Source: an uncultured archaeon (GTDB taxonomy: Archaea > Nanohalarchaeota > Nanosalinia > Nanosalinales > Nanoanaerosalinaceae). Taken from it: a stretch of DNA of 64,000 bases. The DNA is taken from assembly GCA_964517675.1 (NCBI GenBank), contig CAZFEL010000005.1, positions 9,250 to 73,249 of the forward strand, in the 5' to 3' direction. The position numbers were made by a program, and so were the translations under genes. The notes beneath the pieces are model-generated. The model was not told the origin of the DNA and ran no database searches. It saw nothing but the letters and a program-made list of their open reading frames with translations. This document shows positions 1 to 64,000 of the stretch, piece after piece; position 1 is the stretch's first letter, and each line of letters starts with the position of its first letter.

Positions 1-2
1 CG

Positions 3-482
3 TGGGACGGGCTACTCGATACCGTCCTGCGGGAGCAGTACGAGCAGCACAAAGACTACATGGACGTCGAGACGATCTACGGCCGGGCACTCGATGAGTT
101 CGAGGACGCGGATGAGTTCGTCCAGGCAGTCCACGATGATGAGGACATGCTTGAGGATGGGATAACGACGACAGCCTCCCTGCTCGGTGCCTACATCGAG
201 GCCACCGCGGCCGATGAGCTCCAGTTCTACGAGGACAGCGACCGGGCCGATCAGCGGGGCGTGTTCGCGGCCCTGCTCGGTGTCTCGGTGGACCCCGACC
301 GCCACGTCAAAGAGTACCGCTCACGGATCGAGGGCCTCGAGGTCGACGGGACCGAATACGCGATCGAGCACAGCCTGCGACCGGAGGAGTACACCGACCA
401 GGTCCAGGGTATGTCGTTCCAGGGCAGTCTCGAGAACCACCTGGAGCTGTACCGGGAGCGGGCCACGGTTGAGGAGGTCTGA
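3..482 (+). CDS. Acidic hypothetical protein, 5'-truncated by window edge
   Basis: Frame is open from position 3 (WDGLLDTVLREQ...) to TGA at 482; D/E-rich like the other real genes. Confidence 0.7.
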   Translation, partial: WDGLLDTVLREQYEQHKDYMDVETIYGRALDEFEDADEFVQAVHDDEDMLEDGITTTASLLGAYIEATAADELQFYEDSDRADQRGVFAALLGVSVDPDRHVKEYRSRIEGLEVDGTEYAIEHSLRPEEYTDQVQGMSFQGSLENHLELYRERATVEEV

Positions 483-564
483 CAGAGACCTGGTTCTGGT
501 GTGGCCGGACCACCGGGCCCGACACTTTTATTACGATGTATTACCCAGCCTGGGCCAGATACTC

Positions 565-1536
565 ATGAGAGCGATCGTTCTCGCAGGAGGCCACGCGACG
601 CGGCTGTGGCCGATCACGCGGCACCGGGCCAAACCACTCCTCGACCTCGATGGCAGGCCGATCATCGATTACATCGTCGCCGACCTCGAGGACCGGGACG
701 ACATTGATGCGATCTATATCTCGACCAACAGGAAATTCGCCGACGACTTCCGCGAGTACATCGATGAGCACGGCTACGACCGGACCGAGGTCGTCATCGA
801 GGACCAGGCCTCAGAGGAGGAAAAACCCGGTACCATTGGGGCAATCATCCAGCTCCTCGACCGCATGGGCGCGGACGATGACTACCTCGTCATCGGCGGG
901 GACAACTACTACTCCTTCGACCTCGGGGACTTCCTCGAGACCGCAGGCGACAGGCCGGGGATCGCATGCTATGACGTCGGGTCCACGGAGGCAGCGACAT
1001 CGTTCGGCGTCGTCGAGACCACCGATGGCACCGTCACGGGGTTCGAGGAGAAACCATCGGATCCCGCCTCGACCCTCGCATCGATCGCGTGTTACTTCTT
1101 CCCCCAGGATGAGGTCTCCCTGTTCCACGAGTACGAGGACCACTTCAGGGACACCGACGTGCCAGAGGACCGGTACCTGGACGAACCCGGCCGCCTGATC
1201 GAGTGGGCCCACCGCCAGACCGACATCCTTGCGTACCCCTTCGAGGGCCACTGGTTCGATGTCGGGACCCGGGAGGGCTATCTCACCGCACAGGCCGCCC
1301 TTGCGGACGAGAACATCATCGATGGAGATGTCACCGGCACCGATGTCGGGGACAACGTCTACGTCATGGCCGGCGCGACCGTCCAGGATGCCGAGCTCGA
1401 GGACTGTATCATCTTCCCCGGCGCCACCGTCGAGGACTGCACCATCAGGGACTCGATCATCGACGAGGACGCCGACCTGCAGGGCCTGGACGTGGCAGAA
1501 TCACTGATCGGGAAACACTCCACCGTCAGGCGCTGA
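565..1536 (+). CDS. Sugar-phosphate nucleotidyltransferase (NTP transferase family) with C-terminal beta-helix repeats
   Basis: N-terminal MRAIVLAGGHATRLWP signature, EEKP motif, WFDVGT; ATG at 565 follows an AT-rich TATA-like element. Confidence 0.9.
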   Translation: MRAIVLAGGHATRLWPITRHRAKPLLDLDGRPIIDYIVADLEDRDDIDAIYISTNRKFADDFREYIDEHGYDRTEVVIEDQASEEEKPGTIGAIIQLLDRMGADDDYLVIGGDNYYSFDLGDFLETAGDRPGIACYDVGSTEAATSFGVVETTDGTVTGFEEKPSDPASTLASIACYFFPQDEVSLFHEYEDHFRDTDVPEDRYLDEPGRLIEWAHRQTDILAYPFEGHWFDVGTREGYLTAQAALADENIIDGDVTGTDVGDNVYVMAGATVQDAELEDCIIFPGATVEDCTIRDSIIDEDADLQGLDVAESLIGKHSTVRR

Positions 1537-1636
1537 TGACCGGTCATACCGGCGATCCGCCCCGACACCGACCGGTCTCGCAGCCACCCAAGGTATTAAA
1601 AAGGTCCGAACGGAACCCCGGTTCAGGTGCACTATA

Positions 1637-1855
1637 GTGCCAGAACAACCCAACCAGCAGCAGATGCTACAGGCTTTCCAGCAGAAGATCGGTAACCTGG
1701 AACTCACACTAAACGCACTTCTCGCAGTCCTCACGGAAAACGACGTCGTCGATCAGGACGAAGTCAACGAGAAGGCACAGGAGATCATCGAAGAAATCCA
1801 GGAGCAGCAGGGCGGACAGGGCGGCATGCCCGGTGGCGCTCCCGGCGCAGAGTAA
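1637..1855 (+). CDS. Small Gln/Gly-rich hypothetical protein
   Basis: 72-aa acidic helical ORF downstream of a TATTAAAA promoter-like element. Confidence 0.7.
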   Translation: MPEQPNQQQMLQAFQQKIGNLELTLNALLAVLTENDVVDQDEVNEKAQEIIEEIQEQQGGQGGMPGGAPGAE

Positions 1856-1919
1856 ATCTCCTGCCAGATCTTCCAGGGGTGGCGTAAGACCCACCACCTA
1901 TCCTCTCCTTTTCTCATCA

Positions 1920-2807
1920 CTACCTCAGTACATCCAGTCCATCGTAGACGTTGTTAGCGATCGAGCGCTTCAATGCGGCCACTGACTCACGGAACTCACG
2001 CTCTTTCAGGGCCTCCGCGACAGGATGGGCCGTCGAGGTCACCACTGCGAAGCCCCGCTCGATCCCCTCTAAAGCCGGCCCGTCACCGCCCGTGTACCCA
2101 TCGCGGAAGCCCTCCCGGACAGCGGTATAGGTCGCCCGGTCCAGCAGCTTCGCACTCGAGACGAACGTGATCAGGTCCGCTGCCGTGTCCCACTCATCCG
2201 CCCTATCGATCGTGTACTCCCAGTCGATTGATGCGTAGCCGTCATCCGTCACCAGGATGTTCTCCAGCCGGTTGTCCATCTTGACGATGTCCTGCTCATG
2301 CATCGCAGCCGTCAGCTCGCCCATGTCCCTCGCGGCCTCGTAGGCAGCCTCCGATTCGATATCGTCCACGTACACCGGGAACGGCTCTGCGTCCGTGATC
2401 TCCTTGAAGGCCATGTGCTCATCGTCACGGTACAGGACCGCCGGGATCTCCGCGTCCACTCCTGCCAGCTCCGCCACGGCGGTCTCCTCGTTGTCCATCC
2501 GCTCGTCCGTCTCCACGTAGTCCCTGACCTCCAGGTCAAGGTCCTTCAGGGCAGCCAGCCCCTCATCAGGGACACGTCGGACCGCATCCAGATTCTCCCG
2601 GAGCCTCCCGTACTGGGTCACCGCAAGAGACAGCCCCGGCTCGTCGTCGTACTCCTTCAGGATCGCAGCATCATCGATATCCCATTCCTCGAGGACGGCA
2701 TCATCTGTCACCCGGTAGACCTCGTTGGTCATCCCGCCGCCAAGCTCCTCGCTGCGGGCTTTCAGGTCATCAAGGTCGGTGTCCGCTGGCAGGCTGTACT
2801 CGTCCAT
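1920..2807 (-). CDS. Protein-kinase-like fold protein (Bud32/RIO/Kdo-like)
   Basis: Gly-rich GGGMTNEVY, catalytic-loop-like HEQDIVKMDNRLEN and metal-binding IDWE. Confidence 0.75.
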   Translation of the reverse strand: MDEYSLPADTDLDDLKARSEELGGGMTNEVYRVTDDAVLEEWDIDDAAILKEYDDEPGLSLAVTQYGRLRENLDAVRRVPDEGLAALKDLDLEVRDYVETDERMDNEETAVAELAGVDAEIPAVLYRDDEHMAFKEITDAEPFPVYVDDIESEAAYEAARDMGELTAAMHEQDIVKMDNRLENILVTDDGYASIDWEYTIDRADEWDTAADLITFVSSAKLLDRATYTAVREGFRDGYTGGDGPALEGIERGFAVVTSTAHPVAEALKEREFRESVAALKRSIANNVYDGLDVLR

Positions 2808-2854
2808 AAGTTGTCATTTAGGAGTGACACTAAAGAATGCTTCGGTCCAGACCA

Positions 2855-3547
2855 TCAGTCAGCCGCCCACGTCCCGTCCATCGTCTCCGTCCAGACAGAC
2901 GGATCCGGTGCCTCCTCGATGTAGCCCGGCTCGCGGTCGGGCTGGTCTAAGATGCGATCGAGCTCCGCCCCGCGGCGGTTGTCATCGCGCTGCTTCCGGG
3001 TCATCCGGACCCCATCAGGATCGTCCACCAGCCGGGCCAGCGTCGGACCGGGCTCGCGGTCCTGCCAGCCGGCCTCGTACCGGTCCTCGTCCCCGAGCAG
3101 GACGTATGGGTCGTTCTCCCATGCCCACAGCAGGTCCGCGAACGGCGTCATCCCCTCGTAGTGTTCGATGAGATCGTCCTCATCGAACCCGAACCGCTGC
3201 CAGGCGTTGCGGTGGGCGGTCGCGAGCTGCTCGTCGATGTAGCGTGATTCCTCGACGGCCTCCTCCAGTCGCTCCCAGTTGTCCGCCCGTGTCGAGTCTT
3301 CGAGTTCCTCCTGTGCGTACTCATGGGCTATCCGTGCCCCGGAGCCGGCACCGCCGTACCCGGAGGCGACCTCGTGGGCGAGCTCGTCCATCCGGGCGGG
3401 ATCGTGCTCGTACCTGAGGAACCGTCCGGTCTCTTCGAGAAGCTCCCTGACTGCCTCATTGTATTCGTGCTGGCAGTCCACCACCGTCTCGATCGTGTCC
3501 TCGAGGTTCTCCACGGAATCGTATGTGAAGACATCGACGTCGTCCAT
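2855..3547 (-). CDS. Acidic hypothetical protein
   Basis: 230-aa D/E-rich ORF co-oriented between the two kinase-like genes. Confidence 0.75.
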   Translation of the reverse strand: MDDVDVFTYDSVENLEDTIETVVDCQHEYNEAVRELLEETGRFLRYEHDPARMDELAHEVASGYGGAGSGARIAHEYAQEELEDSTRADNWERLEEAVEESRYIDEQLATAHRNAWQRFGFDEDDLIEHYEGMTPFADLLWAWENDPYVLLGDEDRYEAGWQDREPGPTLARLVDDPDGVRMTRKQRDDNRRGAELDRILDQPDREPGYIEEAPDPSVWTETMDGTWAAD

Positions 3548-3589
3548 CGTGGGTCCTGTGTCGGGCCCAAGAATGAAATAGATGATGGC

Positions 3590-4315
3590 TCAGACGGGGA
3601 GATGCTGGACGTGCTGGTCCAAGTCCTTCCGCCAGTTCTTCCACGTCCGCAGGGCCAGCCGCGGTGACCGCTCCACGATCAGGGCATAGCCCAGCATGCC
3701 GATGACGGTGAAAAGCATCCGGAAGCTCTTATCGATCCTGAACAGGCCGCTGTACCCGTGCTCGAGACCCTGGATGAAAAGAGCATAGTTCCGCTCCGGC
3801 AGGACCTTCGCCGTCGCCATCAGCGTGACCAGGTCCAGCTCCTTGAGGAACCCTGAAGCCTGTTCCCGGAACAGCTCATGGTCCACAGAGACCAGCTCAT
3901 CGTCGTCCACCATCGTGTTCCCGCACCGGCAGTCGACATAGGCACTGCCATGGCCGTGGAGCCTGTCCAGCTCCTGTCCCTTTTTCACCCCTATCTCATA
4001 GCACCGCTGTGGATCCGCGGCCTCGAGATACGACAGCAGCGGATCGCCATCGATCAACTCCATCTCGATGAAGTTTGTGTCATGCCTTATGATCTCGGGA
4101 TGAGGGATATCCAGGTCCGCGAGGATGTCTTTCGCACGGAGCTCGTTCTCAAGCCGGCGGCCCTTGGTGAGGAACTCGAAATTGAGGAACAGTATCTGGA
4201 GGATGTTGATCAGCACGACCGTCCACGAGCTGTCAGCGATGTACTTCACGACGGTCCCATCGTCGGTCTCCCATATGGCGTTGGTCAGTCCCTCACCGAT
4301 CGCTTTTTTCTGCAT
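3590..4315 (-). CDS. Second kinase-like protein, probably membrane-associated
   Basis: GEGLTNAIW, LHGHGSAYVDCRCGN, VDHE; two hydrophobic stretches; start re-assigned to MQKK at 4315. Confidence 0.7.
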   Translation of the reverse strand: MQKKAIGEGLTNAIWETDDGTVVKYIADSSWTVVLINILQILFLNFEFLTKGRRLENELRAKDILADLDIPHPEIIRHDTNFIEMELIDGDPLLSYLEAADPQRCYEIGVKKGQELDRLHGHGSAYVDCRCGNTMVDDDELVSVDHELFREQASGFLKELDLVTLMATAKVLPERNYALFIQGLEHGYSGLFRIDKSFRMLFTVIGMLGYALIVERSPRLALRTWKNWRKDLDQHVQHLPV

Positions 4316-5009
4316 CGCTTTCCTCCCTGCACGGACAGTACCGGCACATATCCGCCAGCACACCGTCCTGACACGACGGATTCCGCGCAGTACATACCTC
4401 CCGACCATGTTTGATAAGGTTGATGTGGAACTCGTACTTCCGCTCGTCCGGGACCTCCCTGTCGAGGATCTCATGGGCCTTCTCCCGTGAGACGTCTTCC
4501 GGCACCAGGCCGACGCGCTTACAGATCCGGTAGACATGGGTATCGACCGGGAACACCGGCATATCGAAGACAAAACACAGCGTCACCGCCGCCGTCTTCG
4601 GTCCCACCCCCGGGAACCGCTGGAGGTACTCCTTGGCCTCATCCACGTCCATATCGCGCACGTGATCGAGGCTGAACTCGCCCCGCTGTTCGTTCAGCAT
4701 CCGCAGGAACGTCTGGATCCTCTCTGCCTTCGTCGGTCCCAGACCTGACGGCCTGACGGCCTCGGCGACCTCCTCGTGGTCTGCGTCCAGGATCGCCTGG
4801 AACGAGTCGAACTGCTTGTCCAGCCGCTCTTTCGCCACGTCACGGTTGTCATCGTTGGTGTTCTGGGACAGGATCGTCGTGATCAGTGAATCGACCGGAT
4901 CGGACCGACCTGCCTGTTCCGGTATCCCGTACTCCTCCTTCAGGCGGTCCATGACCTCCTCCATCCGGCGGTGGTACTCGGCACCGTAGGTGATCTCCTC
5001 GCTATCCAT
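4293..5009 (-). CDS. nth: Endonuclease III (HhH-GPD DNA glycosylase/AP lyase)
   Basis: ILSQNTND, HhH GVGPKTA with catalytic Lys, VDTHV, C-terminal Cys cluster. Confidence 0.9.
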   Translation of the reverse strand: MDSEEITYGAEYHRRMEEVMDRLKEEYGIPEQAGRSDPVDSLITTILSQNTNDDNRDVAKERLDKQFDSFQAILDADHEEVAEAVRPSGLGPTKAERIQTFLRMLNEQRGEFSLDHVRDMDVDEAKEYLQRFPGVGPKTAAVTLCFVFDMPVFPVDTHVYRICKRVGLVPEDVSREKAHEILDREVPDERKYEFHINLIKHGREVCTARNPSCQDGVLADMCRYCPCREESDAEKSDR

Positions 5010-5270
5010 CACCGACCGATGCCCGCCTAACAGCTTTAAATCTGTGTCACAGGATGCCAGCAAACAGACAGCGGACACCGTATACTGCCGGAAAGAGCCG
5101 GCCACCGCATCCAGGACATTACAATCGTTAACCGCACGAGAAGGTAGTTTTATAAGAAGCATACCCGTACATTATTCTACTCTGTAGTCATACAGAAAAG
5201 CGATTCCGGGTCCAGACAGCGATATCCCGCACAGGCTACAGAGCATGACACCATGACTAAGGTGTGTGCG

Positions 5271-5555
5271 ATGGATATCGGAGAACTGGAGCCAGGAGTT
5301 GAAGAGTGCGAACTTGAAGCTGAAGTCAAAGAGATACACCGTCCCCGTGCGGTCTCGACCAAGTACGGCCAGAAGAAACTGACCACCGCCGTCCTCGCGG
5401 ACAAGACAGGTGAGATAGAGACGGTCCTCTGGGAGGACCAGATCGATCGCCTCGATGAAGGACAGGATGTCCGTATCAAAGGCGCCTACGTGCGGGAATG
5501 GGTCGATCACCTTCAACTCAACATACCGCGAAAAGGGAAGATAGAACCGCTATGA
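5271..5555 (+). CDS. ssb: Single OB-fold single-stranded DNA-binding protein
   Basis: LADKTGEIETVLW...GQDVRIKGAYVREW...LQLNI pattern typical of single-OB SSB/RPA. Confidence 0.85.
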   Translation: MDIGELEPGVEECELEAEVKEIHRPRAVSTKYGQKKLTTAVLADKTGEIETVLWEDQIDRLDEGQDVRIKGAYVREWVDHLQLNIPRKGKIEPL

Positions 5556-5592
5556 GGGCTGGGCAAAGATTTTATAGCCGCCGCCCGGTTTG

Positions 5593-6603
5593 ATGACCAT
5601 GGAACACGGCCAGGTCTCCACGGTTCTCACCGCAATATTCTTCCTCGGCAGCATCTGGATGCTCTGGCCGTTCTTCGGTGCGCTGCTCTTTGGCATGCTG
5701 ACCGCCTACATCCTCCTCTATCTTGAACAACGACTCAACGACCACCTCGAGAATCAGGTCATCAGCAACGCCGTTATCATAGTACTGATAACCGTCATCG
5801 TCGCTGGACTGCTCTATGGCGTCTCCTCAAGCGTCTCGACGTTCACCCGCAATATCGAACAGTTCATAACAACCATCTCGGGCAGTGCCTCCTACCTCAT
5901 CACCGTCTTCGATCTTCCAGGCTCACTTGCCAACGTCATCGATGCCATCCTCTCGGATATAAGCTCCCTCCTCCAGTCCACCCTGATCGGCGAGCTCAAG
6001 CGTGTCCCGAGCACCATTATCGATCTGACACTGTACGTCTTCGCAGTCTATTACTTCTACCGGGACGGCAAAGCATTGCGGACCAGGGTCTTCGGGCTCG
6101 TCGAACAGCTGGAGGAACGGAGACAGCACGTCGTCTTGACCCTTATCCGGAGCCTCGATGACCTCGCGCGGGGGGTCTTCCTCAACCGCCTCATCATCGC
6201 CCTCACCGTCACACTGCTGACAGGGACCGGGTACTTCCTCATGGGCATCGAGTTCTGGTGGGGCTGGGCCCTGGTGTCCGGTATGTTCTCCTTCGTCCCG
6301 TACTTCCAGCCATTCCTCGTGTACCTCCCGCTCGGCGGCCTCTACATGGCACTGGGGGACTTCTGGCTCGGGGTCATCATCATCGTCTACGGCATCCTGA
6401 TCCTGGACACCCTCCCGACCATCTTCATCAGACCCCATCTCGATACCCACAGGACGAAGGAACCGAACATCCTCCTGTTCCTCGGGTTCATAGCAGGCCC
6501 CATGGTCCTCGGGGCCAAAGGCATCATCCTCGGCCCGGTCATCCTCGTCCTCGCGAAGGACTTCTTCACAGAAATATTCAGCTACGATCAGGTACCTTCC
6601 TGA
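5593..6603 (+). CDS. AI-2E family transporter
   Basis: Polytopic membrane protein with FVPYF...P and LGFIAGPMVLGAKGIILGPVIL motifs. Confidence 0.85.
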   Translation: MTMEHGQVSTVLTAIFFLGSIWMLWPFFGALLFGMLTAYILLYLEQRLNDHLENQVISNAVIIVLITVIVAGLLYGVSSSVSTFTRNIEQFITTISGSASYLITVFDLPGSLANVIDAILSDISSLLQSTLIGELKRVPSTIIDLTLYVFAVYYFYRDGKALRTRVFGLVEQLEERRQHVVLTLIRSLDDLARGVFLNRLIIALTVTLLTGTGYFLMGIEFWWGWALVSGMFSFVPYFQPFLVYLPLGGLYMALGDFWLGVIIIVYGILILDTLPTIFIRPHLDTHRTKEPNILLFLGFIAGPMVLGAKGIILGPVILVLAKDFFTEIFSYDQVPS

Positions 6604-7036
6604 CCCCCATCCCACAGACAGGACACCGCTTTCCCTCGACATCGCGCCCGCAGTTCTCACACACCGTCTTCCAGGCGATCGAGTCCTCGATACCCTCCTT
6701 CAGGAACCCCTCACAGGACACATCGAGCTCCTCCGCCAGCGTCTGGATCGCATAATCATCCGTCACCAGCATCGCATCCTGACCGAGAGCCAGCGCAACC
6801 AGGGCCACGTCTGTCCCCGAGACATCGACACCTGTCCGCTCGACAGCCGCCTCGACACGTTCCCGGTCCTCCTCGGCCGGCTCCCTGATATCAACATCCA
6901 TCGTGTCGAACCGCCGACGGGCCTTGGTCGATGACAGCTCCGCCGTCACACCCGGGACCGTCATCATCTCCTCGAAGTCCAGCTCCATGCCGGCCCCGTG
7001 GATGATGACGTTCGCATCGATGACATGGACAGGCAT
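6578..7036 (-). CDS. nob1: Nob1-type PIN-domain RNase with Zn ribbon
   Basis: VIDANV, TDVALVALA, VTDDYAIQ, C-terminal CENCG...CPVCG. Confidence 0.85.
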   Translation of the reverse strand: MPVHVIDANVIIHGAGMELDFEEMMTVPGVTAELSSTKARRRFDTMDVDIREPAEEDRERVEAAVERTGVDVSGTDVALVALALGQDAMLVTDDYAIQTLAEELDVSCEGFLKEGIEDSIAWKTVCENCGRDVEGKRCPVCGMGVRKVPDRS

Positions 7037-7120
7037 GACCCCTACGTTGGGAGCAGGCATTGAAAAGGACTGGCCCCGAAGTATTTAAACGACAGAACAG
7101 CATCCGATACCAGTGACTGT

Positions 7121-7318
7121 ATGGAGATACCACGAGCACCACTCGAGCGTATCATGAGGAATGCTGGGGCCGACCGAGTATCAGAGGAAGCCGTCGAGAT
7201 TCTCAAAGATGCTGCAGAAGACGTAGCGGATGATATAGCACAAGAAGCTGTCGATAAATCGCGCGAAGAGGGACATTCGACGGTCAAACGCGTCGATGTC
7301 CGGCTCGCATCAGAGTAA
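7121..7318 (+). CDS. Archaeal histone (single HMf-type fold)
   Basis: IPRAPLERIMRNAGADRVSEEA...TVKRVDV matches the HMfA/B fold. Confidence 0.9.
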   Translation: MEIPRAPLERIMRNAGADRVSEEAVEILKDAAEDVADDIAQEAVDKSREEGHSTVKRVDVRLASE

Positions 7319-7351
7319 CAGCGACCTCGGGTACACTCGTTCTTCAGAGCG

Positions 7352-7984
7352 TCACGATCCACCGAGCTTCCGCTTCAGGGCATTCTTCGCACGGCGGGCG
7401 TACTCCCGTGCACCCTGCCAGACGATCTTGTCATAGATCGCGTGGACCCTGTTGCCGTACCTGTTCATGTAGGCCACATCCGTCACCCGGTACTTGTTCG
7501 GCGGGTTCGACCGCTCGCGCGGATAGCCCAGCGTGATGATCGCCATCGGCCGCAGCTCGGACGGGATATCGAGAAGCTCCGAGACACTGTCCTCGTTGAA
7601 CGCACCGACCCACGCCGCGCCGAGACCAAGTTCCTCCGCCATCAGAAGCATGTTCTGCATCGAGGCGGCCGTCTCCTGGATCATGTACAGGTTCGAGCCC
7701 CGCTCCTCGTACTTCGATTTCGCCTTCTCCTCGTCACCGAGGATCACGATACAGACCGGGGCCTCCCTGACGTGTTCCTGGTTGTAGGAGTACTGGGAGA
7801 GCTTCCGCTTGAGGGTATCGTCCTCTACGATGATGAACTCCCAGCTCTGCATGTTGCCGGCAGAAGGCGCCCAGCGTGCGGCCTCGAGAACCTTACCGAT
7901 CTTCTCACGGTCAATCGGCTCGTCCATGTACTTCTTCACCGAGACCCTGTTCTGCATCGTATCGAGCAGATCCTTCGCCGACAT
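7352..7984 (-). CDS. Nitroreductase family protein
   Basis: RVSVKKY, ARWAPSAGNMQSWEF, LGLGAAWVG, ITLGYP. Confidence 0.9.
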   Translation of the reverse strand: MSAKDLLDTMQNRVSVKKYMDEPIDREKIGKVLEAARWAPSAGNMQSWEFIIVEDDTLKRKLSQYSYNQEHVREAPVCIVILGDEEKAKSKYEERGSNLYMIQETAASMQNMLLMAEELGLGAAWVGAFNEDSVSELLDIPSELRPMAIITLGYPRERSNPPNKYRVTDVAYMNRYGNRVHAIYDKIVWQGAREYARRAKNALKRKLGGS

Positions 7985-8084
7985 ACATCGACAACCGGGC
8001 TCCACGTATTTAACGTTAAGCCGCCACCGGCCGCCCGCCATCCCGGCAGAAACGTTTTAACACTCCGAGGGCAAGCCCGTACCG

Positions 8085-9794
8085 ATGGAGTACGCCGATC
8101 TCGTCGACGTCTTCGATCGCCTCATCGCGACCCAGGCCAACCTCGAGAAGACCTCGATCCTGGCCGGGACCTTCGGAGAGGCAGCGACCGAGGACCTCGG
8201 CATCATCGCGCGGTTCTGCCGCGGGAAGATCTTTCCCTCCTGGGACGATCGCGAAATCGGCATGTCCTCCAGCCTTGCGAAAGACGCCATCGCCAAAAAC
8301 ACCGGCGCCAGCGAGGACGAGATCGACGACATGTGGCGCGAGACAGGAGACCTCGGTGATGCCGCAGAGGAACTGTCCTCACAGAGCAACCAGGGCCTCG
8401 GCCAGTTCGACCCCGATTTCACGAGCGAACTCACCATCCACGATGTCATGGAGACCTTCGAGGAGATCGAGGAGGCCAGCGGTGAGGGATCGATCGAGGC
8501 GAAGGTATCCGGCCTCGCGAGTATGCTCTCGAAGGCCTCTCCCCGCGAGGCGAAGTACCTCGTCAGGCTCGCCATCGGGGCGATGCGGCTCGGGGTCGGG
8601 GAAGGAACGGTCAGGGACGCACTCGCGGAGACCTTCCTCCCGAAGATGGACGAGGACGATGCTAAAGAGCTCATCGAGCACGCCTACGATGTCACCAACG
8701 ACTACGGCCTCGTCGCCCGCACCGCCAGACAGGACGGGGCCGACGGACTCTCCGAGCTCGAGATGGAGCTCGGCCGGCCGATCAAGGTCATGCTCGCCCA
8801 GAAAGCCGAATCGATGGAGGACGGCTTCGAGGACATCGCGGACGAGGATGGACGGGTCGGGATGGAGTACAAGTACGACGGCATGCGGACCCAGATACAC
8901 AAAAACGGCGACGATATCACGGTATTCACCCGGCGGCTCGAGGATGTCACCAAACAGTTCCCTGACCTCCTCGAGGCGGTCGAGGACCACATCGAGGCCA
9001 AGACGTGCATCATCGAGGGCGAGGCCGTGGCCTACGACCCGGAGGACGGGAGCCTGATACCGTTCCAGCAGCTGTCCCGCCGCATCAAGCGGAAGTACGA
9101 CATCAACGAGATGGTCGAGGAGATCCCTGTCGTGCTTTACCTCTTCGATATCACCTACCTCGACGGACAGACCCTGCTCCAGGACCCCCTCCGGGACCGC
9201 CTCGAGAAGCTGGATTCGGTCCTCGACACCGAGGAACAGATCATCGAGCGGGCCGCCTATATGGAGACGGACGACAAGGAACGAGCCAACGAGTTCTATC
9301 AGGCCGCCCTCTCGGAGGGTCATGAGGGACTGATGCTGAAGAACCTCGATGCCGGGTACAAGCCCGGCTCCCGGGTAGGGTACATGGTCAAGCTCAAACC
9401 GATCATGGAGACACTCGACCTCGTCATCAACCGGGCCAAGTGGAGCGAGGGACGGAAAAGCGACTGGCTCGGCCGGCTGTTCCTTGCCTGCCGCGACGGC
9501 GACCAGCTCAAAGAGATCGGCCGGATGTCGACCGGGTTCACCGACGAGGAGCTGGCCGACCTCACCGAGCGGCTGGAGGAGCTTATCATCGAAGAGGACG
9601 GCCGGGAGGTCGACCTCCGCCCCGAGGTCGTCGTCGAGGTCGCCTACGAGGAGATCCAGGAGTCACCAAAGTACTCCTCCGGGTTCGCCCTGCGGTTCCC
9701 GCGGTTCATCCAGGTGCGGGAGGACCTCGATCGGGACGATGTCGATGACATCGAGAAGGTCCGCCGGCTGTACGAGGACCAGGCCGATACCTGA
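8085..9794 (+). CDS. lig: ATP-dependent DNA ligase
   Basis: Motif I EYKYDGMRTQIH, EGEAV, EGLMLK, LRFPRF. Confidence 0.97.
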   Translation: MEYADLVDVFDRLIATQANLEKTSILAGTFGEAATEDLGIIARFCRGKIFPSWDDREIGMSSSLAKDAIAKNTGASEDEIDDMWRETGDLGDAAEELSSQSNQGLGQFDPDFTSELTIHDVMETFEEIEEASGEGSIEAKVSGLASMLSKASPREAKYLVRLAIGAMRLGVGEGTVRDALAETFLPKMDEDDAKELIEHAYDVTNDYGLVARTARQDGADGLSELEMELGRPIKVMLAQKAESMEDGFEDIADEDGRVGMEYKYDGMRTQIHKNGDDITVFTRRLEDVTKQFPDLLEAVEDHIEAKTCIIEGEAVAYDPEDGSLIPFQQLSRRIKRKYDINEMVEEIPVVLYLFDITYLDGQTLLQDPLRDRLEKLDSVLDTEEQIIERAAYMETDDKERANEFYQAALSEGHEGLMLKNLDAGYKPGSRVGYMVKLKPIMETLDLVINRAKWSEGRKSDWLGRLFLACRDGDQLKEIGRMSTGFTDEELADLTERLEELIIEEDGREVDLRPEVVVEVAYEEIQESPKYSSGFALRFPRFIQVREDLDRDDVDDIEKVRRLYEDQADT

Positions 9795-9973
9795 GACACG
9801 GGGATACACCTGACAGACGACACCATCTTTTTATACGTTAGAGTAGTAACTCTTTACACCGGCAAGTTTCCACTGCCCGATAACAAAACCCCGGAAAGTT
9901 ATTTAAAGGGGGCGCGGGCAATATAATACCGGAAGTTACGATAACACCACGACAACACAGGTGCTTCACAACA

Positions 9974-10792
9974 ATGGTCGCTAGCCAAGAGACTCTGGAT
10001 GCCCTCGAAGACGTAGGACTCAACATGTACGAACGAAAGATCTACGCCGCACTTATCTCGCGTGGCGTCTCCACAGCCGGAGAGCTATCCGAGATGACCG
10101 GCGTCCCACGATCACGATCGTATGACGTTCTCGAGTCACTCGCCGAGAAGGGCTTTGCCATCCTCAAGCCATCCAAGCCGATGCAGTACGTGGCAGTACC
10201 GCCCGAGGAGGCACTCGAGAACAAGAAAGATCTGTACAAGCAGGAACTCGAGGAGAAGATGGACAAGATCGACCGGTTCAAGGAGACCGAAGCGGTCAAC
10301 GAGCTCGAGGGCCTGTACAACGAGGGCGTCGAGCGGGTCGAGCCCGCCGATATGTCCGGCGCAGTCAAGGGACGATACAACGTCCACAAGCACGTCGGCA
10401 ACATGATCCAGGCCGCCGAGGACGAGGTCAAGATCATGACGACCGAAGAAGGCCTCAACAACATCGTCGATAACCACCACGAGCTACTCGAAGAGGCCAA
10501 GGAGGCAGGCGTCAACGTCCGTGTCGCTGCACCTGTCACGGACGACAACGAGGAAGCACACGACCAGCTCAGCGCGGTCGCCGATGTCAGACACGTCGGC
10601 GAGGAGCACCTCGAGCACACACCGGAAGGACGGTTCGTCATCGTGGACGACTCCAAGGTCGCGTTCTCGCTCACCCACGACGACATCCACCCAACACAGG
10701 ACACCGTCTTCTGGTCCGAATCCGACCACGCGGCATCACAGGCCCTCGGCCCGATGTTCGAGATGGTCTGGAACAACGGCCAGCAGCCGTAA
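9974..10792 (+). CDS. TrmB family transcriptional regulator
   Basis: VGLNMYERKIYAALI...VPRSRSYDVLESLAEKG wHTH plus C-terminal effector domain. Confidence 0.9.
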   Translation: MVASQETLDALEDVGLNMYERKIYAALISRGVSTAGELSEMTGVPRSRSYDVLESLAEKGFAILKPSKPMQYVAVPPEEALENKKDLYKQELEEKMDKIDRFKETEAVNELEGLYNEGVERVEPADMSGAVKGRYNVHKHVGNMIQAAEDEVKIMTTEEGLNNIVDNHHELLEEAKEAGVNVRVAAPVTDDNEEAHDQLSAVADVRHVGEEHLEHTPEGRFVIVDDSKVAFSLTHDDIHPTQDTVFWSESDHAASQALGPMFEMVWNNGQQP

Positions 10793-10800
10793 ACCACAGC

Positions 10801-10840
10801 TGAGGCCGTCAGGCCTCACCTCTCTTTCCTTTTCCCCCTC
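10801..10840 (+). terminator. Hairpin plus pyrimidine tract after trmB
   Basis: TGAGGCC-GTCA-GGCCTCA followed by CTCTCTTTCCTTTT. Confidence 0.5.
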
Positions 10841-10863
10841 TCCTCCATCGACGGTGATACCAG

Positions 10864-11463
10864 ATGACTGACTTCTGCATCCAGATTCCCTACACCGTCA
10901 GCGGCGATAAGCTCGAGGAACAGTTCCGCGAATACGCCGAAAACGGCACGGACGGCGACTTCAAGGTCCGGATCACAGACGAGAAGGTCCTCGACTATGA
11001 CCGGCTCCTCGAGAAAGCATCGGATCCCGCAGAGGTCGAGAAGCTCTCCGAGCTCAATGACAGGGACGAACGACAGCTCGAACAGAGCAGCGATAGCTAC
11101 GGTACACCCCCCGACCTCGCGGCCCCGCAGTGGTTCTTCGAGTACAAGGACGGCATCGAGGTCGAGGTACGCACCAAACGGACCGCCTCACTGAAGGACG
11201 CATTCTTCCCACTCAAGACGGAGTTCAGGATCGCACCGGACGAGGAGTACAGCACACTCAACGAGAACACCGGGCGGCTCTACGACGATGACGACATCGA
11301 GGCATTCGAAGACTTTGCAGAAGAGCTCATCGCGGACCTCGGGCTACCATACCACGGCGACGCCGTCACGGAAGATATCCCCGCAGACGACGATGCCGAC
11401 CATCTCCGTTTCAAAGGGCAGATGATGTACGGCAATCCATCTGGCCGCGATTTCCTGTTCTGA
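10864..11463 (+). CDS. Acidic hypothetical protein
   Basis: 199-aa D/E-rich ORF with GGTGA SD-like motif upstream. Confidence 0.75.
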   Translation: MTDFCIQIPYTVSGDKLEEQFREYAENGTDGDFKVRITDEKVLDYDRLLEKASDPAEVEKLSELNDRDERQLEQSSDSYGTPPDLAAPQWFFEYKDGIEVEVRTKRTASLKDAFFPLKTEFRIAPDEEYSTLNENTGRLYDDDDIEAFEDFAEELIADLGLPYHGDAVTEDIPADDDADHLRFKGQMMYGNPSGRDFLF

Positions 11464-12363
11464 TCACTCACTGACCAGGCCATCATCCGTGACCGCCGCA
11501 GATAGCTCACCGGACAGGGCACGGCCGATACCCTCGCCCACGCTCGCCGACAGCAGCGTCAGCAGGTCCATCGATGCATCCCGGCGGTACTCCTTGACCG
11601 TCACGTTCGACCCCAGTTCCGCCTCCAGATACTCGATGGCCTCCTCGCGGCTGCCGAGTGTGTCCACCAACCCCGCATCGTGTGCATCCGTACCGAGGAT
11701 CGGTTCACCGGTCGCATACGGTTCGACCTCCTCCCGGCTCATGTTCCGGCCCTCAGCGATCTGCTCGATGAAGCCGGTATGGATCGTATCCAGCTGGTCC
11801 TGGAGCAGCTCCCGTTCCTCCTCTGTCATGTTCTTCAGCGGCGAGCCGATATCCTTCAACTCCCCCGCCGTGACATTGACGTACTCGATACCGAGCTTGT
11901 CCAGCAGACCGGAGAACTCCATGTACGTCGAGGTCACACCGATGCTGCCGGTCACCGTCAAGGAATCCGCGACGATCTCATCACAGGCCGTCGCCGCCCA
12001 GTAGGCTCCTGATGCTGCCGTATCCTTCATCAGGCAGGCTGTCGGCCCCTCCAGGTCCTCTATCGCCCTGGTGATATCCTTCGAGGCAACGACCGATCCA
12101 CCCGGGGAGTTGATCACGATCAGGTAACCCTCATTGCCGTCCTGTCGTGCCTCATCAAGGCTCTGGCGGAACCCGTCCGGTGTCGTCCCGTCGGTCGAGA
12201 TCCCTGTCCCGGACTGGATCGTCCCTGCAAGGCGTATCTCAGCGACCTGCCCATCGGCGGTTATGTCTGTCTCGTTCGGACCGGTCCCACCCATCGCATA
12301 CACGACGGCCACACCGGCGATGACAAGGATCAGCGCATGCGTCCAGTCCAGATCGCGGAGCAT
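11464..12363 (-). CDS. sppA: Signal peptide peptidase SppA (S49)
   Basis: N-terminal TM, INSPGGSV, AASGAYW, TGSIGV, GELKD. Confidence 0.9.
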   Translation of the reverse strand: MLRDLDWTHALILVIAGVAVVYAMGGTGPNETDITADGQVAEIRLAGTIQSGTGISTDGTTPDGFRQSLDEARQDGNEGYLIVINSPGGSVVASKDITRAIEDLEGPTACLMKDTAASGAYWAATACDEIVADSLTVTGSIGVTSTYMEFSGLLDKLGIEYVNVTAGELKDIGSPLKNMTEEERELLQDQLDTIHTGFIEQIAEGRNMSREEVEPYATGEPILGTDAHDAGLVDTLGSREEAIEYLEAELGSNVTVKEYRRDASMDLLTLLSASVGEGIGRALSGELSAAVTDDGLVSE

Positions 12364-12421
12364 GGTCCACCGTTCCAGCGCGTCCTTTTTATCTTTATCC
12401 GACCCACCCTCATCCGGTACC

Positions 12422-13708
12422 ATGGACCGGATCGATGACTGGGCGGACCTGCTTGTCACACGCGCACTCGAACTCGAGGACGGCGATCTCGTCGAGATCA
12501 CCTTCGGCCACGAGGCCAGACCGCTAGCACAGGCGGTCTACCGGAAGGCACTCGAGGCCGGGGCCCACCCGATCTACAGCCTCGATGACAGCATCTTCTC
12601 CCGTGTCTTCTACGAGGAGGCAGACAAGAACCAGCTGACACACATCCCCGACCATCTCGAACAGAAGGTCAAGGACCTCGATGCCTCCCTCCGCATCCGG
12701 GCACCGTCCAACACCCGCGAGCTCGCGGACACCAATCCAGAGGCCATACAGACCGTCCAGAAAGCCCGCAAGCACCTCAAAGACGAGATCATCGAGAACA
12801 CGGCCTGGTCCCTCACCCAGTACCCGACCGAAGCACTGGCACAGGAGGCAGAGATGTCCCTCGAGGCCTACACCAGATTCGTCTTCGATGCCTGTGTCAA
12901 GGACTGGGCGGCCGAATCACGGAAGTACCAGGAGCTGAAAGACGTCGTCGACGCCGGCTCCGAGGTCCACATCGAGGGCCACCGGACCAACCTCACCTTC
13001 AGCATCGGTGAGAACAACAGCATCAACCGGGTCGGGGAACTCAGCGACGGGACCTCGAACGTCCCTGGCGGGGAGGTCTTCACTGCACCAGTCATCGCGT
13101 CCGTCGACGGCGAGATCTACTTCGAGCTACCCGCGGTCACCGGCGGCCGGGAGGTCAAAGGCGTCCATCTCGTCTTCGAGGACGGTGAGGTCACAGAGGC
13201 ATCGGCAGAGAAAAACGAAGACCTGCTCCACGAGCGCCTCGAGACCGACGAGGGCGCACGACGGCTCGGTGAGTTCGGTATCGGGACCAACTTCGACATC
13301 GACCGGTTCACCAGGAACATCCTGTTCGACGAGAAGATCGGCGGTACCATCCATCTCGCCCTCGGCAGTGCCTACCGTGACTGCTTCCAGCGCCAGATCG
13401 ACGTCGAGGCAATCGAGAGGAACGGCCTCGAGGACGAGCGCTTCGAGGAGCTGCTCGCAGATGCCAGGGAGGCCCTCCGAGACGGGGAGTTCGATGAACT
13501 CCAGGAGGAAGCAGACGAGCAGACGACTGCAGTCATCGATGCGATCAAGGAGGCATGGGATGCCCTCGAGGACGAAGAAAACGCCCAGGTGAACGAATCA
13601 TCCGTCCACTGGGACATGATCAAGGACCTCCGCGAAGGCGGCTCGATGAGCATCGATGGGCGGACCATCCTGAAAGACGGCGAGTTCGTCGGGATCGATA
13701 GCCTCTAA
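12422..13708 (+). CDS. M29 (AmpT/PepS-like) aminopeptidase
   Basis: NVPGGEVFTAP, LGEFGIG, FDEKIGGTIHLALG, HWDMI. Confidence 0.9.
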   Translation: MDRIDDWADLLVTRALELEDGDLVEITFGHEARPLAQAVYRKALEAGAHPIYSLDDSIFSRVFYEEADKNQLTHIPDHLEQKVKDLDASLRIRAPSNTRELADTNPEAIQTVQKARKHLKDEIIENTAWSLTQYPTEALAQEAEMSLEAYTRFVFDACVKDWAAESRKYQELKDVVDAGSEVHIEGHRTNLTFSIGENNSINRVGELSDGTSNVPGGEVFTAPVIASVDGEIYFELPAVTGGREVKGVHLVFEDGEVTEASAEKNEDLLHERLETDEGARRLGEFGIGTNFDIDRFTRNILFDEKIGGTIHLALGSAYRDCFQRQIDVEAIERNGLEDERFEELLADAREALRDGEFDELQEEADEQTTAVIDAIKEAWDALEDEENAQVNESSVHWDMIKDLREGGSMSIDGRTILKDGEFVGIDSL

Positions 13709-14256
13709 CGGTTCCGCAGCAGGGACGAAAGGGTCAGCGCGGAGCCCGCGGCAAGCACGAGACCGGTCATCGTCGCCCAGTCCAGCCCCTCCATCACACC
13801 GATGAACAGCAGCACCACCGCAAGCGGTGTCCCTGTGAAAAGCGGGACGAACATCATACCGAGTCGCTCCTTCGTCATCCTATCATCGACATAGATATCG
13901 GTCGCTGCAGCAGCATAGACCCGCACAGCCCACAGCCAGTACCCGGTCCCGGCGAGGACGAAAAGCACCAGGACAGCCATCCCGCTCCCGATAAGACCCC
14001 AGATGGAGGCGATCACCACGACCATCCCGGGCAGGACCGCTGCATAGGCAAAGACACGCCGGAACGTTTCACCGTCCTCGATCCGCGTGCTGATCAGTGG
14101 AACAGTGACATAGACCGCAGCTATCAGCGGGACAAAGAACCGCGGCGATCCCGCGATTGTCCGCGACCCGGCGAGAGCGTAGAATGCGATGACAGCCGCC
14201 ATCCCGATGACAGCCCGGCCATCGTTCACGGCTGCATCGATGTCGTCCAGGACCAT
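13705..14256 (-). CDS. Hypothetical membrane protein
   Basis: 183 aa with about six hydrophobic segments. Confidence 0.7.
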   Translation of the reverse strand: MVLDDIDAAVNDGRAVIGMAAVIAFYALAGSRTIAGSPRFFVPLIAAVYVTVPLISTRIEDGETFRRVFAYAAVLPGMVVVIASIWGLIGSGMAVLVLFVLAGTGYWLWAVRVYAAAATDIYVDDRMTKERLGMMFVPLFTGTPLAVVLLFIGVMEGLDWATMTGLVLAAGSALTLSSLLRNR

Positions 14257-14288
14257 GATACCTCATTGGGTGCCGGGCTTAAAACGTC

Positions 14289-14933
14289 TCAGGCCTCGAA
14301 CCGTTCATCCAGCAGCTCCTGGATGGTCGCCCAGACTTCCTCGATCGACGGGTTGCCATCGACCTCCGCGAGCATGTCCTTCTTCCGGTAGTACTGGACC
14401 AGCGGGGCGGTCTTGTCCCGGTAGGTCTCCAGGCGCTTCCGGACGACCTCCTCCTGGTCGTCCTCCCTCTGTTTCAGGCCGGAGCCACACTCCGTGCACG
14501 TCCCATCGTCCGCCGGCGGATCGAAGTCCATGTGGAAGGTCGCTCCACAGCCGGTACACGTCCGGCGACCTGTCAGCCGCTCGATGACGTTTCCTTCATC
14601 GACATTGAGGTAGATGACGAGCTCGATGTCCGCGATATCGTCCATGTACTCGGCCTGCGTCCGCGTCCGTGGGTACCCGTCCAGGATGAACCCGTCGTCG
14701 GTGTCCGGTTCCTCCAGGCGCTTCTGGAGGATCTCGACCATCATCTCGTCCGGGACGTACTCGCCCTCGTCGATGTACTCCCTAGGCGTGCCGTACTCCG
14801 TCTCCATGTCCTTGTTGGAACGGAGGATCTGCCCGGTGCTGATGTGGGGTATGGAGAACTGTTTGGCGATCTTGGTTGCCTGGGTGCCCTTGCCTGCCCC
14901 AGGCGGGCCGAGGATGATCAAATTCATTGGCAT
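14289..14933 (-). CDS. adk: Adenylate kinase (bacterial-type, Zn LID)
   Basis: GPPGAGKGTQA, HISTG, LDGYPRT, CTGCG...CTECG LID; start 14933 or 14927. Confidence 0.95.
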   Translation of the reverse strand: MPMNLIILGPPGAGKGTQATKIAKQFSIPHISTGQILRSNKDMETEYGTPREYIDEGEYVPDEMMVEILQKRLEEPDTDDGFILDGYPRTRTQAEYMDDIADIELVIYLNVDEGNVIERLTGRRTCTGCGATFHMDFDPPADDGTCTECGSGLKQREDDQEEVVRKRLETYRDKTAPLVQYYRKKDMLAEVDGNPSIEEVWATIQELLDERFEA

Positions 14934-15008
14934 TCGTCGGTACCCCTGTAGGGTATCCCTTCCTGCGGGACATCCATGTACGGACTATGAGGATATTAAA
15001 CCTTTCCC

Positions 15009-16346
15009 CTACACCAGGTGGAGGAACCGCGCGAGGAACCTGTACCAGTCGTCCTCGTCCTGGTCCGCATCGATGAACCGTGCCTCCGCCATCGGCGTGG
15101 TCAGGTCCGTCGGCACACCGCGTTCCCTGTTGTCCTCAACCAGGAACCGCTCCAGGACCTCCTCCGCATGGGTCTGGTCCCGCTCCACGATCGTCGTCAG
15201 CCGGTCACCTTCCACCCAGACGGTGTCGTACTTCGATGCGAACTCCTCCAGGTGGGTGCTGTTGTGGAATACACGCGGCCCGCTGTGTTTGACCCGTTCA
15301 GGGAGCTCGGCGAGCTGGAGATCGAAGACCAGCCGCACGACGGCATCGGTCACGAAGAAGGCCGAATCGAACAGCTGGAACTCGTTGTCCCGCAGCTCCT
15401 GGCGCATCCTATCCATCAGCCTCCTGAGCTGTGGATACAGGATATCATCCACCACATCAGGCCGCTCGAGCTCCATCACCACGACCTCACCGCGGGCCTC
15501 GAGTTCCTCCCGGACCCGCTCCCGGTCGATGTGGGGTTCCTCGGGGAAAAACGCCTCCCGATCAGGCTCCTGCAGGTACCGCCAGGCCGCATGGATGAAC
15601 CGGGCATAGTTCTCCGATGACAGCACCGAGGCGACATTGCGGTCCGGGTCCGTCGGGTCGATCACGACGAGGTCCTCATCGCTGAATTTCTCGACCAGCC
15701 GGTCCGGCAGCCCGTCCCCGTGGTGGTCCTCGACATCGATCACCGTCTCCTGCTCCCATCCGACCGCGGCCTCCAGCAGCTCCCGGAACCCCCCGTAGCG
15801 GGCGATCAGGATCTCACAGAGGTACCCCGAGAACCCCTCGACGCGGAGCGAGGAGCCGTACAGTCCACGACCTTTGAGGAAGGCCTTCAGCAGGACGACC
15901 TCCTTCCGCTCGTCGTCATCCAGTGTATCGTCGACCCAGTCCGTGTGCAGCGGTGTCCGATCGACCGAGGACCGGAGCTCGTCCGGCGCATCGATATCAT
16001 ACGCAGGGACGATCTCGACCTCGAACCCGTCGATCTCGCCTTTGGTGTACGGGTGCTCGGCGAACTCGACCACATACGTCCCGTCGAAGTACTCGAAGAC
16101 GTCCTCCCCGATCGCGAGACCCTCCTCTTCGAGCTCATCCTCTGTCGTATCCTTCCCGAAGAAGACGAAGATATCCAGGTCCTTGTCCCCGGAGATGAAC
16201 GTCCGCTTGGCCAGCGAGCCCATAAGCCGTGCATCACGGCCGTACTCATCATCGATGTAGTCCCGTATCCGCTCGAAGGCATCCCGGGCACGGCGGTGCT
16301 CATCGTCCGACGGCCACGCCTCCTCGAGAACCTCGTCCTCGACCAT
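15009..16346 (-). CDS. cca: Class I CCA-adding enzyme
   Basis: GSLAKRTFISGDKDLDIF, AEHPY, VDRTPLH, GFSGYLCE, DPTDPDRNVAS. Confidence 0.95.
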   Translation of the reverse strand: MVEDEVLEEAWPSDDEHRRARDAFERIRDYIDDEYGRDARLMGSLAKRTFISGDKDLDIFVFFGKDTTEDELEEEGLAIGEDVFEYFDGTYVVEFAEHPYTKGEIDGFEVEIVPAYDIDAPDELRSSVDRTPLHTDWVDDTLDDDERKEVVLLKAFLKGRGLYGSSLRVEGFSGYLCEILIARYGGFRELLEAAVGWEQETVIDVEDHHGDGLPDRLVEKFSDEDLVVIDPTDPDRNVASVLSSENYARFIHAAWRYLQEPDREAFFPEEPHIDRERVREELEARGEVVVMELERPDVVDDILYPQLRRLMDRMRQELRDNEFQLFDSAFFVTDAVVRLVFDLQLAELPERVKHSGPRVFHNSTHLEEFASKYDTVWVEGDRLTTIVERDQTHAEEVLERFLVEDNRERGVPTDLTTPMAEARFIDADQDEDDWYRFLARFLHLV

Positions 16347-16385
16347 GCCAGAAGATGGGGACGGGTGGATAAAATAGGTACCGGC

Positions 16386-16952
16386 TCAGTCCCCGGTCCT
16401 GTACAGCACGGAGACCCCTTCCTCATGGCCTCCGGCCTTCTCCAGGAGCGCATCCGTACCGGTCCGTGGCCCGTCCCTGTCGACGTATAACATCCGGTCC
16501 TGCATCAGGCGTCCCTCGACCGCGGTGTACAGGTCATCCGCGAGCTCGTCCGGGACATCATCGAAGGAGACGTACCGCTCCACGATGGCCTCACCGACGC
16601 TTTCGAACCCCGGTCCATCGTCCCCGGTCGGGACGACGATGTCGTACTGCTCCATCCCGTCCCCGTCCTCGAAGGCCACAAGGGCCGCGGCCGGTTCCTC
16701 CCCGAGGGTGGCATAGATAGCATCCGGCACGATGAGCTCCTCGTCCGGACCGTCCACTCTGTACCGGACCTCCTCATTCTCCGCCACGGAGGCGTTGTAC
16801 GAGGAGACCGCCCCCTCGATGACGGCGGTCAGGTCATGGGCCCGCCCGTCGACACGGACACCGCCGTACTCCTCCCCTCGTCCGACGGCATGGCCTGGGC
16901 CGGTGGCGTCTGCCTCGATATCTTCCAGTTCCTCGATCCAGGGCTCGGTCAT
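16386..16952 (-). CDS. Acidic hypothetical protein
   Basis: 188-aa D/E-rich ORF. Confidence 0.7.
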   Translation of the reverse strand: MTEPWIEELEDIEADATGPGHAVGRGEEYGGVRVDGRAHDLTAVIEGAVSSYNASVAENEEVRYRVDGPDEELIVPDAIYATLGEEPAAALVAFEDGDGMEQYDIVVPTGDDGPGFESVGEAIVERYVSFDDVPDELADDLYTAVEGRLMQDRMLYVDRDGPRTGTDALLEKAGGHEEGVSVLYRTGD

Positions 16953-17059
16953 GCCTGGTTAATGTTTCTTAAGGGATAAAAGCCTTGCGCTTAACGTCCG
17001 TTTCCCTCGATACGTGTTGACCGGTACGTTTTTTGTATCGCGGCCCTCTTTCCTTCTGT

Positions 17060-17533
17060 ATGCCATACGCGACCCATGCCCCCGGTGATGACGGGACGGA
17101 CGAACGGGTCTATGCGACCTCCTGGGACTTCACGTTCAGCGAGGTCCTGCGGGGCGCACTGGGAGGACGACGGCAGATCAACCGCGCCATCCTGGAGTAC
17201 GCGGAGGAGTTCGAGAAGGCAGCACGCGTCCTCGGTGCCGAGAAAAACGGCTCCTACGTGGATGCCTATGACCCGGTGACGGACACCGAGGCCGGGGTCG
17301 AGGACCCCGACGATCTCTACGATGTCCTGATCGATGACGTCGACGTGGAGGACATTGAGGTACAGTATGAGAAAGACGGTGCAGAGCTATCCTTCCGGTA
17401 CGAACGGGCCGCCAGCAAGCCGTTCACGGTCGAGGTCGAAGGCACAGACCTGCTCGGACTGATGGAACAAGAGCTCGGACGCGGTATGGGAGAGAAAGGG
17501 GAAAACGGAGGCCTGCTCGGCTTCCTGGGCTAG
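17060..17533 (+). CDS. Acidic hypothetical protein
   Basis: ATG at 17060, D/E-rich, convergent with eIF5A. Confidence 0.7.
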   Translation: MPYATHAPGDDGTDERVYATSWDFTFSEVLRGALGGRRQINRAILEYAEEFEKAARVLGAEKNGSYVDAYDPVTDTEAGVEDPDDLYDVLIDDVDVEDIEVQYEKDGAELSFRYERAASKPFTVEVEGTDLLGLMEQELGRGMGEKGENGGLLGFLG

Positions 17534-17916
17534 CCCTGATGCTTGCCCTTGACCATCTTGCGGTCGCCGATGACCCAGTAGTTGATCTCCTCGCCCTCTG
17601 AGATACTGAGATCATCCGGCATCTTCATCTCCTCGGTCTCGTAGGTATCCATATCCATGACCTGGGCGATGTCCCCGTCCAGCGAGACGATCTGGCCGAC
17701 CTTCTTATCGACATCGGGGGACATCAGCATCGTATCGCCCGGCTTGGTCACAGTCCGCGTCTGGTCATCGAAGACACCGACCGCCTGGATGCGGTACTTG
17801 GCCGCACCGTGCTTGCCAGGGGCTGACTTCTTCGTTTTACGTACCTTACAGGGTTCGTCCTCAAGGATGATGTAGTCTCCCTTCGAGACACTCTTGGCTT
17901 CGACCTGATGTGGCAT
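17530..17916 (-). CDS. eif5a: Translation factor aIF5A/eIF5A
   Basis: KSAPGKHGAAK hypusine-site motif. Confidence 0.95.
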   Translation of the reverse strand: MPHQVEAKSVSKGDYIILEDEPCKVRKTKKSAPGKHGAAKYRIQAVGVFDDQTRTVTKPGDTMLMSPDVDKKVGQIVSLDGDIAQVMDMDTYETEEMKMPDDLSISEGEEINYWVIGDRKMVKGKHQG

Positions 17917-18017
17917 GCGTTATTACCTCACTGATTACCTCCCGTCCGGTTCTTTTAAAGGTATTCAAGGGGTCGTGGCCGGGGAGATGCGAGAGCAACA
18001 GAGAGAAAAAGAGAGGA

Positions 18018-18303
18018 GATACGCCCTACGAACCCAGGGGTGTGGGGGAAAGGCGTTCTGTGTTGCCTTCCGGGCTCGTAAAGGCAAAGACGCCTGGCGG
18101 CCCACAGAGGGGCCGCCTGACGCGGGGATGAGGGCGACCTGCTGCAGGGAGGCCGTCCGCAGGACTCGGGGGAGACCTGCATCCGGCCATCTCCTGCCAG
18201 CGCGGGGATACCGCACTGTCGGGGGAAGCCTGTCGCCCTAATATAGGTTTCGTGGGGGGAACCATATCCGGTCAGCGGGCGTCCCTGCCTGAAAGGGCGT
18301 ATC
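18018..18303. ncRNA. Unassigned structured non-coding RNA candidate (about 286 nt)
   Basis: 10-bp terminal stem GATACGCCCT/AGGGCGTATC enclosing at least five hairpins; no acidic ORF in the roughly 500-bp gap; family not recognised. Confidence 0.55.
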
Positions 18304-18417
18304 CCGGCGGTCGTACCGCCATATAGGCCCGCGGGTGTTGGCCCGAGGCCGGTGTGGGGTTGCAGGCACATGGCCTGACTACCATGGGGCGGGCGTGGTG
18401 CCCGCCCTACCATAGGT

Positions 18418-19491
18418 TCATTGCTGTTTGATGACCTTCAGGCCGAGATCGTCCATGTCCTTCACATCGGCCTCCTCGCTGCCCTGTTCCTGGGGCCCGA
18501 GGACGTAGGGTGACTCGACACCGGTGATGATCGAGATGACCTGAACCTTGCCCTCCAGTTCCTCATTGATCCGGGCGCCCCAGATGACCTGGGCCTGTGG
18601 GTCCAGCTTCTCGATGACCGTCTGGCCGATGTCATTGATCTCATTGAGGGACAGTCCCTCGCCACCTTCGACGTGGACAAGGGCACCGTTCGATCCCTCG
18701 AAGTCGACATCCAGGAGCGGGTTGGACAGGGCCTCTGCGATGGCCTCCTTGCCCTTGTTCCTGGTGTCGGACTCTCCGTAGCCTACCACAGCGACACCTC
18801 CGGAATGCATGATGGCCTTGACGTCTGCGTAATCCAGGTTGACCAGGGACGGCTTCGAGATCGTCTCGGTGACGCCTTTGATCATCGTCGTGATCAGCTC
18901 ATCAGCGACACCGAACGCCTGGTCGAGGGGCATGTCCCCTGCGATGTCGATCAGCTTGTCGTTCTCGATGACGATCGCCGTATCGACGAACTCCCGGAGC
19001 CGGACAAGCCCGTCCTCCGCCTTGGATTTCCTCGCACCCTCGATCTGGAACGGCATCGTGACCGTCCCGATGACGATGCAGTCCTCGCTTTTCGCGATGT
19101 CGGCAAGGACAGGGATGGCACCGGTGCCGGTACCGCCTCCAAGACCCGCACAGAGGAACACCATATCAGCGTCAGCAAACAGAGAACGGAGCTCTGAGCG
19201 GTTCTCTTCGGCAGCCTTGGCGCCTTTCTCAGGATGGCCTCCGGCACCGAGTCCCCGGGTGAGGTCCTGTCCGATCAGGATCTTCCGGTCAGCGTTGGAC
19301 ATCTTCAGGTGCTGCTTGTCCGTGTTGACCGCAAGGGTCTCGGCACCGGCAACGTTTTTGTTCTGCATACGCGTTATCATGTTGTTGCCGGCTCCCCCGA
19401 TCCCGACGACAAGGATCTTGGCATCTTTTACGTCGTCAAACTGGTTTGTGTCGTGGTCTTCATCCGCCGCGTCTTCGATGATCGCATTCAT
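18418..19491 (-). CDS. ftsZ: Cell division protein FtsZ (FtsZ2-like)
   Basis: GIGGAGNN, NTDKQHL, GLGAGG, GGGTGTG tubulin signature, NLDYAD. Confidence 0.97.
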   Translation of the reverse strand: MNAIIEDAADEDHDTNQFDDVKDAKILVVGIGGAGNNMITRMQNKNVAGAETLAVNTDKQHLKMSNADRKILIGQDLTRGLGAGGHPEKGAKAAEENRSELRSLFADADMVFLCAGLGGGTGTGAIPVLADIAKSEDCIVIGTVTMPFQIEGARKSKAEDGLVRLREFVDTAIVIENDKLIDIAGDMPLDQAFGVADELITTMIKGVTETISKPSLVNLDYADVKAIMHSGGVAVVGYGESDTRNKGKEAIAEALSNPLLDVDFEGSNGALVHVEGGEGLSLNEINDIGQTVIEKLDPQAQVIWGARINEELEGKVQVISIITGVESPYVLGPQEQGSEEADVKDMDDLGLKVIKQQ

Positions 19492-19580
19492 TGTGCTATC
19501 TCCTCTCGGACAGGTGGACTCCACTACAACAATCTTTTTGTGTGTGGCACATCCACCTACTACTGCCCTTGGTCGGTTAG

Positions 19581-19776
19581 AAGAACTCTAATCGATCTAT
19601 ATTTCGATATGGTTGACTCTGGTTGATCAGAAGTTGCCCAACTCTGGTCGACGTACCCATTGATTCACGTCCTGGATCGTGCCCGCGATCCAAAGTGAAT
19701 CGAACCATGAAACGTTGTAAGCCCAAATCGGAAGTCCGATCAAGTTCGTGTGCCCGCACGAACCAATCGAGTTCTT
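19581..19776 (-). promoter_or_regulatory. Structured leader/ncRNA upstream of ftsZ with repeated YGGGCA-loop hairpins
   Basis: 8-bp closing stem 19581-19588/19769-19776; three hairpins with the same hexaloop; TTTATATA box about 25 nt upstream on the minus strand. Confidence 0.5.
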
Positions 19777-19912
19777 GCTATTTCCCTACTTCACATCCAC
19801 GATATATAAATGTTCTCTGTAGACCAACCCATGTTTTCGATCACATACGTTCTACCACAACATCTCTCTCCGGCCCACACAACTTAAAACAGTGGACCGC
19901 CATGACCTGCCC

Positions 19913-20194
19913 ATGGTCGAGAACGAGACACTCGAACAGGTCGCGGCCAACGCCCGGCTCGACCTGACCGAGGAAGAGAAAGAACGGTTCCGGCAGGACC
20001 TCGAGGACATCCTCGATGCCTTCGAGTCACTCGATGATATCGATACCGACGGGGTCGAACCCGCCTTCCACCCGATCGAGCTCCAGGACAGGGAACGGGA
20101 GGACCGTGAGGAGGACTGCCTCGACCAGGCACGTGCACTCGAGAACACGGAAAACAGCGAGGACGGATACTTCAAGGGGCCGCGGGCGACATGA
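19913..20194 (+). CDS. gatC: Asp/Glu-tRNA amidotransferase subunit C
   Basis: VAANARLDL...LEDILDAF...REDREE...GYFKGPR; overlaps gatA start. Confidence 0.9.
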   Translation: MVENETLEQVAANARLDLTEEEKERFRQDLEDILDAFESLDDIDTDGVEPAFHPIELQDREREDREEDCLDQARALENTENSEDGYFKGPRAT

Positions 20195-21594
20195 GACGGA
20201 CCACCGCGACCGACCAGATCGAGGGCGATACAAGCGTCTCGATGGACGACGTCCGGCAGCGGATCGAGGAGGTCAACGAAAAGCTCGATGCCGTCCGGGC
20301 GACGGACTGGGACCGGGACGCCTCAAATGGCCGTCTCGACGGGCTCCCCATCACCGCCAAAGACAACATCTGCGTCGAGGGCATGCCAGCGACGGCAGGC
20401 TCGAAGATACTCGAACCGTACGAGCCACCGTTCACCGCCACCGCCGCACAGCGGCTCGAGGACGAGGGCGGCCGGGTGATCGCGAAGACCAACCAGGACG
20501 AGTTCGGCTTCGGCACCTTCTCGATGAACTCCGCCTACGAGATACCCAAGAACCCACACGACACCGACAGAGTGACCGGGGGGTCCTCCGGCGGGGCAGC
20601 AGCACTGACAGCCGCACTCGACCGGCCCCACCTCGCCCTGGGCCAGTCCACCGGCGGGTCGATCTCCTGTCCAGCCGCGTTCTGCGGAGTCGTCGGCCTG
20701 ACACCGACCTACGGCCGGGTCTCACGGTACGGCCTGATCGATTACGCCAACTCCATGGACAAGATCGGGCCGATCGCACGGTCCGTCGAGGACGCGGCCC
20801 ACGGCCTCGAGATCATCGCCGGCGAGGATCCTGACGATTTCACCACCGCGGGCCGCGATGTCCCAGCATACAGCAACCTCCAGGGACGTCTCGATGGCAC
20901 CACGATCGGGGTCCCGACACAGTACATGAACTACGAAGGCGTCGATGAGCGGGTCCGGGAGGAGGTCTGGTCCTCGATCAAGCGGATGGAGGACCTCGGT
21001 GCGGAGGTCAAAGAGATATCCCTGCCGAAGATCGCCAAGAACTACGCATTGCCCGCATACTACATCACCGCCGTCGCGGAGGCCTCGACCAACCTGGCCC
21101 GGTACGCCGGGATGCGGTACGGTCTCGAGGGCAACCCCGAACGACAGAACTACGATGCGTACTTCTCAGGGATACGAAGTAAGGGGTTCGGCGAGGAGAC
21201 CAAACGGCGCATCCTGCTCGGTACCTTCGCCCGCCAGGCAGGCTACCGGGACGATTACTACATGAAGGCCCTCAAGGTCCGCCGTCTCGTGATCGATGAA
21301 TTCAAGCGCGGCTTCAAGGACGTCGACATGCTGGCGGCCCCCACCATGCCGATCCCGGCACCGACCCGGGACGAGGCGGACGATCTGCCACCGACGGAGG
21401 TCTACGCGATGGACACACTGACCGTCGGCCCGAACCTCGCCGGGATGCCCCAGCTTTCATTGCCCACAGGAACCGTTGACGGCATGCCGGTCGGACTCCA
21501 TCTGATAGGGGCACAGTTCGACGAGAAAAGCCTCATCCAGGCAGGCCTGGCATACGAACAACAGGAGGGCCTGATCGATCTCCCTGATATCTAG
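20191..21594 (+). CDS. gatA: Asp/Glu-tRNA amidotransferase subunit A
   Basis: AKDNI, KTNQDEFGFG, GGSSGGAA, STGGSISCPA, ETKRRILLGTF. Confidence 0.93.
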   Translation: MRRTTATDQIEGDTSVSMDDVRQRIEEVNEKLDAVRATDWDRDASNGRLDGLPITAKDNICVEGMPATAGSKILEPYEPPFTATAAQRLEDEGGRVIAKTNQDEFGFGTFSMNSAYEIPKNPHDTDRVTGGSSGGAAALTAALDRPHLALGQSTGGSISCPAAFCGVVGLTPTYGRVSRYGLIDYANSMDKIGPIARSVEDAAHGLEIIAGEDPDDFTTAGRDVPAYSNLQGRLDGTTIGVPTQYMNYEGVDERVREEVWSSIKRMEDLGAEVKEISLPKIAKNYALPAYYITAVAEASTNLARYAGMRYGLEGNPERQNYDAYFSGIRSKGFGEETKRRILLGTFARQAGYRDDYYMKALKVRRLVIDEFKRGFKDVDMLAAPTMPIPAPTRDEADDLPPTEVYAMDTLTVGPNLAGMPQLSLPTGTVDGMPVGLHLIGAQFDEKSLIQAGLAYEQQEGLIDLPDI

Positions 21595-22547
21595 AGATCG
21601 AGCCGCTCGCGCATCTCAGCCTCAATCATCTCCCCGCCCTTGTTCTTCCGGACGACCCCGGTGAGGTATGCCTCCTGCCCCTGCCGGTCCTCGATGCCCT
21701 CTGCCTCGAGGTACTTGATGTGGGGCATGACCTCCTCGTCCGGGCCGAACAGGTCGACGTTGCGGACTTCCCGCTCGGGATCGAAGGGGTCGGCCGGCTC
21801 GTAGGTGTAGGTCTTGAGTTCCTCATCGAGGGCACGACGGAGGTACTGCTCTGCCTCAGGATGGTCCTGCTCTGCCGCCCGCTCGAGGAGACCTTCGACC
21901 GTCTCGCCCTCTGCCTGCATCATGGTGCCGTAACCGTGGTGGTCTTCGTGGTCGGGACCGACCCGCTCGAGGTCCACCCCGGTCTCCTCGAGGGCCTCGT
22001 TGTAGGACGCCACGCCTTCGTCCATCTTGTCCTCGAACTGCTTCTTGTGGACGAGCTCGTGGACCATCATGCCGAATATCGCCGGCTTGTACTCTATCCG
22101 GGGCTCTCGTTCCCCGATCCGGACGACATCGTTGTGCCAGTCGTATGATCCGGTCGCATGGTCGAACCGGAGCTCGACATCCCGGGGCTCCTCGACCGCC
22201 TTGCCCTCATCCGTGAGATACGCGGCCGCCGCCCTCGCGACACCGCGGAGGACCTCCTCCTTGTAGACCGAGGAAATCTCATCCGACCAGACGGCCTCCG
22301 AGCGGACATCCCGAAACGTCTCGGCGGCCTCATCGGGCCGGTCCTCGCGGTAATGCTTGATGGCGTCCTGCCCGGCCTCCTGGACAGCATCCTCGAGACT
22401 GACAGGATCGTCGTATCCCTCCATCTCCGCGAGGGTCTCCTCCCGCATGTACTCGCGGAAGGACGCCGTGTCCCCGGCAAGGAAGCGGCTGTACGTATCG
22501 ACCTCCTCCTCGATAAGGTCCACGGTGCCGTCCGGGTGAGCTTTCAT
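21591..22547 (-). CDS. Acidic hypothetical protein with HExxH zincin-like motif
   Basis: GSYDW...VHELVHKKQFE. Confidence 0.7.
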   Translation of the reverse strand: MKAHPDGTVDLIEEEVDTYSRFLAGDTASFREYMREETLAEMEGYDDPVSLEDAVQEAGQDAIKHYREDRPDEAAETFRDVRSEAVWSDEISSVYKEEVLRGVARAAAAYLTDEGKAVEEPRDVELRFDHATGSYDWHNDVVRIGEREPRIEYKPAIFGMMVHELVHKKQFEDKMDEGVASYNEALEETGVDLERVGPDHEDHHGYGTMMQAEGETVEGLLERAAEQDHPEAEQYLRRALDEELKTYTYEPADPFDPEREVRNVDLFGPDEEVMPHIKYLEAEGIEDRQGQEAYLTGVVRKNKGGEMIEAEMRERLDL

Positions 22548-22693
22548 TGTACAAGCATATACCCGTTCTTTTCTTATAAATGTATCTATTATGGGGTAAA
22601 AAATTAACATCTGTTATCCACGCGGGCTCTCGCATTAACGTCGCGCCGGGCCAAGAGGAAGCCTTATAAGTAGTGACTTCGCAGTAACAACCG

Positions 22694-24319
22694 ATGTCCG
22701 GTGACAACCACGACCCGCTACAGGAGGTCCACGAGACACTCACCACGATGGGTGTAGACGCCCCCATGCCGCCGGAGGACGACATCAGGTACGACGATGA
22801 TACAGGCGACAGCGGGGACGCCGGGTACTCCGAGGCCACCGACAGCCTCCATCTCGATGAGGACGGTACCGCGACCACCGCGGGCCACGAACTGCTGCAT
22901 TACGCCCAGGCGGTGTACGGGGTCGGCCGGCCGCGACCGGACCACGGCCGCAGCGTCCAGGCGCTCAGACAGACCGCGGACAACCTCGAGGACGAGCTGG
23001 GCGAAGATATCCTTGAGAGCATGCTCCCGTACGGGGACGTGCTCAACGATACAGATGCCAAGATCGCCGCGATCATGTATGCCTCGGACGAGGATTTCGC
23101 CGAGACCTACGAGGAGACCGTCGGAAGCGGCGGTGACGCGAACGATTTCCTCGATGCCGTCCAGCAGGATACAGCCGCATACGAAAACAGGATGGACGCC
23201 GTGCTCGGACCTATCGGCAGGCGCGTCCAGCAGCTCGATCAGCTGCCACTGGACACCGAGGGAGAGACGGATGCGTTCTTCTACTCCCTGTGGGACACCA
23301 GCCAGGATGATGGACCCGTGACCGGGGAGGACATGTTCGATCAGATATACAGCGGCTGGGATGAGGACGAAGCCATCAGCCTCGCGGAGGCCCTCCAGGG
23401 CCGGGACGACGGCACAGCCGTCCTCGATGCGGTCGAGGCACGGATACAGGAATACGACAAGCGTCGCGAGGACGGCATGGCTCCCGAGGAGGCGGCCGGT
23501 TCGATCATCCAGGAGGGCCTCGAGCGGTTCGAGCTGACAGGCAGGGAACTCGGGCTCCGTGGAGAACAACGGGAGTACGTCGCCGGCATCGAGAAGCGTG
23601 ATTACACCGGCTTCGAGTCAGGTGACGAGCTCGTCGACCTGCTCGAGAAGGGTGACGCATTCCGGCAGGCACTCGACGATGTCCAGTCAGCGTTCAACGG
23701 GTTCGAATCGGCATACAGGAGCCTCCATCGCGACCAGGCGGAGCAGGACATCGACGGGGAAGATAAGTCCCACAAGATAGAACAGGACCGCCAGGACATG
23801 GAGATCATGCGAGAACGGATACACGATACCGTCGAGGAGGTCCGGGAGATCTCCGGGCTGCCTGGAGAGGACGCCTTCGTCGATGCCATCGAGACCCTCG
23901 TGACCTCCTACGTCGCCGTCCTCGATGAGCACGAGCACACCCGGGAGGACCTCGATACGGGGTACCTCGAGACCGGGGAGGGACGGGAGCTGATCACCCG
24001 GCTGCGGACCGCCGGCGATGATGACCTCGCGAACGCCCCTGTCTCGAACCCGATCTCGTCCTACATCACCGAGGACCTCGCCGAGGACGATGACCGCTTC
24101 GAGCTCAAGCTCGGGGACGAGGGCGCGATGGAGCATCTCTCGCGCCTGTTCGCGGGTGACAAGCTGGACGAGATCCTGGCGGACAACGGGCTCCCTGAGG
24201 AGGAGACAGAACGGATAGAACTCGACCGGCGGGTCGAGGACAGCGATATGCCGCCGGGCTATGTCAGGTGGCTCCACGACAACGAGCCCGGCGACCCGGA
24301 CGGGAAGATGTTCCAGTGA
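22694..24319 (+). CDS. Large acidic helical protein with N-terminal HExxH motif
   Basis: AGYSEAT...GHELLHYAQ; divergent from the previous gene. Confidence 0.75.
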   Translation: MSGDNHDPLQEVHETLTTMGVDAPMPPEDDIRYDDDTGDSGDAGYSEATDSLHLDEDGTATTAGHELLHYAQAVYGVGRPRPDHGRSVQALRQTADNLEDELGEDILESMLPYGDVLNDTDAKIAAIMYASDEDFAETYEETVGSGGDANDFLDAVQQDTAAYENRMDAVLGPIGRRVQQLDQLPLDTEGETDAFFYSLWDTSQDDGPVTGEDMFDQIYSGWDEDEAISLAEALQGRDDGTAVLDAVEARIQEYDKRREDGMAPEEAAGSIIQEGLERFELTGRELGLRGEQREYVAGIEKRDYTGFESGDELVDLLEKGDAFRQALDDVQSAFNGFESAYRSLHRDQAEQDIDGEDKSHKIEQDRQDMEIMRERIHDTVEEVREISGLPGEDAFVDAIETLVTSYVAVLDEHEHTREDLDTGYLETGEGRELITRLRTAGDDDLANAPVSNPISSYITEDLAEDDDRFELKLGDEGAMEHLSRLFAGDKLDEILADNGLPEEETERIELDRRVEDSDMPPGYVRWLHDNEPGDPDGKMFQ

Positions 24320-25093
24320 TCAGCCCTCCCGCCGGTTCGCCAGCCGGTCCCACAGCCACGTCGGGAGCAGGACCTTCAGCTTCGGACCAAGCCACGCTTC
24401 GGGCGTGATCGTGTAACGCGGTGAGGGACTGTCCGTCTCGACGGCCTTGATCAGTGTCTGCGCGGCCTTCTCAGGAGCGATCCCGCCGACGTCCTGATCG
24501 AGTTTCCCGCGGTACCGGTCCGCGTACCGCGATCCCGGCAGGTACCGCTTCAGGTTCATCGCCCCGGCCTCGTTGAACCCCGTCCTGACCGCACCCGGCT
24601 CGATGATCACGACATCGACCGGCTCATCCATCAGCTCCATCCGCAGGGCATCGCTCGCCGCCTCGACGGCGTGTTTGGATGCGGCATAGGCCCCCCAGAA
24701 CGGGCCGACGATCCTCCCTGCGACGGAGGAGACGTTGATGATCCGGCCGTCATTGTCCCGCACCGATGGCAGGGCGGCCTTCGTCACCGCGAGGAGGCCG
24801 AACAGGTTGGTCTCGAAGTGCTTTTCTACATCCTCAACGGACATGTCCTCGATGGCACCGAGAGCCTGGTGGCCGGCACAGTTGATCAGGACCTCGATGT
24901 CCTCGTCCGCAAGGACCTCCTGTACTCTGTCCTGGTCGTAGACATCGCCCTGATAGGTCCGCACTTCCTCGGGCAGGTCCTCGAGGTACTCCTGTTCGAT
25001 ATCGAGGACGGTCACGTCATGACCCCGCTCGAGCAGACCCTCGGCGGTCGCTTTTCCGATCCCGTGGCCGCCACCGGTGATGAACACGTGCAT
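24320..25093 (-). CDS. SDR family oxidoreductase
   Basis: TGGGHGIG, NCAG, NVSS, YAASK. Confidence 0.93.
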   Translation of the reverse strand: MHVFITGGGHGIGKATAEGLLERGHDVTVLDIEQEYLEDLPEEVRTYQGDVYDQDRVQEVLADEDIEVLINCAGHQALGAIEDMSVEDVEKHFETNLFGLLAVTKAALPSVRDNDGRIINVSSVAGRIVGPFWGAYAASKHAVEAASDALRMELMDEPVDVVIIEPGAVRTGFNEAGAMNLKRYLPGSRYADRYRGKLDQDVGGIAPEKAAQTLIKAVETDSPSPRYTITPEAWLGPKLKVLLPTWLWDRLANRREG

Positions 25094-25175
25094 ATCCTGT
25101 AGTTGTGAGCAGGTGCTGAAAAAGCGACGGGCCGAGACAGATTTTTAACCCTTCCCGGGAAGTCTGGACTGACCC

Positions 25176-26588
25176 ATGGGCGATGGCGTGACGATCGGAC
25201 TGGAGACCCACGTGCAGCTCGATACCGACACGAAGCTGTTCTGTGGGTGCTCGGCGGATCTCGGCGATGACCCGAACACCCACACCTGCGAGATCTGTCT
25301 GGGCATGCCGGGGTCGAAGCCACGCACCAACCGGCGGGTTATCGAGTACGCGGCCAAGGCAGCGATGGCGCTGAACTGCCCGATCAACGACGAGGTCCGG
25401 TTCTCCCGGAAGACATATTTTTACCCGGACATGGCGAAGAACTTCCAGATAACCCAGTACGAGATCCCGATCGGCGGTCGAGGCCAGGTCCGGACCCGGC
25501 TCCGCGGACAGGAGAAAGAGATCGGTATCAAGCGCGTCCACATCGAGGAAGATCCCGCACGGATCGTCCACAAAGGCGGGGACATCGCCTCCTCGGACTA
25601 CACCCTTATCGATTACAACCGGGCCGGGATGCCCCTGATCGAGGTCGTCACCGAGCCTGACTTCAACTCCCCGGAGGAGGCACGGGCCTTCCTCCAGAAA
25701 CTGACCCAGATCCTTGAGTACCTCGGCGTCTATGATCCGGCCTCCGATCTCTCGATCAAGTCCGACGCCAACATCTCGATCGACGGCGGGGAGCGAGTGG
25801 AGGTCAAAAACATCACCGGCACCAAAGGCATCGAGCAGGCCCTGAAGTACGAGATCACCCGGCAGCGGAACCTCAAAAAGCGAGGACAGGACATCGAGCG
25901 CGAGACCCGCTCATACAGCTCCTCCCAGGAGATCACGACATCCCTGCGACAGAAGGAGATGGAAGAGGAGTACGGCTATATCTTCGAGCCAGACCTGACG
26001 AAGATCAGCGTCGATGCGGACCAGAAAGACGAGATACGCGAGACGATCCCCGAGCTGCCGGACGAGAAGTTCGACCGGTTCCGCAAAGAGTACGGGCTCG
26101 AGGACGAGCTCGTCGAGTCCCTGGTCACCGACCCGGAGCTGGCCGAGGCCTTCGAGGAGCTGGCCGGGGACCATGACACGGACCTGGTCGCGGCCTGGCT
26201 GACAGGCGAGCTGAAAAAGACACTGAACTACAACGGTATCGCATACTCACGATCGGGCCTCCAGACAGCCTGGCTCGATCATATCATCGGCCTCCTCGAA
26301 GACAACGAGATCAGCGACCGGAACGCAGAGATGCTGCTCCGGGAGCTTATCGAGGACCCCCGCGACCCACAGGAGGTCATCGAACAGCAGGACCTTCTCC
26401 AGGCGGAAGAGGACGAGATCAAAGAGATCGTCACGGCCGTCCTCGAGGACCACGAGGACGCGGTCCAGGACTACCGCGACGGCAAGGAGGATGCTATCAA
26501 CTTCCTGGTTGGCCAGATCATGCAGGAGAGCAACGGGAAGGCGGACCCGAAGGAAGCCCGCCAGATGCTGATGGAGGAACTCGAGTGA
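25176..26588 (+). CDS. gatB: Asp/Glu-tRNA amidotransferase subunit B
   Basis: IGLETHVQL, RKTYFYPD, HIEED, DYNRAGMPLIEVVTEP, EVKN, Yqey tail. Confidence 0.97.
   Translation: MGDGVTIGLETHVQLDTDTKLFCGCSADLGDDPNTHTCEICLGMPGSKPRTNRRVIEYAAKAAMALNCPINDEVRFSRKTYFYPDMAKNFQITQYEIPIGGRGQVRTRLRGQEKEIGIKRVHIEEDPARIVHKGGDIASSDYTLIDYNRAGMPLIEVVTEPDFNSPEEARAFLQKLTQILEYLGVYDPASDLSIKSDANISIDGGERVEVKNITGTKGIEQALKYEITRQRNLKKRGQDIERETRSYSSSQEITTSLRQKEMEEEYGYIFEPDLTKISVDADQKDEIRETIPELPDEKFDRFRKEYGLEDELVESLVTDPELAEAFEELAGDHDTDLVAAWLTGELKKTLNYNGIAYSRSGLQTAWLDHIIGLLEDNEISDRNAEMLLRELIEDPRDPQEVIEQQDLLQAEEDEIKEIVTAVLEDHEDAVQDYRDGKEDAINFLVGQIMQESNGKADPKEARQMLMEELE
26435..26483 (+). repeat. 49-bp perfect direct repeat, copy 1 (copy 2 at 27346-27394)
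   Basis: GGCCGTCCTCGAGGACCACGAGGACGCGGTCCAGGACTACCGCGACGGC is identical in gatB and the downstream gene. Confidence 0.95.
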
Positions 26589-27502
26589 TGGATGCGGATG
26601 ATCTCCTCAACAGGCATGGCATCGAGTACATGTTGATCGAGCAGGACAGACCGACCCGGAAGTGCCAGGACTCCGCCGAGGAGCGAGGGGTCTCGGAGAC
26701 CCAGATCGTCAAGAGCCTGATTCTCAGACACGATGGAGAATGCGTCCACTGCCTCCTCCCCGGCGACCGGGACGTAGACGAGGAGAACTTCGACGGCGAT
26801 ATCGAGATGGTTTCCGATGCGGAGGTCAAAGAGCTCACCGGCTGTGAACCTGGGACCGTTCACCCGTTCGCCTCCGACTGCCGGCTCATCATCGATGAGC
26901 ATCTGATGGAAGAGGACAAGCTCTCCTTTACCGCCGGGGACCCGTACCGCGGTATCATCATCTCCCGGGACCAGTTCCTCGAGGCCGTTCAGCGAGAGTT
27001 CGAGGTCGATGACATAAGCAGCAAGGAACCGTCCGAGGCCGAGCGGTACGCCAACGAGCACGGGATCACGCCGGGCGAGGCGAAAGACCTCCTCGACCAT
27101 GACGATGAAGACCTGTTCGAGGACCTGGCCTCACGGCTCGGGACAGGCGCTGCCTCCACGTACATCCGGTTCATGGAACGGGCAGAGAAAAGCGAAGACG
27201 AAACCAATGACCTGACCGCAGGGGAACTCGAGAAAGTCATCGAGGGAAGCTCATCAGAGGAACAGACACGGTCCGCCATCGTCTCGCTGCTGCAGGGAGA
27301 GGAACCTGATTTGGACGACGATATCGACCTTGACGCGACCATCGAGGCCGTCCTCGAGGACCACGAGGACGCGGTCCAGGACTACCGCGACGGCGAGGAC
27401 AGTGCCCTCAATCATCTGATCGGGCAGGTCATGAGAGCAAGCAGTGGGAGGGCAGACCCTGAAGAGGCACGGGAACGGCTCCTCGAGGAGATGCCGTCAT
27501 GA
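26588..27502 (+). CDS. YbaK/ProX-type aminoacyl-tRNA deacylase domain fused to a GatB helical + Yqey tRNA-binding region
   Basis: N-term QIVKSLIL, GTVHPF, FTAGDP; C-term LEDHEDAVQDYRDG...LIGQVM..S.GRADP; TGATG overlap with gatB. Confidence 0.85.
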   Translation: MDADDLLNRHGIEYMLIEQDRPTRKCQDSAEERGVSETQIVKSLILRHDGECVHCLLPGDRDVDEENFDGDIEMVSDAEVKELTGCEPGTVHPFASDCRLIIDEHLMEEDKLSFTAGDPYRGIIISRDQFLEAVQREFEVDDISSKEPSEAERYANEHGITPGEAKDLLDHDDEDLFEDLASRLGTGAASTYIRFMERAEKSEDETNDLTAGELEKVIEGSSSEEQTRSAIVSLLQGEEPDLDDDIDLDATIEAVLEDHEDAVQDYRDGEDSALNHLIGQVMRASSGRADPEEARERLLEEMPS

Positions 27503-28507
27503 GACGAAGCTCTTGATGTGATCGCGTATCTCTCTCAGTTCTTTCCGCGTCAGGACCCCACCGACCGCTGTCGGGATCCAGAACGACATGACCCTGAACA
27601 GCAACACCACCGCCGCTGCCTCCTCGATACCGACACCGACCCCGCGGTAGGAAGCCGCCATCGTCGCCTCGAAGGCCCCGACCCCACCAGGCAGCATGCT
27701 CGCGGCACCGATCCATGTCGCGGTGATGAATCCGATAACGACCGATCCAAGGGCTATCTCGGTCTCAAGGGACAGGAACAGCACATAGACCGTGACCGCC
27801 ATGATCACCATCCCCAGGAGGTTACAGAAGACCGGGAACGCGAGCTTCGACCTGTGATTCCTGGCATACCGGACGCCATCCGCGATCTCATCAGCTATCC
27901 GACGCATCCGAGGCCCCGCCGGCCGGACCAGCCGTCCGAACAGCGATTCCAGCCGCCGGACCAGCTGGCGGAGCCGATCGATCTCGGAGACCAGATAGCC
28001 CGTGTACACGATACCAGCAACAACGACCGCAGTCAGGATCCCCGGGACGATGAGGGAACGGCGCGTGACCTCCCCCTGGACGAACAGGATGAACCCGAAG
28101 ACGACGATGATCAGGGTGGAGACCGCATTAGCGACGTTTTTCAGGATGAGAGTGCGCTTCGAGACCTTCGAATCGACCCCTTCCCTGCGGAAGTGATAAT
28201 CGAGGACCGCGAGCCCACTGACACCCATGCTGGGGATCGTGTTCCCGACGAACTGGGATTTCAGGGTCGCACCGACAAGTCCATGGAACCCCATCGAGTA
28301 CCCGAACGTGCCTAACAGGACCTGATAGACGTAGGCATTGATCACGATCCCCGCCACGACGAGGAAGGCAGCAAGCACGAGAAAGCCAGGACGAGCATCG
28401 AAGACAATGGCGAGGACCCGCTCCAACGGGAGGAAATGATCGAGTGCGACCAGCGCGATCAGTGTCAGGGCCACCAGGATGCCGAAGTTCTTCAGTCTGG
28501 CCTTCAT
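27497..28507 (-). CDS. Lysylphosphatidylglycerol synthase TM / UPF0104 flippase-like membrane protein
   Basis: QFVGNTIPSMG, LPGGVGAFEA, LLFRVMSFWIP. Confidence 0.85.
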   Translation of the reverse strand: MKARLKNFGILVALTLIALVALDHFLPLERVLAIVFDARPGFLVLAAFLVVAGIVINAYVYQVLLGTFGYSMGFHGLVGATLKSQFVGNTIPSMGVSGLAVLDYHFRREGVDSKVSKRTLILKNVANAVSTLIIVVFGFILFVQGEVTRRSLIVPGILTAVVVAGIVYTGYLVSEIDRLRQLVRRLESLFGRLVRPAGPRMRRIADEIADGVRYARNHRSKLAFPVFCNLLGMVIMAVTVYVLFLSLETEIALGSVVIGFITATWIGAASMLPGGVGAFEATMAASYRGVGVGIEEAAAVVLLFRVMSFWIPTAVGGVLTRKELREIRDHIKSFVS

Positions 28508-29172
28508 CGGATCACCTTACGGAGATCATGGAGCCCGGCAAGCTCGTAGGTCGGCTCGGTCCGGAGCTCATAGTCTTCCCTGTGACGGCGGCGGATGAAC
28601 GCCGAATCCAGTCCCGCCCGCTCGGCGGCCTCCACATCGACCCAGCTGTCCCCGACATAGAGGACCTCCTCTGTCCCGATATCGTCCATCGCCTTCCTGA
28701 GATAATGGGTATCCGGTTTCAGGCGACCCAGGTCGGTCCAGTCCTCGCCCCGGCCACGGACCGTCTTGAAGAGATAATCGACATCGAACCGCTGGAGGAC
28801 AAAGGAGACGAACCGTTGCTGGTTGTTGCTGACCACGCCAAGATCGAAGCTGTCGTACAGCATCTCGACGGCGTTGACATCCGTGTACAGGGCCTTCTCC
28901 CCGCGTCGGATGACCTCCTTCTGGTACTCCAGTGAGCGACGCTCGCGCCTGCGCCAGAACTCCGCGACGTCGATCCCGTAGCTCTCACAGATCGCACGCT
29001 TCCGCGAGGGATCACCGAGGGATGCCAGCTCCTGGACATCCTCGCCATCCGGGTCCTGGATACCGAACCCGGCCAGCAGCGTCCGGACCTCCTCCGTGAA
29101 CCTGCGGGCGGGGTCGTACTCGACCTCGAGTAACACCCCATCATGGTCGAACAGGATTGCGTCGTAGGACAT
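28504..29172 (-). CDS. HAD-superfamily hydrolase
   Basis: FDHDGVL, VVSN, KPD, YVGDSWVD. Confidence 0.9.
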   Translation of the reverse strand: MSYDAILFDHDGVLLEVEYDPARRFTEEVRTLLAGFGIQDPDGEDVQELASLGDPSRKRAICESYGIDVAEFWRRRERRSLEYQKEVIRRGEKALYTDVNAVEMLYDSFDLGVVSNNQQRFVSFVLQRFDVDYLFKTVRGRGEDWTDLGRLKPDTHYLRKAMDDIGTEEVLYVGDSWVDVEAAERAGLDSAFIRRRHREDYELRTEPTYELAGLHDLRKVIR

Positions 29173-29231
29173 GTCGCTATAGCTCCAATACTGCCGCGGA
29201 CTTAAAAGCGTGGCTCCAGAGGTCCTGCCGG

Positions 29232-29717
29232 TCAGTCTGTCCGACGGTACCGCACGATGTCGAACCGATCGCGTTCCTCCCGGCCAATCTCTTTCCATGA
29301 TCGTTCATCCCAGTCAGGGAACCGGGTGTCCCCCTCATAGGACTCATGGAGCTCCGAGAGGATCATCGTATCGGCATGCTCGAGGAACTGCTCATAGATC
29401 GAGGCCCCGCCGATGACGAAGACCTCCTCGTCCAGTTCTCCCGCGGTCTCGATCGCTTCCTCGATCCCGTGGACGTTGATCACGTCGTCCGGCAGGTCGA
29501 GGTCCTCGTGGCTGAGGACGATGTTGGTCCGGCCCGGAAGCGGTCCACCGAGGCCGTCCTCGATGTCCTCCCATGTGGTCTGTCCCATGACGACAGGATG
29601 ACCCGCAGTGGTCTCGCGGAAGTGTTCCTGGTCTTCCGGCAGGTCCCACGGTATCGAGCCACCCCGCCCGATGACCCTGTTTGCCGCGACCGCCGCGATG
29701 AGGATGATCTCTGTCAT
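29232..29717 (-). CDS. folA: Dihydrofolate reductase
   Basis: IAAVAANRVIG, IPWDLPED, MGQTTW, LPGRTNIV, IGGASIY, GDTRFP. Confidence 0.95.
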   Translation of the reverse strand: MTEIILIAAVAANRVIGRGGSIPWDLPEDQEHFRETTAGHPVVMGQTTWEDIEDGLGGPLPGRTNIVLSHEDLDLPDDVINVHGIEEAIETAGELDEEVFVIGGASIYEQFLEHADTMILSELHESYEGDTRFPDWDERSWKEIGREERDRFDIVRYRRTD

Positions 29718-30721
29718 TCTGCCACAGCGAACCTGATCGGTCCATGGCTCTGGTAGTCCTCCAGGTTTATGTCATCGACGGTCAGGTCCTCCATCGGTCT
29801 GCCCTCGACCACGATCGATGGGCGGTCATAGGGCTCCCGGGACAGCTGCTCGAGGAGCCCCGGGACGTGGTCGTGGTTTTTCTCGCCATCAGGCTCGGCC
29901 GGGGCCTCCTCAAGGAGCCAGTCTTTCACCCGGCGGTACCCATCTCGTCCATCGACACCCACCAGCCGGTCCTGGAGTTCATCCAAGCGGTCCGCATAAA
30001 ATCCGGCGCGATCGCCTTTCCCGCAGTACACGTGGGCGTCCACGATCGTGTGCCCGAAGGCCCCGATCTCCAGGCCTGTCCGCTCCGCGATGTAGTGGGT
30101 GAGGGCAGAATAGGACGCGATGTTGAACGGCACCCCCACCGCGATGTCCCCGGAGCGCTGGGTCAGATGGGTGTTGAGCCGTCCGTCCTGGACGTTGAGG
30201 GCGAAGGTGTAATGGCACGGCGGCAGCCGCGAGACCGCAGCATTGGCCGGGTGCCAGGCACTGACAACCATCCTGCGGGAGCGGGGCTCGTCCCGGAGCG
30301 TGTCGATGACATAGCGGAGCTGGTCGAAGGTCCTGCCCTGGGGCTCCTCGTTCACCCAGCGGTGATCGTCCGCCGGCCAGGCCTCACCATCGAGGCTGCC
30401 CTCGGGCAGCGGGAACCGACGCCAGAACCGGCCATAGGCAGTCTCGAGCATCCCGTCCTCATCACTCCATGCGTCCCAGATCGAGGTCTCCTTCCGGAGC
30501 TCCCTGATGTGTTCTTTCCCGGAGAGATACCACAGCAGCTCGTGGACCAGGGCCGACCAGCGGTTCCCGTCCATCTGCTTCGTCGTCAGAAGCGGGAACC
30601 CCTGCTGGAGGTCGATGCGGTAGGACCGAGAAAACGTCGCGATGGTATCGACCGCGGTCCGGTTGGGTTTGTGCGAGCCGTTGCAGAGTGCGTCCGTGAC
30701 GAGGTCGTGGTACTGGTCCAT
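29714..30721 (-). CDS. thyA: Thymidylate synthase ThyA
   Basis: FPLLTTK, ELLWYL, SRRMVVSAW, LPPCH, QRSGD, GVPFNIASY, DAHVY. Confidence 0.95.
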   Translation of the reverse strand: MDQYHDLVTDALCNGSHKPNRTAVDTIATFSRSYRIDLQQGFPLLTTKQMDGNRWSALVHELLWYLSGKEHIRELRKETSIWDAWSDEDGMLETAYGRFWRRFPLPEGSLDGEAWPADDHRWVNEEPQGRTFDQLRYVIDTLRDEPRSRRMVVSAWHPANAAVSRLPPCHYTFALNVQDGRLNTHLTQRSGDIAVGVPFNIASYSALTHYIAERTGLEIGAFGHTIVDAHVYCGKGDRAGFYADRLDELQDRLVGVDGRDGYRRVKDWLLEEAPAEPDGEKNHDHVPGLLEQLSREPYDRPSIVVEGRPMEDLTVDDINLEDYQSHGPIRFAVAE

Positions 30722-30729
30722 CGTATCAC

Positions 30730-31977
30730 CTAGTAACGGATGTCTGTATCATCGTAGATCGGGTGGGTTTCACACAGCTCCGTGACCTCCTTTCGTACCG
30801 CATCCGTCTCGCCGTCGAGGCCGCGGTCGATCAGGTCCCCGATCCGGCAGAACTGCTGTTCCTCCAGTCCACGCGTGGTCAGGGCCGGGACCCCGATGCG
30901 GATGCCGGAGGTCACCCGTGGCGGGCGGTCGTCGTACGGTATCATGTTCTTGTTGACGACGATACCAGCCTCCTCGAGGCGCTTCTCTGCCTCTTTCCCT
31001 GTCATCTCCCGGGAGGTCATGTCCGCCAGCACGAGGTGGGTATCGGTCCCCCCGCTGACCAGCCGGATGCCGTGGTCCCGGAGCCGCTCCGCCAGGGCAT
31101 CGGCGTTGGCACGGATCTGGCGCTGGTAGGCCTCGAAGTCCTCCTCCTGGGCCAGTCCGAAGGAGACCGCCTTGGCCGCGACCTGGTGCATCAGCGGGCC
31201 GCCCTGGCTGTGCGGGAAGACACCGTGGTCGATGTCATCGGCGAGGTCGTCCTGGCACATGATCATCCCGCCCCGGGCGCCCCGGAGGGTCTTGTGGGTC
31301 GTCGTGGTGACGATGTCACAGGCCGGGAACGGGTCCGGGTGGATGCCAGCAGCGACCAGCCCGGCGATGTGGGCGATATCCGCCATCAGGTACGCATCCG
31401 TGGCATCCGCGGCCTCCCGGAACGCCTCGAAAGGCACCTCCCGGGGGTACGCGGAGAAGCCACAGACGATGAGGTCCGGATCGGTCTCCTCGGCGGCAGC
31501 GATGATGTCCCCGTGCTCGAACCGCTCGGTCCGTTCGTTGATCGCGTAGGTCTCGAAGTCGAAGAGGTTCCCGGAGAAGTTGACCCCGTGGCCATGGCTG
31601 AGATGGCCGCCGTGGTCCAGGACCGGGCCGAGGACGGTATCGCCGGCCTCGAGGACGGAGAAATACGCCGCGAAGTTGGCCTGGGAGCCCGAATGGGGCT
31701 GGACGTTGACGTGGTCCGCCCCGAAGAGCTCGGCCCCACGGTCCCGTGCCAAATCCTCGATCGCATCGTGGTGCTGACAGCCGGCGTAGTACCGCTCGCC
31801 AGGATAGCCTTCCGCATACTTGTTGGTCAGGATCGATCCCTGGGCCTGGAGGACCTCCTGGGGGACGAAGTTCTCGGAGGCGATCATCTCGAGGCCGCCC
31901 CGCTCCTGTCTGTCCTTCTCGTTTTTGAGTATGTCATGTATCTCGGGGTCTGCGTGTCGTAGGTCTCTGTGTTCCAT
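30730..31977 (-). CDS. glyA: Serine hydroxymethyltransferase
   Basis: MIASENF, NKYAEGYPG, HGGHLSHG, TTTHKTLRGARGG, SGIRIG. Confidence 0.97.
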   Translation of the reverse strand: MEHRDLRHADPEIHDILKNEKDRQERGGLEMIASENFVPQEVLQAQGSILTNKYAEGYPGERYYAGCQHHDAIEDLARDRGAELFGADHVNVQPHSGSQANFAAYFSVLEAGDTVLGPVLDHGGHLSHGHGVNFSGNLFDFETYAINERTERFEHGDIIAAAEETDPDLIVCGFSAYPREVPFEAFREAADATDAYLMADIAHIAGLVAAGIHPDPFPACDIVTTTTHKTLRGARGGMIMCQDDLADDIDHGVFPHSQGGPLMHQVAAKAVSFGLAQEEDFEAYQRQIRANADALAERLRDHGIRLVSGGTDTHLVLADMTSREMTGKEAEKRLEEAGIVVNKNMIPYDDRPPRVTSGIRIGVPALTTRGLEEQQFCRIGDLIDRGLDGETDAVRKEVTELCETHPIYDDTDIRY

Positions 31978-32328
31978 GCTCGTTCCTCGCTGGCCGGGGG
32001 AGATAGGATGGAAGGGAAAAAATCGGATGGTATCGCGGCGGTATCAGGCGGGATCGTCGGGCGGGCGGTGCCCGCGGTCGGTGGCCTGTGCGGGCATGAT
32101 GTGGCGTCCTCCCTCCGTGCCGAGAACGGGATGGTACCGCGGGTTTGGTCCGTCAGGTGCCGCCGTCCGCCGGTGTTCCGTGGTCTGGACCATCGTGTCG
32201 TACCTGTACATCAATAGTGTCGTACCCGTGAAGTATGTTGGACGACAGTAGATGTCACCACTGTGCGCACACCGGTCCGGCCACAAAGCATAAATGGGTC
32301 AGCCCCGCTGGGGTTACTACGACAGTGT

Positions 32329-32475
32329 GCCCGGGTGGCCGGATCCGGCGAACCGTCTGCGGTTCGACCGGTCGAGAAACCGCCAGGTTTTGACGGAGCC
32401 ACCCGGCGACAGCACCCACACAATGCCCGGGTGGGGGAGAACACGCACCTATCGGTGCTCAATCCGCTCACCCGG
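32329..32475 (+). repeat. Two hairpins, each beginning with the tRNA-Ser 5' decamer GCCCGGGTGG
   Basis: Decamer at 32329, 32425 and 32501; stems 32331-32339/32398-32406 and 32427-32433/32469-32475. Confidence 0.7.
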
Positions 32476-32500
32476 AAAAATTCACAAGGAAAAGAGCAAT

Positions 32501-32690
32501 GCCCGGGTGGCGGAGTCTGGCCCATCGCGGCGGATTCGAGCCTTGTATCGTCCTCGAACGCTGACGGTCGCAACCACGACCGGATGATCTCACGAGGAAC
32601 CCGTCACGTCCCTATATCAACGTCACAGGGGCGGCAAGCTAATTATCCGTTGGGCGTGAGCCCTCGCAGGTTCAAATCCTGCCCCGGGCG
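32501..32690 (+). tRNA. tRNA-Ser(CGA) with 104-nt intron at position 37/38
   Basis: Acceptor GCCCGGG/CCCGGGC, G73, anticodon stem GCGGA/TCCGT, long variable arm, T-arm GCAGG-TTCAAAT-CCTGC; CCA not encoded. Confidence 0.92.
32541..32644 (+). other. tRNA intron with relaxed bulge-helix-bulge junction and internal K-turn
   Basis: CTTG/CAAG outer helix, TTCG/CTAA central helix (one mismatch), CTGA-CGGTCG..CGACCG-GAT-GA. Confidence 0.8.
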
Positions 32691-32778
32691 CTCGCAGTTT
32701 CGCGAGGAGAAACAGACGGTTCGCTCCGCGAACCGACTAGAAAGATTCGCCTTCTCGCCGAGAAGCCTCGTATCAGAC

Positions 32779-32794
32779 CCTGCCCCGGGCGCTC
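32779..32794 (+). repeat. Duplicated tRNA-Ser 3' end (att-like); a more degenerate copy lies at 32921-32939
   Basis: CCTGCCCCGGGCGCTC is identical to 32678-32693; GTTCAACTCCTGCCCCTGG matches the T-arm at 17/19. Confidence 0.85.
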
Positions 32795-32991
32795 CAAGTC
32801 TTCCGGAGTACTCCCAAATCACAGATCTGGTGCGGACCTAGCACCCTCCGGTTGCGAGTAAAAGAGAAGGGCTGTCCTCCGGACACCCCGACAGAACGTT
32901 CCTCCCGCGTGACTGTAGGCGTTCAACTCCTGCCCCTGGTTTCAGTCTGGTACACAACTATAATATAGCCGCATCAAGCACCCATGTAATA

Positions 32992-34926
32992 GTGCCTGTC
33001 ATAACGTACCGCGGTATTACGCTGACCGTACTGGCCCTCCTTGCGGTAACAGGGATAGCTGCTCCGGTTACTGCAGGCAGTAGTGTTGGAGAAAGTGTTT
33101 ATGCAGAAGATATCGACGGAACACAATCCCGTACGACACAGCGCGTGACGTTCCCTGTACGGATGGAGAATCAGAGCATCGCCGAGTTCTCAGTCGATAC
33201 ATCAGATCTTCCAGACGGTATCAGCATTACAGAGGCACAGGTATCGATCTCTGGTAGATGGACAGGGACGGTGAAAAGCTCCAGCCAAGACCGCACCGTG
33301 GTCACGGTCGATAGCGGCGGTGCCAACGGGCAGGTCGGTGTTGAGATCGTATTCGAACTGAATATTGTGGAAAGAACATCTACAACACCGGTAACGTATA
33401 CAGTGACCGCCGCAGAGAGCGGCGACATCACGGACACGACATTCAGAGTAAAGAAGGAACAAAAACCAGACGATAGAAACCAGACGGCAGATGATACCGG
33501 TCAAACCGAAAATGCCCAGGCCGTCGTCTATATCCGCGTCCTAGATCCTGAAGGCAACCCGATTCCACCGGAAGAAGCTGAAGTCGGAGCCAAGAGCAGA
33601 TACAGGACATGGGGTGGAGGCCCGGTAGTGAATGGAACCATCCGGGTCAGCGCTCCACCCGGCACCCGGACGCTCTTTGCAGATGCCGACGGCTACGCTA
33701 CCGGGAAGCTACACGACGTGACCGTGGAGAAAGGAACACGGGAAGAGCCGTACGACATCAAGCTCCGAGACGGCGGTACGTATAAAGGCGTGGTTCGTGG
33801 AACGAACGGCGAGCCTGTTCAAGGTGCAACAGTGCCGATAGAAGATACAGAAGGGTTCGTATATCTCCCAAAGACGGATGCCAATGGCCGGTACACAATA
33901 ACCCTCGCCAGCGGATCCTACAGCGCTCGCGTCCGGAAACAGGGCCGTGGTGTCAGCGATGAAGGGGATGTTTTCACCATCAGCTCTCCGGACGATGTCG
34001 TAACGAACGACTTCACGATCAAAACCCCCTCCATCATATCCGGAAGCCTCCGACACATAAACGGCACTAAACCCAACATGGATGCTTTCAACCTACAGAC
34101 CGAAACAACTGGCGGCCTTGTATGGGTCGAGATTGGTCCCAGTGCGGCCGGAGATAGCCAAGAGGAAAAGTACACCCCACAGGACCTTTCCGCCTTTGGC
34201 GTGGATGAGACCACCACGTTCGAAATAACAGTAACTGTCAACAACTTCGAGCCCGACTCCCTGCTCTGGGCTGCCCGTGACATCAAGTGGGAGACAGAAC
34301 ACACACCAGACGGTAATGTCAATATTACAGTCCGGACGAAACCTGTCCACATGGAGATGATCGACGGCGTGCATAGAGGGCCGACCGCCGATGCCAGCAA
34401 CGTCAACTGGCCGTCAGATGATGGTGCAGATACCAGCTACGAGCAGGTCGTCCAGTTCGGCATCATCGAGATGGGTGGTCTCCCCCCGGACGTCAGACAG
34501 GCCCTTCAAGGGATGAGTGCGACCACGAACGCACAGACATTCGGGTTCCCACAAATAGATGACGGCGAACTATCCATCTATCTTGGCGCCCCTAGCAGAC
34601 AGGTGGACGGCGACCAGCACACCGGCTTTTACAGGGTCTTCCTTCCTGATCGCTTGCTGAAGAAATGGGATATAGACAACCCGAAGCACGACCTCCAGAC
34701 AATGTGGAAAGGAAACGACACATCATTCACCGTTGAAGAGGTCGATAATGGGGCCTATATCAAGATTGATCCGATCACCTATTCGGACGGCACGATGACA
34801 GTCCGCTCCACGACATACAGCAAATCACTTCTGGACCGACTCCCGAGCATCCGCAGCATCACCTACACTGCCGGACAACTGTGGCGCGACCTCCGCATCC
34901 GGGCAGCGTTGCATCTCCCTCTGTAG
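32992..34926 (+). CDS. Secreted/surface protein with Ig-like carboxypeptidase-regulatory-type repeats
   Basis: Signal peptide, Thr/Gly/Val-rich beta content, GEPVQGATV...TDANGRYTITLASGSY; visibly lower GC than the flanks. Confidence 0.75.
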   Translation: MPVITYRGITLTVLALLAVTGIAAPVTAGSSVGESVYAEDIDGTQSRTTQRVTFPVRMENQSIAEFSVDTSDLPDGISITEAQVSISGRWTGTVKSSSQDRTVVTVDSGGANGQVGVEIVFELNIVERTSTTPVTYTVTAAESGDITDTTFRVKKEQKPDDRNQTADDTGQTENAQAVVYIRVLDPEGNPIPPEEAEVGAKSRYRTWGGGPVVNGTIRVSAPPGTRTLFADADGYATGKLHDVTVEKGTREEPYDIKLRDGGTYKGVVRGTNGEPVQGATVPIEDTEGFVYLPKTDANGRYTITLASGSYSARVRKQGRGVSDEGDVFTISSPDDVVTNDFTIKTPSIISGSLRHINGTKPNMDAFNLQTETTGGLVWVEIGPSAAGDSQEEKYTPQDLSAFGVDETTTFEITVTVNNFEPDSLLWAARDIKWETEHTPDGNVNITVRTKPVHMEMIDGVHRGPTADASNVNWPSDDGADTSYEQVVQFGIIEMGGLPPDVRQALQGMSATTNAQTFGFPQIDDGELSIYLGAPSRQVDGDQHTGFYRVFLPDRLLKKWDIDNPKHDLQTMWKGNDTSFTVEEVDNGAYIKIDPITYSDGTMTVRSTTYSKSLLDRLPSIRSITYTAGQLWRDLRIRAALHLPL

Positions 34927-35230
34927 ATAGACAACGGTCGCATACCTACCTTTTCACAATCGGCATGCACCGTAGGAGATTCATCGACAGCTTGTGATGA
35001 ACGCGACGAGAAGCGAGAAAGGGAACCCAGGACCGGGCTGATCGTCGTAAACGTCTCCACTGAACGTACCCCTCTGCACAGAGGCAGCGAAGCTAGAAAC
35101 GCTAAGGAGCGCTACCCTGCTAACACTGTGTCCGAAGCTGCTGGCGCAATCGCCAACCCCATACCGGACTCACGCAGCTTGTATAACTAACCCTCTGACA
35201 CGCTCCTCAGCGACACCCGTCCTGTTGCGT

Positions 35231-35632
35231 TCAGCAGAACTCGCAGGTATCGTTATGCTCTTCCTCTGCGTCCTGTGCCTGTTCGTGGTGCTCCATCTCT
35301 CCGCTCCCGGTCTCCAAGTCGAGCCCTGCCTGCTTCCACCGGGCCTTGCCGCCCTTGAAATCGGTGACGTTCGTGAAGCCGAGGTCATGGAACTTCTCAT
35401 CCGCCTTCACACTGGCCTGGCAAACGTAGCTGGCACAGTAGAGGACAATATCCTCATCCGTGTCCAGTTCGTCCTCGGCCCGGTCCTCAATCTCGTTGAG
35501 CGGCATACTGATGGCGCCGGGGATGTGTCCGTCCTCGTACTGGTCCTGACCGAGCACCTCGATGAGCGTGAAATCGTCGTTGTTCTCCCGTTTTTCCAAC
35601 AGTGTCTCCAGGGTGATGAATTCTGTGCGCAT
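35231..35632 (-). CDS. Rhodanese-like domain protein
   Basis: YEDGHIPGA, VLYCAS, FKGGKARW; C-terminal CEFC. Confidence 0.85.
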   Translation of the reverse strand: MRTEFITLETLLEKRENNDDFTLIEVLGQDQYEDGHIPGAISMPLNEIEDRAEDELDTDEDIVLYCASYVCQASVKADEKFHDLGFTNVTDFKGGKARWKQAGLDLETGSGEMEHHEQAQDAEEEHNDTCEFC

Positions 35633-35666
35633 GGTGGTTCACGTATCAACATTCTCCTCCATCAGT

Positions 35667-36197
35667 TTATAAGCCCGGGTCGATCCTCTCGACGGTACAG
35701 GTCTGGCTGCGTCCGGTATATTCCAGCGCACCCAGCATAATGGCGATGCTAACTGCCTGGACTCCCAGCCCGTTGAACGGCAGCAGTGCGACACCGCCGG
35801 ACAGCCCAAGCAACGTCAGGACGCCCGCACCGCAGCTCGCGCATCCCGCAGCGGAGAACCCGACAAGGCTGCCTCCCACACCGGAGAGCGATCCAGTCAC
35901 CGTATAGCTCGCGAGGAGGGAGAGACCCGTGGTAACGGTGACGATACCGGCAAGTACTGCGATGACGGCCGGGAACACGAGACCGAGCACGCCGTGCGTC
36001 GCGTACTGGTTCCAGATGAGCAACGGCAGCATCTCCGTCCACAGGTAGGTGACATCAGCCATCAGCAGCTGCATCGAATACGTTGGCCGGGTGAGCAGAA
36101 GGAACAGGACGAACACGACCATACTCACTGCCGTGGTAGCGGTGGTCCGTTTCCAGTTCCGGGTCACCTGCCGCAGCGACGCCTTGATGCCGTCCAT
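35667..36197 (-). CDS. Membrane protein with CxxC (GCASCG)
   Basis: Several TM segments, AAGCASCGAG. Confidence 0.75.
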   Translation of the reverse strand: MDGIKASLRQVTRNWKRTTATTAVSMVVFVLFLLLTRPTYSMQLLMADVTYLWTEMLPLLIWNQYATHGVLGLVFPAVIAVLAGIVTVTTGLSLLASYTVTGSLSGVGGSLVGFSAAGCASCGAGVLTLLGLSGGVALLPFNGLGVQAVSIAIMLGALEYTGRSQTCTVERIDPGL

Positions 36198-37070
36198 TCA
36201 ACTCACCTGTCGGATAGCGTTCCGGAACTGCGACACAGGCTGTGGCCCGACCAGTTTCACAGAGTTGCCTGTCTCCTGGTTGTAGATGATGAACGACGGG
36301 GTGCCACGGATCCCCTGCTTCCGGCCCTCATCCAGGTCCTCCTGCACTTCTCCGCTGTACGTATCCTGGTTCAACGCGGTCCGCACCTTCTCAACGTCGA
36401 TCCCATCGATCTGACCGGTGAGTTCCAGGATGTTCTGCTGTGACGCCCAGCCGGACCCTTCCCTGCCCTGGTTGTCGTATATGTGTGCATGCCATTCCCA
36501 GAAGGCTTGCGGGTCGCTGTCCTTGACCTGGTCCCACACCGCCTGTGAGGCCTGCGCAGGTATCGGTGACTTCGGGGTGATGACCGGGAAGTTCTTCTTC
36601 ACGAACATGGCCTCGCCGGCATCGATGACCTGCTGTCTCAGCCGTGGGAAGGAACGCTGCTCAAACGCGCGGCAGGACGGGCACGTGTAGTCGCCGAAAT
36701 AGTAGATCGTCGTCGAGGCGCTGGAATCGCCGAGTACAGGATCATCCGTCGACAGGCTGATACCGCTGCCGGTAGCCGCACCTGTCCCCCCCGTGCTCCC
36801 GCTGCTACCGCCAAACGCAAACAAAGCGCCGACACCGAGGAGTGCAACCAGACCAGCCACAAGATACGTCTTGTTGATACCGAGCACTGCATTAGCGAGA
36901 TCGCTCCGGTGCGTCTTCCGGTGGTCCTGCAGCAGTTCATCCGAGCCGAACCGTTCGCCGCAGTCCGGACACTCCGACAGCTTGCTGTGGTCATAGTCCT
37001 CCATATGCTGTTCCAGAGCCTCTTCGGAGCCGAAGGATGTGCCGCATTTCTCACAGTCGTGTCCGCCCAT
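36198..37070 (-). CDS. DsbA-like thioredoxin-fold protein with two N-terminal C2H2-type zinc fingers and a TM helix
   Basis: CEKC..F..EEALEQH and CPDC..F..DELLQDH; GDYTCPSC active site; GTPSF cis-Pro loop. Confidence 0.85.
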   Translation of the reverse strand: MGGHDCEKCGTSFGSEEALEQHMEDYDHSKLSECPDCGERFGSDELLQDHRKTHRSDLANAVLGINKTYLVAGLVALLGVGALFAFGGSSGSTGGTGAATGSGISLSTDDPVLGDSSASTTIYYFGDYTCPSCRAFEQRSFPRLRQQVIDAGEAMFVKKNFPVITPKSPIPAQASQAVWDQVKDSDPQAFWEWHAHIYDNQGREGSGWASQQNILELTGQIDGIDVEKVRTALNQDTYSGEVQEDLDEGRKQGIRGTPSFIIYNQETGNSVKLVGPQPVSQFRNAIRQVS

Positions 37071-37076
37071 TGGTTC

Positions 37077-37319
37077 TCACAGCTGTTGTCGTACGTCGTC
37101 CACGATGCGTTCGATAACGGTATCAGGGTCATAATCGTCCTCGCCGCTGTGGAAGACGTGGTCGCCGTCCACGCTGACGATGACCACCCCACCGTGTCCT
37201 GGAGTCAGAGAGACCTGATCAACGTCCTCCTCGACAGCGGCAAGGATTGCTTCCTGGATATTGACCGCTTGGTCCCGCATCCCACAGGGGACGCAGTATT
37301 CGATGTCGATAGTGCTCAT
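37077..37319 (-). CDS. SelT/SelW/SelH (Rdx) family protein
   Basis: IEYCVPCG, LTPGHGGV. Confidence 0.85.
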   Translation of the reverse strand: MSTIDIEYCVPCGMRDQAVNIQEAILAAVEEDVDQVSLTPGHGGVVIVSVDGDHVFHSGEDDYDPDTVIERIVDDVRQQL

Positions 37320-37389
37320 GAGGTATCACGTAGATACTTAATAGTTAACAGTTACTTTTTATACTGGTCAGATACCGGACAGTGAACCC

Positions 37390-37405
37390 GTTACCCTGTG
37401 GTAAC
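37390..37405. promoter_or_regulatory. Inverted repeat, candidate HxlR-family operator
   Basis: GTTACC-CTGT-GGTAAC immediately before the regulator ATG in the divergent promoter region. Confidence 0.45.
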
Positions 37406-37407
37406 CC

Positions 37408-37758
37408 ATGAGCGCTGAACAACCCTGTATGGAGATGGACTGCCAGGGCGCAGACTGGTGTGCAATCACCTGCGCAGCCAGCCTGGTTGGGCGGAAGTGG
37501 CATCCGGTCATCATCCACCGCCTCCTGGTGTATGGCCCGCTCCGGTTCAACGAGCTGAAAGCGGAGATCGACGGCATCACCAACAAGGTACTGTCCAGCA
37601 ACCTAGAAGCACTTGAAGACAACGGCCTCCTCAACCGGGAGATTGCGAACGAGAAACCGGTCCGGGTCGAATACTCTCTTACTGAACTGGGAACCTCCCT
37701 TGAACCGGTCATCACCGCCCTACAGGAGTGGGGCGAGGAACACCTCACACCACCGTAG
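37408..37758 (+). CDS. HxlR/DUF24 family winged-helix regulator with N-terminal cysteines
   Basis: LVGRKWHPVII, RFNELK, ITNKVLSSNL, RVEYSLTELG. Confidence 0.9.
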   Translation: MSAEQPCMEMDCQGADWCAITCAASLVGRKWHPVIIHRLLVYGPLRFNELKAEIDGITNKVLSSNLEALEDNGLLNREIANEKPVRVEYSLTELGTSLEPVITALQEWGEEHLTPP

Positions 37759-37892
37759 AAGACAGCCGGTCCACGGTTCAGTAGCGGAACGCTCCTCACA
37801 ATCGTGATCGTGCTCCGAACCTGCCCTGCCACCAACTACCGTAGGACCGTACGGACGAGTACACAGATGCGGGCCGGCCGACCGGCCCCCGC

Positions 37893-38591
37893 TCAGCCCG
37901 AGCTCACGTCCTTGCCGTACTCCATGATCGTCTCTCGTTTGACGAACATCCCAAGGCTCACCGTCGCCACAACAGCACCTATCCCCAGGAACCAGCCATA
38001 GCCATGGACCGCCAGCGTGTCCCCTGTCGTCACCAGGATCAGGAACCCCGGCAGCCGCAACACCGTCCCCCAGATGACCAGCCACCGGAAATCAAGGTCC
38101 GACAGCCCGGCTATCAGGCAGATCGCATCGTCCGGGAACCCCGGCAGCAGGATCAACAGCGCAAACGGCACCATCCCGTGCTCCTCTGCCAGCCCATCGA
38201 ACCTGTCCAGGGTCGTCTCATCCACGAACCGCTTGACCACCAGCCTGCCATACCGTCTCGCGATGAATATTCCCAGGAATGTCCCGATCGCGGCCCCTAT
38301 CATCACATAGACGGTTCCCCGGAGCACACCGAACGACAGCCCGGCAGCCACACCGACCACCTGGCCTGGCACCGGCGCGAACAGGACCTGGGAGACCTGC
38401 ACACCGATCATCGCCAGCGGCGCCAGCGCCCCGAACCCCTGGACGAACACGCGCAACTTCTCAGGATCATAGAACAACGAAAGGTACGGCTGTATATAGG
38501 GATAGACCATCGCCGCAAGCACAGTACTCACCAGCAGACCAGCAACAAGCTCCAATCGCCATACCCGGCCAAGACGCTCCCGCAGCGACAT
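37893..38591 (-). CDS. TVP38/TMEM64 (VTT/DedA) family membrane protein
   Basis: QVLFAPVPGQ, FGVLRGT, LLPGFPDD. Confidence 0.85.
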   Translation of the reverse strand: MSLRERLGRVWRLELVAGLLVSTVLAAMVYPYIQPYLSLFYDPEKLRVFVQGFGALAPLAMIGVQVSQVLFAPVPGQVVGVAAGLSFGVLRGTVYVMIGAAIGTFLGIFIARRYGRLVVKRFVDETTLDRFDGLAEEHGMVPFALLILLPGFPDDAICLIAGLSDLDFRWLVIWGTVLRLPGFLILVTTGDTLAVHGYGWFLGIGAVVATVSLGMFVKRETIMEYGKDVSSG

Positions 38592-38739
38592 AGCCTCAGG
38601 AGCGTCCGCCACGTTTATATGCGCCCGGCCTCACTCCCCCGCCACCGGATAATTAGATCATGCCCCGCCCGGAGACCACAATGCCAGACCACAGCCTCCC
38701 CGATATGTGGGAGATCGCCGACACAGGGGAAACACGGAC

Positions 38740-39068
38740 AGACCCGTCATGAACACCATGGGCGCCGAGGGGCTCTGCAAGTTGATGGAGGAAAAGGACA
38801 ACCGTAGCTGCAACTTCAAGAGCGTCCTCGCCTACATCGACCAGGACGGCGACATCCACACCTTCAACTGCAACGACACCGGCACATGGCCGTCGAGCCG
38901 ACCGGCGAGCAGCGCGACCAGTGGGGCAACATCATGCGGCTGCACCAGCCCGACGGCTTCGACACGACCCTTGCCGCGATGAGCGACGACGAGTTCAGCA
39001 GCTACGAGGACCGGATGGAGTCCGAGGAACACTACGTCAAGTTCGCCGAATGGTCCACGGACCGATAA
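38740..39068 (+). pseudogene. Truncated, frameshifted Ham1/RdgB NTP pyrophosphatase remnant
   Basis: MGAEGLCKLMEEKDNRSCNFKSVLAY in one frame, HQPDGFDTTLAAM in another; N-terminal half missing. Confidence 0.55.
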
Positions 39069-39083
39069 CTATCTCCTGAGCCG

Positions 39084-40091
39084 TTACAGCGAGCGCTTGA
39101 CCTCGCCCCAGAGGTCAGACACTTTCTCACCGGGCTTGACCTCGGCGTAGGTCTCGTTCAGGTACTGCCTGTGGTCGTTGCCGCCCGCCTCCACGTCGAC
39201 GTGGTACAGCTCATCGTCGCCGGACAGGTCGTCCACGTATCGGGTCGTCTCCTTGACGATCGTGTCCTCCTCCAAGCCCTGGACCAGGCCCGCGTAGATC
39301 AGTGTCACACCTGCCTGGCCGTACCATGACTCCTTCCGGTCGAAGTACGGGTCCTCCTTGACCACGACGTCAGCGTACGGCTCGGCGCCGCTGCCCGTCG
39401 CCACACCCAGGTCCGCGCGGAGCAGGGGCTGCCTGTCCGAGCCGCTATCACCCGAGTACAGCATCGGTCTGTCCGAACCGTTCGTCCGCTGCAGCGCCTC
39501 CTCGTACCTGATCGGCTTCTTCGCGTTGCCGCAACCCTTGTCGATGCCCTGCTGGGCCCAGTTCTGCAGCGAGCCAACCACGTGCAGGTCGTTGTCCGGG
39601 TCCAGGCCGACATCGGCCGCCTCAATCAGGTCTGACCCCACATAGAACGTGCGGAGGAATGTCTGATCGCCTGCGGACAGCACGATCGGGTGGCTCCCCG
39701 TCTCCGCCAGGTCGTTGATGAAGACGGGAAACCCGTCGCGGAACTGCTCGTCGTAGCCGTCGTCCAGCGCCTCTCCCGCCAGCTCTTCGACGTCCTGTTC
39801 ATCGATATCACCGTATTCCATCCGGCGCTCAGCGATGAAGATTGCCAGCTCCTCCGCGTCCGAGTGGCCTTCCCCCACCCGGTAGACACCGTCTTCCGGC
39901 TCGAGGGGATCGTCACCGTCGCGTAGCCGCCGGACCTCGTCGACGAACGCCTCTGTATCCTCGAAGCCCAGATTGTCATAGAAGTAATCCTTCCCGATGT
40001 CACCCGGATGGACGTTACCGTCGTGGTCGAACACCGTATAGATTCTATCGACCTCGATGGCGAACGCGTCATCGTCTGGCTGTGCTATCAT
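39084..40091 (-). CDS. Divergent HAD-like hydrolase
   Basis: VFDHDGN (motif I), VLSAG (motif II), YSGDSGSD (motif IV). Confidence 0.7.
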   Translation of the reverse strand: MIAQPDDDAFAIEVDRIYTVFDHDGNVHPGDIGKDYFYDNLGFEDTEAFVDEVRRLRDGDDPLEPEDGVYRVGEGHSDAEELAIFIAERRMEYGDIDEQDVEELAGEALDDGYDEQFRDGFPVFINDLAETGSHPIVLSAGDQTFLRTFYVGSDLIEAADVGLDPDNDLHVVGSLQNWAQQGIDKGCGNAKKPIRYEEALQRTNGSDRPMLYSGDSGSDRQPLLRADLGVATGSGAEPYADVVVKEDPYFDRKESWYGQAGVTLIYAGLVQGLEEDTIVKETTRYVDDLSGDDELYHVDVEAGGNDHRQYLNETYAEVKPGEKVSDLWGEVKRSL

Positions 40092-40233
40092 GGGTGTCGC
40101 CTGTTGTCACCAGAATGTGACTACTTTTCTTATAAATTGTTGGGGTGGCAGAGCACAGCCGCCAGTGACGTCCGTGAACTGCTTGATACCATCATGGCCA
40201 ACATACTTTAAACTCACCGCCCGAGAGACGACC

Positions 40234-41034
40234 ATGGACCTGAGCCAGGACGAGATGCAGCAGTTCCAGGAGAAAATCTTCGACTTCTACGAGGTAAACG
40301 GCAGATACCTTCCCTGGCGGGAGACCACCGACCCATACAGGATCCTGGTCAGCGAGATCATGCTCCAGCAGACCCAGGTCAGCAGGGTCGTGCCCAAATA
40401 CAAGGACTGGATGGAGCGGTGGCCGACCCCGGAAGACCTCGCGGAGGCCGACCTCCAGGACGTGCTTTCCTACTGGAAGGGCCTCGGGTACAACAACCGC
40501 GCCAAGCGGCTCAGGAACGCCGCCCAGCTGATCGTCGAGGACTACGACGGTCAGGTCCCGGAGGACAGTGACGAGCTCCAGGAACTACCCGGCGTCGGGC
40601 CCTACACCGCCCACGCGATCATGATCTTCGCCCACAACGCCGACGAGGTAACAGTCGATGCGAACATCCGCAGGATCCTCATCCACGAATTCGACCTCGA
40701 TGAGGACGTCAGCGATGACGAACTGTACGACATCGCCGAGCAGCTCTTCCCCGAGGGCCGGAGCCGGGAATGGCACAACGCCCTGATGGATTATGGCGCC
40801 CTTGAGAAGACCTCCCAAGAGACCGGTATCTCCCCGAAGACAACACAGTCCACCTTCGAGGGCTCTCGTCGATACTACCGCAGCAAGATCCTCGATGCAC
40901 TGCTGGAGGAAGAAAGGAACCAGGAATGGCTCGAAGACAACATTGAGACCGACGAGGTCAGGGATATCCTCGCGGACCTCGAGGACGAAGGCATGGTCAC
41001 CCAGGACGGGGCCGTCTACCGGATTGACGAGTGA
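40234..41034 (+). CDS. mutY: Short MutY-like adenine DNA glycosylase without FeS motif
   Basis: LPWRET.DPYRILVSEIMLQQTQV, GLGY..RA, LPGVGPYTA, VDANIRR. Confidence 0.85.
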   Translation: MDLSQDEMQQFQEKIFDFYEVNGRYLPWRETTDPYRILVSEIMLQQTQVSRVVPKYKDWMERWPTPEDLAEADLQDVLSYWKGLGYNNRAKRLRNAAQLIVEDYDGQVPEDSDELQELPGVGPYTAHAIMIFAHNADEVTVDANIRRILIHEFDLDEDVSDDELYDIAEQLFPEGRSREWHNALMDYGALEKTSQETGISPKTTQSTFEGSRRYYRSKILDALLEEERNQEWLEDNIETDEVRDILADLEDEGMVTQDGAVYRIDE

Positions 41035-42489
41035 CTACAGCCGCCGCGTCCTGCCCGGCATCGAGCGGACCATCGCATCATCCTTAGCGACCGGCTGGAG
41101 GTACGTCCCTTTCGCCTCACGTTCCCACCAGTCACCGGTCTCCTGCCAGGTCTCGATGTCTGTGAACTCGTACCTGAACAGCCGGGCACGGATCCGCTCC
41201 GGCGGGTCACCGTCGAACGGATCCTCAGCCAGCAGGGTCCTGATGTCCTCGTCCCCGTCCAGCAGCTTCTCGACCATCCTGAGGAACCACGGGTTCCGGT
41301 ACGGCGAGGACATCGCGGCGAACCACATCTGCCAGTCCAGGCGGAGATGATACGGCGCCCACTGGGGCAGCAGCCGGGAGACATCCGTGGGCTTGCCCTT
41401 GAACCTGTAGGCCTCCCAGTCAGCCTCGTCCGGCTCCTCCGACATCGTGGCCTCGAGGACGATCTCCGAGCGCTCCTTCGTGATGTGGCCGAAGGCACCG
41501 TAGGTGTTGACCAGGTGTACGGGGTCGAAGCTGGCGTTCATCCGCTGGCCCGAGGAGATCATGTTCCTGACCGGGTAATAGCTCAGCGCCACCACGAGCA
41601 GGCCCAGCCCGTAGACCCCAAGCTGGTGGACCGGGCCGGGCGGTACCGTAGCCGGGGCACCAAGCGGTAGGGCAGATAGCATCCCGTCCGACAGCGTCGA
41701 GACCGCCAGGACCGCCGTCAGCATGTTGAGCCATGAGAAGTTCCCCGACAGCATCAACCAGCCCTGGAACCCGATCGTCGCCAGTCCCGCAAATCCTGCA
41801 ATGGGCTGGGGGGCGAAGTACAGGAACGGGACCACCAGCTCGACGATATGGTTGATCAGCACCTCGAGACGGTGGACCGGTCGGGGCAGCTTGGCGACGA
41901 ACCACGACAGCGGGTTCGGCATCGGCTGGGTCTCGTAGTGGTACTGCATACAGGTCAGATCTCGCCAGCACGGGTCACCACGGATCTTGATCAGTCCAGC
42001 CCCAAACATCACCCTGAACAGCAGCCAGCGGAGCAGCCAGACCACGATCTCCGGTGCGGCCGTCCCGGCCCCGCCGAGGAAGATCGCGAGGAACCCTGTC
42101 TCAAGCAGCAGGGACTCCCAGCCGAACCCATAGAACGTCCGCCCGACATTGACGAAGGACAGGTACAGCAGCCACAGCAGCCCCCAGACCGCGACGACAG
42201 CCGCCATCCCGAGCCGGGAGGGCAGACCGAGGAAAGCGAGCAGGGAAAGACCCACACCGGACCAGGCCGCGACAGCGACCGCCCTGTCTGTCGGGACGAG
42301 ATGGAACAGGCTCGGTGCCTCCCTGAAGCCGACACTGTCCACCAGCTCCGTGAACGGCAGCAGGCCATCCTCGCCGTTGAGCGGTCGGAACTGGAAGGCA
42401 GCGACCAGGAACGCGATCAGGTATATGCCGGCCAGTCCCCGCTGGAAGACGAACCGGACCAGCCAGTAAGCGGACTCCTCCCACAGCAT
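41035..42489 (-). CDS. Lipase maturation factor (LMF1) family membrane protein
   Basis: FGWESLLLETG, RVMFGAGLIK, HYETQPMPN, PYHLRLDWQMWFAAM. Confidence 0.9.
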   Translation of the reverse strand: MLWEESAYWLVRFVFQRGLAGIYLIAFLVAAFQFRPLNGEDGLLPFTELVDSVGFREAPSLFHLVPTDRAVAVAAWSGVGLSLLAFLGLPSRLGMAAVVAVWGLLWLLYLSFVNVGRTFYGFGWESLLLETGFLAIFLGGAGTAAPEIVVWLLRWLLFRVMFGAGLIKIRGDPCWRDLTCMQYHYETQPMPNPLSWFVAKLPRPVHRLEVLINHIVELVVPFLYFAPQPIAGFAGLATIGFQGWLMLSGNFSWLNMLTAVLAVSTLSDGMLSALPLGAPATVPPGPVHQLGVYGLGLLVVALSYYPVRNMISSGQRMNASFDPVHLVNTYGAFGHITKERSEIVLEATMSEEPDEADWEAYRFKGKPTDVSRLLPQWAPYHLRLDWQMWFAAMSSPYRNPWFLRMVEKLLDGDEDIRTLLAEDPFDGDPPERIRARLFRYEFTDIETWQETGDWWEREAKGTYLQPVAKDDAMVRSMPGRTRRL

Positions 42490-42573
42490 GGTCTAGATGG
42501 GGTGACATCGGCTTAAACCGTTCACGGTCGGGCCCTCTTTTGCTTTTGTCCCGCCGGCCACCAGCAACCGACC

Positions 42574-43004
42574 ATGGGAGATGACACAGACGAAGAGGGA
42601 CAACGGTTCGCCCACGAGTCCCCGGCCCTGCTGATATAGGTCCTCGGCGTCGACCCGAGGACGGACACCCCAACAGCTACAGGCTACTACGGGCCGATGG
42701 CTGCCATCCTGGTGCTGATCGCAGTCCTGTTCGATCCGATGCGAGGGTCGAGGCGGGATCCGTCTCATCGGGCCAGATAGAGGATCATCCGTTCCGCAAG
42801 GGCATCCAGGGCACCCTGCTGTTGACAGCCGGTGTAGCGACCATGATAGCCGAGCCACTCGTCCTGAGCCTGCTCTCGGTCATCGGGGTCGAGATCACAG
42901 AGGACCGGCCGGCCGAGAAGCGGGAGACTCAGAGTAACAGATCGTTCCTCGTCCCGGTCACAGGATCGTCCGCGAACGGGTTGCCCTCCTCGAGATCATC
43001 GTAG
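42574..43004 (+). pseudogene. Possible decayed small membrane-protein gene
   Basis: MGDDTDEEG... interrupted by TAG, continues as a hydrophobic frame (AAILVLIAVLF), then shifts frame (GTLLLTAGVATMI). Confidence 0.35.
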
Positions 43005-43219
43005 GTATCAGTGGTCTCTGTCGCCTCGATGGACGGTTCCTCATAGGAGCGCTCCTCGAGGGATGCCTCGATGCTGCCTGTCTCCTCGATATCGGTAAAG
43101 ACCGCATCGACGTTCTCGTAGGAGACATCACCGACCGGTTCCCGTACAGGACCGACGACGTTCTCATCGATGATGTTCCTATCTGTGTCATGGCCGCGAG
43201 GTGTATCGTAGCGTGTCAT
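42929..43219 (-). CDS. Small acidic hypothetical protein
   Basis: 96-aa D/E/T-rich ORF with a TTTTAAAT box upstream. Confidence 0.6.
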   Translation of the reverse strand: MTRYDTPRGHDTDRNIIDENVVGPVREPVGDVSYENVDAVFTDIEETGSIEASLEERSYEEPSIEATETTDTYDDLEEGNPFADDPVTGTRNDLLL

Positions 43220-43300
43220 GAGTATCGGAGTTGTTACATCCCAGTCATTATTTAAAAGAGCTCCGGTCCGTTTTTAGGCCACCACCCCTATTATTGTCCT

Positions 43301-43435
43301 ATGTCAGACGACAGCAACAAGCGGGGCAGACTGGAACGGGCGGTATCGTTCACGAAGGGGCTCTTCGATGTCGGCAAGGGCATCAAGGAGATCCATCACG
43401 CCCTCTCCAGGGACAAGAAAGCGGACAAGGACTGA
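43301..43435 (+). CDS. 44-aa small protein absent from the ORF track
   Basis: MSDDSNKRGRLERAVSFTKGLFDVGKGIKEIHHALSRDKKADKD; its stop abuts the nrtR stop. Confidence 0.55.
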   Translation: MSDDSNKRGRLERAVSFTKGLFDVGKGIKEIHHALSRDKKADKD

Positions 43436-44122
43436 TCAGAGGATCTCTACGATCTCGTCCTCTTCCTTGTTCGGGCGATACAGCTTCGCAGGTCGGTGGG
43501 AGACGTTCTCGGTCTTCTCACCCGTGTATTCGACCAGATCGAGTTTTTTCACCTTCCTGCGGAAGTTCCGCTTGTCGAACTCACGATCGAACACGACCTC
43601 ATAGACATCCTGGAGATCGGACATCGTGAACCGCTCCGGCAGGAAGGAAAAGACCGCCGGCGTGTACTCCATCTTCCATCGCAGCCGCTTTTTGGCGTAC
43701 TCGATGATGTCCTCGTGGTCGAAAGCGACATCCGGCAGATCGTAGGCCGAGTGCCAGGCCACATCGGCCGCATCCTCCAAGTCCACGTCCTCGTGGTTGA
43801 CCAGGGCGTAGTACCCGACCGTGATGACCCGTGTCCGTGGATCCCTGTCCGGGTCACCGAAGGTATACAGCTGCTCGAGGTAGACATCGGTCACACCGGT
43901 CTTTTCCTCCAGCACCCGGGTCGCTGCCGTCTCAAGGGACTCATCCATATCGATGAACCCGCCCGGAAGCCCCCAGTCGCCCCCGAACGGAGGCTCCGAC
44001 CGGCGCACAAGCAGCAGCTTCAGGTCATCTTCCTTGACTGTAAAGATGATCGTGTCCACTGTAACGGACGGGTGCTCGAACTCGGAGGGATCGTAGTCCT
44101 CCGGGACCTCATCTGCCGGCAT
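43436..44122 (-). CDS. nrtR: NrtR-type Nudix-related transcriptional regulator
   Basis: SVTVD, degenerate Nudix box GGF..DESLETAATRVLEEKTG, LEQLYTFG.PDRDPR, C-terminal wHTH DKRNFRRK...RPAKLY. Confidence 0.9.
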   Translation of the reverse strand: MPADEVPEDYDPSEFEHPSVTVDTIIFTVKEDDLKLLLVRRSEPPFGGDWGLPGGFIDMDESLETAATRVLEEKTGVTDVYLEQLYTFGDPDRDPRTRVITVGYYALVNHEDVDLEDAADVAWHSAYDLPDVAFDHEDIIEYAKKRLRWKMEYTPAVFSFLPERFTMSDLQDVYEVVFDREFDKRNFRRKVKKLDLVEYTGEKTENVSHRPAKLYRPNKEEDEIVEIL

Positions 44123-44125
44123 ACC

Positions 44126-44146
44126 TTCGTGTACGTCTGACACCAA
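44126..44146. promoter_or_regulatory. NrtR-like operator between TATA box and nrtR start
   Basis: TTcGTGTacgtctgACACcAA, same consensus as the two boxes at 49669-49711. Confidence 0.8.
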
Positions 44147-44160
44147 TTTAAAACCGTCGG

Positions 44161-45021
44161 TCAGTCCCCGCTCACCACCCGCAGCGGACTATCGGCCGGC
44201 CGCACCGTCGCCGTCGCGCCACGGGGGAACTCGAACAGCAGGTCCTCGCGGTCCCCATCCAGCGAGATGATGCCGTCCACGTTCATCGTCGAGCGGATCT
44301 CGAGTTCCTCTCCTGGCTCGAGGACACCGCTGTTCAGCTCCTGGTCCTCGTCCCTTATCGGCTCCCGCTCGATGTACCGGAGCTCATCCGCATCCACCGG
44401 GAACGCTCCATCGCTTCCCGGGATGTTGTTGTACCAGCCCGTCGAACCGGCCCCGCTCGTCACGACCAGACCGCTGTTCATGTGTTCTTCCTCTCGTTCA
44501 CCATCAGAGACAGTGTACCGAGCCACCTCCATGCTGTGCCTGTCCGCGATGAAGACCTCATTCAGCGCATAGGCTGTCTTCCCGCCGTACTCCAGCTCGG
44601 CCCGGGTCCACTCCTCGATCTCCGGGTCCTCAAGGGCCACATCGAAGGCAGCATCGATCTCATCGGCACCGTACTGGCACAGCGCACCGTGGCTGCCCGG
44701 GTCCGACCGGACCGGTAGCAGCGGGGTCTCGCCGTTGATGTAGTGGGACGTATCCAGGACCGTGCCATCGCCACCGACGCTGACAACCATGTCATAGCCC
44801 TCGACGGCCTCGTCCGGATCATCGGGGATCTCGACCTCATCGTAGGGCAGGTCCTCGTCCTCGAGGCGGTCACGGACAGCCTCGACGGTATTGTAGTGGT
44901 TCTGGTGGCCCTCCAGGATCGGCTCGTACTCGTCCTCCGGCAGTTCTTTGGCAGGATCGTCCATGTCCTCGCGGTAATGGTCCAAGGCGGTCCGCTTTCT
45001 GGCCAGCAGGACCTCATCCAT
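44161..45021 (-). CDS. nadK: NAD kinase
   Basis: VGGDGTVL, LNE, SGAGSTGW, LDG. Confidence 0.9.
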   Translation of the reverse strand: MDEVLLARKRTALDHYREDMDDPAKELPEDEYEPILEGHQNHYNTVEAVRDRLEDEDLPYDEVEIPDDPDEAVEGYDMVVSVGGDGTVLDTSHYINGETPLLPVRSDPGSHGALCQYGADEIDAAFDVALEDPEIEEWTRAELEYGGKTAYALNEVFIADRHSMEVARYTVSDGEREEEHMNSGLVVTSGAGSTGWYNNIPGSDGAFPVDADELRYIEREPIRDEDQELNSGVLEPGEELEIRSTMNVDGIISLDGDREDLLFEFPRGATATVRPADSPLRVVSGD

Positions 45022-46717
45022 CGAGATCGCCCTCCCAGCCGTTGATGATGGGTTCGCGGAAGTCTCGGCCGAAGGCACGGTCGCTGACCGCTATCACCGG
45101 TGGTGCCTGAACCCGCTTGAACGAGGAACCCTGGAACCGCTCGAATGTATCCATGACAGTCTCTTTGAACCGCTGGCGGTCGTACTCCTCGTGGATGTCC
45201 TCATCGAAGGCCTCCGGCAGCTCGTGGTCCTGGAACCGCTCGAGGAGATCGCCCGGGGACAGCCTGTCCTCGAGGAAGGACTGCACGATCGGGGCCACAA
45301 CATCGTACTCAAACGGGTCCTTTTGGTCCTCGGACAGCTCCGCGGACGGCGGGATCTCGAAGACGTCCTCCGGGATCGGAGCATCGTACCGCTCGTTGAC
45401 GTGCCGTGCCACATCGTATACCTCCGGTTTCGGCAGGTCACCGAGGATGGCCAGGCCGCCTGTCATGTCACCGTACAGCGTCGCATAGCCCAGTGCCAGC
45501 TCGGTCTCGTTGCCGTTCGAGACCAGCATGCCACCGGTCTCGTTCGAGGCCAGCATCGCCAGCATCCCGCGGGTCCTCGCATACACGTTCTCCCGGGAGA
45601 CATTGTCCTCTATCGGACCGTTCGCATCCTCGTAGGTCTCCAGTGTTTCCTCGTAGATCCCCTGGACCGGCATCTCGCGGTACTCCACACCCAGGTTCTC
45701 GGCCAGCTCCTCGGCGGCGTCTTTCGTCGTCGCGGAGTTGACCTCAGAGGGCATGCTGTACGCGATGACGTTGTCCGCGCCGACGGCCTCGACGGCGACG
45801 GCAAGTCCCAGGGAGGAATCGATCCCGCCCGAGATCGGCTCGATGATCGCATTGAATCCGGTCTTGTCCATGTAATCCTGTAGCCCGTAGGCCAGGGCAT
45901 CGAAGAGCTCGGCCTCCCGCGACCGCTCCGGCAGATCGATAGCCTCACCGTCCTCGAAGACGGCCTCGACGGTGTCCTCGCCGAACTGCTCGCCGGCAGC
46001 GATGACATCGCCGTCCGCATCCACGACCAGGCTCTCCCCGTCGAAGACGAGGACATTACCACCGACATCGGCCGCCCCGGCGGTGTTCGCATAGAGGAAC
46101 GGCACCTCGTGGTCCCCGACATGGCCTTGGATGGTCTTGAGGCGATCCTCCCGCTTCCCAACCTCGTATGGGGAGGCGTTGATGTTGACGATAACGTCCG
46201 CACCGTCTTCCGCCAGCTCATCGACCGGTGACCGGTCATAGGCCTCATCCCACATGTCCTCACAGATCGAGACACCGAGAGAGACCGCCTCCCCGTCGAT
46301 CTCGAGATCGATCGGGGCAGTCTCGTCGCCGGCATCGAAGAATCGGTCATCATCGAAGTACCGGTACGACGGCAGCAGGGATTTCTCGACGGTTTCTTTG
46401 ACCTCCCCCTCGTACAGCACCGCGGCAGCGTTGTACAGGCCGTCGTCATCCGCGTACCGGCCGTCGTCGACGAACCCGACCACGACGGCTGTATCATCCG
46501 CGTACTCAGCTATCTCGTCCAGCGCGGCCAGGTTCTGCTCGATGAATGCATCATCCTCGACCATATCCCCGACGGTATAGCCCGTCACCGCCATCTCCGG
46601 GAACACAAGGACGTCGGCATCGTCTTCCACCTCCAGGGTCGCGATGATCTCCTCGGTGTTGCCCGCGATGTCCCCGGTCACCGGGTTCATCTGGGCCATG
46701 CGGTAGGTCACTGTCAT
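45014..46717 (-). CDS. nadE: Glutamine-dependent NAD+ synthetase (nitrilase + synthetase domains)
   Basis: FPEM/K/ICEDMW glutaminase triad, ISGGIDSS, ENVYARTRG, GYATLYGD, PSAEL. Confidence 0.95.
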   Translation of the reverse strand: MTVTYRMAQMNPVTGDIAGNTEEIIATLEVEDDADVLVFPEMAVTGYTVGDMVEDDAFIEQNLAALDEIAEYADDTAVVVGFVDDGRYADDDGLYNAAAVLYEGEVKETVEKSLLPSYRYFDDDRFFDAGDETAPIDLEIDGEAVSLGVSICEDMWDEAYDRSPVDELAEDGADVIVNINASPYEVGKREDRLKTIQGHVGDHEVPFLYANTAGAADVGGNVLVFDGESLVVDADGDVIAAGEQFGEDTVEAVFEDGEAIDLPERSREAELFDALAYGLQDYMDKTGFNAIIEPISGGIDSSLGLAVAVEAVGADNVIAYSMPSEVNSATTKDAAEELAENLGVEYREMPVQGIYEETLETYEDANGPIEDNVSRENVYARTRGMLAMLASNETGGMLVSNGNETELALGYATLYGDMTGGLAILGDLPKPEVYDVARHVNERYDAPIPEDVFEIPPSAELSEDQKDPFEYDVVAPIVQSFLEDRLSPGDLLERFQDHELPEAFDEDIHEEYDRQRFKETVMDTFERFQGSSFKRVQAPPVIAVSDRAFGRDFREPIINGWEGDLDG

Positions 46718-46741
46718 ACACCGGGAATCGGGACGGGAGCC

Positions 46742-47410
46742 CTAAATTCCTTGCCCCCGCCCGTCGTGCTGTTTCAGGTCATCGTAGACCCTGCCGTCGA
46801 GGATCTCATCCGTCTCGAGGAACATCGCACCGCGGTCCTGCCAGTCCTCGAAGGCATCGTCACGCTCGTCCTCATCGAGGTGCTGGATCGCGTCCCCGGC
46901 CACGTAGACCTCGGTGTCTTCCTCGAGGAAATGATCCATCGCCTGGTCGAGACAGATCTCGGTGACGACACCGTAGACCACGACCGCGTCCGGGTCGACC
47001 GCGTCCATGTAGCCATCGAGGTTGACGTTGTCCCTGACATCCGGGGACCGCTTCTCGAAGATGACCTGGCGGCTGTTTTCGTTCGCGGCCACGATCTCAT
47101 CCAGCTGTTCAGCCGTCTTCTCGTCATCGACAGGCACGTAGATCGGGTCCCGGTCGGTCGCCTCGATCTTCTCCTGGCCTGGCATCCCGTCCACACAGTG
47201 GGGCGGGTAGACCTCAAACTCCTCGTCCCCTGTCACGTGAGCATCGACCGAGCCGGCCATGTACAGGCCCTCGTCAATGCCGTACTCAGTCAGGACCTCA
47301 AGTGCGTCCTCACGCTCGTCTGCGCCCGGAACATAGAGTTTTCCGTCTGGTTTGACGAAGTCATACTGCGTGTCGACGTCCCAGAACAGGACATCGTTGT
47401 CTGCTGTCAT
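46742..47410 (-). CDS. pncA: Nicotinamidase (isochorismatase family)
   Basis: DVDTQYDF..PDGKL.V, PPHCV, FEK, GVVTEIC; NAD operon context. Confidence 0.85.
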   Translation of the reverse strand: MTADNDVLFWDVDTQYDFVKPDGKLYVPGADEREDALEVLTEYGIDEGLYMAGSVDAHVTGDEEFEVYPPHCVDGMPGQEKIEATDRDPIYVPVDDEKTAEQLDEIVAANENSRQVIFEKRSPDVRDNVNLDGYMDAVDPDAVVVYGVVTEICLDQAMDHFLEEDTEVYVAGDAIQHLDEDERDDAFEDWQDRGAMFLETDEILDGRVYDDLKQHDGRGQGI

Positions 47411-48012
47411 TCGTGGTTCACCTCGTAGTCTTCATACCCACCATCAGGGAGACCTCCTGCCGCCCGGTACTGCTCGAAGGTCTCGACGATCTCATCCTCG
47501 CCGAGGTACGCGACCGGGTCATCCGCCTCGAGGAGCCCATCCCAGTCCTGTTCATCCAGCTCGAGCGGGGAATCAGGGTTCCAGGGTCCGAACCCGCTGA
47601 TGTCGATCGGGTCCTCGTCCTCCCGACGGAGGTACCGCTCAAGTTCGCAGGAGGTCTCGTGTCGCTGCTGTTGTTCCCGCGCCTGTTCATACAGGTCTTC
47701 CGGGACGTCCTCGCCTGCCTGCTCGCGGGCGGCGACCTCGACCCGGGCCTGCCCCAGGTAGGACTCGACCGCCTCCTCGGGCTCTGCGTCCATGGCCCAG
47801 ATCACGTCCCACTCGCGCTCGTGGACGCGGAAGGTATCGCTGAAATACTGCATGCCGATGCTCTCGGCCTGCTCCCGGCTCAGGCCGTACTCGTCCCGCA
47901 GCCGGCCACGGAAGGCCTCCGTGTACACGCTTTCCTTCCGGCCACGGGCCATCCAGTCCGCCTCGTACGGGTGTGTCAGGTCAACGGCGATCGCATCGTC
48001 ATCGTCTGTCAT
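47407..48012 (-). CDS. Acidic hypothetical protein inside the NAD operon
   Basis: 201 aa; 4-bp overlap with pncA. Confidence 0.75.
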   Translation of the reverse strand: MTDDDDAIAVDLTHPYEADWMARGRKESVYTEAFRGRLRDEYGLSREQAESIGMQYFSDTFRVHEREWDVIWAMDAEPEEAVESYLGQARVEVAAREQAGEDVPEDLYEQAREQQQRHETSCELERYLRREDEDPIDISGFGPWNPDSPLELDEQDWDGLLEADDPVAYLGEDEIVETFEQYRAAGGLPDGGYEDYEVNHE

Positions 48013-48022
48013 GGTAGCATCC

Positions 48023-48430
48023 TCAGCTCGGGACCGGATAGGTTATCTCCGGCGGTTCCTCATCGAGGTCCTGTAGTCGGTCGGCGACGTTCTCGACGTG
48101 GTCCCGGGTCCCGCGGTACGGCATCTCGAGGTACTCTTCAGGACTGACGGCGCCGTCCCAGTCGTTGAACCCGTCCCCGGACTCGATGCCGTCCGGGGTC
48201 AGTCGCTCCTCGTACTCGAAGGACATCCGGCCGCGCTCAGAGACCTCGAGCAGTCTCACCGGGTCATCGATCTCGTCCTGAAGCTCATCGAGGGCACCGA
48301 CAACGGTCGCGCGGTACTGCTGCCAGGTTTCCTTCCGCTGTTCATTTACCTCCTGGTAGACCGCATCGATCGCCTCCAGACGGGCCTCCTGGCGGTCGAT
48401 CTCCGGGTTGTATGCATCCAGATTGTCCAT
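48023..48430 (-). CDS. Acidic hypothetical protein inside the NAD operon
   Basis: 135 aa; begins 1 bp after the pncB stop. Confidence 0.75.
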   Translation of the reverse strand: MDNLDAYNPEIDRQEARLEAIDAVYQEVNEQRKETWQQYRATVVGALDELQDEIDDPVRLLEVSERGRMSFEYEERLTPDGIESGDGFNDWDGAVSPEEYLEMPYRGTRDHVENVADRLQDLDEEPPEITYPVPS

Positions 48431-48431
48431 C

Positions 48432-49658
48432 TCAGATCACCTGCTCCATGTGCTCGTCGATGTAGGTTTCGATCTCGGCAGGGTCCTGCTCGCGGCCGGT
48501 CTTTGCCATCGGCTCGCCGTCGACCTCGTAGATGTCGGCGGTACAGTGGATACCATCATCGAAGCTGCCGGCACCGACCCCGTGGAAGAGGTCATAGGAC
48601 TCACCGAACCGCTCCTCGGACTCCTGCCGGTACGTTTCCTGGGCCTCGACGAAGGCCCCGGCCTTGTCCGGGTCCCCGAAGCCACTGGAGAGGATGATCT
48701 CGGTGTTGTCACCGTATCCCTCCTCAATCAGCCGGTCGCGGAGCGCCTTGACCCCGGAGATGCGGACCCCTGTGCCGGTCTCGTACTCCCCAGCCTCCAG
48801 GTCGTCCGGCCGTCCGCCCTGCATGATGTTTTCCCCGCATGTATCCACGCGGAACTTCGCCGTCCAGTCATCGTCCCCGCGGGTCGCCTCGAAGTACGCC
48901 GCGATCTGGAGTGCCTCATCGATCTCCCGATTGAACGTATCGATCAGCGTCGTCCGGGGGATCTCCTCGTCCATGTGCGTATCGAACAGCTCCGCGGTCG
49001 CCCGGGTCGCGTCCTCGCGACCGTAGTCCTCGGAGCCAGCCAGGGTCAAGGTGAGGAAATGCGGCGTCGTGCCGACCCCCTCCGCCCCGATGTTCGAGGA
49101 CCCGACATCCGTCGAGGTCTGGACCGCTCCCGCGTCCAGGACCGCCTCTGCCAGCTCCTGGTCTTTCGACCAGTGGTAATGCCGGGCGCCAAAGTACAGG
49201 AACGGCACATCGGCCTCGTCATAGATCTCCCCGACCTTCTCGGCCGCCTCGAGCATGTCCTCATACTCAGGCGTCTCGAAGCTGTTTTTCTCGGAAAGGT
49301 GGTGGGACATCACGCCAAGGTACATCGTCTCCAGCTCCGTGACGTCGGTCGCATTGCCCCTGATGACCATCAAGGGCTCTTTGGTCTCGAAGGTATTCTT
49401 CTCCGTGAGGTATAGCTCGCCGCCGTTCTCGGAGAAATCCGGTTTCGCGTACTCCTCGAAGACTGCCTGGGCCTCCGATAGGGCCTCATCCGGGATCGTG
49501 CCCTCGCCGCGGGCGAAGACCTTGATCGAGACCTCCGGATCGATGTCGGCGCCCTCGAGGATCTCCCTGGTCCGCATGAAGTACTTATCCGTGTAGGGTT
49601 TGTGGTCCTCGGGCAGCTTGGCCCTGTATTCGTCCACCAGGTCGTCGTGGTCTGTCAT
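48432..49658 (-). CDS. pncB: Nicotinate phosphoribosyltransferase-like protein (type II PRTase)
   Basis: YTDKYF.RT..IL, ETMYLG, FGARHYH, GTTPH, LIDTF, RVDT, IILSSGF, GVGAGS. Confidence 0.8.
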   Translation of the reverse strand: MTDHDDLVDEYRAKLPEDHKPYTDKYFMRTREILEGADIDPEVSIKVFARGEGTIPDEALSEAQAVFEEYAKPDFSENGGELYLTEKNTFETKEPLMVIRGNATDVTELETMYLGVMSHHLSEKNSFETPEYEDMLEAAEKVGEIYDEADVPFLYFGARHYHWSKDQELAEAVLDAGAVQTSTDVGSSNIGAEGVGTTPHFLTLTLAGSEDYGREDATRATAELFDTHMDEEIPRTTLIDTFNREIDEALQIAAYFEATRGDDDWTAKFRVDTCGENIMQGGRPDDLEAGEYETGTGVRISGVKALRDRLIEEGYGDNTEIILSSGFGDPDKAGAFVEAQETYRQESEERFGESYDLFHGVGAGSFDDGIHCTADIYEVDGEPMAKTGREQDPAEIETYIDEHMEQVI

Positions 49659-49668
49659 CATGATCACC

Positions 49669-49711
49669 TTCGTGTGTATTAAACACTAACTTGGTGTTAC
49701 ATGTACACGAA
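49669..49711. promoter_or_regulatory. Tandem NrtR-like operators in the pncB operon promoter
   Basis: TTcGTGTgtattaaACACtAA (49669-49689) and TTgGTGTtacatgtACACgAA (49691-49711); TATA box at 49715-49722. Confidence 0.85.
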
Positions 49712-49785
49712 AGATTTATATAGGTAATTGTAGATCCAACACGAAGATTAACGGGTACGATCCCGCGACCAACAGAGCGGATCAT

Positions 49786-50513
49786 TCAGTCCGGCTCCCA
49801 GTCCACAACATCGACGTCCACCGCATCGAGCTGGCCGAAGCTCCTGATAACCAGGAAAGCGAACCCGATCTTGGCCGCTACATCGAAGACAAAGAACAGG
49901 GCCGAGGACGTCGTGAACCCGAAAACAGCATAGCCATCAGTGCTGAGGACCCACGCGAACGGATAGGCGAACCACACCAGGACGAGATAGTTACGCAACC
50001 GCATGAAGAGCTTCTTCGTCCTCCCGGGACGCTCATCAGCAGCCCTGGTCGCCTTCGCAACCATCAGATACAACAAGAGGGGCGAAAAGGAACGAAGATG
50101 CGATGAACGCCATGTGCTTGACCGTGCCAGCGGTCACCGTCGCGATGAACCCTGTCAGGATCATGAGGAAGTCAAGCACCATCATCCATCCCGCCAGGGC
50201 GGTCCGCTGAGTCAGCATGATGACACCGAGGACGAGGATCGGGGTGGTGATGCTCCACTCGAAATACCTGAGCCAGACGACCTCACGCCCACCTGCGGAC
50301 ATGATACCCAGCCCGAGCGAGATGAAAAATACGACACAGCAGCAATAAGAGGGACCATCACGGTGGGCGGCGTAGAAATCCTTGTAGCTCAGCCCTGTCG
50401 AGAACTCGCCCAGGCCTTCCTCGGTGTGTCTGTGCCTGTAGATGATGTAGAAGCCGCCGTCAGGAACAGGACAAACCGGCGAAATGGATTGTGCTGGCGA
50501 TCATTACAGCCAT
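49786..50513 (-). pseudogene. Frameshifted type-1 microbial rhodopsin
   Basis: Helix C WLRYFEWSITTP, helix F LRN...WFAYP, helix G FDVAAKIGF (Schiff-base Lys); about five indels needed to restore the frame. Confidence 0.85.
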
Positions 50514-50603
50514 GCCCCAACGTTGCCCACACTGCGATTTAAAGGCGCCGTCAGCACGGATTCCAAGCGCATTTATGTCAGCACCCACTGTCCTGGAAGA
50601 CTG

Positions 50604-51163
50604 ATGGATGAGGAAACACTCAAAAGCGGGATTGAGGAAGCACTGGAGGACGACGGTATCACCCTGGTGAAGACCTCCTCCAGCCGGTACCAGTCGACCA
50701 ACCTCACCATCATGGAGGCCCTCGTCAACGACCACGGGCTCCCCGGTGTCTATGTCACCGTCAACAAGCCCTACACCACCATCACCAGACTCCTCGATGA
50801 TAATGACATCGACCCCACCCGTCTCTTTTTCATCGATGCCATCAGCAAGGACATGAACGCCAAGCGGAAGGATGAGGACAACGTCATCTTCGTCGAGTCC
50901 CCGCAGCGGCTCACAGACACCTCGATCGTCATGACCGAGGCCGTCCAGGGCATGACGGATAAGGAAAAATTCGTCTTCTTCGATTCCATGTCCGTCCTCA
51001 CCATCTACAACGAGAGCAAACGGTCACCAAGTTCGCACACTACCTCACAGGCAAGATGCGCACATGGAACGTCGCAGGCGTCATCATCTCAGTCGAAGAC
51101 AAGATGAACGACGAGCTCATCGCCCACCTGGTCCAGTTCGTCGACAACGTCATCCAGGTCTGA
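50604..51163 (+). pseudogene. Inactive KaiC/RecA-fold protein, copy 1, with a 1-nt frameshift near 51020
   Basis: GVYVTVNKPY, FFIDAIS, FFDSMSVL; the frame is restored by one extra A in AAA. Confidence 0.7.
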
Positions 51164-51238
51164 TCGTGACACTGGCGGACAACGGCGGGCAGCACCGACC
51201 AAGCTGATTTATGTCCGCCCCCGAATAGGTACATAATC

Positions 51239-51802
51239 ATGGACGGCAAGGAACTCGAGAACAAGATCGAGAAGGCACCCGAGCAACCGGGTATAACACT
51301 GCTCAAGACCTCCTCCGAGGACTACCAGGCAGTCAACATGGCGATCATGCGGTCCTTGGTTACGGACCATGACCTTCCAGGCATCTATGTCACCGTCAAC
51401 AAGCCGTACGGAACGATAACCAACGTCCTCGAAGAGAACGACATCGATGCATCGAAGATCTTCTTCATCGACGCCATCAGCGAGGACCTGAACGAGGAAC
51501 CGCCCGAGCGTCGGAAGAACGTCATGTTCGTGGACTCACCGAAGAACCTGACCGATATCTCGATCATCCTCTCGGAGGCCATCGATAACATGCCCGAGGA
51601 CGAGAAGTTCGTCTTCTTCGATTCCATGTCCGTCCTCACCATCTACAACGACAAAGAAGCCGTCACCAAGTTCGCACACTACCTCACAGGCAAGATGCGC
51701 ACATGGAACGTCGCAGGCGTCATCATCTCAGTCGAAGACGAGATGGAACACGATGTCCTCACCCATCTCACACAGCTCTGCGACAACGTCATCGACGTAT
51801 AG
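51239..51802 (+). CDS. Inactive KaiC/RecA-fold protein, copy 2
   Basis: Same motifs, no Walker A; 78 bp identical to copy 1 (51023-51100 = 51662-51739). Confidence 0.8.
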   Translation: MDGKELENKIEKAPEQPGITLLKTSSEDYQAVNMAIMRSLVTDHDLPGIYVTVNKPYGTITNVLEENDIDASKIFFIDAISEDLNEEPPERRKNVMFVDSPKNLTDISIILSEAIDNMPEDEKFVFFDSMSVLTIYNDKEAVTKFAHYLTGKMRTWNVAGVIISVEDEMEHDVLTHLTQLCDNVIDV

Positions 51803-51816
51803 ACAGAGGGACAACA

Positions 51817-52014
51817 ATGACAGACGATCTGGATGAACTGGCAGATGCTGTCGAAGACTGGAAACAGACCAAATACCATCTCGAGCGGCTCGTCCAGTCC
51901 GTCTTCGGCTCCGATGTGGACCCGGAGGCGTTCCGCGAGGAGTTCGTCGAGGACGATCACCCGATAGATCCGAAACTGTTCGACCTCATCACGGACATCG
52001 CCGATCAGAGATGA
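51817..52014 (+). CDS. Small acidic hypothetical protein
   Basis: 65 aa; ATGA overlap with phr. Confidence 0.7.
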   Translation: MTDDLDELADAVEDWKQTKYHLERLVQSVFGSDVDPEAFREEFVEDDHPIDPKLFDLITDIADQR

Positions 52015-53426
52015 CAGCGATCGTCTGGCTCCGCCGGTCGCTCCGCATCGAGGACAACACGGCCCTTGTGGAGGCAGCACAGGACCACGATGAGGTCATC
52101 CCTTTCTATGTCATCGATACCGACCTCTTCGAGCGCTCGACCATGGGATACCCGCGCGTCCGGTTCTGGCACGATGCCCTCCAGGACCTGAAAACGCGGC
52201 TCCAGGACAGCGGCAGTGACCTCCTTATCAGGCACGGCCGTCCCATCGAGAAGCTCCAGGAGATCGTCCACGAGACAGGGGCCGAGGCGGTCCACCACAA
52301 CCGTGACTATACACCGTACGCGCGGGAACGGGACCGGCAGGCCGATGTCGCACTCGATGTCCCGGTCCACTCGCACAAAGACACCGTCATGTACGAGAAA
52401 GACGAGATCATGACCAACAGCGGCACACCGTACAAAGTATACAGCTACTACCGTGACAAATGGTTCGACAGGGATACCCCACGGCCACGAGACGTCCCGT
52501 CGTTCTCCACCCCGGACATAGACAGCGAGGCAGTACCTGACCTCGAGCAGCTCGGGTTCGAGCGACCTGACGGCCTCGAGTGGATATGGGACGCCTCCCG
52601 CGATGGAGCGATGGACCGGGTGGAAGCGTTCAAGGACAAGATCGCCGCTTACGACAGCAAACGCGACTACCCGGCCGACGATGCCACCTCGAAGCTGTCA
52701 CCGCACCTGAAGTTCGGTACCATCTCGCCGCGGGAGGTCTTCTGGGAGGCCGAGCGGATGCGGCCACGGGTCGACGACGAGGAGGGAATCCGGACCTGGC
52801 AGGAAGAACTTGCATGGCGGGAGTTCTACATCCAGGCCCTGTGGCACTGGCCGGAGACCGTCGAGGAGCCGTTCCTGGACCAGTACAGCGGTATTGCGTG
52901 GCACTGGGATGAGGACCACCAGCGGATGTGGGAGCAGTTCCTCGAGGGCCGGACCGGGTACCCCTTCGTCGATGCCGCGATGCGCCAGCTCAGGCGGACC
53001 GGCTGGATGCACAACCGCGCACGGATGGTCGTGGCGAGTTTCGCCGCCAAGGACCTCCACGTCGACTGGCAGAAGCTCCACCTCCACTTCAAGGAGTGGT
53101 TCGTCGACGCCGAGCTGTCAGCGATGGTCGGTGGCATCCAGTGGGCCTACTCCCTCGGCACAGACGCCCAGCCGTACTTCCGCGTGTTCAACCCATGGAC
53201 CCAGGGCGAGAAGTACGACCCCGACGGCGAGTACATCCGCGAGTATGTCCCGGAGCTCCGCGATGTCCCGGACGAGTACATCCACAGACCCTACACGATG
53301 CCGGCCGACGTCCAGGACGAAGTCGGCTGTGACCTCGGGACCGATTACCCCCTGCCCATCGTCGACCACGACGAGGCACGGGAGACCGCGGTCGAACTGT
53401 TCGAGGCCGAACGCGATGACAGTTAG
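52011..53426 (+). CDS. phr: Class I CPD photolyase/cryptochrome family
   Basis: WLRRSLRIEDN, TSKLSPHLKFG, ELAWREF, GRTGYPFVDAAMRQL, GWMHNRARM, RVFNP. Confidence 0.95.
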   Translation: MTAIVWLRRSLRIEDNTALVEAAQDHDEVIPFYVIDTDLFERSTMGYPRVRFWHDALQDLKTRLQDSGSDLLIRHGRPIEKLQEIVHETGAEAVHHNRDYTPYARERDRQADVALDVPVHSHKDTVMYEKDEIMTNSGTPYKVYSYYRDKWFDRDTPRPRDVPSFSTPDIDSEAVPDLEQLGFERPDGLEWIWDASRDGAMDRVEAFKDKIAAYDSKRDYPADDATSKLSPHLKFGTISPREVFWEAERMRPRVDDEEGIRTWQEELAWREFYIQALWHWPETVEEPFLDQYSGIAWHWDEDHQRMWEQFLEGRTGYPFVDAAMRQLRRTGWMHNRARMVVASFAAKDLHVDWQKLHLHFKEWFVDAELSAMVGGIQWAYSLGTDAQPYFRVFNPWTQGEKYDPDGEYIREYVPELRDVPDEYIHRPYTMPADVQDEVGCDLGTDYPLPIVDHDEARETAVELFEAERDDS

Positions 53427-53511
53427 CTGCGATATCTGTGGAGAACCCATGAACGAGCACGCCTGCGAGCTCAAGTGCCCGAACTACGGCCATATCAGAG
53501 ACTGTCGATAA
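53416..53511 (+). CDS. Tiny CPxCG-like zinc-finger protein, possibly degenerate
   Basis: MTVSCDICGEPMNEHACELKCPNYGHIRDCR; the Cys expected in CPNC is Tyr. Confidence 0.45.
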   Translation: MTVSCDICGEPMNEHACELKCPNYGHIRDCR

Positions 53512-53571
53512 ATCAAAGATTTATCTCGACTCGACTGAAATCTACGATTTCAGGACTGCTCGGATCCGTGA

Positions 53572-54084
53572 TCACTCCGGTTCCCGGGTCAGCTTCTGGT
53601 CCGCGGACGGTTCGACCTCGATCTCCGCTCCCGGAAACGTCGACGAGATCTCCCTGTCCTGGAGCTCGTACAGGAAGATCCCGGTCGCGGTGACCTCCGA
53701 ATGGGGCTGGTTGCCAACAGCGAGATTGTGATCGACCAGCTCATAGACCTCACGCGGGACCTTCTGCGAGCCGACCGCGACCAGTATATCCTCGGCCTCT
53801 CGCACCGCATCCATCTTCTCGCGGAACGGCAGGCCGTACATCGTCAGGTGGACCGAGGTACCCTCGAAGTCCCTGATAACCCTCCGGTAGTCCTCCCGGT
53901 GGGTGATGTCGAGCTCCCCGCCCCACCGGTCCCGGACATCCTCTAAGCTCTCCACCATGTTGTCGTCTTTCTCACCGGAGTAGATCACCCGGTCAGCACC
54001 GAACTGGCGGGCGGTCAGTCCGACATGGGACGAGATCCGGTCATCCCTGCCGCGCCTATGCCCGAGACGGAGGACCGTTATCAT
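53572..54084 (-). CDS. trm56: tRNA (cytidine56-2'-O)-methyltransferase
   Basis: LRLGHR..RD.RISSHVGLTARQFGA, VHLTMYG, VGSQKVP, VGNQPHSEV. Confidence 0.95.
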   Translation of the reverse strand: MITVLRLGHRRGRDDRISSHVGLTARQFGADRVIYSGEKDDNMVESLEDVRDRWGGELDITHREDYRRVIRDFEGTSVHLTMYGLPFREKMDAVREAEDILVAVGSQKVPREVYELVDHNLAVGNQPHSEVTATGIFLYELQDREISSTFPGAEIEVEPSADQKLTREPE

Positions 54085-54110
54085 GCACTCCGCAGCGAGA
54101 ACGAGGCTTT

Positions 54111-54680
54111 TCAATCCCTTGGTCCCGTCACCAGCACCACGGCACCGGCCAGCAGGACGAGGACGACGAGGTGGACGGGCTGGACACCTGGAGCCTGGAC
54201 GCCCTGGACGCCCCTGTCGATCGTCAGCTGCATATCCATATCGAAGCGCTCGCCGGTCTCCCTGTTCTGGACATGGACCGTCAGCGAGCCGCCACAGGTC
54301 GAGCGGTAGCAGGTGCTCGGGGCGAACGTCAGCGAGATACCGCGGGTCGAGCGCCCCTCCACCGTGAACCGTGCACGGTCTCCGGTCACCCTATCCACGT
54401 TCCTGAACTCCGTGTAGACACCTGCATCACCGCTTGTCGAGGTCCAGATCTCGTACGTATCGGTCCTGATGCCCTCGTTCTGGACCCGGGCCACCCGTGT
54501 CCGGGTCGTCCCGATCTCGAGGTCGAGGTCGGACGTGTTGAACTCGATGGTATCCCCCTCACCGAATGTCTCGGCTAAGGTCTGCCGATCCCACGGCTCA
54601 CGCTCCGGCTCCATCATCGTCCCCGCAGCGGCTGTCGAGAACACGAGGAGACAGCACACCGCGATCGGGAGACGGGACAT
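54111..54680 (-). CDS. Secreted, C-terminally membrane-anchored hypothetical protein
   Basis: Signal peptide, beta-rich body, C-terminal hydrophobic helix. Confidence 0.7.
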   Translation of the reverse strand: MSRLPIAVCCLLVFSTAAAGTMMEPEREPWDRQTLAETFGEGDTIEFNTSDLDLEIGTTRTRVARVQNEGIRTDTYEIWTSTSGDAGVYTEFRNVDRVTGDRARFTVEGRSTRGISLTFAPSTCYRSTCGGSLTVHVQNRETGERFDMDMQLTIDRGVQGVQAPGVQPVHLVVLVLLAGAVVLVTGPRD

Positions 54681-54793
54681 AGACAGATATCGTATGCGGG
54701 CGGACACGATATTAAACTTTCCCGCCAGCATGGCTACCGGAAGTATCGGAACCTCTGGAAGCTTTTTTATCCCTTCTCAGCCAACAGAGGTAC

Positions 54794-56305
54794 ATGACGG
54801 AACCGGTCGGCACCATCATCTCGACAGAGGAGACCCCGACGGCCGAGGAGTTCACCTTCGTCCTCGAAGAACCGATCAAGAAAGAACAGTTCATCGAGTT
54901 CGATACAGAGGAGGGTCGGGCCATCGCGCGGGTCTCATCCGTCCGGAAGACGAACCTCTTTTTCAACCAGGCCGAATCCGTCTCCGAGTCCAACAGGCAG
55001 GGTATCTCCCTGCAGGATCACTTCCCCACCGAGGACAGGGAGTACCTGGTCGGTGAGGGCCGGGTCATGGGCGTGTATCGTGACGATGGCATGATCCAGC
55101 GGCCGTACTTCCCTGCCTCACCCGGTACCGACATCCACGTCGCGGACCGGGACCGGCTGGCGGATTTCCTTGGACTGGACCAGGAAAGCGGGCTCCACAT
55201 CGGGGACATCCAGCACCAGGACCTCGAGGCCCGCCTGAACATGACCAAGCTCTTCCAGAAACACCTCGCGATCCTGGCCCAGTCCGGGGCTGGCAAATCC
55301 TACCTCGCCTCCGTGATGCTCGAAGAACTGCTCGACCGCGACCAGGAGGACGGCCAGATGGCGGTCGTGGCACTGGACCCGCACGGCGAGTACGCCGGCT
55401 TCGCGGAGGACCCCGAATACGGTGACAGGGTCGAGGTCTACGACGGGACCGATATCCAGATCGGACTCTCGAACCTCTCGGCCGGCAAGTTCGACCAGTA
55501 CTTCACCGACGTCACCTCCCCCCAGAAGCGGGAGATCAACAAGATCCTCGATGACATGGACGAGGAGATGCACAAGGGCGGCGGTGTCTACGGGCTGGAC
55601 GAGCTCCAGCGACGGGTCGAGGAGGCCGACATGCCCAAAAAGACCAAACAGATCTGGATCGACCGGCTGAACAAGATGCAGTACATGGACCTGTTCAAGC
55701 GGTACGACAACCCCTCCCTGGACCGCGTCGAGTCCGGCAAGATGATCGTCCTCGATCTGTCGGACATCGTCGGCTACCGGAAGAAACAGATCATCGCAGC
55801 GTACTTCGCGGACAAGCTGTTCAAGGCCCGCCGTGGTGGCGATATCCCACCATACTTCTTCCTCGTTGAGGAGGCACACAACTTCGCACCCGAGAACGTC
55901 TCCTCAGATCATGCGATCGCCCGCGGTGTCATCCAGCGGATCGCACGGGAGGGACGGAAGTTCCACGCCTCCCTTGGGCTCATCTCACAGCGGCCGGTCG
56001 GGCTCTCGACGACTGCCCTGTCCCAGTGCAACACCCACATCATCCTCCGGGTGACGAACCCGAACGATCTCGACAGGATCAAGCAAAGCTCCGAGGGCAT
56101 CACCTCCGATGTCATCTCCTCGATACCCGGTCTCCGGGTCGGGGAATGCATCGTCGTCGGTGAGGCCGTCGACTATCCGGCCTTCGTCTCGGTGCGGGAG
56201 CGGAACTCCCAGGAGTTCGAGACAGGTCAGGGCCTCGAGGAGGCGGCTGCAGAATATGCGGACGAACAGGACCTCGAGGACGACGACATCGACGCGTTCA
56301 TGTGA
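54794..56305 (+). CDS. herA: HerA-family ATPase/helicase with HAS barrel
   Basis: HLAILAQSGAGKS, DPHGEY, VEEAHNF, REGRKF, SQRP. Confidence 0.9.
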   Translation: MTEPVGTIISTEETPTAEEFTFVLEEPIKKEQFIEFDTEEGRAIARVSSVRKTNLFFNQAESVSESNRQGISLQDHFPTEDREYLVGEGRVMGVYRDDGMIQRPYFPASPGTDIHVADRDRLADFLGLDQESGLHIGDIQHQDLEARLNMTKLFQKHLAILAQSGAGKSYLASVMLEELLDRDQEDGQMAVVALDPHGEYAGFAEDPEYGDRVEVYDGTDIQIGLSNLSAGKFDQYFTDVTSPQKREINKILDDMDEEMHKGGGVYGLDELQRRVEEADMPKKTKQIWIDRLNKMQYMDLFKRYDNPSLDRVESGKMIVLDLSDIVGYRKKQIIAAYFADKLFKARRGGDIPPYFFLVEEAHNFAPENVSSDHAIARGVIQRIAREGRKFHASLGLISQRPVGLSTTALSQCNTHIILRVTNPNDLDRIKQSSEGITSDVISSIPGLRVGECIVVGEAVDYPAFVSVRERNSQEFETGQGLEEAAAEYADEQDLEDDDIDAFM

Positions 56306-56313
56306 CCGGCTCC

Positions 56314-56784
56314 TCAGTTGACCTCGACCTGGAAGACATGGGTCACATTGCCCCTGTCCCAGTTCGCCTGTGTCACAAGGAAGTAGGCCCCCTCCCCAAG
56401 CGAGAACGACATATTCTCCTCATACCTCTGATCCGACAGTTCCTGTCCCTCGCTGTCCCGCACCTCGATCGTCAGGTTCGCTGGGTCGGTGTAGTTCACA
56501 GGGTAGAACCGGTATGATGCAGCAGGACCGACATCAGTCGAGAGGACCGCAAGCTGGGTGCTGATCTGGTCCGGATCGAGCTTGTCGACACAGGCCGTCC
56601 CGTTGTCGGATTCCCAGCAGAAATCTCCCTCCAGCCCGCGGACGATCTCTCCCTCGACCTCCATCAGCATGGCAGGTGGCTGGACCGGGTCGGATTCCTC
56701 TATATCATAGGACGAGGTGAAAATGGCCGCAGCTATGACCGCCGTGGTAAGGACCGATATGATGACGATCTTCTCGTTCCGCAT
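56314..56784 (-). CDS. Membrane-anchored/secreted hypothetical protein
   Basis: N-terminal TM helix, acidic beta-rich body. Confidence 0.7.
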   Translation of the reverse strand: MRNEKIVIISVLTTAVIAAAIFTSSYDIEESDPVQPPAMLMEVEGEIVRGLEGDFCWESDNGTACVDKLDPDQISTQLAVLSTDVGPAASYRFYPVNYTDPANLTIEVRDSEGQELSDQRYEENMSFSLGEGAYFLVTQANWDRGNVTHVFQVEVN

Positions 56785-56814
56785 GGGCTATCAGTCGGCT
56801 GCGGCACAGAGGGA

Positions 56815-57414
56815 TTACCGTGCTCCGTCTGCCTCACGTTCCCTGCGCTGTCGATCCCTGACCGCGAGCACGCTGGAATCGTTCTCATAGGCGGCTACGA
56901 TCTCCTCGGCCAGTGCCTCGGACGCATCCACGTCGTTGGCCAGCCGGTTGCCGTATGCCCCTTGGGCGAGATGCCTGAGAGCGAGATCGACACGTCGCAT
57001 CGGGGAGACGATGACGGCCTGCCGTGCGATCACGCCACCGCGCTGGTAGGAGATGACCTCCTCCTTCGGGGCGGAGTTCTTGATCGCACCGACAAGCACC
57101 TGGATCGGGTTCTCGCCGGTCTCCTCCTCGGTGAGCTCGAAGGTATCCTCGATCGTCTCCCAGAGCTTCTCGGACTTACCGACATTGGAACCGGACGAGA
57201 TCTTGTGCTTGTTGCCCTTGTGTCCCGCGACGTAGAGACGGTTGAGAAGTCGCTCGACGATCTGGACATCCGCCTTGTAGAACTGCTGGTCGGAATGCCG
57301 TCCGCGGGAGCGGGGAGCCATGATATTCTCGAGGTTGATGACACGCCGGAGGCCTTCATCGTTGATCTCTGCCTCCTGGCAGTCCCACCGGTCGAACAGC
57401 TTGACGTCTTCCAT
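56815..57414 (-). CDS. rps7: 30S ribosomal protein uS7
   Basis: KLFDRW, NPIQVLV.AI.NSAPKEE, SPMRRVDLAL. Confidence 0.95.
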   Translation of the reverse strand: MEDVKLFDRWDCQEAEINDEGLRRVINLENIMAPRSRGRHSDQQFYKADVQIVERLLNRLYVAGHKGNKHKISSGSNVGKSEKLWETIEDTFELTEEETGENPIQVLVGAIKNSAPKEEVISYQRGGVIARQAVIVSPMRRVDLALRHLAQGAYGNRLANDVDASEALAEEIVAAYENDSSVLAVRDRQRREREADGAR

Positions 57415-57420
57415 GCTATC

Positions 57421-57843
57421 TTACCTCGTCGGCTTCTGCTTGTTACCGGCAACAAGCTCCTTGAGAGATACACCGTTTACCTTCACGACCTGGTACCTGA
57501 CCGTCGGGATATCCCCCTTCGGTCCGTTGTCCGCGCCACCGATGCCCTCGACGAGGATCTCGTCGTGCTCGTCGATGTGCTCGATGGCCTCATCACCAGG
57601 GACGAACGCCGTCAGCTGCTTACCGTTCTTGATGAGCTGTACACGTACGCACTTCCGGAGAGCTGAGTTGGGCTGTTTCGCCTCGATGACTCGTTTCTCG
57701 AGGACGATGCCCCGCGCCTGAGGTGAGCCCTCAAGCGGGTCAGCCTGCTCTTTGAGATTCAGCTGCTTCCTCTTGTATTCGATATCGTTCCATCTAAACC
57801 GCTGCCGTCGCTGCTTTAGCTTTCGTCCGTTGTAAAGACCCAT
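57421..57843 (-). CDS. rps12: 30S ribosomal protein uS12
   Basis: [26 protein letters not shown]. Confidence 0.97.
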
Positions 57844-57915
57844 TGTATCACGCTTCGTCCGGTATTATGCCGTGCAGACACGTTCCACGACAAGCTTTAT
57901 AAATATGTCAAGACC

Positions 57916-58344
57916 TTACTCGACCTTCACGTCATCGACATCGAACTCCCGCTTGAGGAACCGCTTGATGATGTCGATATTCTTCCCGTCCTTCCCAACG
58001 ACGCGGGACCAGTCGTTCCGGTCGACACCGATCTTCACGACCTTGTTCTCCCCGGACCGGTCATACCGCACCGAGTTGACATCCGCGGGGACCAGGTTCT
58101 CGACGAACTCCTTCAGACTGTCGGAGTACTCGTACACCTTCACGTCCTTGTTCAGGTTGCGCTGGACCTTTTTGATGGTCTCACCGCCCTTGCCGATCGC
58201 GAGGCCGACTTTCCCCTCCTCGACGACGAAGAACGCCTTGTCATCCTGCGTGATGGCATCCATGACCTCCACGCCGGTGACCTCCTCGAAGAGATTGATA
58301 CTGCGGATGGTGTCCGTGTCGAACTTGATACTCATCTCAGACAT
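57916..58344 (-). CDS. nusA: Archaeal NusA (KH domains)
   Basis: GLAIGKGGETIK, VVGKDGKNI. Confidence 0.93.
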   Translation of the reverse strand: MSEMSIKFDTDTIRSINLFEEVTGVEVMDAITQDDKAFFVVEEGKVGLAIGKGGETIKKVQRNLNKDVKVYEYSDSLKEFVENLVPADVNSVRYDRSGENKVVKIGVDRNDWSRVVGKDGKNIDIIKRFLKREFDVDDVKVE

Positions 58345-58353
58345 GTGTTCTCA

Positions 58354-58623
58354 CTATAGCCCGGTCACTTTTTTAATACCTACCGTCGAGGCGGCAAAGG
58401 GCTTCCCACAGAGGGAGCCCAGGTCCGCATTTGTCCCGTCGAAGACCTCAACGGAGACATCGGCATCATCTGCCGCATCCCGGACCTTCTCGCCAAGTTC
58501 ATCGGGGATGTTTGCTGCGAGAACGACCTGGTCAAGATCAGCCATCTGCTTGATCGTCTGCTTCGTGCCGACGACCAGGCGGTCCTTCTCGGCCGCCTGC
58601 TGCAGTTGTTCCTTGAAATCCAT
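58354..58623 (-). CDS. rpl30e: 50S ribosomal protein eL30
   Basis: LVVGTKQTIK, FDGTNADLGSLCGKPF; conserved operon position. Confidence 0.92.
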   Translation of the reverse strand: MDFKEQLQQAAEKDRLVVGTKQTIKQMADLDQVVLAANIPDELGEKVRDAADDADVSVEVFDGTNADLGSLCGKPFAASTVGIKKVTGL

Positions 58624-58628
58624 TGTCT

Positions 58629-60029
58629 CTAATCCTCCATGCTATCTTCTATCCAGCTTTTTAAGGTTTTTCTATCCTTGTTCTCCTTCTCTGCGGACAG
58701 GAGCTGCCCCAGATCGACGTCGTGCTCATCGACGTACTGCTTGATCTCCTTGATCGTCATCTCAGCGAGCTCCTCATAATCGACGTCGGCGGACATGCCG
58801 TCTCCGTCCGTCTCGTCCGCCTCACCTTCGGCCTCGGCCTCTTCCTCTTGTTCCTTCTCAGCCATACGCTGTTCCTTCCGCTCGCGGAGCTTTTCGCGTT
58901 TCTCCTCGATCTTCTCGAGGACCGACTCGGGAGCCTTCGCGGGCTTGGCCTGGAGCTCGAGCTTGCCGGTACCGGCCGGGATGACCTGGCCCAGGATGAT
59001 GTTCTCGACCACAGAGTTGAGCGGATCGTTCTCACCGTCGATCGCGGCCGTGGTGAGGTGCTTTTTCGTCTCCTCGAAGGATGCCCGTGCAAGGACCGAG
59101 TTCTTCCCGCCGCAGATGCCGTAACGGGTCGCCCCCTGGATGTCGCCTTCCTTCGTCATCGTGTCCGCGATCAGCATCAGCCAGCGGACATCGACCGACA
59201 TGCCCTGTTCCTCCAGGATCTTCTGGAGTTCCTCGAGGATCAGGTTCCGGGTCGCCTCGACGCCGAAGACCTTCTCGAACTCGAACAGGTCATTGCACCG
59301 GGTCCGGGTCTCATCGACTTTCTCCAGCTTCAGGGTCTTGCGCATGTTGATACCGGCGGTCTGGACGCGCCACTCACCGTCTTCCTCAAAGATGACGACG
59401 TCCTCGACACCCTTGAATCCCTGCAGTCGGATGTCCGTTGCCTTCTTTTTGATATCCTGCAGATCAGTCAGATCGTAATCATCTGCCTCAGGATAGATCG
59501 TGATCTCCGTCCCATCGCGCTTGACGACGGTCTTGGACAGCTTGTCCTTCAGCTTCGCCACGATGTCGTCTTTCTCGACACGGTACTCCTCGAGAACGTC
59601 CTCGTCCAGGACGAAACGGAGCTCGAGGCTCATCAGGTCCAGCGTGTCCTCGCTGAACACGTCATCGAAGGTGACCTCCTTGATCTTCGCAGCCACGTCT
59701 TTCGCGTCCTCCTTGGTCTGGTAGTCCTCGTGGAGGTAGATGTTCATGACAGGGGTCTTCGGGTTCCGCCGCGCATTGACGACCTCGATCATGCGGGGAA
59801 GGCCCTGTGTGATCGATACCTTCGCAGCACCGGCGCTGTGGTACGTCTCCATGGTCATCTGGGTCGCCGGCTCGGAGATGGACTGGGCGCCGACGGTACC
59901 TATCGCCTCCCCCGGCTCGAACAGCATCTCTCTGTAGCGTTCCTTCAGTTCGTCAGCATCGTCCCGCCCCTGGTACTTCGGGGGAAGTTCGATGTCCTCA
60001 TCACCCATCCTCAGTCTGTTCTCTACCAT
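58629..60029 (-). CDS. rpoA2: RNA polymerase subunit Rpo1C (A'') with acidic C-terminal extension
   Basis: [41 protein letters not shown]. Confidence 0.95.
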
Positions 60030-60038
60030 TGTCATCAC

Positions 60039-62465
60039 CTACTCATCGATCAGCTCTCCCCTGTCAGACTTCTGCGGATCGATGCCGTCCTCTCCTGCCG
60101 TGAACTGGACGATCGTTCCATCCGCAGCCCTGACAGACCTGTCGTACTCGACAGACAGGTCCTGCAGTGCATTCGAGATACGCCGGTACATGTACCCGGA
60201 CGTACGTGTCCTCAGTGACTGGTCCATCAGACCCTCACGGCCCGACATGACCTCGTAGAACATCTCATCCGGATCGAGCCCGCCGTAGATCGAGGAATCG
60301 ACGAACCCTCGTGCCCTGGCCGATAGGTCGTCCTTCTGGAAGTGAGGCAGGCTCCGGTCCTTGAACCCGCGGCTGATGCGTTTCCCGCGGACGGTCTCCT
60401 GCCCGAGCAGGCCGGCCATCACTGAGAGGTTCGTCATCGAACCACGCGCACCGGACTCTGCCATCACGCGGGCCGAGGTCATCGGTACGTCCTCGTCGAC
60501 GATCTTCTCGACCTCCGTCGAGATACCACGGAGGGTGCTTGTCATCTTGGCCTCGAAGGTCTCTTTGACCGTCTTGCCGGTCATGGCCTCGATGTTGCCC
60601 TGGCGGTAGTCCTCAAGGATCTCCTGGGCCTCTTTTTGGCCCTTGCTGATCTCCTCATCGATCTCGGCGCGGCCTTCCCCAGAGACCTCAAGATCCGAGG
60701 TACTGATCGAGAAGCCTCGCCGGTCGAGGTAGATCGCACCCAGGTTCGTCGCAGTGTTGAGGAACTCGACCGCGACCTCCTGGGGCTCGTTGAGCACGAG
60801 CTGGTTGATGATCTCCCCACCGTAGTCAGCGACCATGTCCTCACCGATGACGCCTTCCTTTAGCTCACCGTCCTCGATCAGGACATCGCCGTTGTCGACG
60901 TTGACCGACTCGGGGAGGAACAGCGAGATGATCTCCTTCCCGCTGACCGTCTCCTTGTCCGGGAGGTCCTTGTCATACTGGCCCGCGGCCACGAGGAGAT
61001 CGAACGCATCCTCGCGGTCGATCTCGTCCTCCTTCGAGAGGAGGAACAGACCCGAGATGTGGTCCTGCATCATGCCGATGATCGGACCACCGAACTTCGG
61101 GGACTTGATATGGTTCTGGACCTGAAGCAGCTCCTCTGCCTCCGCGCGGGCCTCCTCCGTCTGGGGGATATGCAGGTTCATCTCGTCACCGTCGAAGTCG
61201 GCGTTGTACGGCGGACAGACGGCCAGGTTGAGCCGGAACGTACGGTACGGCATCACCTTGACCTTGTGCGCCATCATCGAGAGGCGGTGGAGCGACGGCT
61301 GCCTGTTAAACAGCACCGTGTCATCGTCGACGATGTGCCGCTCGACAGTGTAGCCCGGCTCCAGTTCGTCTATGATATCCTGCTGGTTGTTCTCAGTTAC
61401 CTTCTTGCGCGATCCATCAGGCCGGAAGACGTAGTTCGCACCGGGGTGGGTCTCGGGTCCGTTCCTGATCCATTCCTCGACCTCCTCAATGTTGTCCTCT
61501 TTGACCTTGACCGGGATCGTGAGCTGCTTCGCGATCTCGTACGGGACACCGACCTCGTTGATACCGATGTTCGGGTCCGGCGAGATCACGGTACGCGCAG
61601 AGAAGTTCGCACGCTTCCCGATCAGGTTCTGCCTGAACCGGCCCTCCTTCCCCTTCAGCCGCTCGATGAGTGACTTGAGGGAACGACCGGAACGGTGACG
61701 TGCAGGAGGCACGCCCGACAGATCGTTATCGAACATGGTGGCGACGTGGTACTGCAGCAGCTCCCAGAGATCGTCGATGATGAAATCAGGCGCCTCGATC
61801 TCGATGTTGTTCCGCAACCGCTGGTTGATCCGGATGACATCGACCAGCTTGTGGGTCAGGTCATCCTCCGAGCGCTGACCGTTCTCCAGCGTGATCGACG
61901 GCCGGATCGTCACCGGCGGCACGAGGACCTCATCGATGACCAGCCACTCAGGCCGGCCACCCGAGACACCAAGCTTGGCCGCTGTCTCGTCCGGGATCTT
62001 CTCCAGGCGCTCCTGGATGTCCTCGGGGGTGAGCTGCTCGTCGCCCTCGTAGTAGCTGTACGGTTTCTCGATACTGACATCCTGCTGCTCTGCCTCACAC
62101 TCGGGGCAGGTCGTCTTCCTGTTGGACTTCCGCAGGGACCGGTCCTCGTCCTTCATCAGCAGTGCCTGACACTCCCGGCAGGTGAACCGGATCAGATTGC
62201 GGATCTTTTTCGCGTACAGGACATTGACGACCGGCTTCGACAGCTTGATGTGGCCGAAATGACCCTTGCAGTCCCGCATGCGTCCACCACACGTGCCACA
62301 GACCATACCGGGGTCGAGCACACCGAGTGATGGATCCATCACACCGTCCTCGACGGGATAGCCGTCGGCGTCGTACACCTCAGCCTTCGTGATACGCTTC
62401 ACAGAGAGGTTTTCGACCTTCTCAGGATCCATGAGTCCGAACTTCAGTTCGCTAATCTCTCGCAT
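60039..62465 (-). CDS. rpoA1: RNA polymerase subunit Rpo1N (A')
   Basis: CGTCG..C.GHFGHI, GRFRQNLIGKR, FNRQPSLH, YNADFDGDEM. Confidence 0.97.
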   Translation of the reverse strand: MREISELKFGLMDPEKVENLSVKRITKAEVYDADGYPVEDGVMDPSLGVLDPGMVCGTCGGRMRDCKGHFGHIKLSKPVVNVLYAKKIRNLIRFTCRECQALLMKDEDRSLRKSNRKTTCPECEAEQQDVSIEKPYSYYEGDEQLTPEDIQERLEKIPDETAAKLGVSGGRPEWLVIDEVLVPPVTIRPSITLENGQRSEDDLTHKLVDVIRINQRLRNNIEIEAPDFIIDDLWELLQYHVATMFDNDLSGVPPARHRSGRSLKSLIERLKGKEGRFRQNLIGKRANFSARTVISPDPNIGINEVGVPYEIAKQLTIPVKVKEDNIEEVEEWIRNGPETHPGANYVFRPDGSRKKVTENNQQDIIDELEPGYTVERHIVDDDTVLFNRQPSLHRLSMMAHKVKVMPYRTFRLNLAVCPPYNADFDGDEMNLHIPQTEEARAEAEELLQVQNHIKSPKFGGPIIGMMQDHISGLFLLSKEDEIDREDAFDLLVAAGQYDKDLPDKETVSGKEIISLFLPESVNVDNGDVLIEDGELKEGVIGEDMVADYGGEIINQLVLNEPQEVAVEFLNTATNLGAIYLDRRGFSISTSDLEVSGEGRAEIDEEISKGQKEAQEILEDYRQGNIEAMTGKTVKETFEAKMTSTLRGISTEVEKIVDEDVPMTSARVMAESGARGSMTNLSVMAGLLGQETVRGKRISRGFKDRSLPHFQKDDLSARARGFVDSSIYGGLDPDEMFYEVMSGREGLMDQSLRTRTSGYMYRRISNALQDLSVEYDRSVRAADGTIVQFTAGEDGIDPQKSDRGELIDE

Positions 62466-62471
62466 GGTGGA

Positions 62472-63998
62472 TCACCTGTCCTCCTCGACCTGGAGGGTCG
62501 GATCTATCATCAGCGACTTGAGCTCGTTCAGCAGCAGGAGGAACGCCTGCGGCACCTTGATCTCGCTGACATCGCTGTCATCACAGTTTGGACAGTAGGT
62601 AACGTCCTCGTTCCGGTCATAGATTCCGATCTCGCCGCAGTCATCACAGACAAACGCCTGCGTGGAGTCGGAACCGAACCGCTCCTTCAGCAGCATCGCT
62701 GAACCGTGGCCGACCAGGACGTCCTTTTCCATCTCTCCCAGCCGGAGGCCTCCCTCGCGGGCACGGCCTGCGGTCGGCTGCTTGGTCAGCAGCGTGACAG
62801 GACCACGCGACCTGGCGTGTATCTTGTCCTCGACCATGTGAGAGAGCTTCAGGTAGTAGCCAGGACCGATGAAGATCTCCGCATCCATCTTCTGTCCCGT
62901 GACACCGTTGTACATCTGCTCCTTGCCGTCGTACCGGAAGCCAAGCTCCTTCAATGTGTCACGGAGCTCATCCTCGTCTTCCGAGTGGAAGGCCGTACCA
63001 TCGACCTCCTCGCCCCGGAGCGCACCGGCCTTGCCACCGATGATCTCGATGAGCTGAGACACTGTCATACGGCTCGGGATCGCGTGTGTCGACAGGACGA
63101 TATCCGGTGTCACGCCCTCACCCGTGAACGGCATGTCTTCCTCAGGAGAGATCAGACCGATGACACCCTTCTGTCCGTGCCGGGTCGCGAACTTGTCACC
63201 CAGCTCGGGGATGCGCTCGGTCCGCATCTTCGTCTTGATAAGCTTGTTCCCTTCCTCCGTCTCGGTCAGCAGGACCTTGTCCACGATACCCTGCTCGCCG
63301 TGACGGACGGTCTTCGAGGTCTCACGCTCTGCGGCCAGCCCCATCTTGACCTCCTCGGAGCTGCCCAGGAACTTCGGCGGTGAGGTCTTCCCGACGATCA
63401 CGTCGCCTTCCTCGACCTCGGTCTCGGGGTTGACGATACCATCCTCATCCAGCTTCGCGTACGTGTCCTCGGACTTATAGCCCCGGGTGTCCTTGTCCGG
63501 GATCTGGATGGAGTCTTTCTGTCCTCCCCAGTACCGGCGAGACTCGGTCGTCTCCGTCCGGAAGTGATGCGACCGTGCAAGGCCGCGCTCGATGGAGGAC
63601 TTGTTGAAGATCACAGCATCCTCGATGTTGTATCCTTCGAAGCTCGAGATCGCGATGACCATGTTCTGCCCGATCGGATGGTTCTCGATCATCTTGTCAT
63701 ACGTCCGGGTCTCCACGATCGGGGACTGGGGGTAGTTCATCACGTCAGCGTTCGTATCGTACCGGGTGTGGAAGTTCCGCATGAACATCCCGAGACCCTG
63801 TCCTGCCATCTTGGCACCGTAGTTGACACGGTCACCTCGGTTGTGCTCGGGGTACACGACCGTCGACGCAGAGATACCGTGGGTCGTGGTCGGGTCCAGT
63901 TCCATGTGGGTGTGCTCGTCGGTCACCTCATCGCGGTCCATCGCTACGTAGGCGTCCTCTTCCTCTTGGGCGTCCAGGTACTCGACGACACCCTCCTC
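62472..63998 (-). CDS. rpoB: RNA polymerase subunit Rpo2 (B/B') C-terminal part, 5'-truncated by window edge
   Basis: GYNIEDA, GDKFATRHGQKG, HMVEDKIHAR, GGLRLGEME, C-terminal Zn ribbon. Confidence 0.97.
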   Translation of the reverse strand, partial: EEGVVEYLDAQEEEDAYVAMDRDEVTDEHTHMELDPTTTHGISASTVVYPEHNRGDRVNYGAKMAGQGLGMFMRNFHTRYDTNADVMNYPQSPIVETRTYDKMIENHPIGQNMVIAISSFEGYNIEDAVIFNKSSIERGLARSHHFRTETTESRRYWGGQKDSIQIPDKDTRGYKSEDTYAKLDEDGIVNPETEVEEGDVIVGKTSPPKFLGSSEEVKMGLAAERETSKTVRHGEQGIVDKVLLTETEEGNKLIKTKMRTERIPELGDKFATRHGQKGVIGLISPEEDMPFTGEGVTPDIVLSTHAIPSRMTVSQLIEIIGGKAGALRGEEVDGTAFHSEDEDELRDTLKELGFRYDGKEQMYNGVTGQKMDAEIFIGPGYYLKLSHMVEDKIHARSRGPVTLLTKQPTAGRAREGGLRLGEMEKDVLVGHGSAMLLKERFGSDSTQAFVCDDCGEIGIYDRNEDVTYCPNCDDSDVSEIKVPQAFLLLLNELKSLMIDPTLQVEEDR

Positions 63999-64000
63999 GA

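Follow-up and report, generated by a model that had tools for sequence, protein, structure and literature searches.

The window analysed in this study is a 64-kb stretch of DNA with a G+C content of about 61%, and its sequence matches a JGI metagenome contig of 457 kb (3300031844, Ga0326307_1000002). It encodes a serine hydroxymethyltransferase (SHMT) whose nearest proteins are named Candidatus Nanohaloarchaea, with a top identity of 80%, and adjacent to it a tRNA-Ser(CGA) gene occupies positions 32501-32690 of the forward strand, on which all the intron features described below also lie. An Rfam scan in permissive mode matched the tRNA model with 33.5 bits and placed a 108-nt insertion in the anticodon loop, and ARAGORN with introns allowed (-i) reported Ser(cga) with a 104-nt intron after base 40. 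At this locus the Rfam scan at E ≤ 10 returned the tRNA model alone and no C/D family. Both programs support a 5′ exon at 32501-32540 (tRNA positions 1-37), which contains the anticodon C34 G35 A36 at 32537-32539, and a 3′ exon at 32645-32690 (positions 38-73), which includes a long variable arm and in which CCA is not encoded.

The 104-nt intron (32541-32644) lies at the canonical position 37/38, as indicated by Rfam, ARAGORN and analysis of the splicing motif, and shows the archaeal hBHBh′ form, with two 3-nt bulges, a central helix of 4 bp and flanking helices h and h′. Helix h is the anticodon stem (5 bp), and h′ (5 bp) joins CUUGU at 32542-32546 to its partner at 32634-32638 through C-G, U-A, U-A, G-C and U·G. 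The 3′ strand of the splicing motif (32634-32644) runs from h′ through the central-helix CUAA (32639-32642) to the bulged UU (32643-32644), and the two bulges are A36-G37-C and U-U-A38, the predicted cuts lying after the second nucleotide of the bulge. Three pairs (U32-A, U33-A and G35-C) and a C34×U mismatch make up the central helix. Just before this strand the minimum free energy (MFE) fold contains a hairpin, CGUCCCU...AGGGGCG (32607-32633), here called the second hairpin.

The 5′ part of the intron contains a kink-turn (K-turn). Its non-bulged strand is a D′ box, CUGA at 32561-32564 (4n C, 3n U, 2n G and 1n A). The C (canonical) helix is a hairpin, CGGUCG-CAACCA-CGACCG (32565-32582), with a stem formed by 32565-32570 and 32577-32582. 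It is followed by a C′-like box, GAUGAUCU (32583-32590), which supplies the bulge G-A-U, the sheared G·A and A·G partners at 32586-32587, the U·U at 32588 and then C and U. The layout of CUGA, U·U and tandem G·A is specific to the C/D class of K-turn. An exact CUGA, together with the bulge and the G·A, A·G and U·U pairs beside a 6-bp C helix that covaries among relatives, indicates at the sequence level that the K-turn of this intron is of the box C/D type, with the internal order D′ then C′ and a helix as the spacer; the D′-C′ spacer of archaeal sRNAs is usually a short loop. Like the standard K-turn (Kt-7/box C/D class, bound by L7Ae), it possesses a C helix, a 3-nt bulge ending in U, tandem G·A/A·G and a U·U at 3b·3n, but 4b·4n is C·C (or U·C or A·C) in these introns where the canonical box C/D has G-C. 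Against the box C consensus, GAUGAU fits the RUGAU part and departs at the last two positions.

Directly 5′ of the D′ box is the putative guide region, UCCUCGAACG (32551-32560). Within it, CTCGAA at 32553-32558 is the exact complement of U32-G37 (UUCGAG, 32535-32540) in the anticodon loop, and G32556, the fifth base upstream of CTGA, pairs with C34 (32537), the proposed site of 2′-O-methylation. The tRNA that this guide would target is thereby the one whose BHB intron, at 37/38, carries it. The original prediction had given the boxes, hairpin, guide and target the coordinates that the sequence bears out here, and had singled out C34 as the only mismatch of the BHB central helix, which the pairs listed above confirm. 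Its caveats also hold for the Ser intron. The guide is short: six Watson-Crick pairs (guide nucleotides 3-8), set against the roughly 8-12 bp or more of archaeal box C/D guide duplexes, and the pairing ends at G37 and includes no intron nucleotides, so that none of it is specific to the precursor. A terminal C/D pair is absent: the intron contains no second CUGA and no UGAUGA, and hence no two motifs about 12 nt apart, and there is neither a D box 3′ of the C′ box nor a second guide aimed at nucleotide 39. The predicted competing stem between TCCTCG (32551-32556) and CGAGGA (32593-32598) is real; it appears in the MFE folds of both the intron and the pre-tRNA and sequesters guide nucleotides 5-10. 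The guide:target conformer lies 1.3 kcal/mol above the MFE. A possible second antisense element, CUCACG, 3′ of the C′ box and complementary to CGUGAG of the variable loop, was rejected because no D box accompanies it and a 6-mer match of this kind is at chance level.

Taken singly, the elements of the Ser intron are at chance level, and the evidence for them is comparative. A loose K-turn pattern gave 10 matches in the window and 8.2 ± 3.3 in shuffled sequences, and the 104-nt intron contains two 6-mer complements to the exons where about two are estimated by chance. In addition, TCGA is self-complementary. The folding energy of the intron is ordinary (z = -1.2), as is that of the local module (z = -0.4), and thermodynamics was rejected as support for the Ser intron on this ground. 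Such figures would fit a K-turn-like motif that fell by accident beside a palindrome-rich hexamer in a GC-rich intron. The register of the pairing speaks against this: for Ser, a run of six or more Watson-Crick pairs that keeps to the N+5 register beside a given CUGA has a probability of about 1.2e-3, and the register-specific probability for the tRNA-Lys introns described below is about 2e-3. A strict motif (GCTGA, a stem and GATGAT) also occurs 11 times in 209 kb, where shuffled sequences gave 0.2; eight of the 11 matches are tRNA introns, and they include every one of the eight long introns considered here. Given also the compensatory changes and covariation found among these introns, we regard an accidental origin as barely credible. 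A strict-motif match at 17822-17871 of the window, which lies antisense inside the aIF5A gene and has a 3-bp stem, was treated as a chance occurrence.

Relatives of the locus were collected from contigs encoding SHMT homologs. One of them, L003 (GCA_034190465.1; SHMT 80% identical), carries a syntenic tRNA-Ser(CGA) gene with a 102-nt intron. L003 and the window are identical in both exons, in the guide, in CUGA and GAUGAU and in the competing stem; the second hairpin keeps its stem unchanged, and all its differences fall in the loop. The stem of the K-turn hairpin is CGACCG/CGGUCG in L003 and CGGUCG/CGACCG in the window, that is, two pairs are swapped with full compensation, and the loop is rewritten. 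Identity between the two amounts to 85% in the intron, 78% in the adjacent SHMT gene (at the nucleotide level) and about 50% in the flanks. Since the intron retains 85% identity and the hairpin swaps are compensated, these sequences indicate that the intron is under purifying selection and that selection acts on the hairpin as a helix. With just two Ser introns found, both with the same guide, there is no guide covariation inside the Ser family.

A second family came from tRNA-Lys(UUU) genes in six SHMT-linked loci of related high-GC nanohaloarchaeal MAGs (L004, L005, L128, L129, L134 and L135). The Lys introns are also located at 37/38, but are very unlike each other and the Ser intron in length (93-214 nt) and sequence. 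All six nevertheless contain G-CUGA, a helix of three to five pairs (in some enclosing a 52-57-nt insertion) and GAUGAU. Across both families the D′ box CUGA is unchanged in 8/8 introns and always preceded by G, and GAUGAU is likewise unchanged in 8/8. None of the eight has a second C/D motif, no further CUGA being able to form a K-turn with a GAUGA partner. The Lys genes have a weak h′ of 0-2 bp. The Rfam tRNA model matched the Lys genes of L005, L128, L129 and L134 with 49-57 bits; L135 was scanned and gave no reported match. In these five loci, no C/D family matched at the introns at E ≤ 1, and the sole C/D family match at this threshold was sR30 in L129, 6 kb away from the intron.

The Lys guides are longer than the Ser guide. 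Their guide:target runs extend over 8-12 bp and cover G31-A37 together with the first one to five nucleotides of the intron, so that in 6/6 the duplex is of the length set out above and includes pairing present only in the precursor. In all six the fifth guide nucleotide pairs with U34. The guides vary by transitions that preserve pairing (A-U/G·U opposite U36 and C-G/U·G opposite G31), and guide nucleotide 9 covaries with intron nucleotide 1, forming A-U in four introns and C-G in two. The guide:target helix appears in the unconstrained MFE folds of 6/6 pre-tRNA-Lys; L129 and L134 form it as a cis hairpin with the GNRA caps GCGA and GCAA (z = -2.9 and -2.4, respectively).

When the two families were considered together, 92.7% of the pair cells in the eight introns were paired, compared with 68.8 ± 3.1% in shuffles (0/500), for a structure that was picked after the sequences had been seen. 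Sliding the register by one to three columns lowered the pairing to 21-45%. Both sides had changed in 9 of the 12 pairs, and the three helix pairs proximal to the K-turn were 100% paired and changed on both sides. An antisense stretch stands 5′ of the D′ box with its fifth nucleotide opposite nucleotide 34 in 8/8 introns. What these sequences show directly is the layout of the module and how well it is conserved, covariation both within the K-turn helix and between guide and target, and a constant N+5 register. Ser and Lys represent only two independent origins of this arrangement; it is best supported by the Lys genes, and its minimal and weakest member is the Ser intron in the window. The original prediction, that the intron is a minimal C′/D′ guide aimed at its own C34, gains support from L003, the Lys family, the pair counts and the N+5 register. 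Conservation in related introns, which it had proposed as a check, is favourable, with boxes and guide identical in L003 and the module present in six Lys introns.

The weakness of the Ser member could have another origin: the Lys introns may be working guides and the Ser intron a decaying or repurposed relic of a complete C/D intron, with a guide that is too short and sequestered. Its 6 bp as compared with 8-12 bp in Lys, the burial of its guide in the TCCTCG/CGAGGA stem of the MFE fold, a fold stability that is not unusual (z = -1.2) and the absence of a terminal C/D pair are all in line with such decay. They have to be weighed against a conservation of the intron that exceeds that of the adjacent protein-coding gene, and against substitutions that spare the guide, the boxes and stem A and, within the K-turn helix, compensate each other. 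Moreover, the guide:target conformer costs only those 1.3 kcal/mol, and a short duplex can be tolerated where guide and target pair in cis, 12 nt apart. A relic seems to us improbable on this evidence.

Given the findings in both families, we consider it fairly probable that the intron is a single-K-turn ("half-mer") box C′/D′ guide for 2′-O-methylation of nucleotide 34 of its own tRNA before splicing. In the scheme that we propose, the pre-tRNA would be transcribed with its intron, and L7Ae would bind the K-turn made up of CUGA (32561-32564), the 6-bp hairpin and GAUGAU (32583-32588). Nop5-fibrillarin would then dock onto the K-turn carrying L7Ae, and the stretch 5′ of CUGA would pair with the anticodon loop, with U32-G37 in Ser and with G31-A37 plus one to five intron nucleotides in Lys. 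The ribose of nucleotide 34 would be 2′-O-methylated, to give Cm34 in tRNA-Ser(CGA) and an Um34-type residue in tRNA-Lys(UUU), after which the RNA would refold into the bulge-helix-bulge and the intron would be removed by the splicing endonuclease and ligase. Nucleotides 32-35 are needed both by the guide and by the 3′ strand of the splicing motif, so that the guide:target fold and the BHB are mutually exclusive; methylation would therefore have to precede splicing. The binding of the proteins, the methylation, the order of events and the ability of a one-K-turn RNA to satisfy a normally two-motif enzyme are what we infer from the sequences, and a Nop5 dimer that bridges two precursors is one possible way in which this last requirement could be satisfied. 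Among the points that count against a guide is that the decoding rationale for Cm34 in a UCG-reading Ser tRNA is not obvious.

Several parts of this scheme have precedents. The pre-tRNA-Trp intron guides Cm34/Um39, and several trans-acting C/D sRNAs target position 34 (PMC7994747, PMC2584109); the logic of methylation before splicing has been described for both pre-tRNA-Trp and pre-tRNA-Met (PMC2584109, PMC7994747). Archaeal tRNAs with Cm/Um-type residues at position 34 are known (PMC7668247), and a half-mer C/D RNA assembled with L7Ae, Nop5, fibrillarin and target has been seen in a crystal structure (PMC6239191). As to the proteins, L7Ae has been reported from Nanohaloarchaeota (PMC4919917), and fibrillarin and Nop5 are listed in an archaeal single-copy marker set (PMC9258230).

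The main rival to a methylation guide is that the K-turn serves as an architectural module which binds L7Ae without methyl transfer, with the antisense stretch locking the anticodon loop into a helix. Such a masking helix could chaperone folding of the precursor, time its splicing, or protect the loop against nucleases and against modification that comes too early. The single K-turn and a C′ box lacking the last two consensus positions suit this role, and in the Lys precursors the guide:target helix, being the MFE fold, must open before the BHB can form, which fits a timing switch. Likewise, neither the C/D proteins nor canonical sRNAs were seen in the DNA examined: Pfam and NCBIfam scans found no fibrillarin, Nop5 or L7Ae among roughly 55 scanned ORFs of the 64-kb window, and there was no canonical two-motif C/D sRNA in about 200 kb of nanohaloarchaeal DNA. 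According to two papers, archaeal L7Ae binds many K-turns that are not of the C/D class (PMC5539422, PMC4245976), which is also in keeping with such a module. A helix that did nothing but mask the loop, however, would not have to stand at a constant distance from the K-turn; the N+5 spacing from CUGA is nevertheless kept in 8/8 introns of both families, and the combination of CUGA, U·U and tandem G·A marks a K-turn specifically of the C/D type. We therefore regard an architectural role without methylation as unlikely and favour the methylation guide.

The closest functional parallel to such a guide is the pre-tRNA-Trp intron of Pyrococcus (sR50) and Haloferax volcanii. As in that system, the Ser and Lys introns are BHB introns at 37/38, a D′ guide pairs with the anticodon loop so that the fifth nucleotide from the box faces nucleotide 34, and this pairing excludes the splicing motif. 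The pre-tRNA-Trp intron, however, combines C/D and C′/D′ motifs and targets both Cm34 and Um39, whereas here there is one K-turn and one target. Its D′-C′ spacer forms a K-loop, in contrast to the helix of a true K-turn found here, and its host is a euryarchaeal tRNA-Trp rather than the tRNA-Ser(CGA) and tRNA-Lys(UUU) of Nanohaloarchaeota (DPANN). Among the intron-containing tRNAs of H. volcanii, pre-tRNA-Trp was called "unique" in bearing C/D boxes (PMC2584109). By this comparison, the Ser and Lys introns appear to work like the pre-tRNA-Trp guide but are not strict members of its family, because they have one motif, one target and other host tRNAs.

Within the DPANN, the closest precedent is the elongator tRNA-Met of Nanoarchaeum equitans, whose 66-nt intron yields a stable C/D box-like RNA that was proposed to be a methylation guide (PMC3491384). 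It too is a non-Trp intron; its box D follows the consensus, its box C is slightly altered, and it has a stable GC hairpin. It belongs, however, to another tRNA and another phylum, and was compared here by its description. Those passages of the paper that describe this RNA give neither an N+5 target nor comparative support (PMC3491384). Another relation is to the trans-acting sR-tMet/sR49, which directs Cm34 of intron-containing pre-tRNA-Met. It also targets wobble nucleotide 34, and because its pairing includes intron nucleotides it acts on the precursor, which resembles the one to five intron nucleotides paired by the Lys guides; however, its gene is separate from that of the tRNA and its architecture is that of a complete two-motif sRNA, whereas the Ser and Lys guides are intronic and have one motif. 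The half-mer C/D RNAs of Pyrococcus furiosus (Xue et al. 2010, reviewed in PMC6239191) likewise consist of one K-turn and one guide, but were engineered as fragments from two-motif sRNAs, whereas a half-mer in these introns would be natural and embedded in its substrate.

In the literature searched, we found no guide module described for the introns of Ser or Lys tRNAs, nor any for Nanohaloarchaeota. Self-targeting guides in tRNA introns have thus far been described for tRNA-Trp and suggested for one tRNA-Met, and the present sequences would add Ser and Lys. The proposition that a clade of high-GC Nanohaloarchaeota keeps long tRNA introns (Ser-CGA, Lys-UUU and probably more) as one-K-turn cis guides for wobble-ribose methylation has, judged from these sequences, about an even chance of being correct. 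If it is, some of the genes would act through a GNRA-capped guide:target hairpin, and the introns would form a minimal, substrate-embedded C/D RNP; this would call for an enzyme that truly works with a single motif or for two precursors bridged by a Nop5 dimer. There would then also be a selective reason for the retention of tRNA introns in reduced DPANN genomes. The persistence of archaeal tRNA introns is largely unexplained, and the pre-tRNA-Trp intron that guides its own methylation is the textbook exception. The extension of self-guiding to two further tRNAs of another phylum, with a one-K-turn architecture, suggests that self-guiding introns may be a recurring solution, not a curiosity. 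The Ser(CGA) and Lys(UUU) precursors would offer small natural substrates for questions about a single-motif C/D RNP and about the order of methylation and splicing.

Searches of other sequence collections yielded no further members. A scan of a genome collection seeded with the nanohaloarchaeal SHMT alignment returned mostly bacterial loci and one haloarchaeon but no Nanohaloarchaeota, because SHMT is too conserved, and the surroundings of SHMT in the cultured low-GC Nanohalobium constans and Nanohalovita contain no intron-containing tRNA. In a metagenome scan with the exon pattern CCATCGCGGCGGATTCGAG, 42 of 42 matches were chance occurrences in unrelated sequence without a tRNA. Viral contigs gave zero matches to the Ser exon pattern and to the pattern of Ser guide plus boxes; with the Lys exon pattern they gave mostly intron-less tRNA-Lys genes, apparently bacterial or phage, and two archaeal-type genes with short introns that lack the K-turn.

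A further observation concerns gene detection. The tRNA-Ser(CGA) gene of the window was missed by ARAGORN under default settings and by the Rfam scan at the gathering threshold, and for this reason the tRNA sets of such MAGs are probably under-called.

The tRNA-Ser(CGA) gene of the window is flanked by partial copies of its own ends, with 79-95% identity to them. Upstream of it are two partial copies of the 5′ end (32328-32349 and 32421-32439), and downstream are two of the 3′ end (32771-32799 and 32921-32939). On our reading of the sequence, both upstream copies can pair with a stretch containing CACCCGG, located 50-70 nt beyond each of them. The same arrangement was found in L002, which comes from a second sample. 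These partial copies look like remnants of att sites, which would reflect repeated integration and excision at the tRNA-Ser gene. The pattern is matched at an SHMT-linked locus of a related MAG (L004), in which the intron-containing tRNA-Lys(UUU) gene is followed by two partial copies of a tRNA 3′ end (GGTTCAAATCCCATCAGGCCCA; about 5685-5715 and 5790-5815). The SHMT-adjacent site is occupied by tRNA-Ser in two genomes and by tRNA-Lys in others, and seems to be an integration hot-spot.

Two archaeal-type tRNA-Lys(UUU) genes from IMG/VR contigs have the same anticodon-arm sequence as the guide-bearing Lys genes. Their introns are short, 21 nt in L146 (gene at 2598-2696) and about 15 nt in L161 (about 29-95), and no K-turn is present in either, indicating that the Lys intron at position 37/38 is spread more widely than the guide module. 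The module looks to have been either gained by insertion into a plain BHB intron or lost from one.

Directly 3′ of the C′ box of the Ser intron, the hexamer CUCACG (32589-32594) finds its complement, CGUGAG, within the loop of the variable arm (32655-32660), both in the window and in the syntenic ortholog (L003). No D box is present to set a register for this element, and a 6-mer match of this kind is within chance expectation. In all six tRNA-Lys introns, the D′ box with its flanks, G-CUGA-G (e.g., L129, 4942-4947), is complementary to CUCAGC in the D-arm of the same tRNA. This pairing occurs in some MFE folds, and the match may be a coincidence between two conserved motifs.

The long-intron tRNA gene of the window (32501-32690) was detected neither by default ARAGORN nor by Rfam at the gathering threshold; every scan of the related Ser and Lys genes allowed introns. 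Annotations of such MAGs likely miss some of their tRNA genes. An ORF (32263-32841, +) overlapping the tRNA-Ser gene is low in GC at its third codon positions (0.63) and probably spurious.

Among its protein genes, the window encodes aTrm56 (53572-54114, −; PF01994, E = 4.7e-34), a protein-only tRNA Cm56 2′-O-methyltransferase; a guide RNA would be unnecessary for Cm56 in this organism. Another protein (36198-37070, −) has C2H2 zinc fingers at its N-terminus together with a DsbA/thioredoxin-like domain, and a related thioredoxin/cupredoxin protein occupies a similar position relative to SHMT in L003. A third gene (41035-42489, −) encodes a protein homologous to lipase maturation factors (LMF1, E = 1e-63; LMF1_C, E = 1e-48), a family known mainly from eukaryotes.

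Follow-up and report, generated by a model that had tools for sequence, protein, structure and literature searches.

A predicted NrtR regulon of NAD salvage genes in a nanohaloarchaeon, with operator boxes on both sides of the operon TATA box

Background

The regulation of NAD metabolism has been worked out in bacteria, with NadR, NiaR, NrtR and NadQ as regulators. The operator consensus of the NrtR family is a 21-bp palindrome with a GT-N7-AC core; among the regulons known from the cyanobacterial, Chloroflexi and Planctomycete groups, Nostoc has pncB-nadD-nrtR-nadE and Blastopirellula has pncB-nrtR-pncA, each with a site before pncB (Rodionov et al. 2008, PMC2330246). Two tested NrtR proteins are released from DNA by ADP-ribose. 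NrtR of Mycobacterium smegmatis is an autorepressor, and neither this protein nor NrtR of S. suis is an active hydrolase. In the crystal structure of AraR of Bacteroides thetaiotaomicron (BtAraR) with DNA, the residues K179, R180, N181 and K184 define the GTGT motif. Our literature search found no paper on archaeal NAD regulation or on NrtR in DPANN archaea. Among the latter, nanohaloarchaea are obligate symbionts with very few biosynthetic pathways.

Repressors of bacterial type on archaeal TATA promoters are normal for archaeal transcription factors and unsurprising in themselves. An operator between TATA box and transcription start blocks the recruitment of the polymerase, an operator over the TFB-recognition element (BRE) or the TATA box blocks TBP and TFB, and for several archaeal regulators sites upstream of the TATA box activate transcription.

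We followed up a sequence-only reading of a nanohaloarchaeal locus. The window, i.e., the whole stretch of DNA analysed, covers 64 kb of a contig of ~458 kb; it contains a bacterial-type NrtR with four operator boxes, from which the protein would probably repress an NAD operon and its own gene until released by an NAD-derived ligand, by precedent ADP-ribose.

Results and discussion

The NAD(P) salvage operon

An archaeal host was indicated by marker genes in the window: homologues of the RNA polymerase subunits Rpb1 and Rpb2, an ATP-dependent DNA ligase and an archaeal CCA-adding enzyme. Together with the nearest named relatives they assign the DNA to the chromosome of an archaeon, most probably a nanohaloarchaeon of the DPANN group. 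Seven genes form an operon on the minus strand with nrtR in the last position. Five are assigned to NAD(P) salvage and synthesis or their regulation, two are lineage-specific:

48432..49661, minus strand: pncB-like gene for a type II phosphoribosyltransferase, first gene of the operon
48023..48430, minus strand: gene for a 135-aa protein, function not assigned, conserved in the operon
47407..48012, minus strand: gene for a 201-aa all-helical protein, function not assigned, conserved in the operon
46742..47410, minus strand: pncA-like nicotinamidase gene (isochorismatase family; PF00857, 9.4e-13)
45014..46717, minus strand: nadE, glutamine-dependent NAD+ synthase
44161..45021, minus strand: NAD kinase-like gene, its probable ATG at 45021 overlapping the end of nadE
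43436..44122, minus strand: nrtR, 228 aa, Nudix-like sensor domain and NrtR-type winged helix

The pncB-like gene probably encodes a nicotinate phosphoribosyltransferase, judged from matches of its product to the NCBIfam model of this enzyme (PRK08662, 7.8e-32, under the curated cut-off), to Pfam QRPTase_N and to the PDB entries 2i14 and 1ytd, the latter being the Thermoplasma NAPRTase. The best PDB matches of the pncA-like protein were the pyrazinamidase/nicotinamidases 3s2s and 1ilw; NadE matched NAD_synthase (5e-48), CN_hydrolase and NF010588 (8.3e-137). The NAD kinase-like protein, with 286 aa as long as its orthologues, contains a GGDG motif in its translation and matched PF01513 (1.8e-6) and the NAD kinase structures 7r4j and 1suw. 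The pncB-like and NAD kinase assignments are based on sub-threshold or weak profile matches. Together, the Pfam, NCBIfam and PDB matches of the enzymes and the marker genes agreed with the sequence-only reading, which had proposed an NAD(P) salvage operon in an archaeal host. The encoded pathway is incomplete, as the operon does not contain an NaMN adenylyltransferase gene; a search of the six-frame translation of the window with the regular expression G-x-F-x-P-x-H-x-GH, an insensitive test, did not retrieve an NMN/NaMN adenylyltransferase.

The 135-aa and the 201-aa proteins had no significant match in Pfam or NCBIfam, and the same kind of search was also empty for other uncharacterised operon genes in relatives. 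Among 5.8 billion proteins, the 135-aa protein had only five homologues, and its structure model was poor (pLDDT 55). For the 201-aa protein, seven homologues were obtained together with a confident AlphaFold model (pLDDT 82, pTM 0.76), to which no fold in the PDB corresponded at E <= 0.001. In the relative P0132, the 135-aa protein is fused to the 201-aa family.

The regulator

The NrtR open reading frame was submitted to the searches as 236 aa, including eight extra N-terminal residues. The N-terminal part is a Nudix domain (PF00293, 3.1e-18, 66.5 bits, cut-off 21.1, residues 33-148 of the submitted frame) and the C-terminal part the NrtR winged helix (PF21906 NrtR_WHD, 1.3e-25, 89.8 bits, cut-off 27), which aligned to the full profile (1-60 of 61 positions). 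PDB matches were BtAraR (5bs6, 1.3e-47) and NrtR of Shewanella (3gz5, 2e-43), and the Nudix region aligned with the Nudix domains of both structures. The equivalog model for the ADPR-responsive transcriptional repressor, NCBIfam NF050029, yielded 170.6 bits (E = 4e-50) against a cut-off of 400; since this score is under the cut-off, the protein is considered a relative within the family only and not an equivalog. The closest relatives of the protein were found in metagenome-assembled genomes (MAGs) of Nanohaloarchaea. These DPANN proteins are at present annotated as '8-oxo-dGTP diphosphatase' or 'NUDIX hydrolase'. The co-localisation with NAD genes, a feature of most but not all members of the family, is present, with the pncB-like gene, pncA, nadE and the NAD kinase gene sharing the operon with nrtR.

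The Nudix box reads G55-x5-E61-x7-R69-V-L-E-E-K74-x-G-V, hence two of the three glutamates of the REUxEE signature are replaced. This degeneration runs through the halophilic clade, more distant relatives retain an intact REUxEE. In the NrtR family an impaired Nudix signature is frequent, though it does not define membership. Because two catalytic glutamates are lost, the domain is probably a pure sensor in this clade. The recognition helix DKRNFRRK (residues 183-190) aligns with D178-K184 of BtAraR and presents K184, R185, N186 and R189 at the places of the GTGT-defining residues K179, R180, N181 and K184. Of 121 aligned sequences, 116 had the form DKRNFR[KR]K and five deviated from it at one position. 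A Nudix-wHTH regulator of NrtR type with a degenerate Nudix box, as had been read from the sequence, was thus confirmed by both Pfam cut-offs, the PDB matches and the replaced glutamates.

The nature of the ligand is the point on which an alternative carries most weight. The same regulator and operators may respond to 2'-phospho-ADP-ribose, O-acetyl-ADP-ribose, NAD, NaAD, NMN or an unrelated ligand instead of ADP-ribose, and the circuit would then sense something besides NAD breakdown. The ligand of the NrtR family is not fixed, as the best solved relative BtAraR senses L-arabinose, and proteins of the family have been recruited to other ligands. The low equivalog score points in the same direction, the NAD kinase gene in the regulon makes a phosphorylated ligand conceivable, and the release of MsNrtR in vitro required 50 mM ADP-ribose. 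However, all tested NrtR proteins linked to NAD genes respond to ADP-ribose, among enzyme families the Nudix domain is nearest to the ADP-ribose pyrophosphatase domains found in NadM-Nudix proteins, and the controlled genes are NAD genes, not sugar genes. We regard a different effector therefore as rather unlikely, and ADP-ribose, by analogy to the characterised proteins, as the presumable effector.

Operators and promoters

The motif TTNGTGTNNNNNNNACACNAA had three exact matches in the window, at 44126-44146, 49669-49689 and 49691-49711, the latter two in tandem with a period of 22 bp. Dinucleotide-shuffled windows contained on average 0.01 exact matches, and none of 100 shuffles had three or more. 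A fourth, weaker box with two mismatches to the pattern is located at 49725-49745 just upstream of the operon TATA box; all four boxes fit the palindrome TTnKTGT-N7-ACAMnAA. The operator feature of the NrtR family, a 21-bp GT-N7-AC palindrome, is hence present in four sites near the regulated genes. With a scoring matrix derived from orthologous loci only, the window excluded, the box at 49669-49689 was the top match of the window (25.7 bits), followed by those at 49725-49745 (24.2 bits), 49691-49711 (20.2 bits) and 44126-44146 (20.0 bits). The next best position in the 64 kb scored 9.9 bits, and the best scores of the shuffled windows had a mean of 9.8 and a maximum of 18.4 bits. The boxes and adjacent elements are:

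49725..49745: distal operator O3, TAATTGTAGATCCAACACGAA on the plus strand, at the place expected for a BRE, ends 2 nt before the TATA box
49715..49722, minus strand: TATA box of the operon promoter, TATATAAA
49691..49711: middle operator O2, exact match, begins 3 nt past the TATA box, at about -19 to +2 relative to the inferred start
49669..49689: proximal operator O1, exact match, 22 bp from O2, about +4 to +24 in the inferred 5' leader
49662..49668, minus strand: GGTGATC, Shine-Dalgarno-like, between O1 and the ATG
44147..44153, minus strand: TATA-like box TTTTAAA(T), abutting the nrtR operator
44126..44146: nrtR operator, exact match, fills the space from the TATA-like box to 3 nt before the nrtR ATG

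The order at the operon promoter is distal box, TATA box, middle box, proximal box, GGTGATC and ATG, thus the TATA box is flanked by operators on both sides. GGTGATC would act as ribosome-binding element. Both TATA elements were read from the sequence; they have fixed and conserved distances to operators and start codons, and the transcription starts were derived from the TATA spacing alone, that of the operon with the usual archaeal TATA-to-start distance. The pncB-like gene probably starts with the ATG at 49661 and nrtR with the ATG at 44122; the longer frames with GTG or TTG starts are less likely, and the alternative TTG would fall within the operator. The spacing of TATA-like box, operator and ATG suggests a leaderless nrtR transcript, in which case the operator spans about -23 to -3. 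A bacterial promoter scan did not find a sigma-70-like promoter at the sites, and the 64-kb window had no match to Rfam families.

The boxes were compared with ten related loci (244 kb, GC 41-64%), gathered by exact-protein look-ups. Genome and metagenome scans were not suited to close footprinting: the relatives among the matches listed had at most 60% identity and were mostly bacteria. With matrices rebuilt each time without the scored locus, the top-ranked matches in the ten loci were situated at the operon and nrtR promoters only. A TATAWAAA-type box occupies the same place in all ten aligned operon promoters. The position of the middle box is conserved in the alignment, the proximal box is kept in ten of ten loci, the distal box is at the same position in eight of ten, and GGTG(A) is present in nine of ten. 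Upstream of nrtR, nine related loci have an A/T-only box at the TATA-like position, and in nine a box ends 2-5 nt before the start codon. The loci L086 and L173 contain neither the distal box nor the nrtR box. In the locus L081, another HTH gene adjoins nrtR. The same motif and TATA-box-ATG module was also present in Woesearchaeota and Pacearchaeota, and the motif adjoins nrtR in bacterial relatives (each among the matches listed).

The sequence-only reading had described three GT-N7-AC-type operators, two of them a tandem pair with a 22-bp period, lying between TATA boxes and start codons and joining operon and nrtR in one regulon. All three were recovered as exact matches and conform to the published NrtR family form; the count has to be raised to four by the distal box, which is additional to the boxes between TATA element and start codon at both promoters. 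The tandem spacing was correct, and the whole arrangement including the nrtR box is kept in related archaeal loci. The motif scan it had proposed, run on the 64-kb window and the ten related loci, placed the top matches at the two promoters only.

A chance origin of the boxes was ruled out by the shuffles, the ortholog-matrix scores and the leave-one-locus-out ranking. An RNA hairpin was rejected in favour of a signal on the DNA level, since the variable half-site positions change independently (with complementary bases in 10, 17 and 8 of the 34 sites).

Proposed circuit

NrtR dimers would bind the four palindromes. In the operon promoter, O3 would cover the BRE, O2 the region from just past the TATA box to the start, and O1 would lie within the leader's first 25 nt, while the fourth palindrome would occupy the gap between the TATA-like box and the start codon of nrtR. 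Bound NrtR would be expected to deny TFB and RNA polymerase access to the two promoters; from the box positions we infer a repression of the operon and a negative autoregulation of nrtR. A small NAD-derived ligand would enter the Nudix-like domain and release NrtR from the DNA, so that consumption of NAD may lead to a rise in salvage and NADP formation. That the circuit monitors host or defence NADases, as suggested earlier, is speculation.

The distal box, which precedes the TATA box, could have a different role: it may recruit TBP and TFB for activation while the downstream boxes repress, so that a dual regulator switches the operon both ways. The absence of the distal box together with the nrtR box in L086 and L173 presents it as a separable element. 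Yet occlusion is favoured over recruitment, because the distal box ends 2 nt from the TATA box and overlaps the BRE position, and characterised NrtR proteins are all repressors; we consider the activating role improbable. Most improbable of all is that the palindromes serve another factor, form leader RNA hairpins or are chance repeats. In favour of such readings, the proximal box, which is probably transcribed, could form a 7-bp stem, and a second HTH gene stands beside nrtR in L081. Against them, motif and nrtR occur together in bacteria as well as in DPANN archaea (among the matches listed), the boxes match the published family consensus and also the GTGT preference expected from the conserved recognition helix, three of the four lie wholly or nearly wholly upstream of the inferred transcription start, the half-sites are without compensatory change, and the chance expectation is 0.01.

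Origin and significance

A tentative scenario, possible but less probable than the repressor circuit, is that NrtR, its operator and a compact promoter module of TATA box, 2-3 nt, 21-bp operator and start codon were passed from bacteria to an early member of the DPANN archaea and were kept in Woese-, Pace-, Nano-, Aenigm- and Nanohaloarchaeota. The halophilic branch would have lost the catalytic glutamates of the sensor, and the operon would have gained the two lineage-specific proteins, fused in one relative. If so, the regulon would be among the few transcription-factor regulons conserved across reduced DPANN symbionts and would govern the rebuilding of NAD from host-derived niacin, and the two proteins could be new parts of NAD salvage.

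The locus presents a concrete, testable regulon in a nanohaloarchaeon with an unusually clear operator geometry, the TATA box having operators on either side, and could serve as a simple model for the blocking of the archaeal basal transcription machinery by a bacterial-type repressor. The derived matrix is usable for the annotation of NrtR regulons in DPANN genomes, and the two co-regulated uncharacterised genes are candidates for NAD-related functions. A new regulon member of the known NrtR family is well supported; the mechanism is not new, and the understanding of how NrtR works is unchanged by these results.

Comparison with known systems

MDR1, LrpA, Phr and TrmB are examples of archaeal repressors that bind at the TATA box or directly behind it, the same mechanism as is deduced here from the operator positions. 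Their protein families and effectors are unrelated to NrtR, and none of them is known to govern NAD metabolism. NadR, NiaR and NadQ (7q91) are functional analogues linking the expression of NAD genes to pyridine nucleotide levels. NadQ has a C-terminal winged helix in common with the window protein (1.5e-19 over residues 134-217), but all three have other sensor domains and operators, and none has been described in archaea.

NrtR of Shewanella oneidensis (3gz5/3gz6/3gz8) and of M. smegmatis are Nudix-wHTH repressors, and ADP-ribose releases both of them from DNA. They differ in their operators, e.g., the mycobacterial GTTTTCGA-N7-TCGAAAAC, and in their targets prs-nadV and nadABC; the window protein falls short of the mycobacterial-type NrtR equivalog model. 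The arabinose-gene repressor BtAraR (5bs6/5dd4), the best match among solved structures, has the helix DKRNFRKR compared to DKRNFRRK here, with contacts that define GTGT, and likewise tandem sites (3 bp apart in BtAraR) and a degenerate Nudix signature. Its effector L-arabinose and its sugar-gene targets set it apart from the NAD genes targeted here.

Closest are the bacterial regulons named in the Background (cyanobacterial, Chloroflexi and Planctomycete groups), which share the protein family, the 21-bp GT-N7-AC palindrome, a site before pncB and the position of nrtR within a salvage operon (PMC2330246). Present-day relatives from these phyla have the identical TTAGTGT-N7-ACACTAA box near nrtR (among the matches listed). 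The nanohaloarchaeal locus differs in its archaeal host, in an operon that includes an NAD kinase gene and two uncharacterised genes and does not contain nadD, and in three boxes that bracket a TATA box, the boxes being set to the TATA box and a presumably leaderless start instead of -35/-10 elements.

The NAD(P) salvage operon and its surroundings

All genes of the operon region are located on the minus strand, with nrtR, the gene of the Nudix-wHTH protein, as the last gene.

Genes of the predicted salvage operon in order of transcription (window positions)
48432-49661, minus strand: pncB-like type II phosphoribosyltransferase (NCBIfam PRK08662, 7.8e-32, below cut-off; PDB 2i14 and Thermoplasma NAPRTase 1ytd)
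48023-48430, minus strand: uncharacterised 135-aa protein (Pfam/NCBIfam: no family match)
47407-48012, minus strand: uncharacterised 201-aa protein (Pfam/NCBIfam: no family match)
46742-47410, minus strand: isochorismatase-family nicotinamidase (profile and PDB matches)
45014-46717, minus strand: glutamine-dependent NAD synthase (NF010588, 8.3e-137)
44161-45021, minus strand: NAD kinase-like protein (PF01513, 1.8e-6; PDB NAD kinases; GGDG motif)
43436-44122, minus strand: NrtR, 228 aa (NrtR_WHD PF21906, 1.3e-25; NUDIX PF00293, 3.1e-18; both above curated cut-offs)

The probable starts of the first gene and of nrtR are ATG 49661 and ATG 44122. A longer, TTG-initiated nrtR ORF would start within the operator, and ATG is the start in orthologues. 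The predicted route leads from nicotinamide via nicotinate to NaMN, and from NaAD via NAD to NADP. For the NaMN adenylyltransferase step no gene was found in the operon; according to a paper on cultivated nanohaloarchaea, the enzyme is present elsewhere in their genomes. The 135-aa and 201-aa proteins have 5 and 7 homologues, respectively, among 5.8 billion proteins. One relative, the 273-aa protein P0132, combines the N-terminal portion of the 201-aa family with the ERGRMSFEYEE...YRGT block conserved in the 135-aa family, a fusion implying that the two predicted proteins act together. The predicted model of the 201-aa protein is confident and all-helical, and a PDB fold search with it gave no match.

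A bacteriorhodopsin-like gene (49786-50302, minus strand), immediately upstream of the operon promoter, is broken into two ORFs that lie in different frames and match positions 63-140 and 141-220 of the Bac_rhodopsin profile; the first ~60 profile positions were found in neither ORF. The split probably reflects either a pseudogene with a frameshift or an error in assembly. Next come, on the plus strand, two neighbouring KaiC/RecA-like ORFs that are paralogous: 51239-51802 has clear matches to DUF7504 and DUF7090, and 50484-51107, with only sub-threshold matches to DUF7090 and DUF835, looks degraded or mis-started. On the minus strand, 41035-42489 encodes a 484-aa membrane protein matching both LMF1 lipase maturation factor domains (1.8e-63 and 4.6e-48), a family best known from eukaryotes.

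Predicted operators in the window

There are exactly three copies of the palindrome TTNGTGT-N7-ACACNAA in the 64 kb of the window, at 44126-44146, 49669-49689 and 49691-49711, the very copies named in the sequence-only reading, compared with a mean of 0.01 matches in dinucleotide-preserving shuffles of the window. The 22-bp period of the tandem pair and the TATATAAA box at 49715-49722 (minus strand), also described in that reading, were both seen in the sequence; the copy before nrtR is abutted by TTTTAAA (44147-44153). Tolerating two mismatches added a single site, 49725-49745. The sites were scored with a position weight matrix built from the other loci only, the window being excluded.

Predicted operators and their scores with the other-loci matrix
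49669-49689: proximal box, operon promoter, 25.7 bits
49691-49711: middle box, operon promoter, 20.2 bits
49725-49745: distal box, operon promoter, 24.2 bits
44126-44146: nrtR box, 20.0 bits

The next best position in the 64 kb reached 9.9 bits, and the best score per shuffled window was 9.8 bits on average and 18.4 bits at maximum. Given these scores from a matrix of conserved loci, the predicted operators number four, not three; the operators proposed before stand, their count does not.

Conservation of the promoter layout

The window was compared with the loci of nine close NrtR homologues, giving ten loci with 244 kb. The neighbourhoods of the nine contain archaeal markers, e.g., ribosomal protein S6e, eIF2-gamma, Trm56 and family B DNA polymerase, and the synteny from pncB to nrtR is retained. 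The order of elements in the operon promoter is common to all ten loci across a GC content of 41 to 64%: distal box, 2-3 nt, TATAWAAA-type box, 3-4 nt, middle box, 1-2 nt, proximal box, GGTG(A) and ATG, with the distal box present in eight and GGTG(A) in nine of the ten. At the nrtR promoter (nine loci) an A/T-only box abuts one operator, with 2-5 nt between the end of the operator and the start codon. Neither the distal box nor the nrtR box is present in loci L086 and L173; nrtR adjoins the preceding gene in L086 and overlaps it in L173. With leave-one-locus-out matrices, the top matches in all ten loci were confined to the operon and nrtR promoters. The operon of L081, from a Nanohaloarchaea MAG (GCA_034190465.1), has three extra genes (regions 1620-2009 and 6097-6830): a 129-aa gene between the operators and pncB, and a DUF7471 gene and an HTH (HVO_0163-type) gene directly before the nrtR operator. 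This locus lacks nadE.

The core of the box is invariant at T1 T2, T5 G6 T7, A15 C16 A17 and A20 A21, while position 4 is G or T and position 18 C or A. The variable half-site positions change independently, being complementary in 10, 17 and 8 of 34 sites, a pattern to be expected of DNA read by a protein dimer but not of an RNA hairpin.

The regulator

The assignment to the NrtR-type Nudix-wHTH regulators made in the sequence-only reading was borne out by the two Pfam domains and by the top solved relatives, BtAraR of Bacteroides thetaiotaomicron (5bs6, 1.3e-47) and Shewanella NrtR (3gz5, 2e-43). BtAraR belongs to the same family as the window protein but is an arabinose repressor. The Nudix box, G55-x5-E61-x7-R69-V-L-E-E-K74-x-G-V, has other residues in place of two of the three REUxEE glutamates, so that the box had rightly been called degenerate. 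NrtR sites are 21-bp palindromes with a GT-N7-AC core (Rodionov et al. 2008, PMC2330246). In the BtAraR-DNA crystal structure, the wing and four residues of the recognition helix (K179, R180, N181 and K184) define the GTGT motif; the aligned residues of the window protein are K184, R185, N186 and R189, within DKRNFRRK. Of 121 aligned sequences, 116 have DKRNFR[KR]K as recognition helix, and the remaining five deviate from it at one position. As judged from its sequence, every testable feature places the window protein in the NrtR family.

Proposed mode of regulation

In archaea, transcription usually begins about 26 nt downstream of the TATA box, which would place the start of the operon transcript near 49692. 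The middle box would then cover about -19 to +2 and the proximal box +4 to +24, within a leader of about 31 nt ending in GGTGATC, and the distal box would occupy the BRE position. For nrtR, a start at or beside the ATG is predicted, giving a leaderless transcript and placing the nrtR box at -23 to -3. Bound NrtR dimers would shut out TFB and RNA polymerase, the usual mode of archaeal repressors. Two promoters would drive nrtR: that of the operon, by read-through, and its own, under autoregulation.

ADP-ribose releases the NrtR proteins of Synechocystis, Shewanella and M. smegmatis from DNA, and on this precedent it may also release the window protein. The nearest enzyme relatives of its Nudix domain are ADP-ribose pyrophosphatase domains. 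Caution is advisable with this putative effector because the family includes the arabinose sensor BtAraR and because the window protein falls short of the equivalog model for ADP-ribose repressors (170.6 vs 400 bits). The suggestion of the sequence-only reading that the cell may monitor NAD breakdown by host or defence NADases is neither supported nor contradicted by the data.

Distribution, evolution and comparison with known regulons

Archaeal markers in the window are Rpb1- and Rpb2-type RNA polymerase subunits, ATP-dependent DNA ligase, archaeal CCA-adding enzyme, GatB/E and HerA. Among the matches listed, the NrtR homologues closest to the window protein (62-94% identity) are from hypersaline metagenomes, including two Candidatus Nanohaloarchaea MAGs; the next-closest belong to Aenigmat-, Woese-, Nano- and Pacearchaeota and are intermixed with proteins of Chloroflexi and other bacteria. 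In the homologue set P0001-P0120 the ~46 closest, halophilic sequences carry, with few exceptions, a degenerate Nudix signature (R-[VIT]-L-x-[ED]-K), whereas most of the more distant relatives from Woesearchaeota, other DPANN, Chloroflexi and other bacteria have an intact REUxEE (RELxEE). This contrast suggests that an enzyme-regulator became a pure sensor in the halophilic branch. In a rough neighbour-joining tree, calculated without support values and only indicative, the halophilic sequences group together in a single clade whose sister is a Woese-/Nanoarchaeota group, and both are nested among bacterial sequences. This topology fits an old transfer of NrtR into DPANN rather than a recent one.

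An identical TTAGTGT-N7-ACACTAA box adjoins nrtR, among the matches listed, in Chloroflexi, Planctomycetes, Acidobacteria, Anaeromyxobacter, Woesearchaeota and Pacearchaeota. Non-halophilic DPANN loci show TTTATATA, 2-3 nt, the operator, and an ATG abutting or overlapping it; this compact module of TATA box, NrtR box and start codon was located in Woesearchaeota, Pacearchaeota and a further archaeon (L001 6014-6034, L004 9970-9990, L012 3561-3581). In L001, a Woesearchaeota locus, a perfect box precedes the quinolinate synthase gene nadA (ORF 6040-7092), which makes de novo NAD synthesis the predicted target there, and thus regulon content differs between lineages, as it does among bacteria (Rodionov et al. 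2008, PMC2330246). L174, from a MAG labelled Aenigmatarchaeota, has an operon of nadE, nadM-Nudix, NAD kinase and nrtR; this locus gave no match to the NrtR motif. A different palindrome, ATTAACATGTTAAT, is found directly before nrtR, in the region 2540-2617, and may represent an operator that has diverged.

Since bacterial-type transcription factors are the majority in archaea, the principle is not surprising. No paper on an archaeal or DPANN NrtR was found in the literature searched, and a study of Sulfolobus Nudix proteins explicitly reports no HTH-fused member in Sulfolobus. In cyanobacterial and planctomycete NrtR regulons, as in the window, pncB is preceded by a site and nrtR is part of the salvage operon (Rodionov et al. 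2008, PMC2330246), hence this gene arrangement is already known from bacteria. New are the DPANN archaeon as host, the arrangement of the predicted boxes about a TATA box and a putatively leaderless start, and the NAD kinase and two uncharacterised genes within the predicted regulon.
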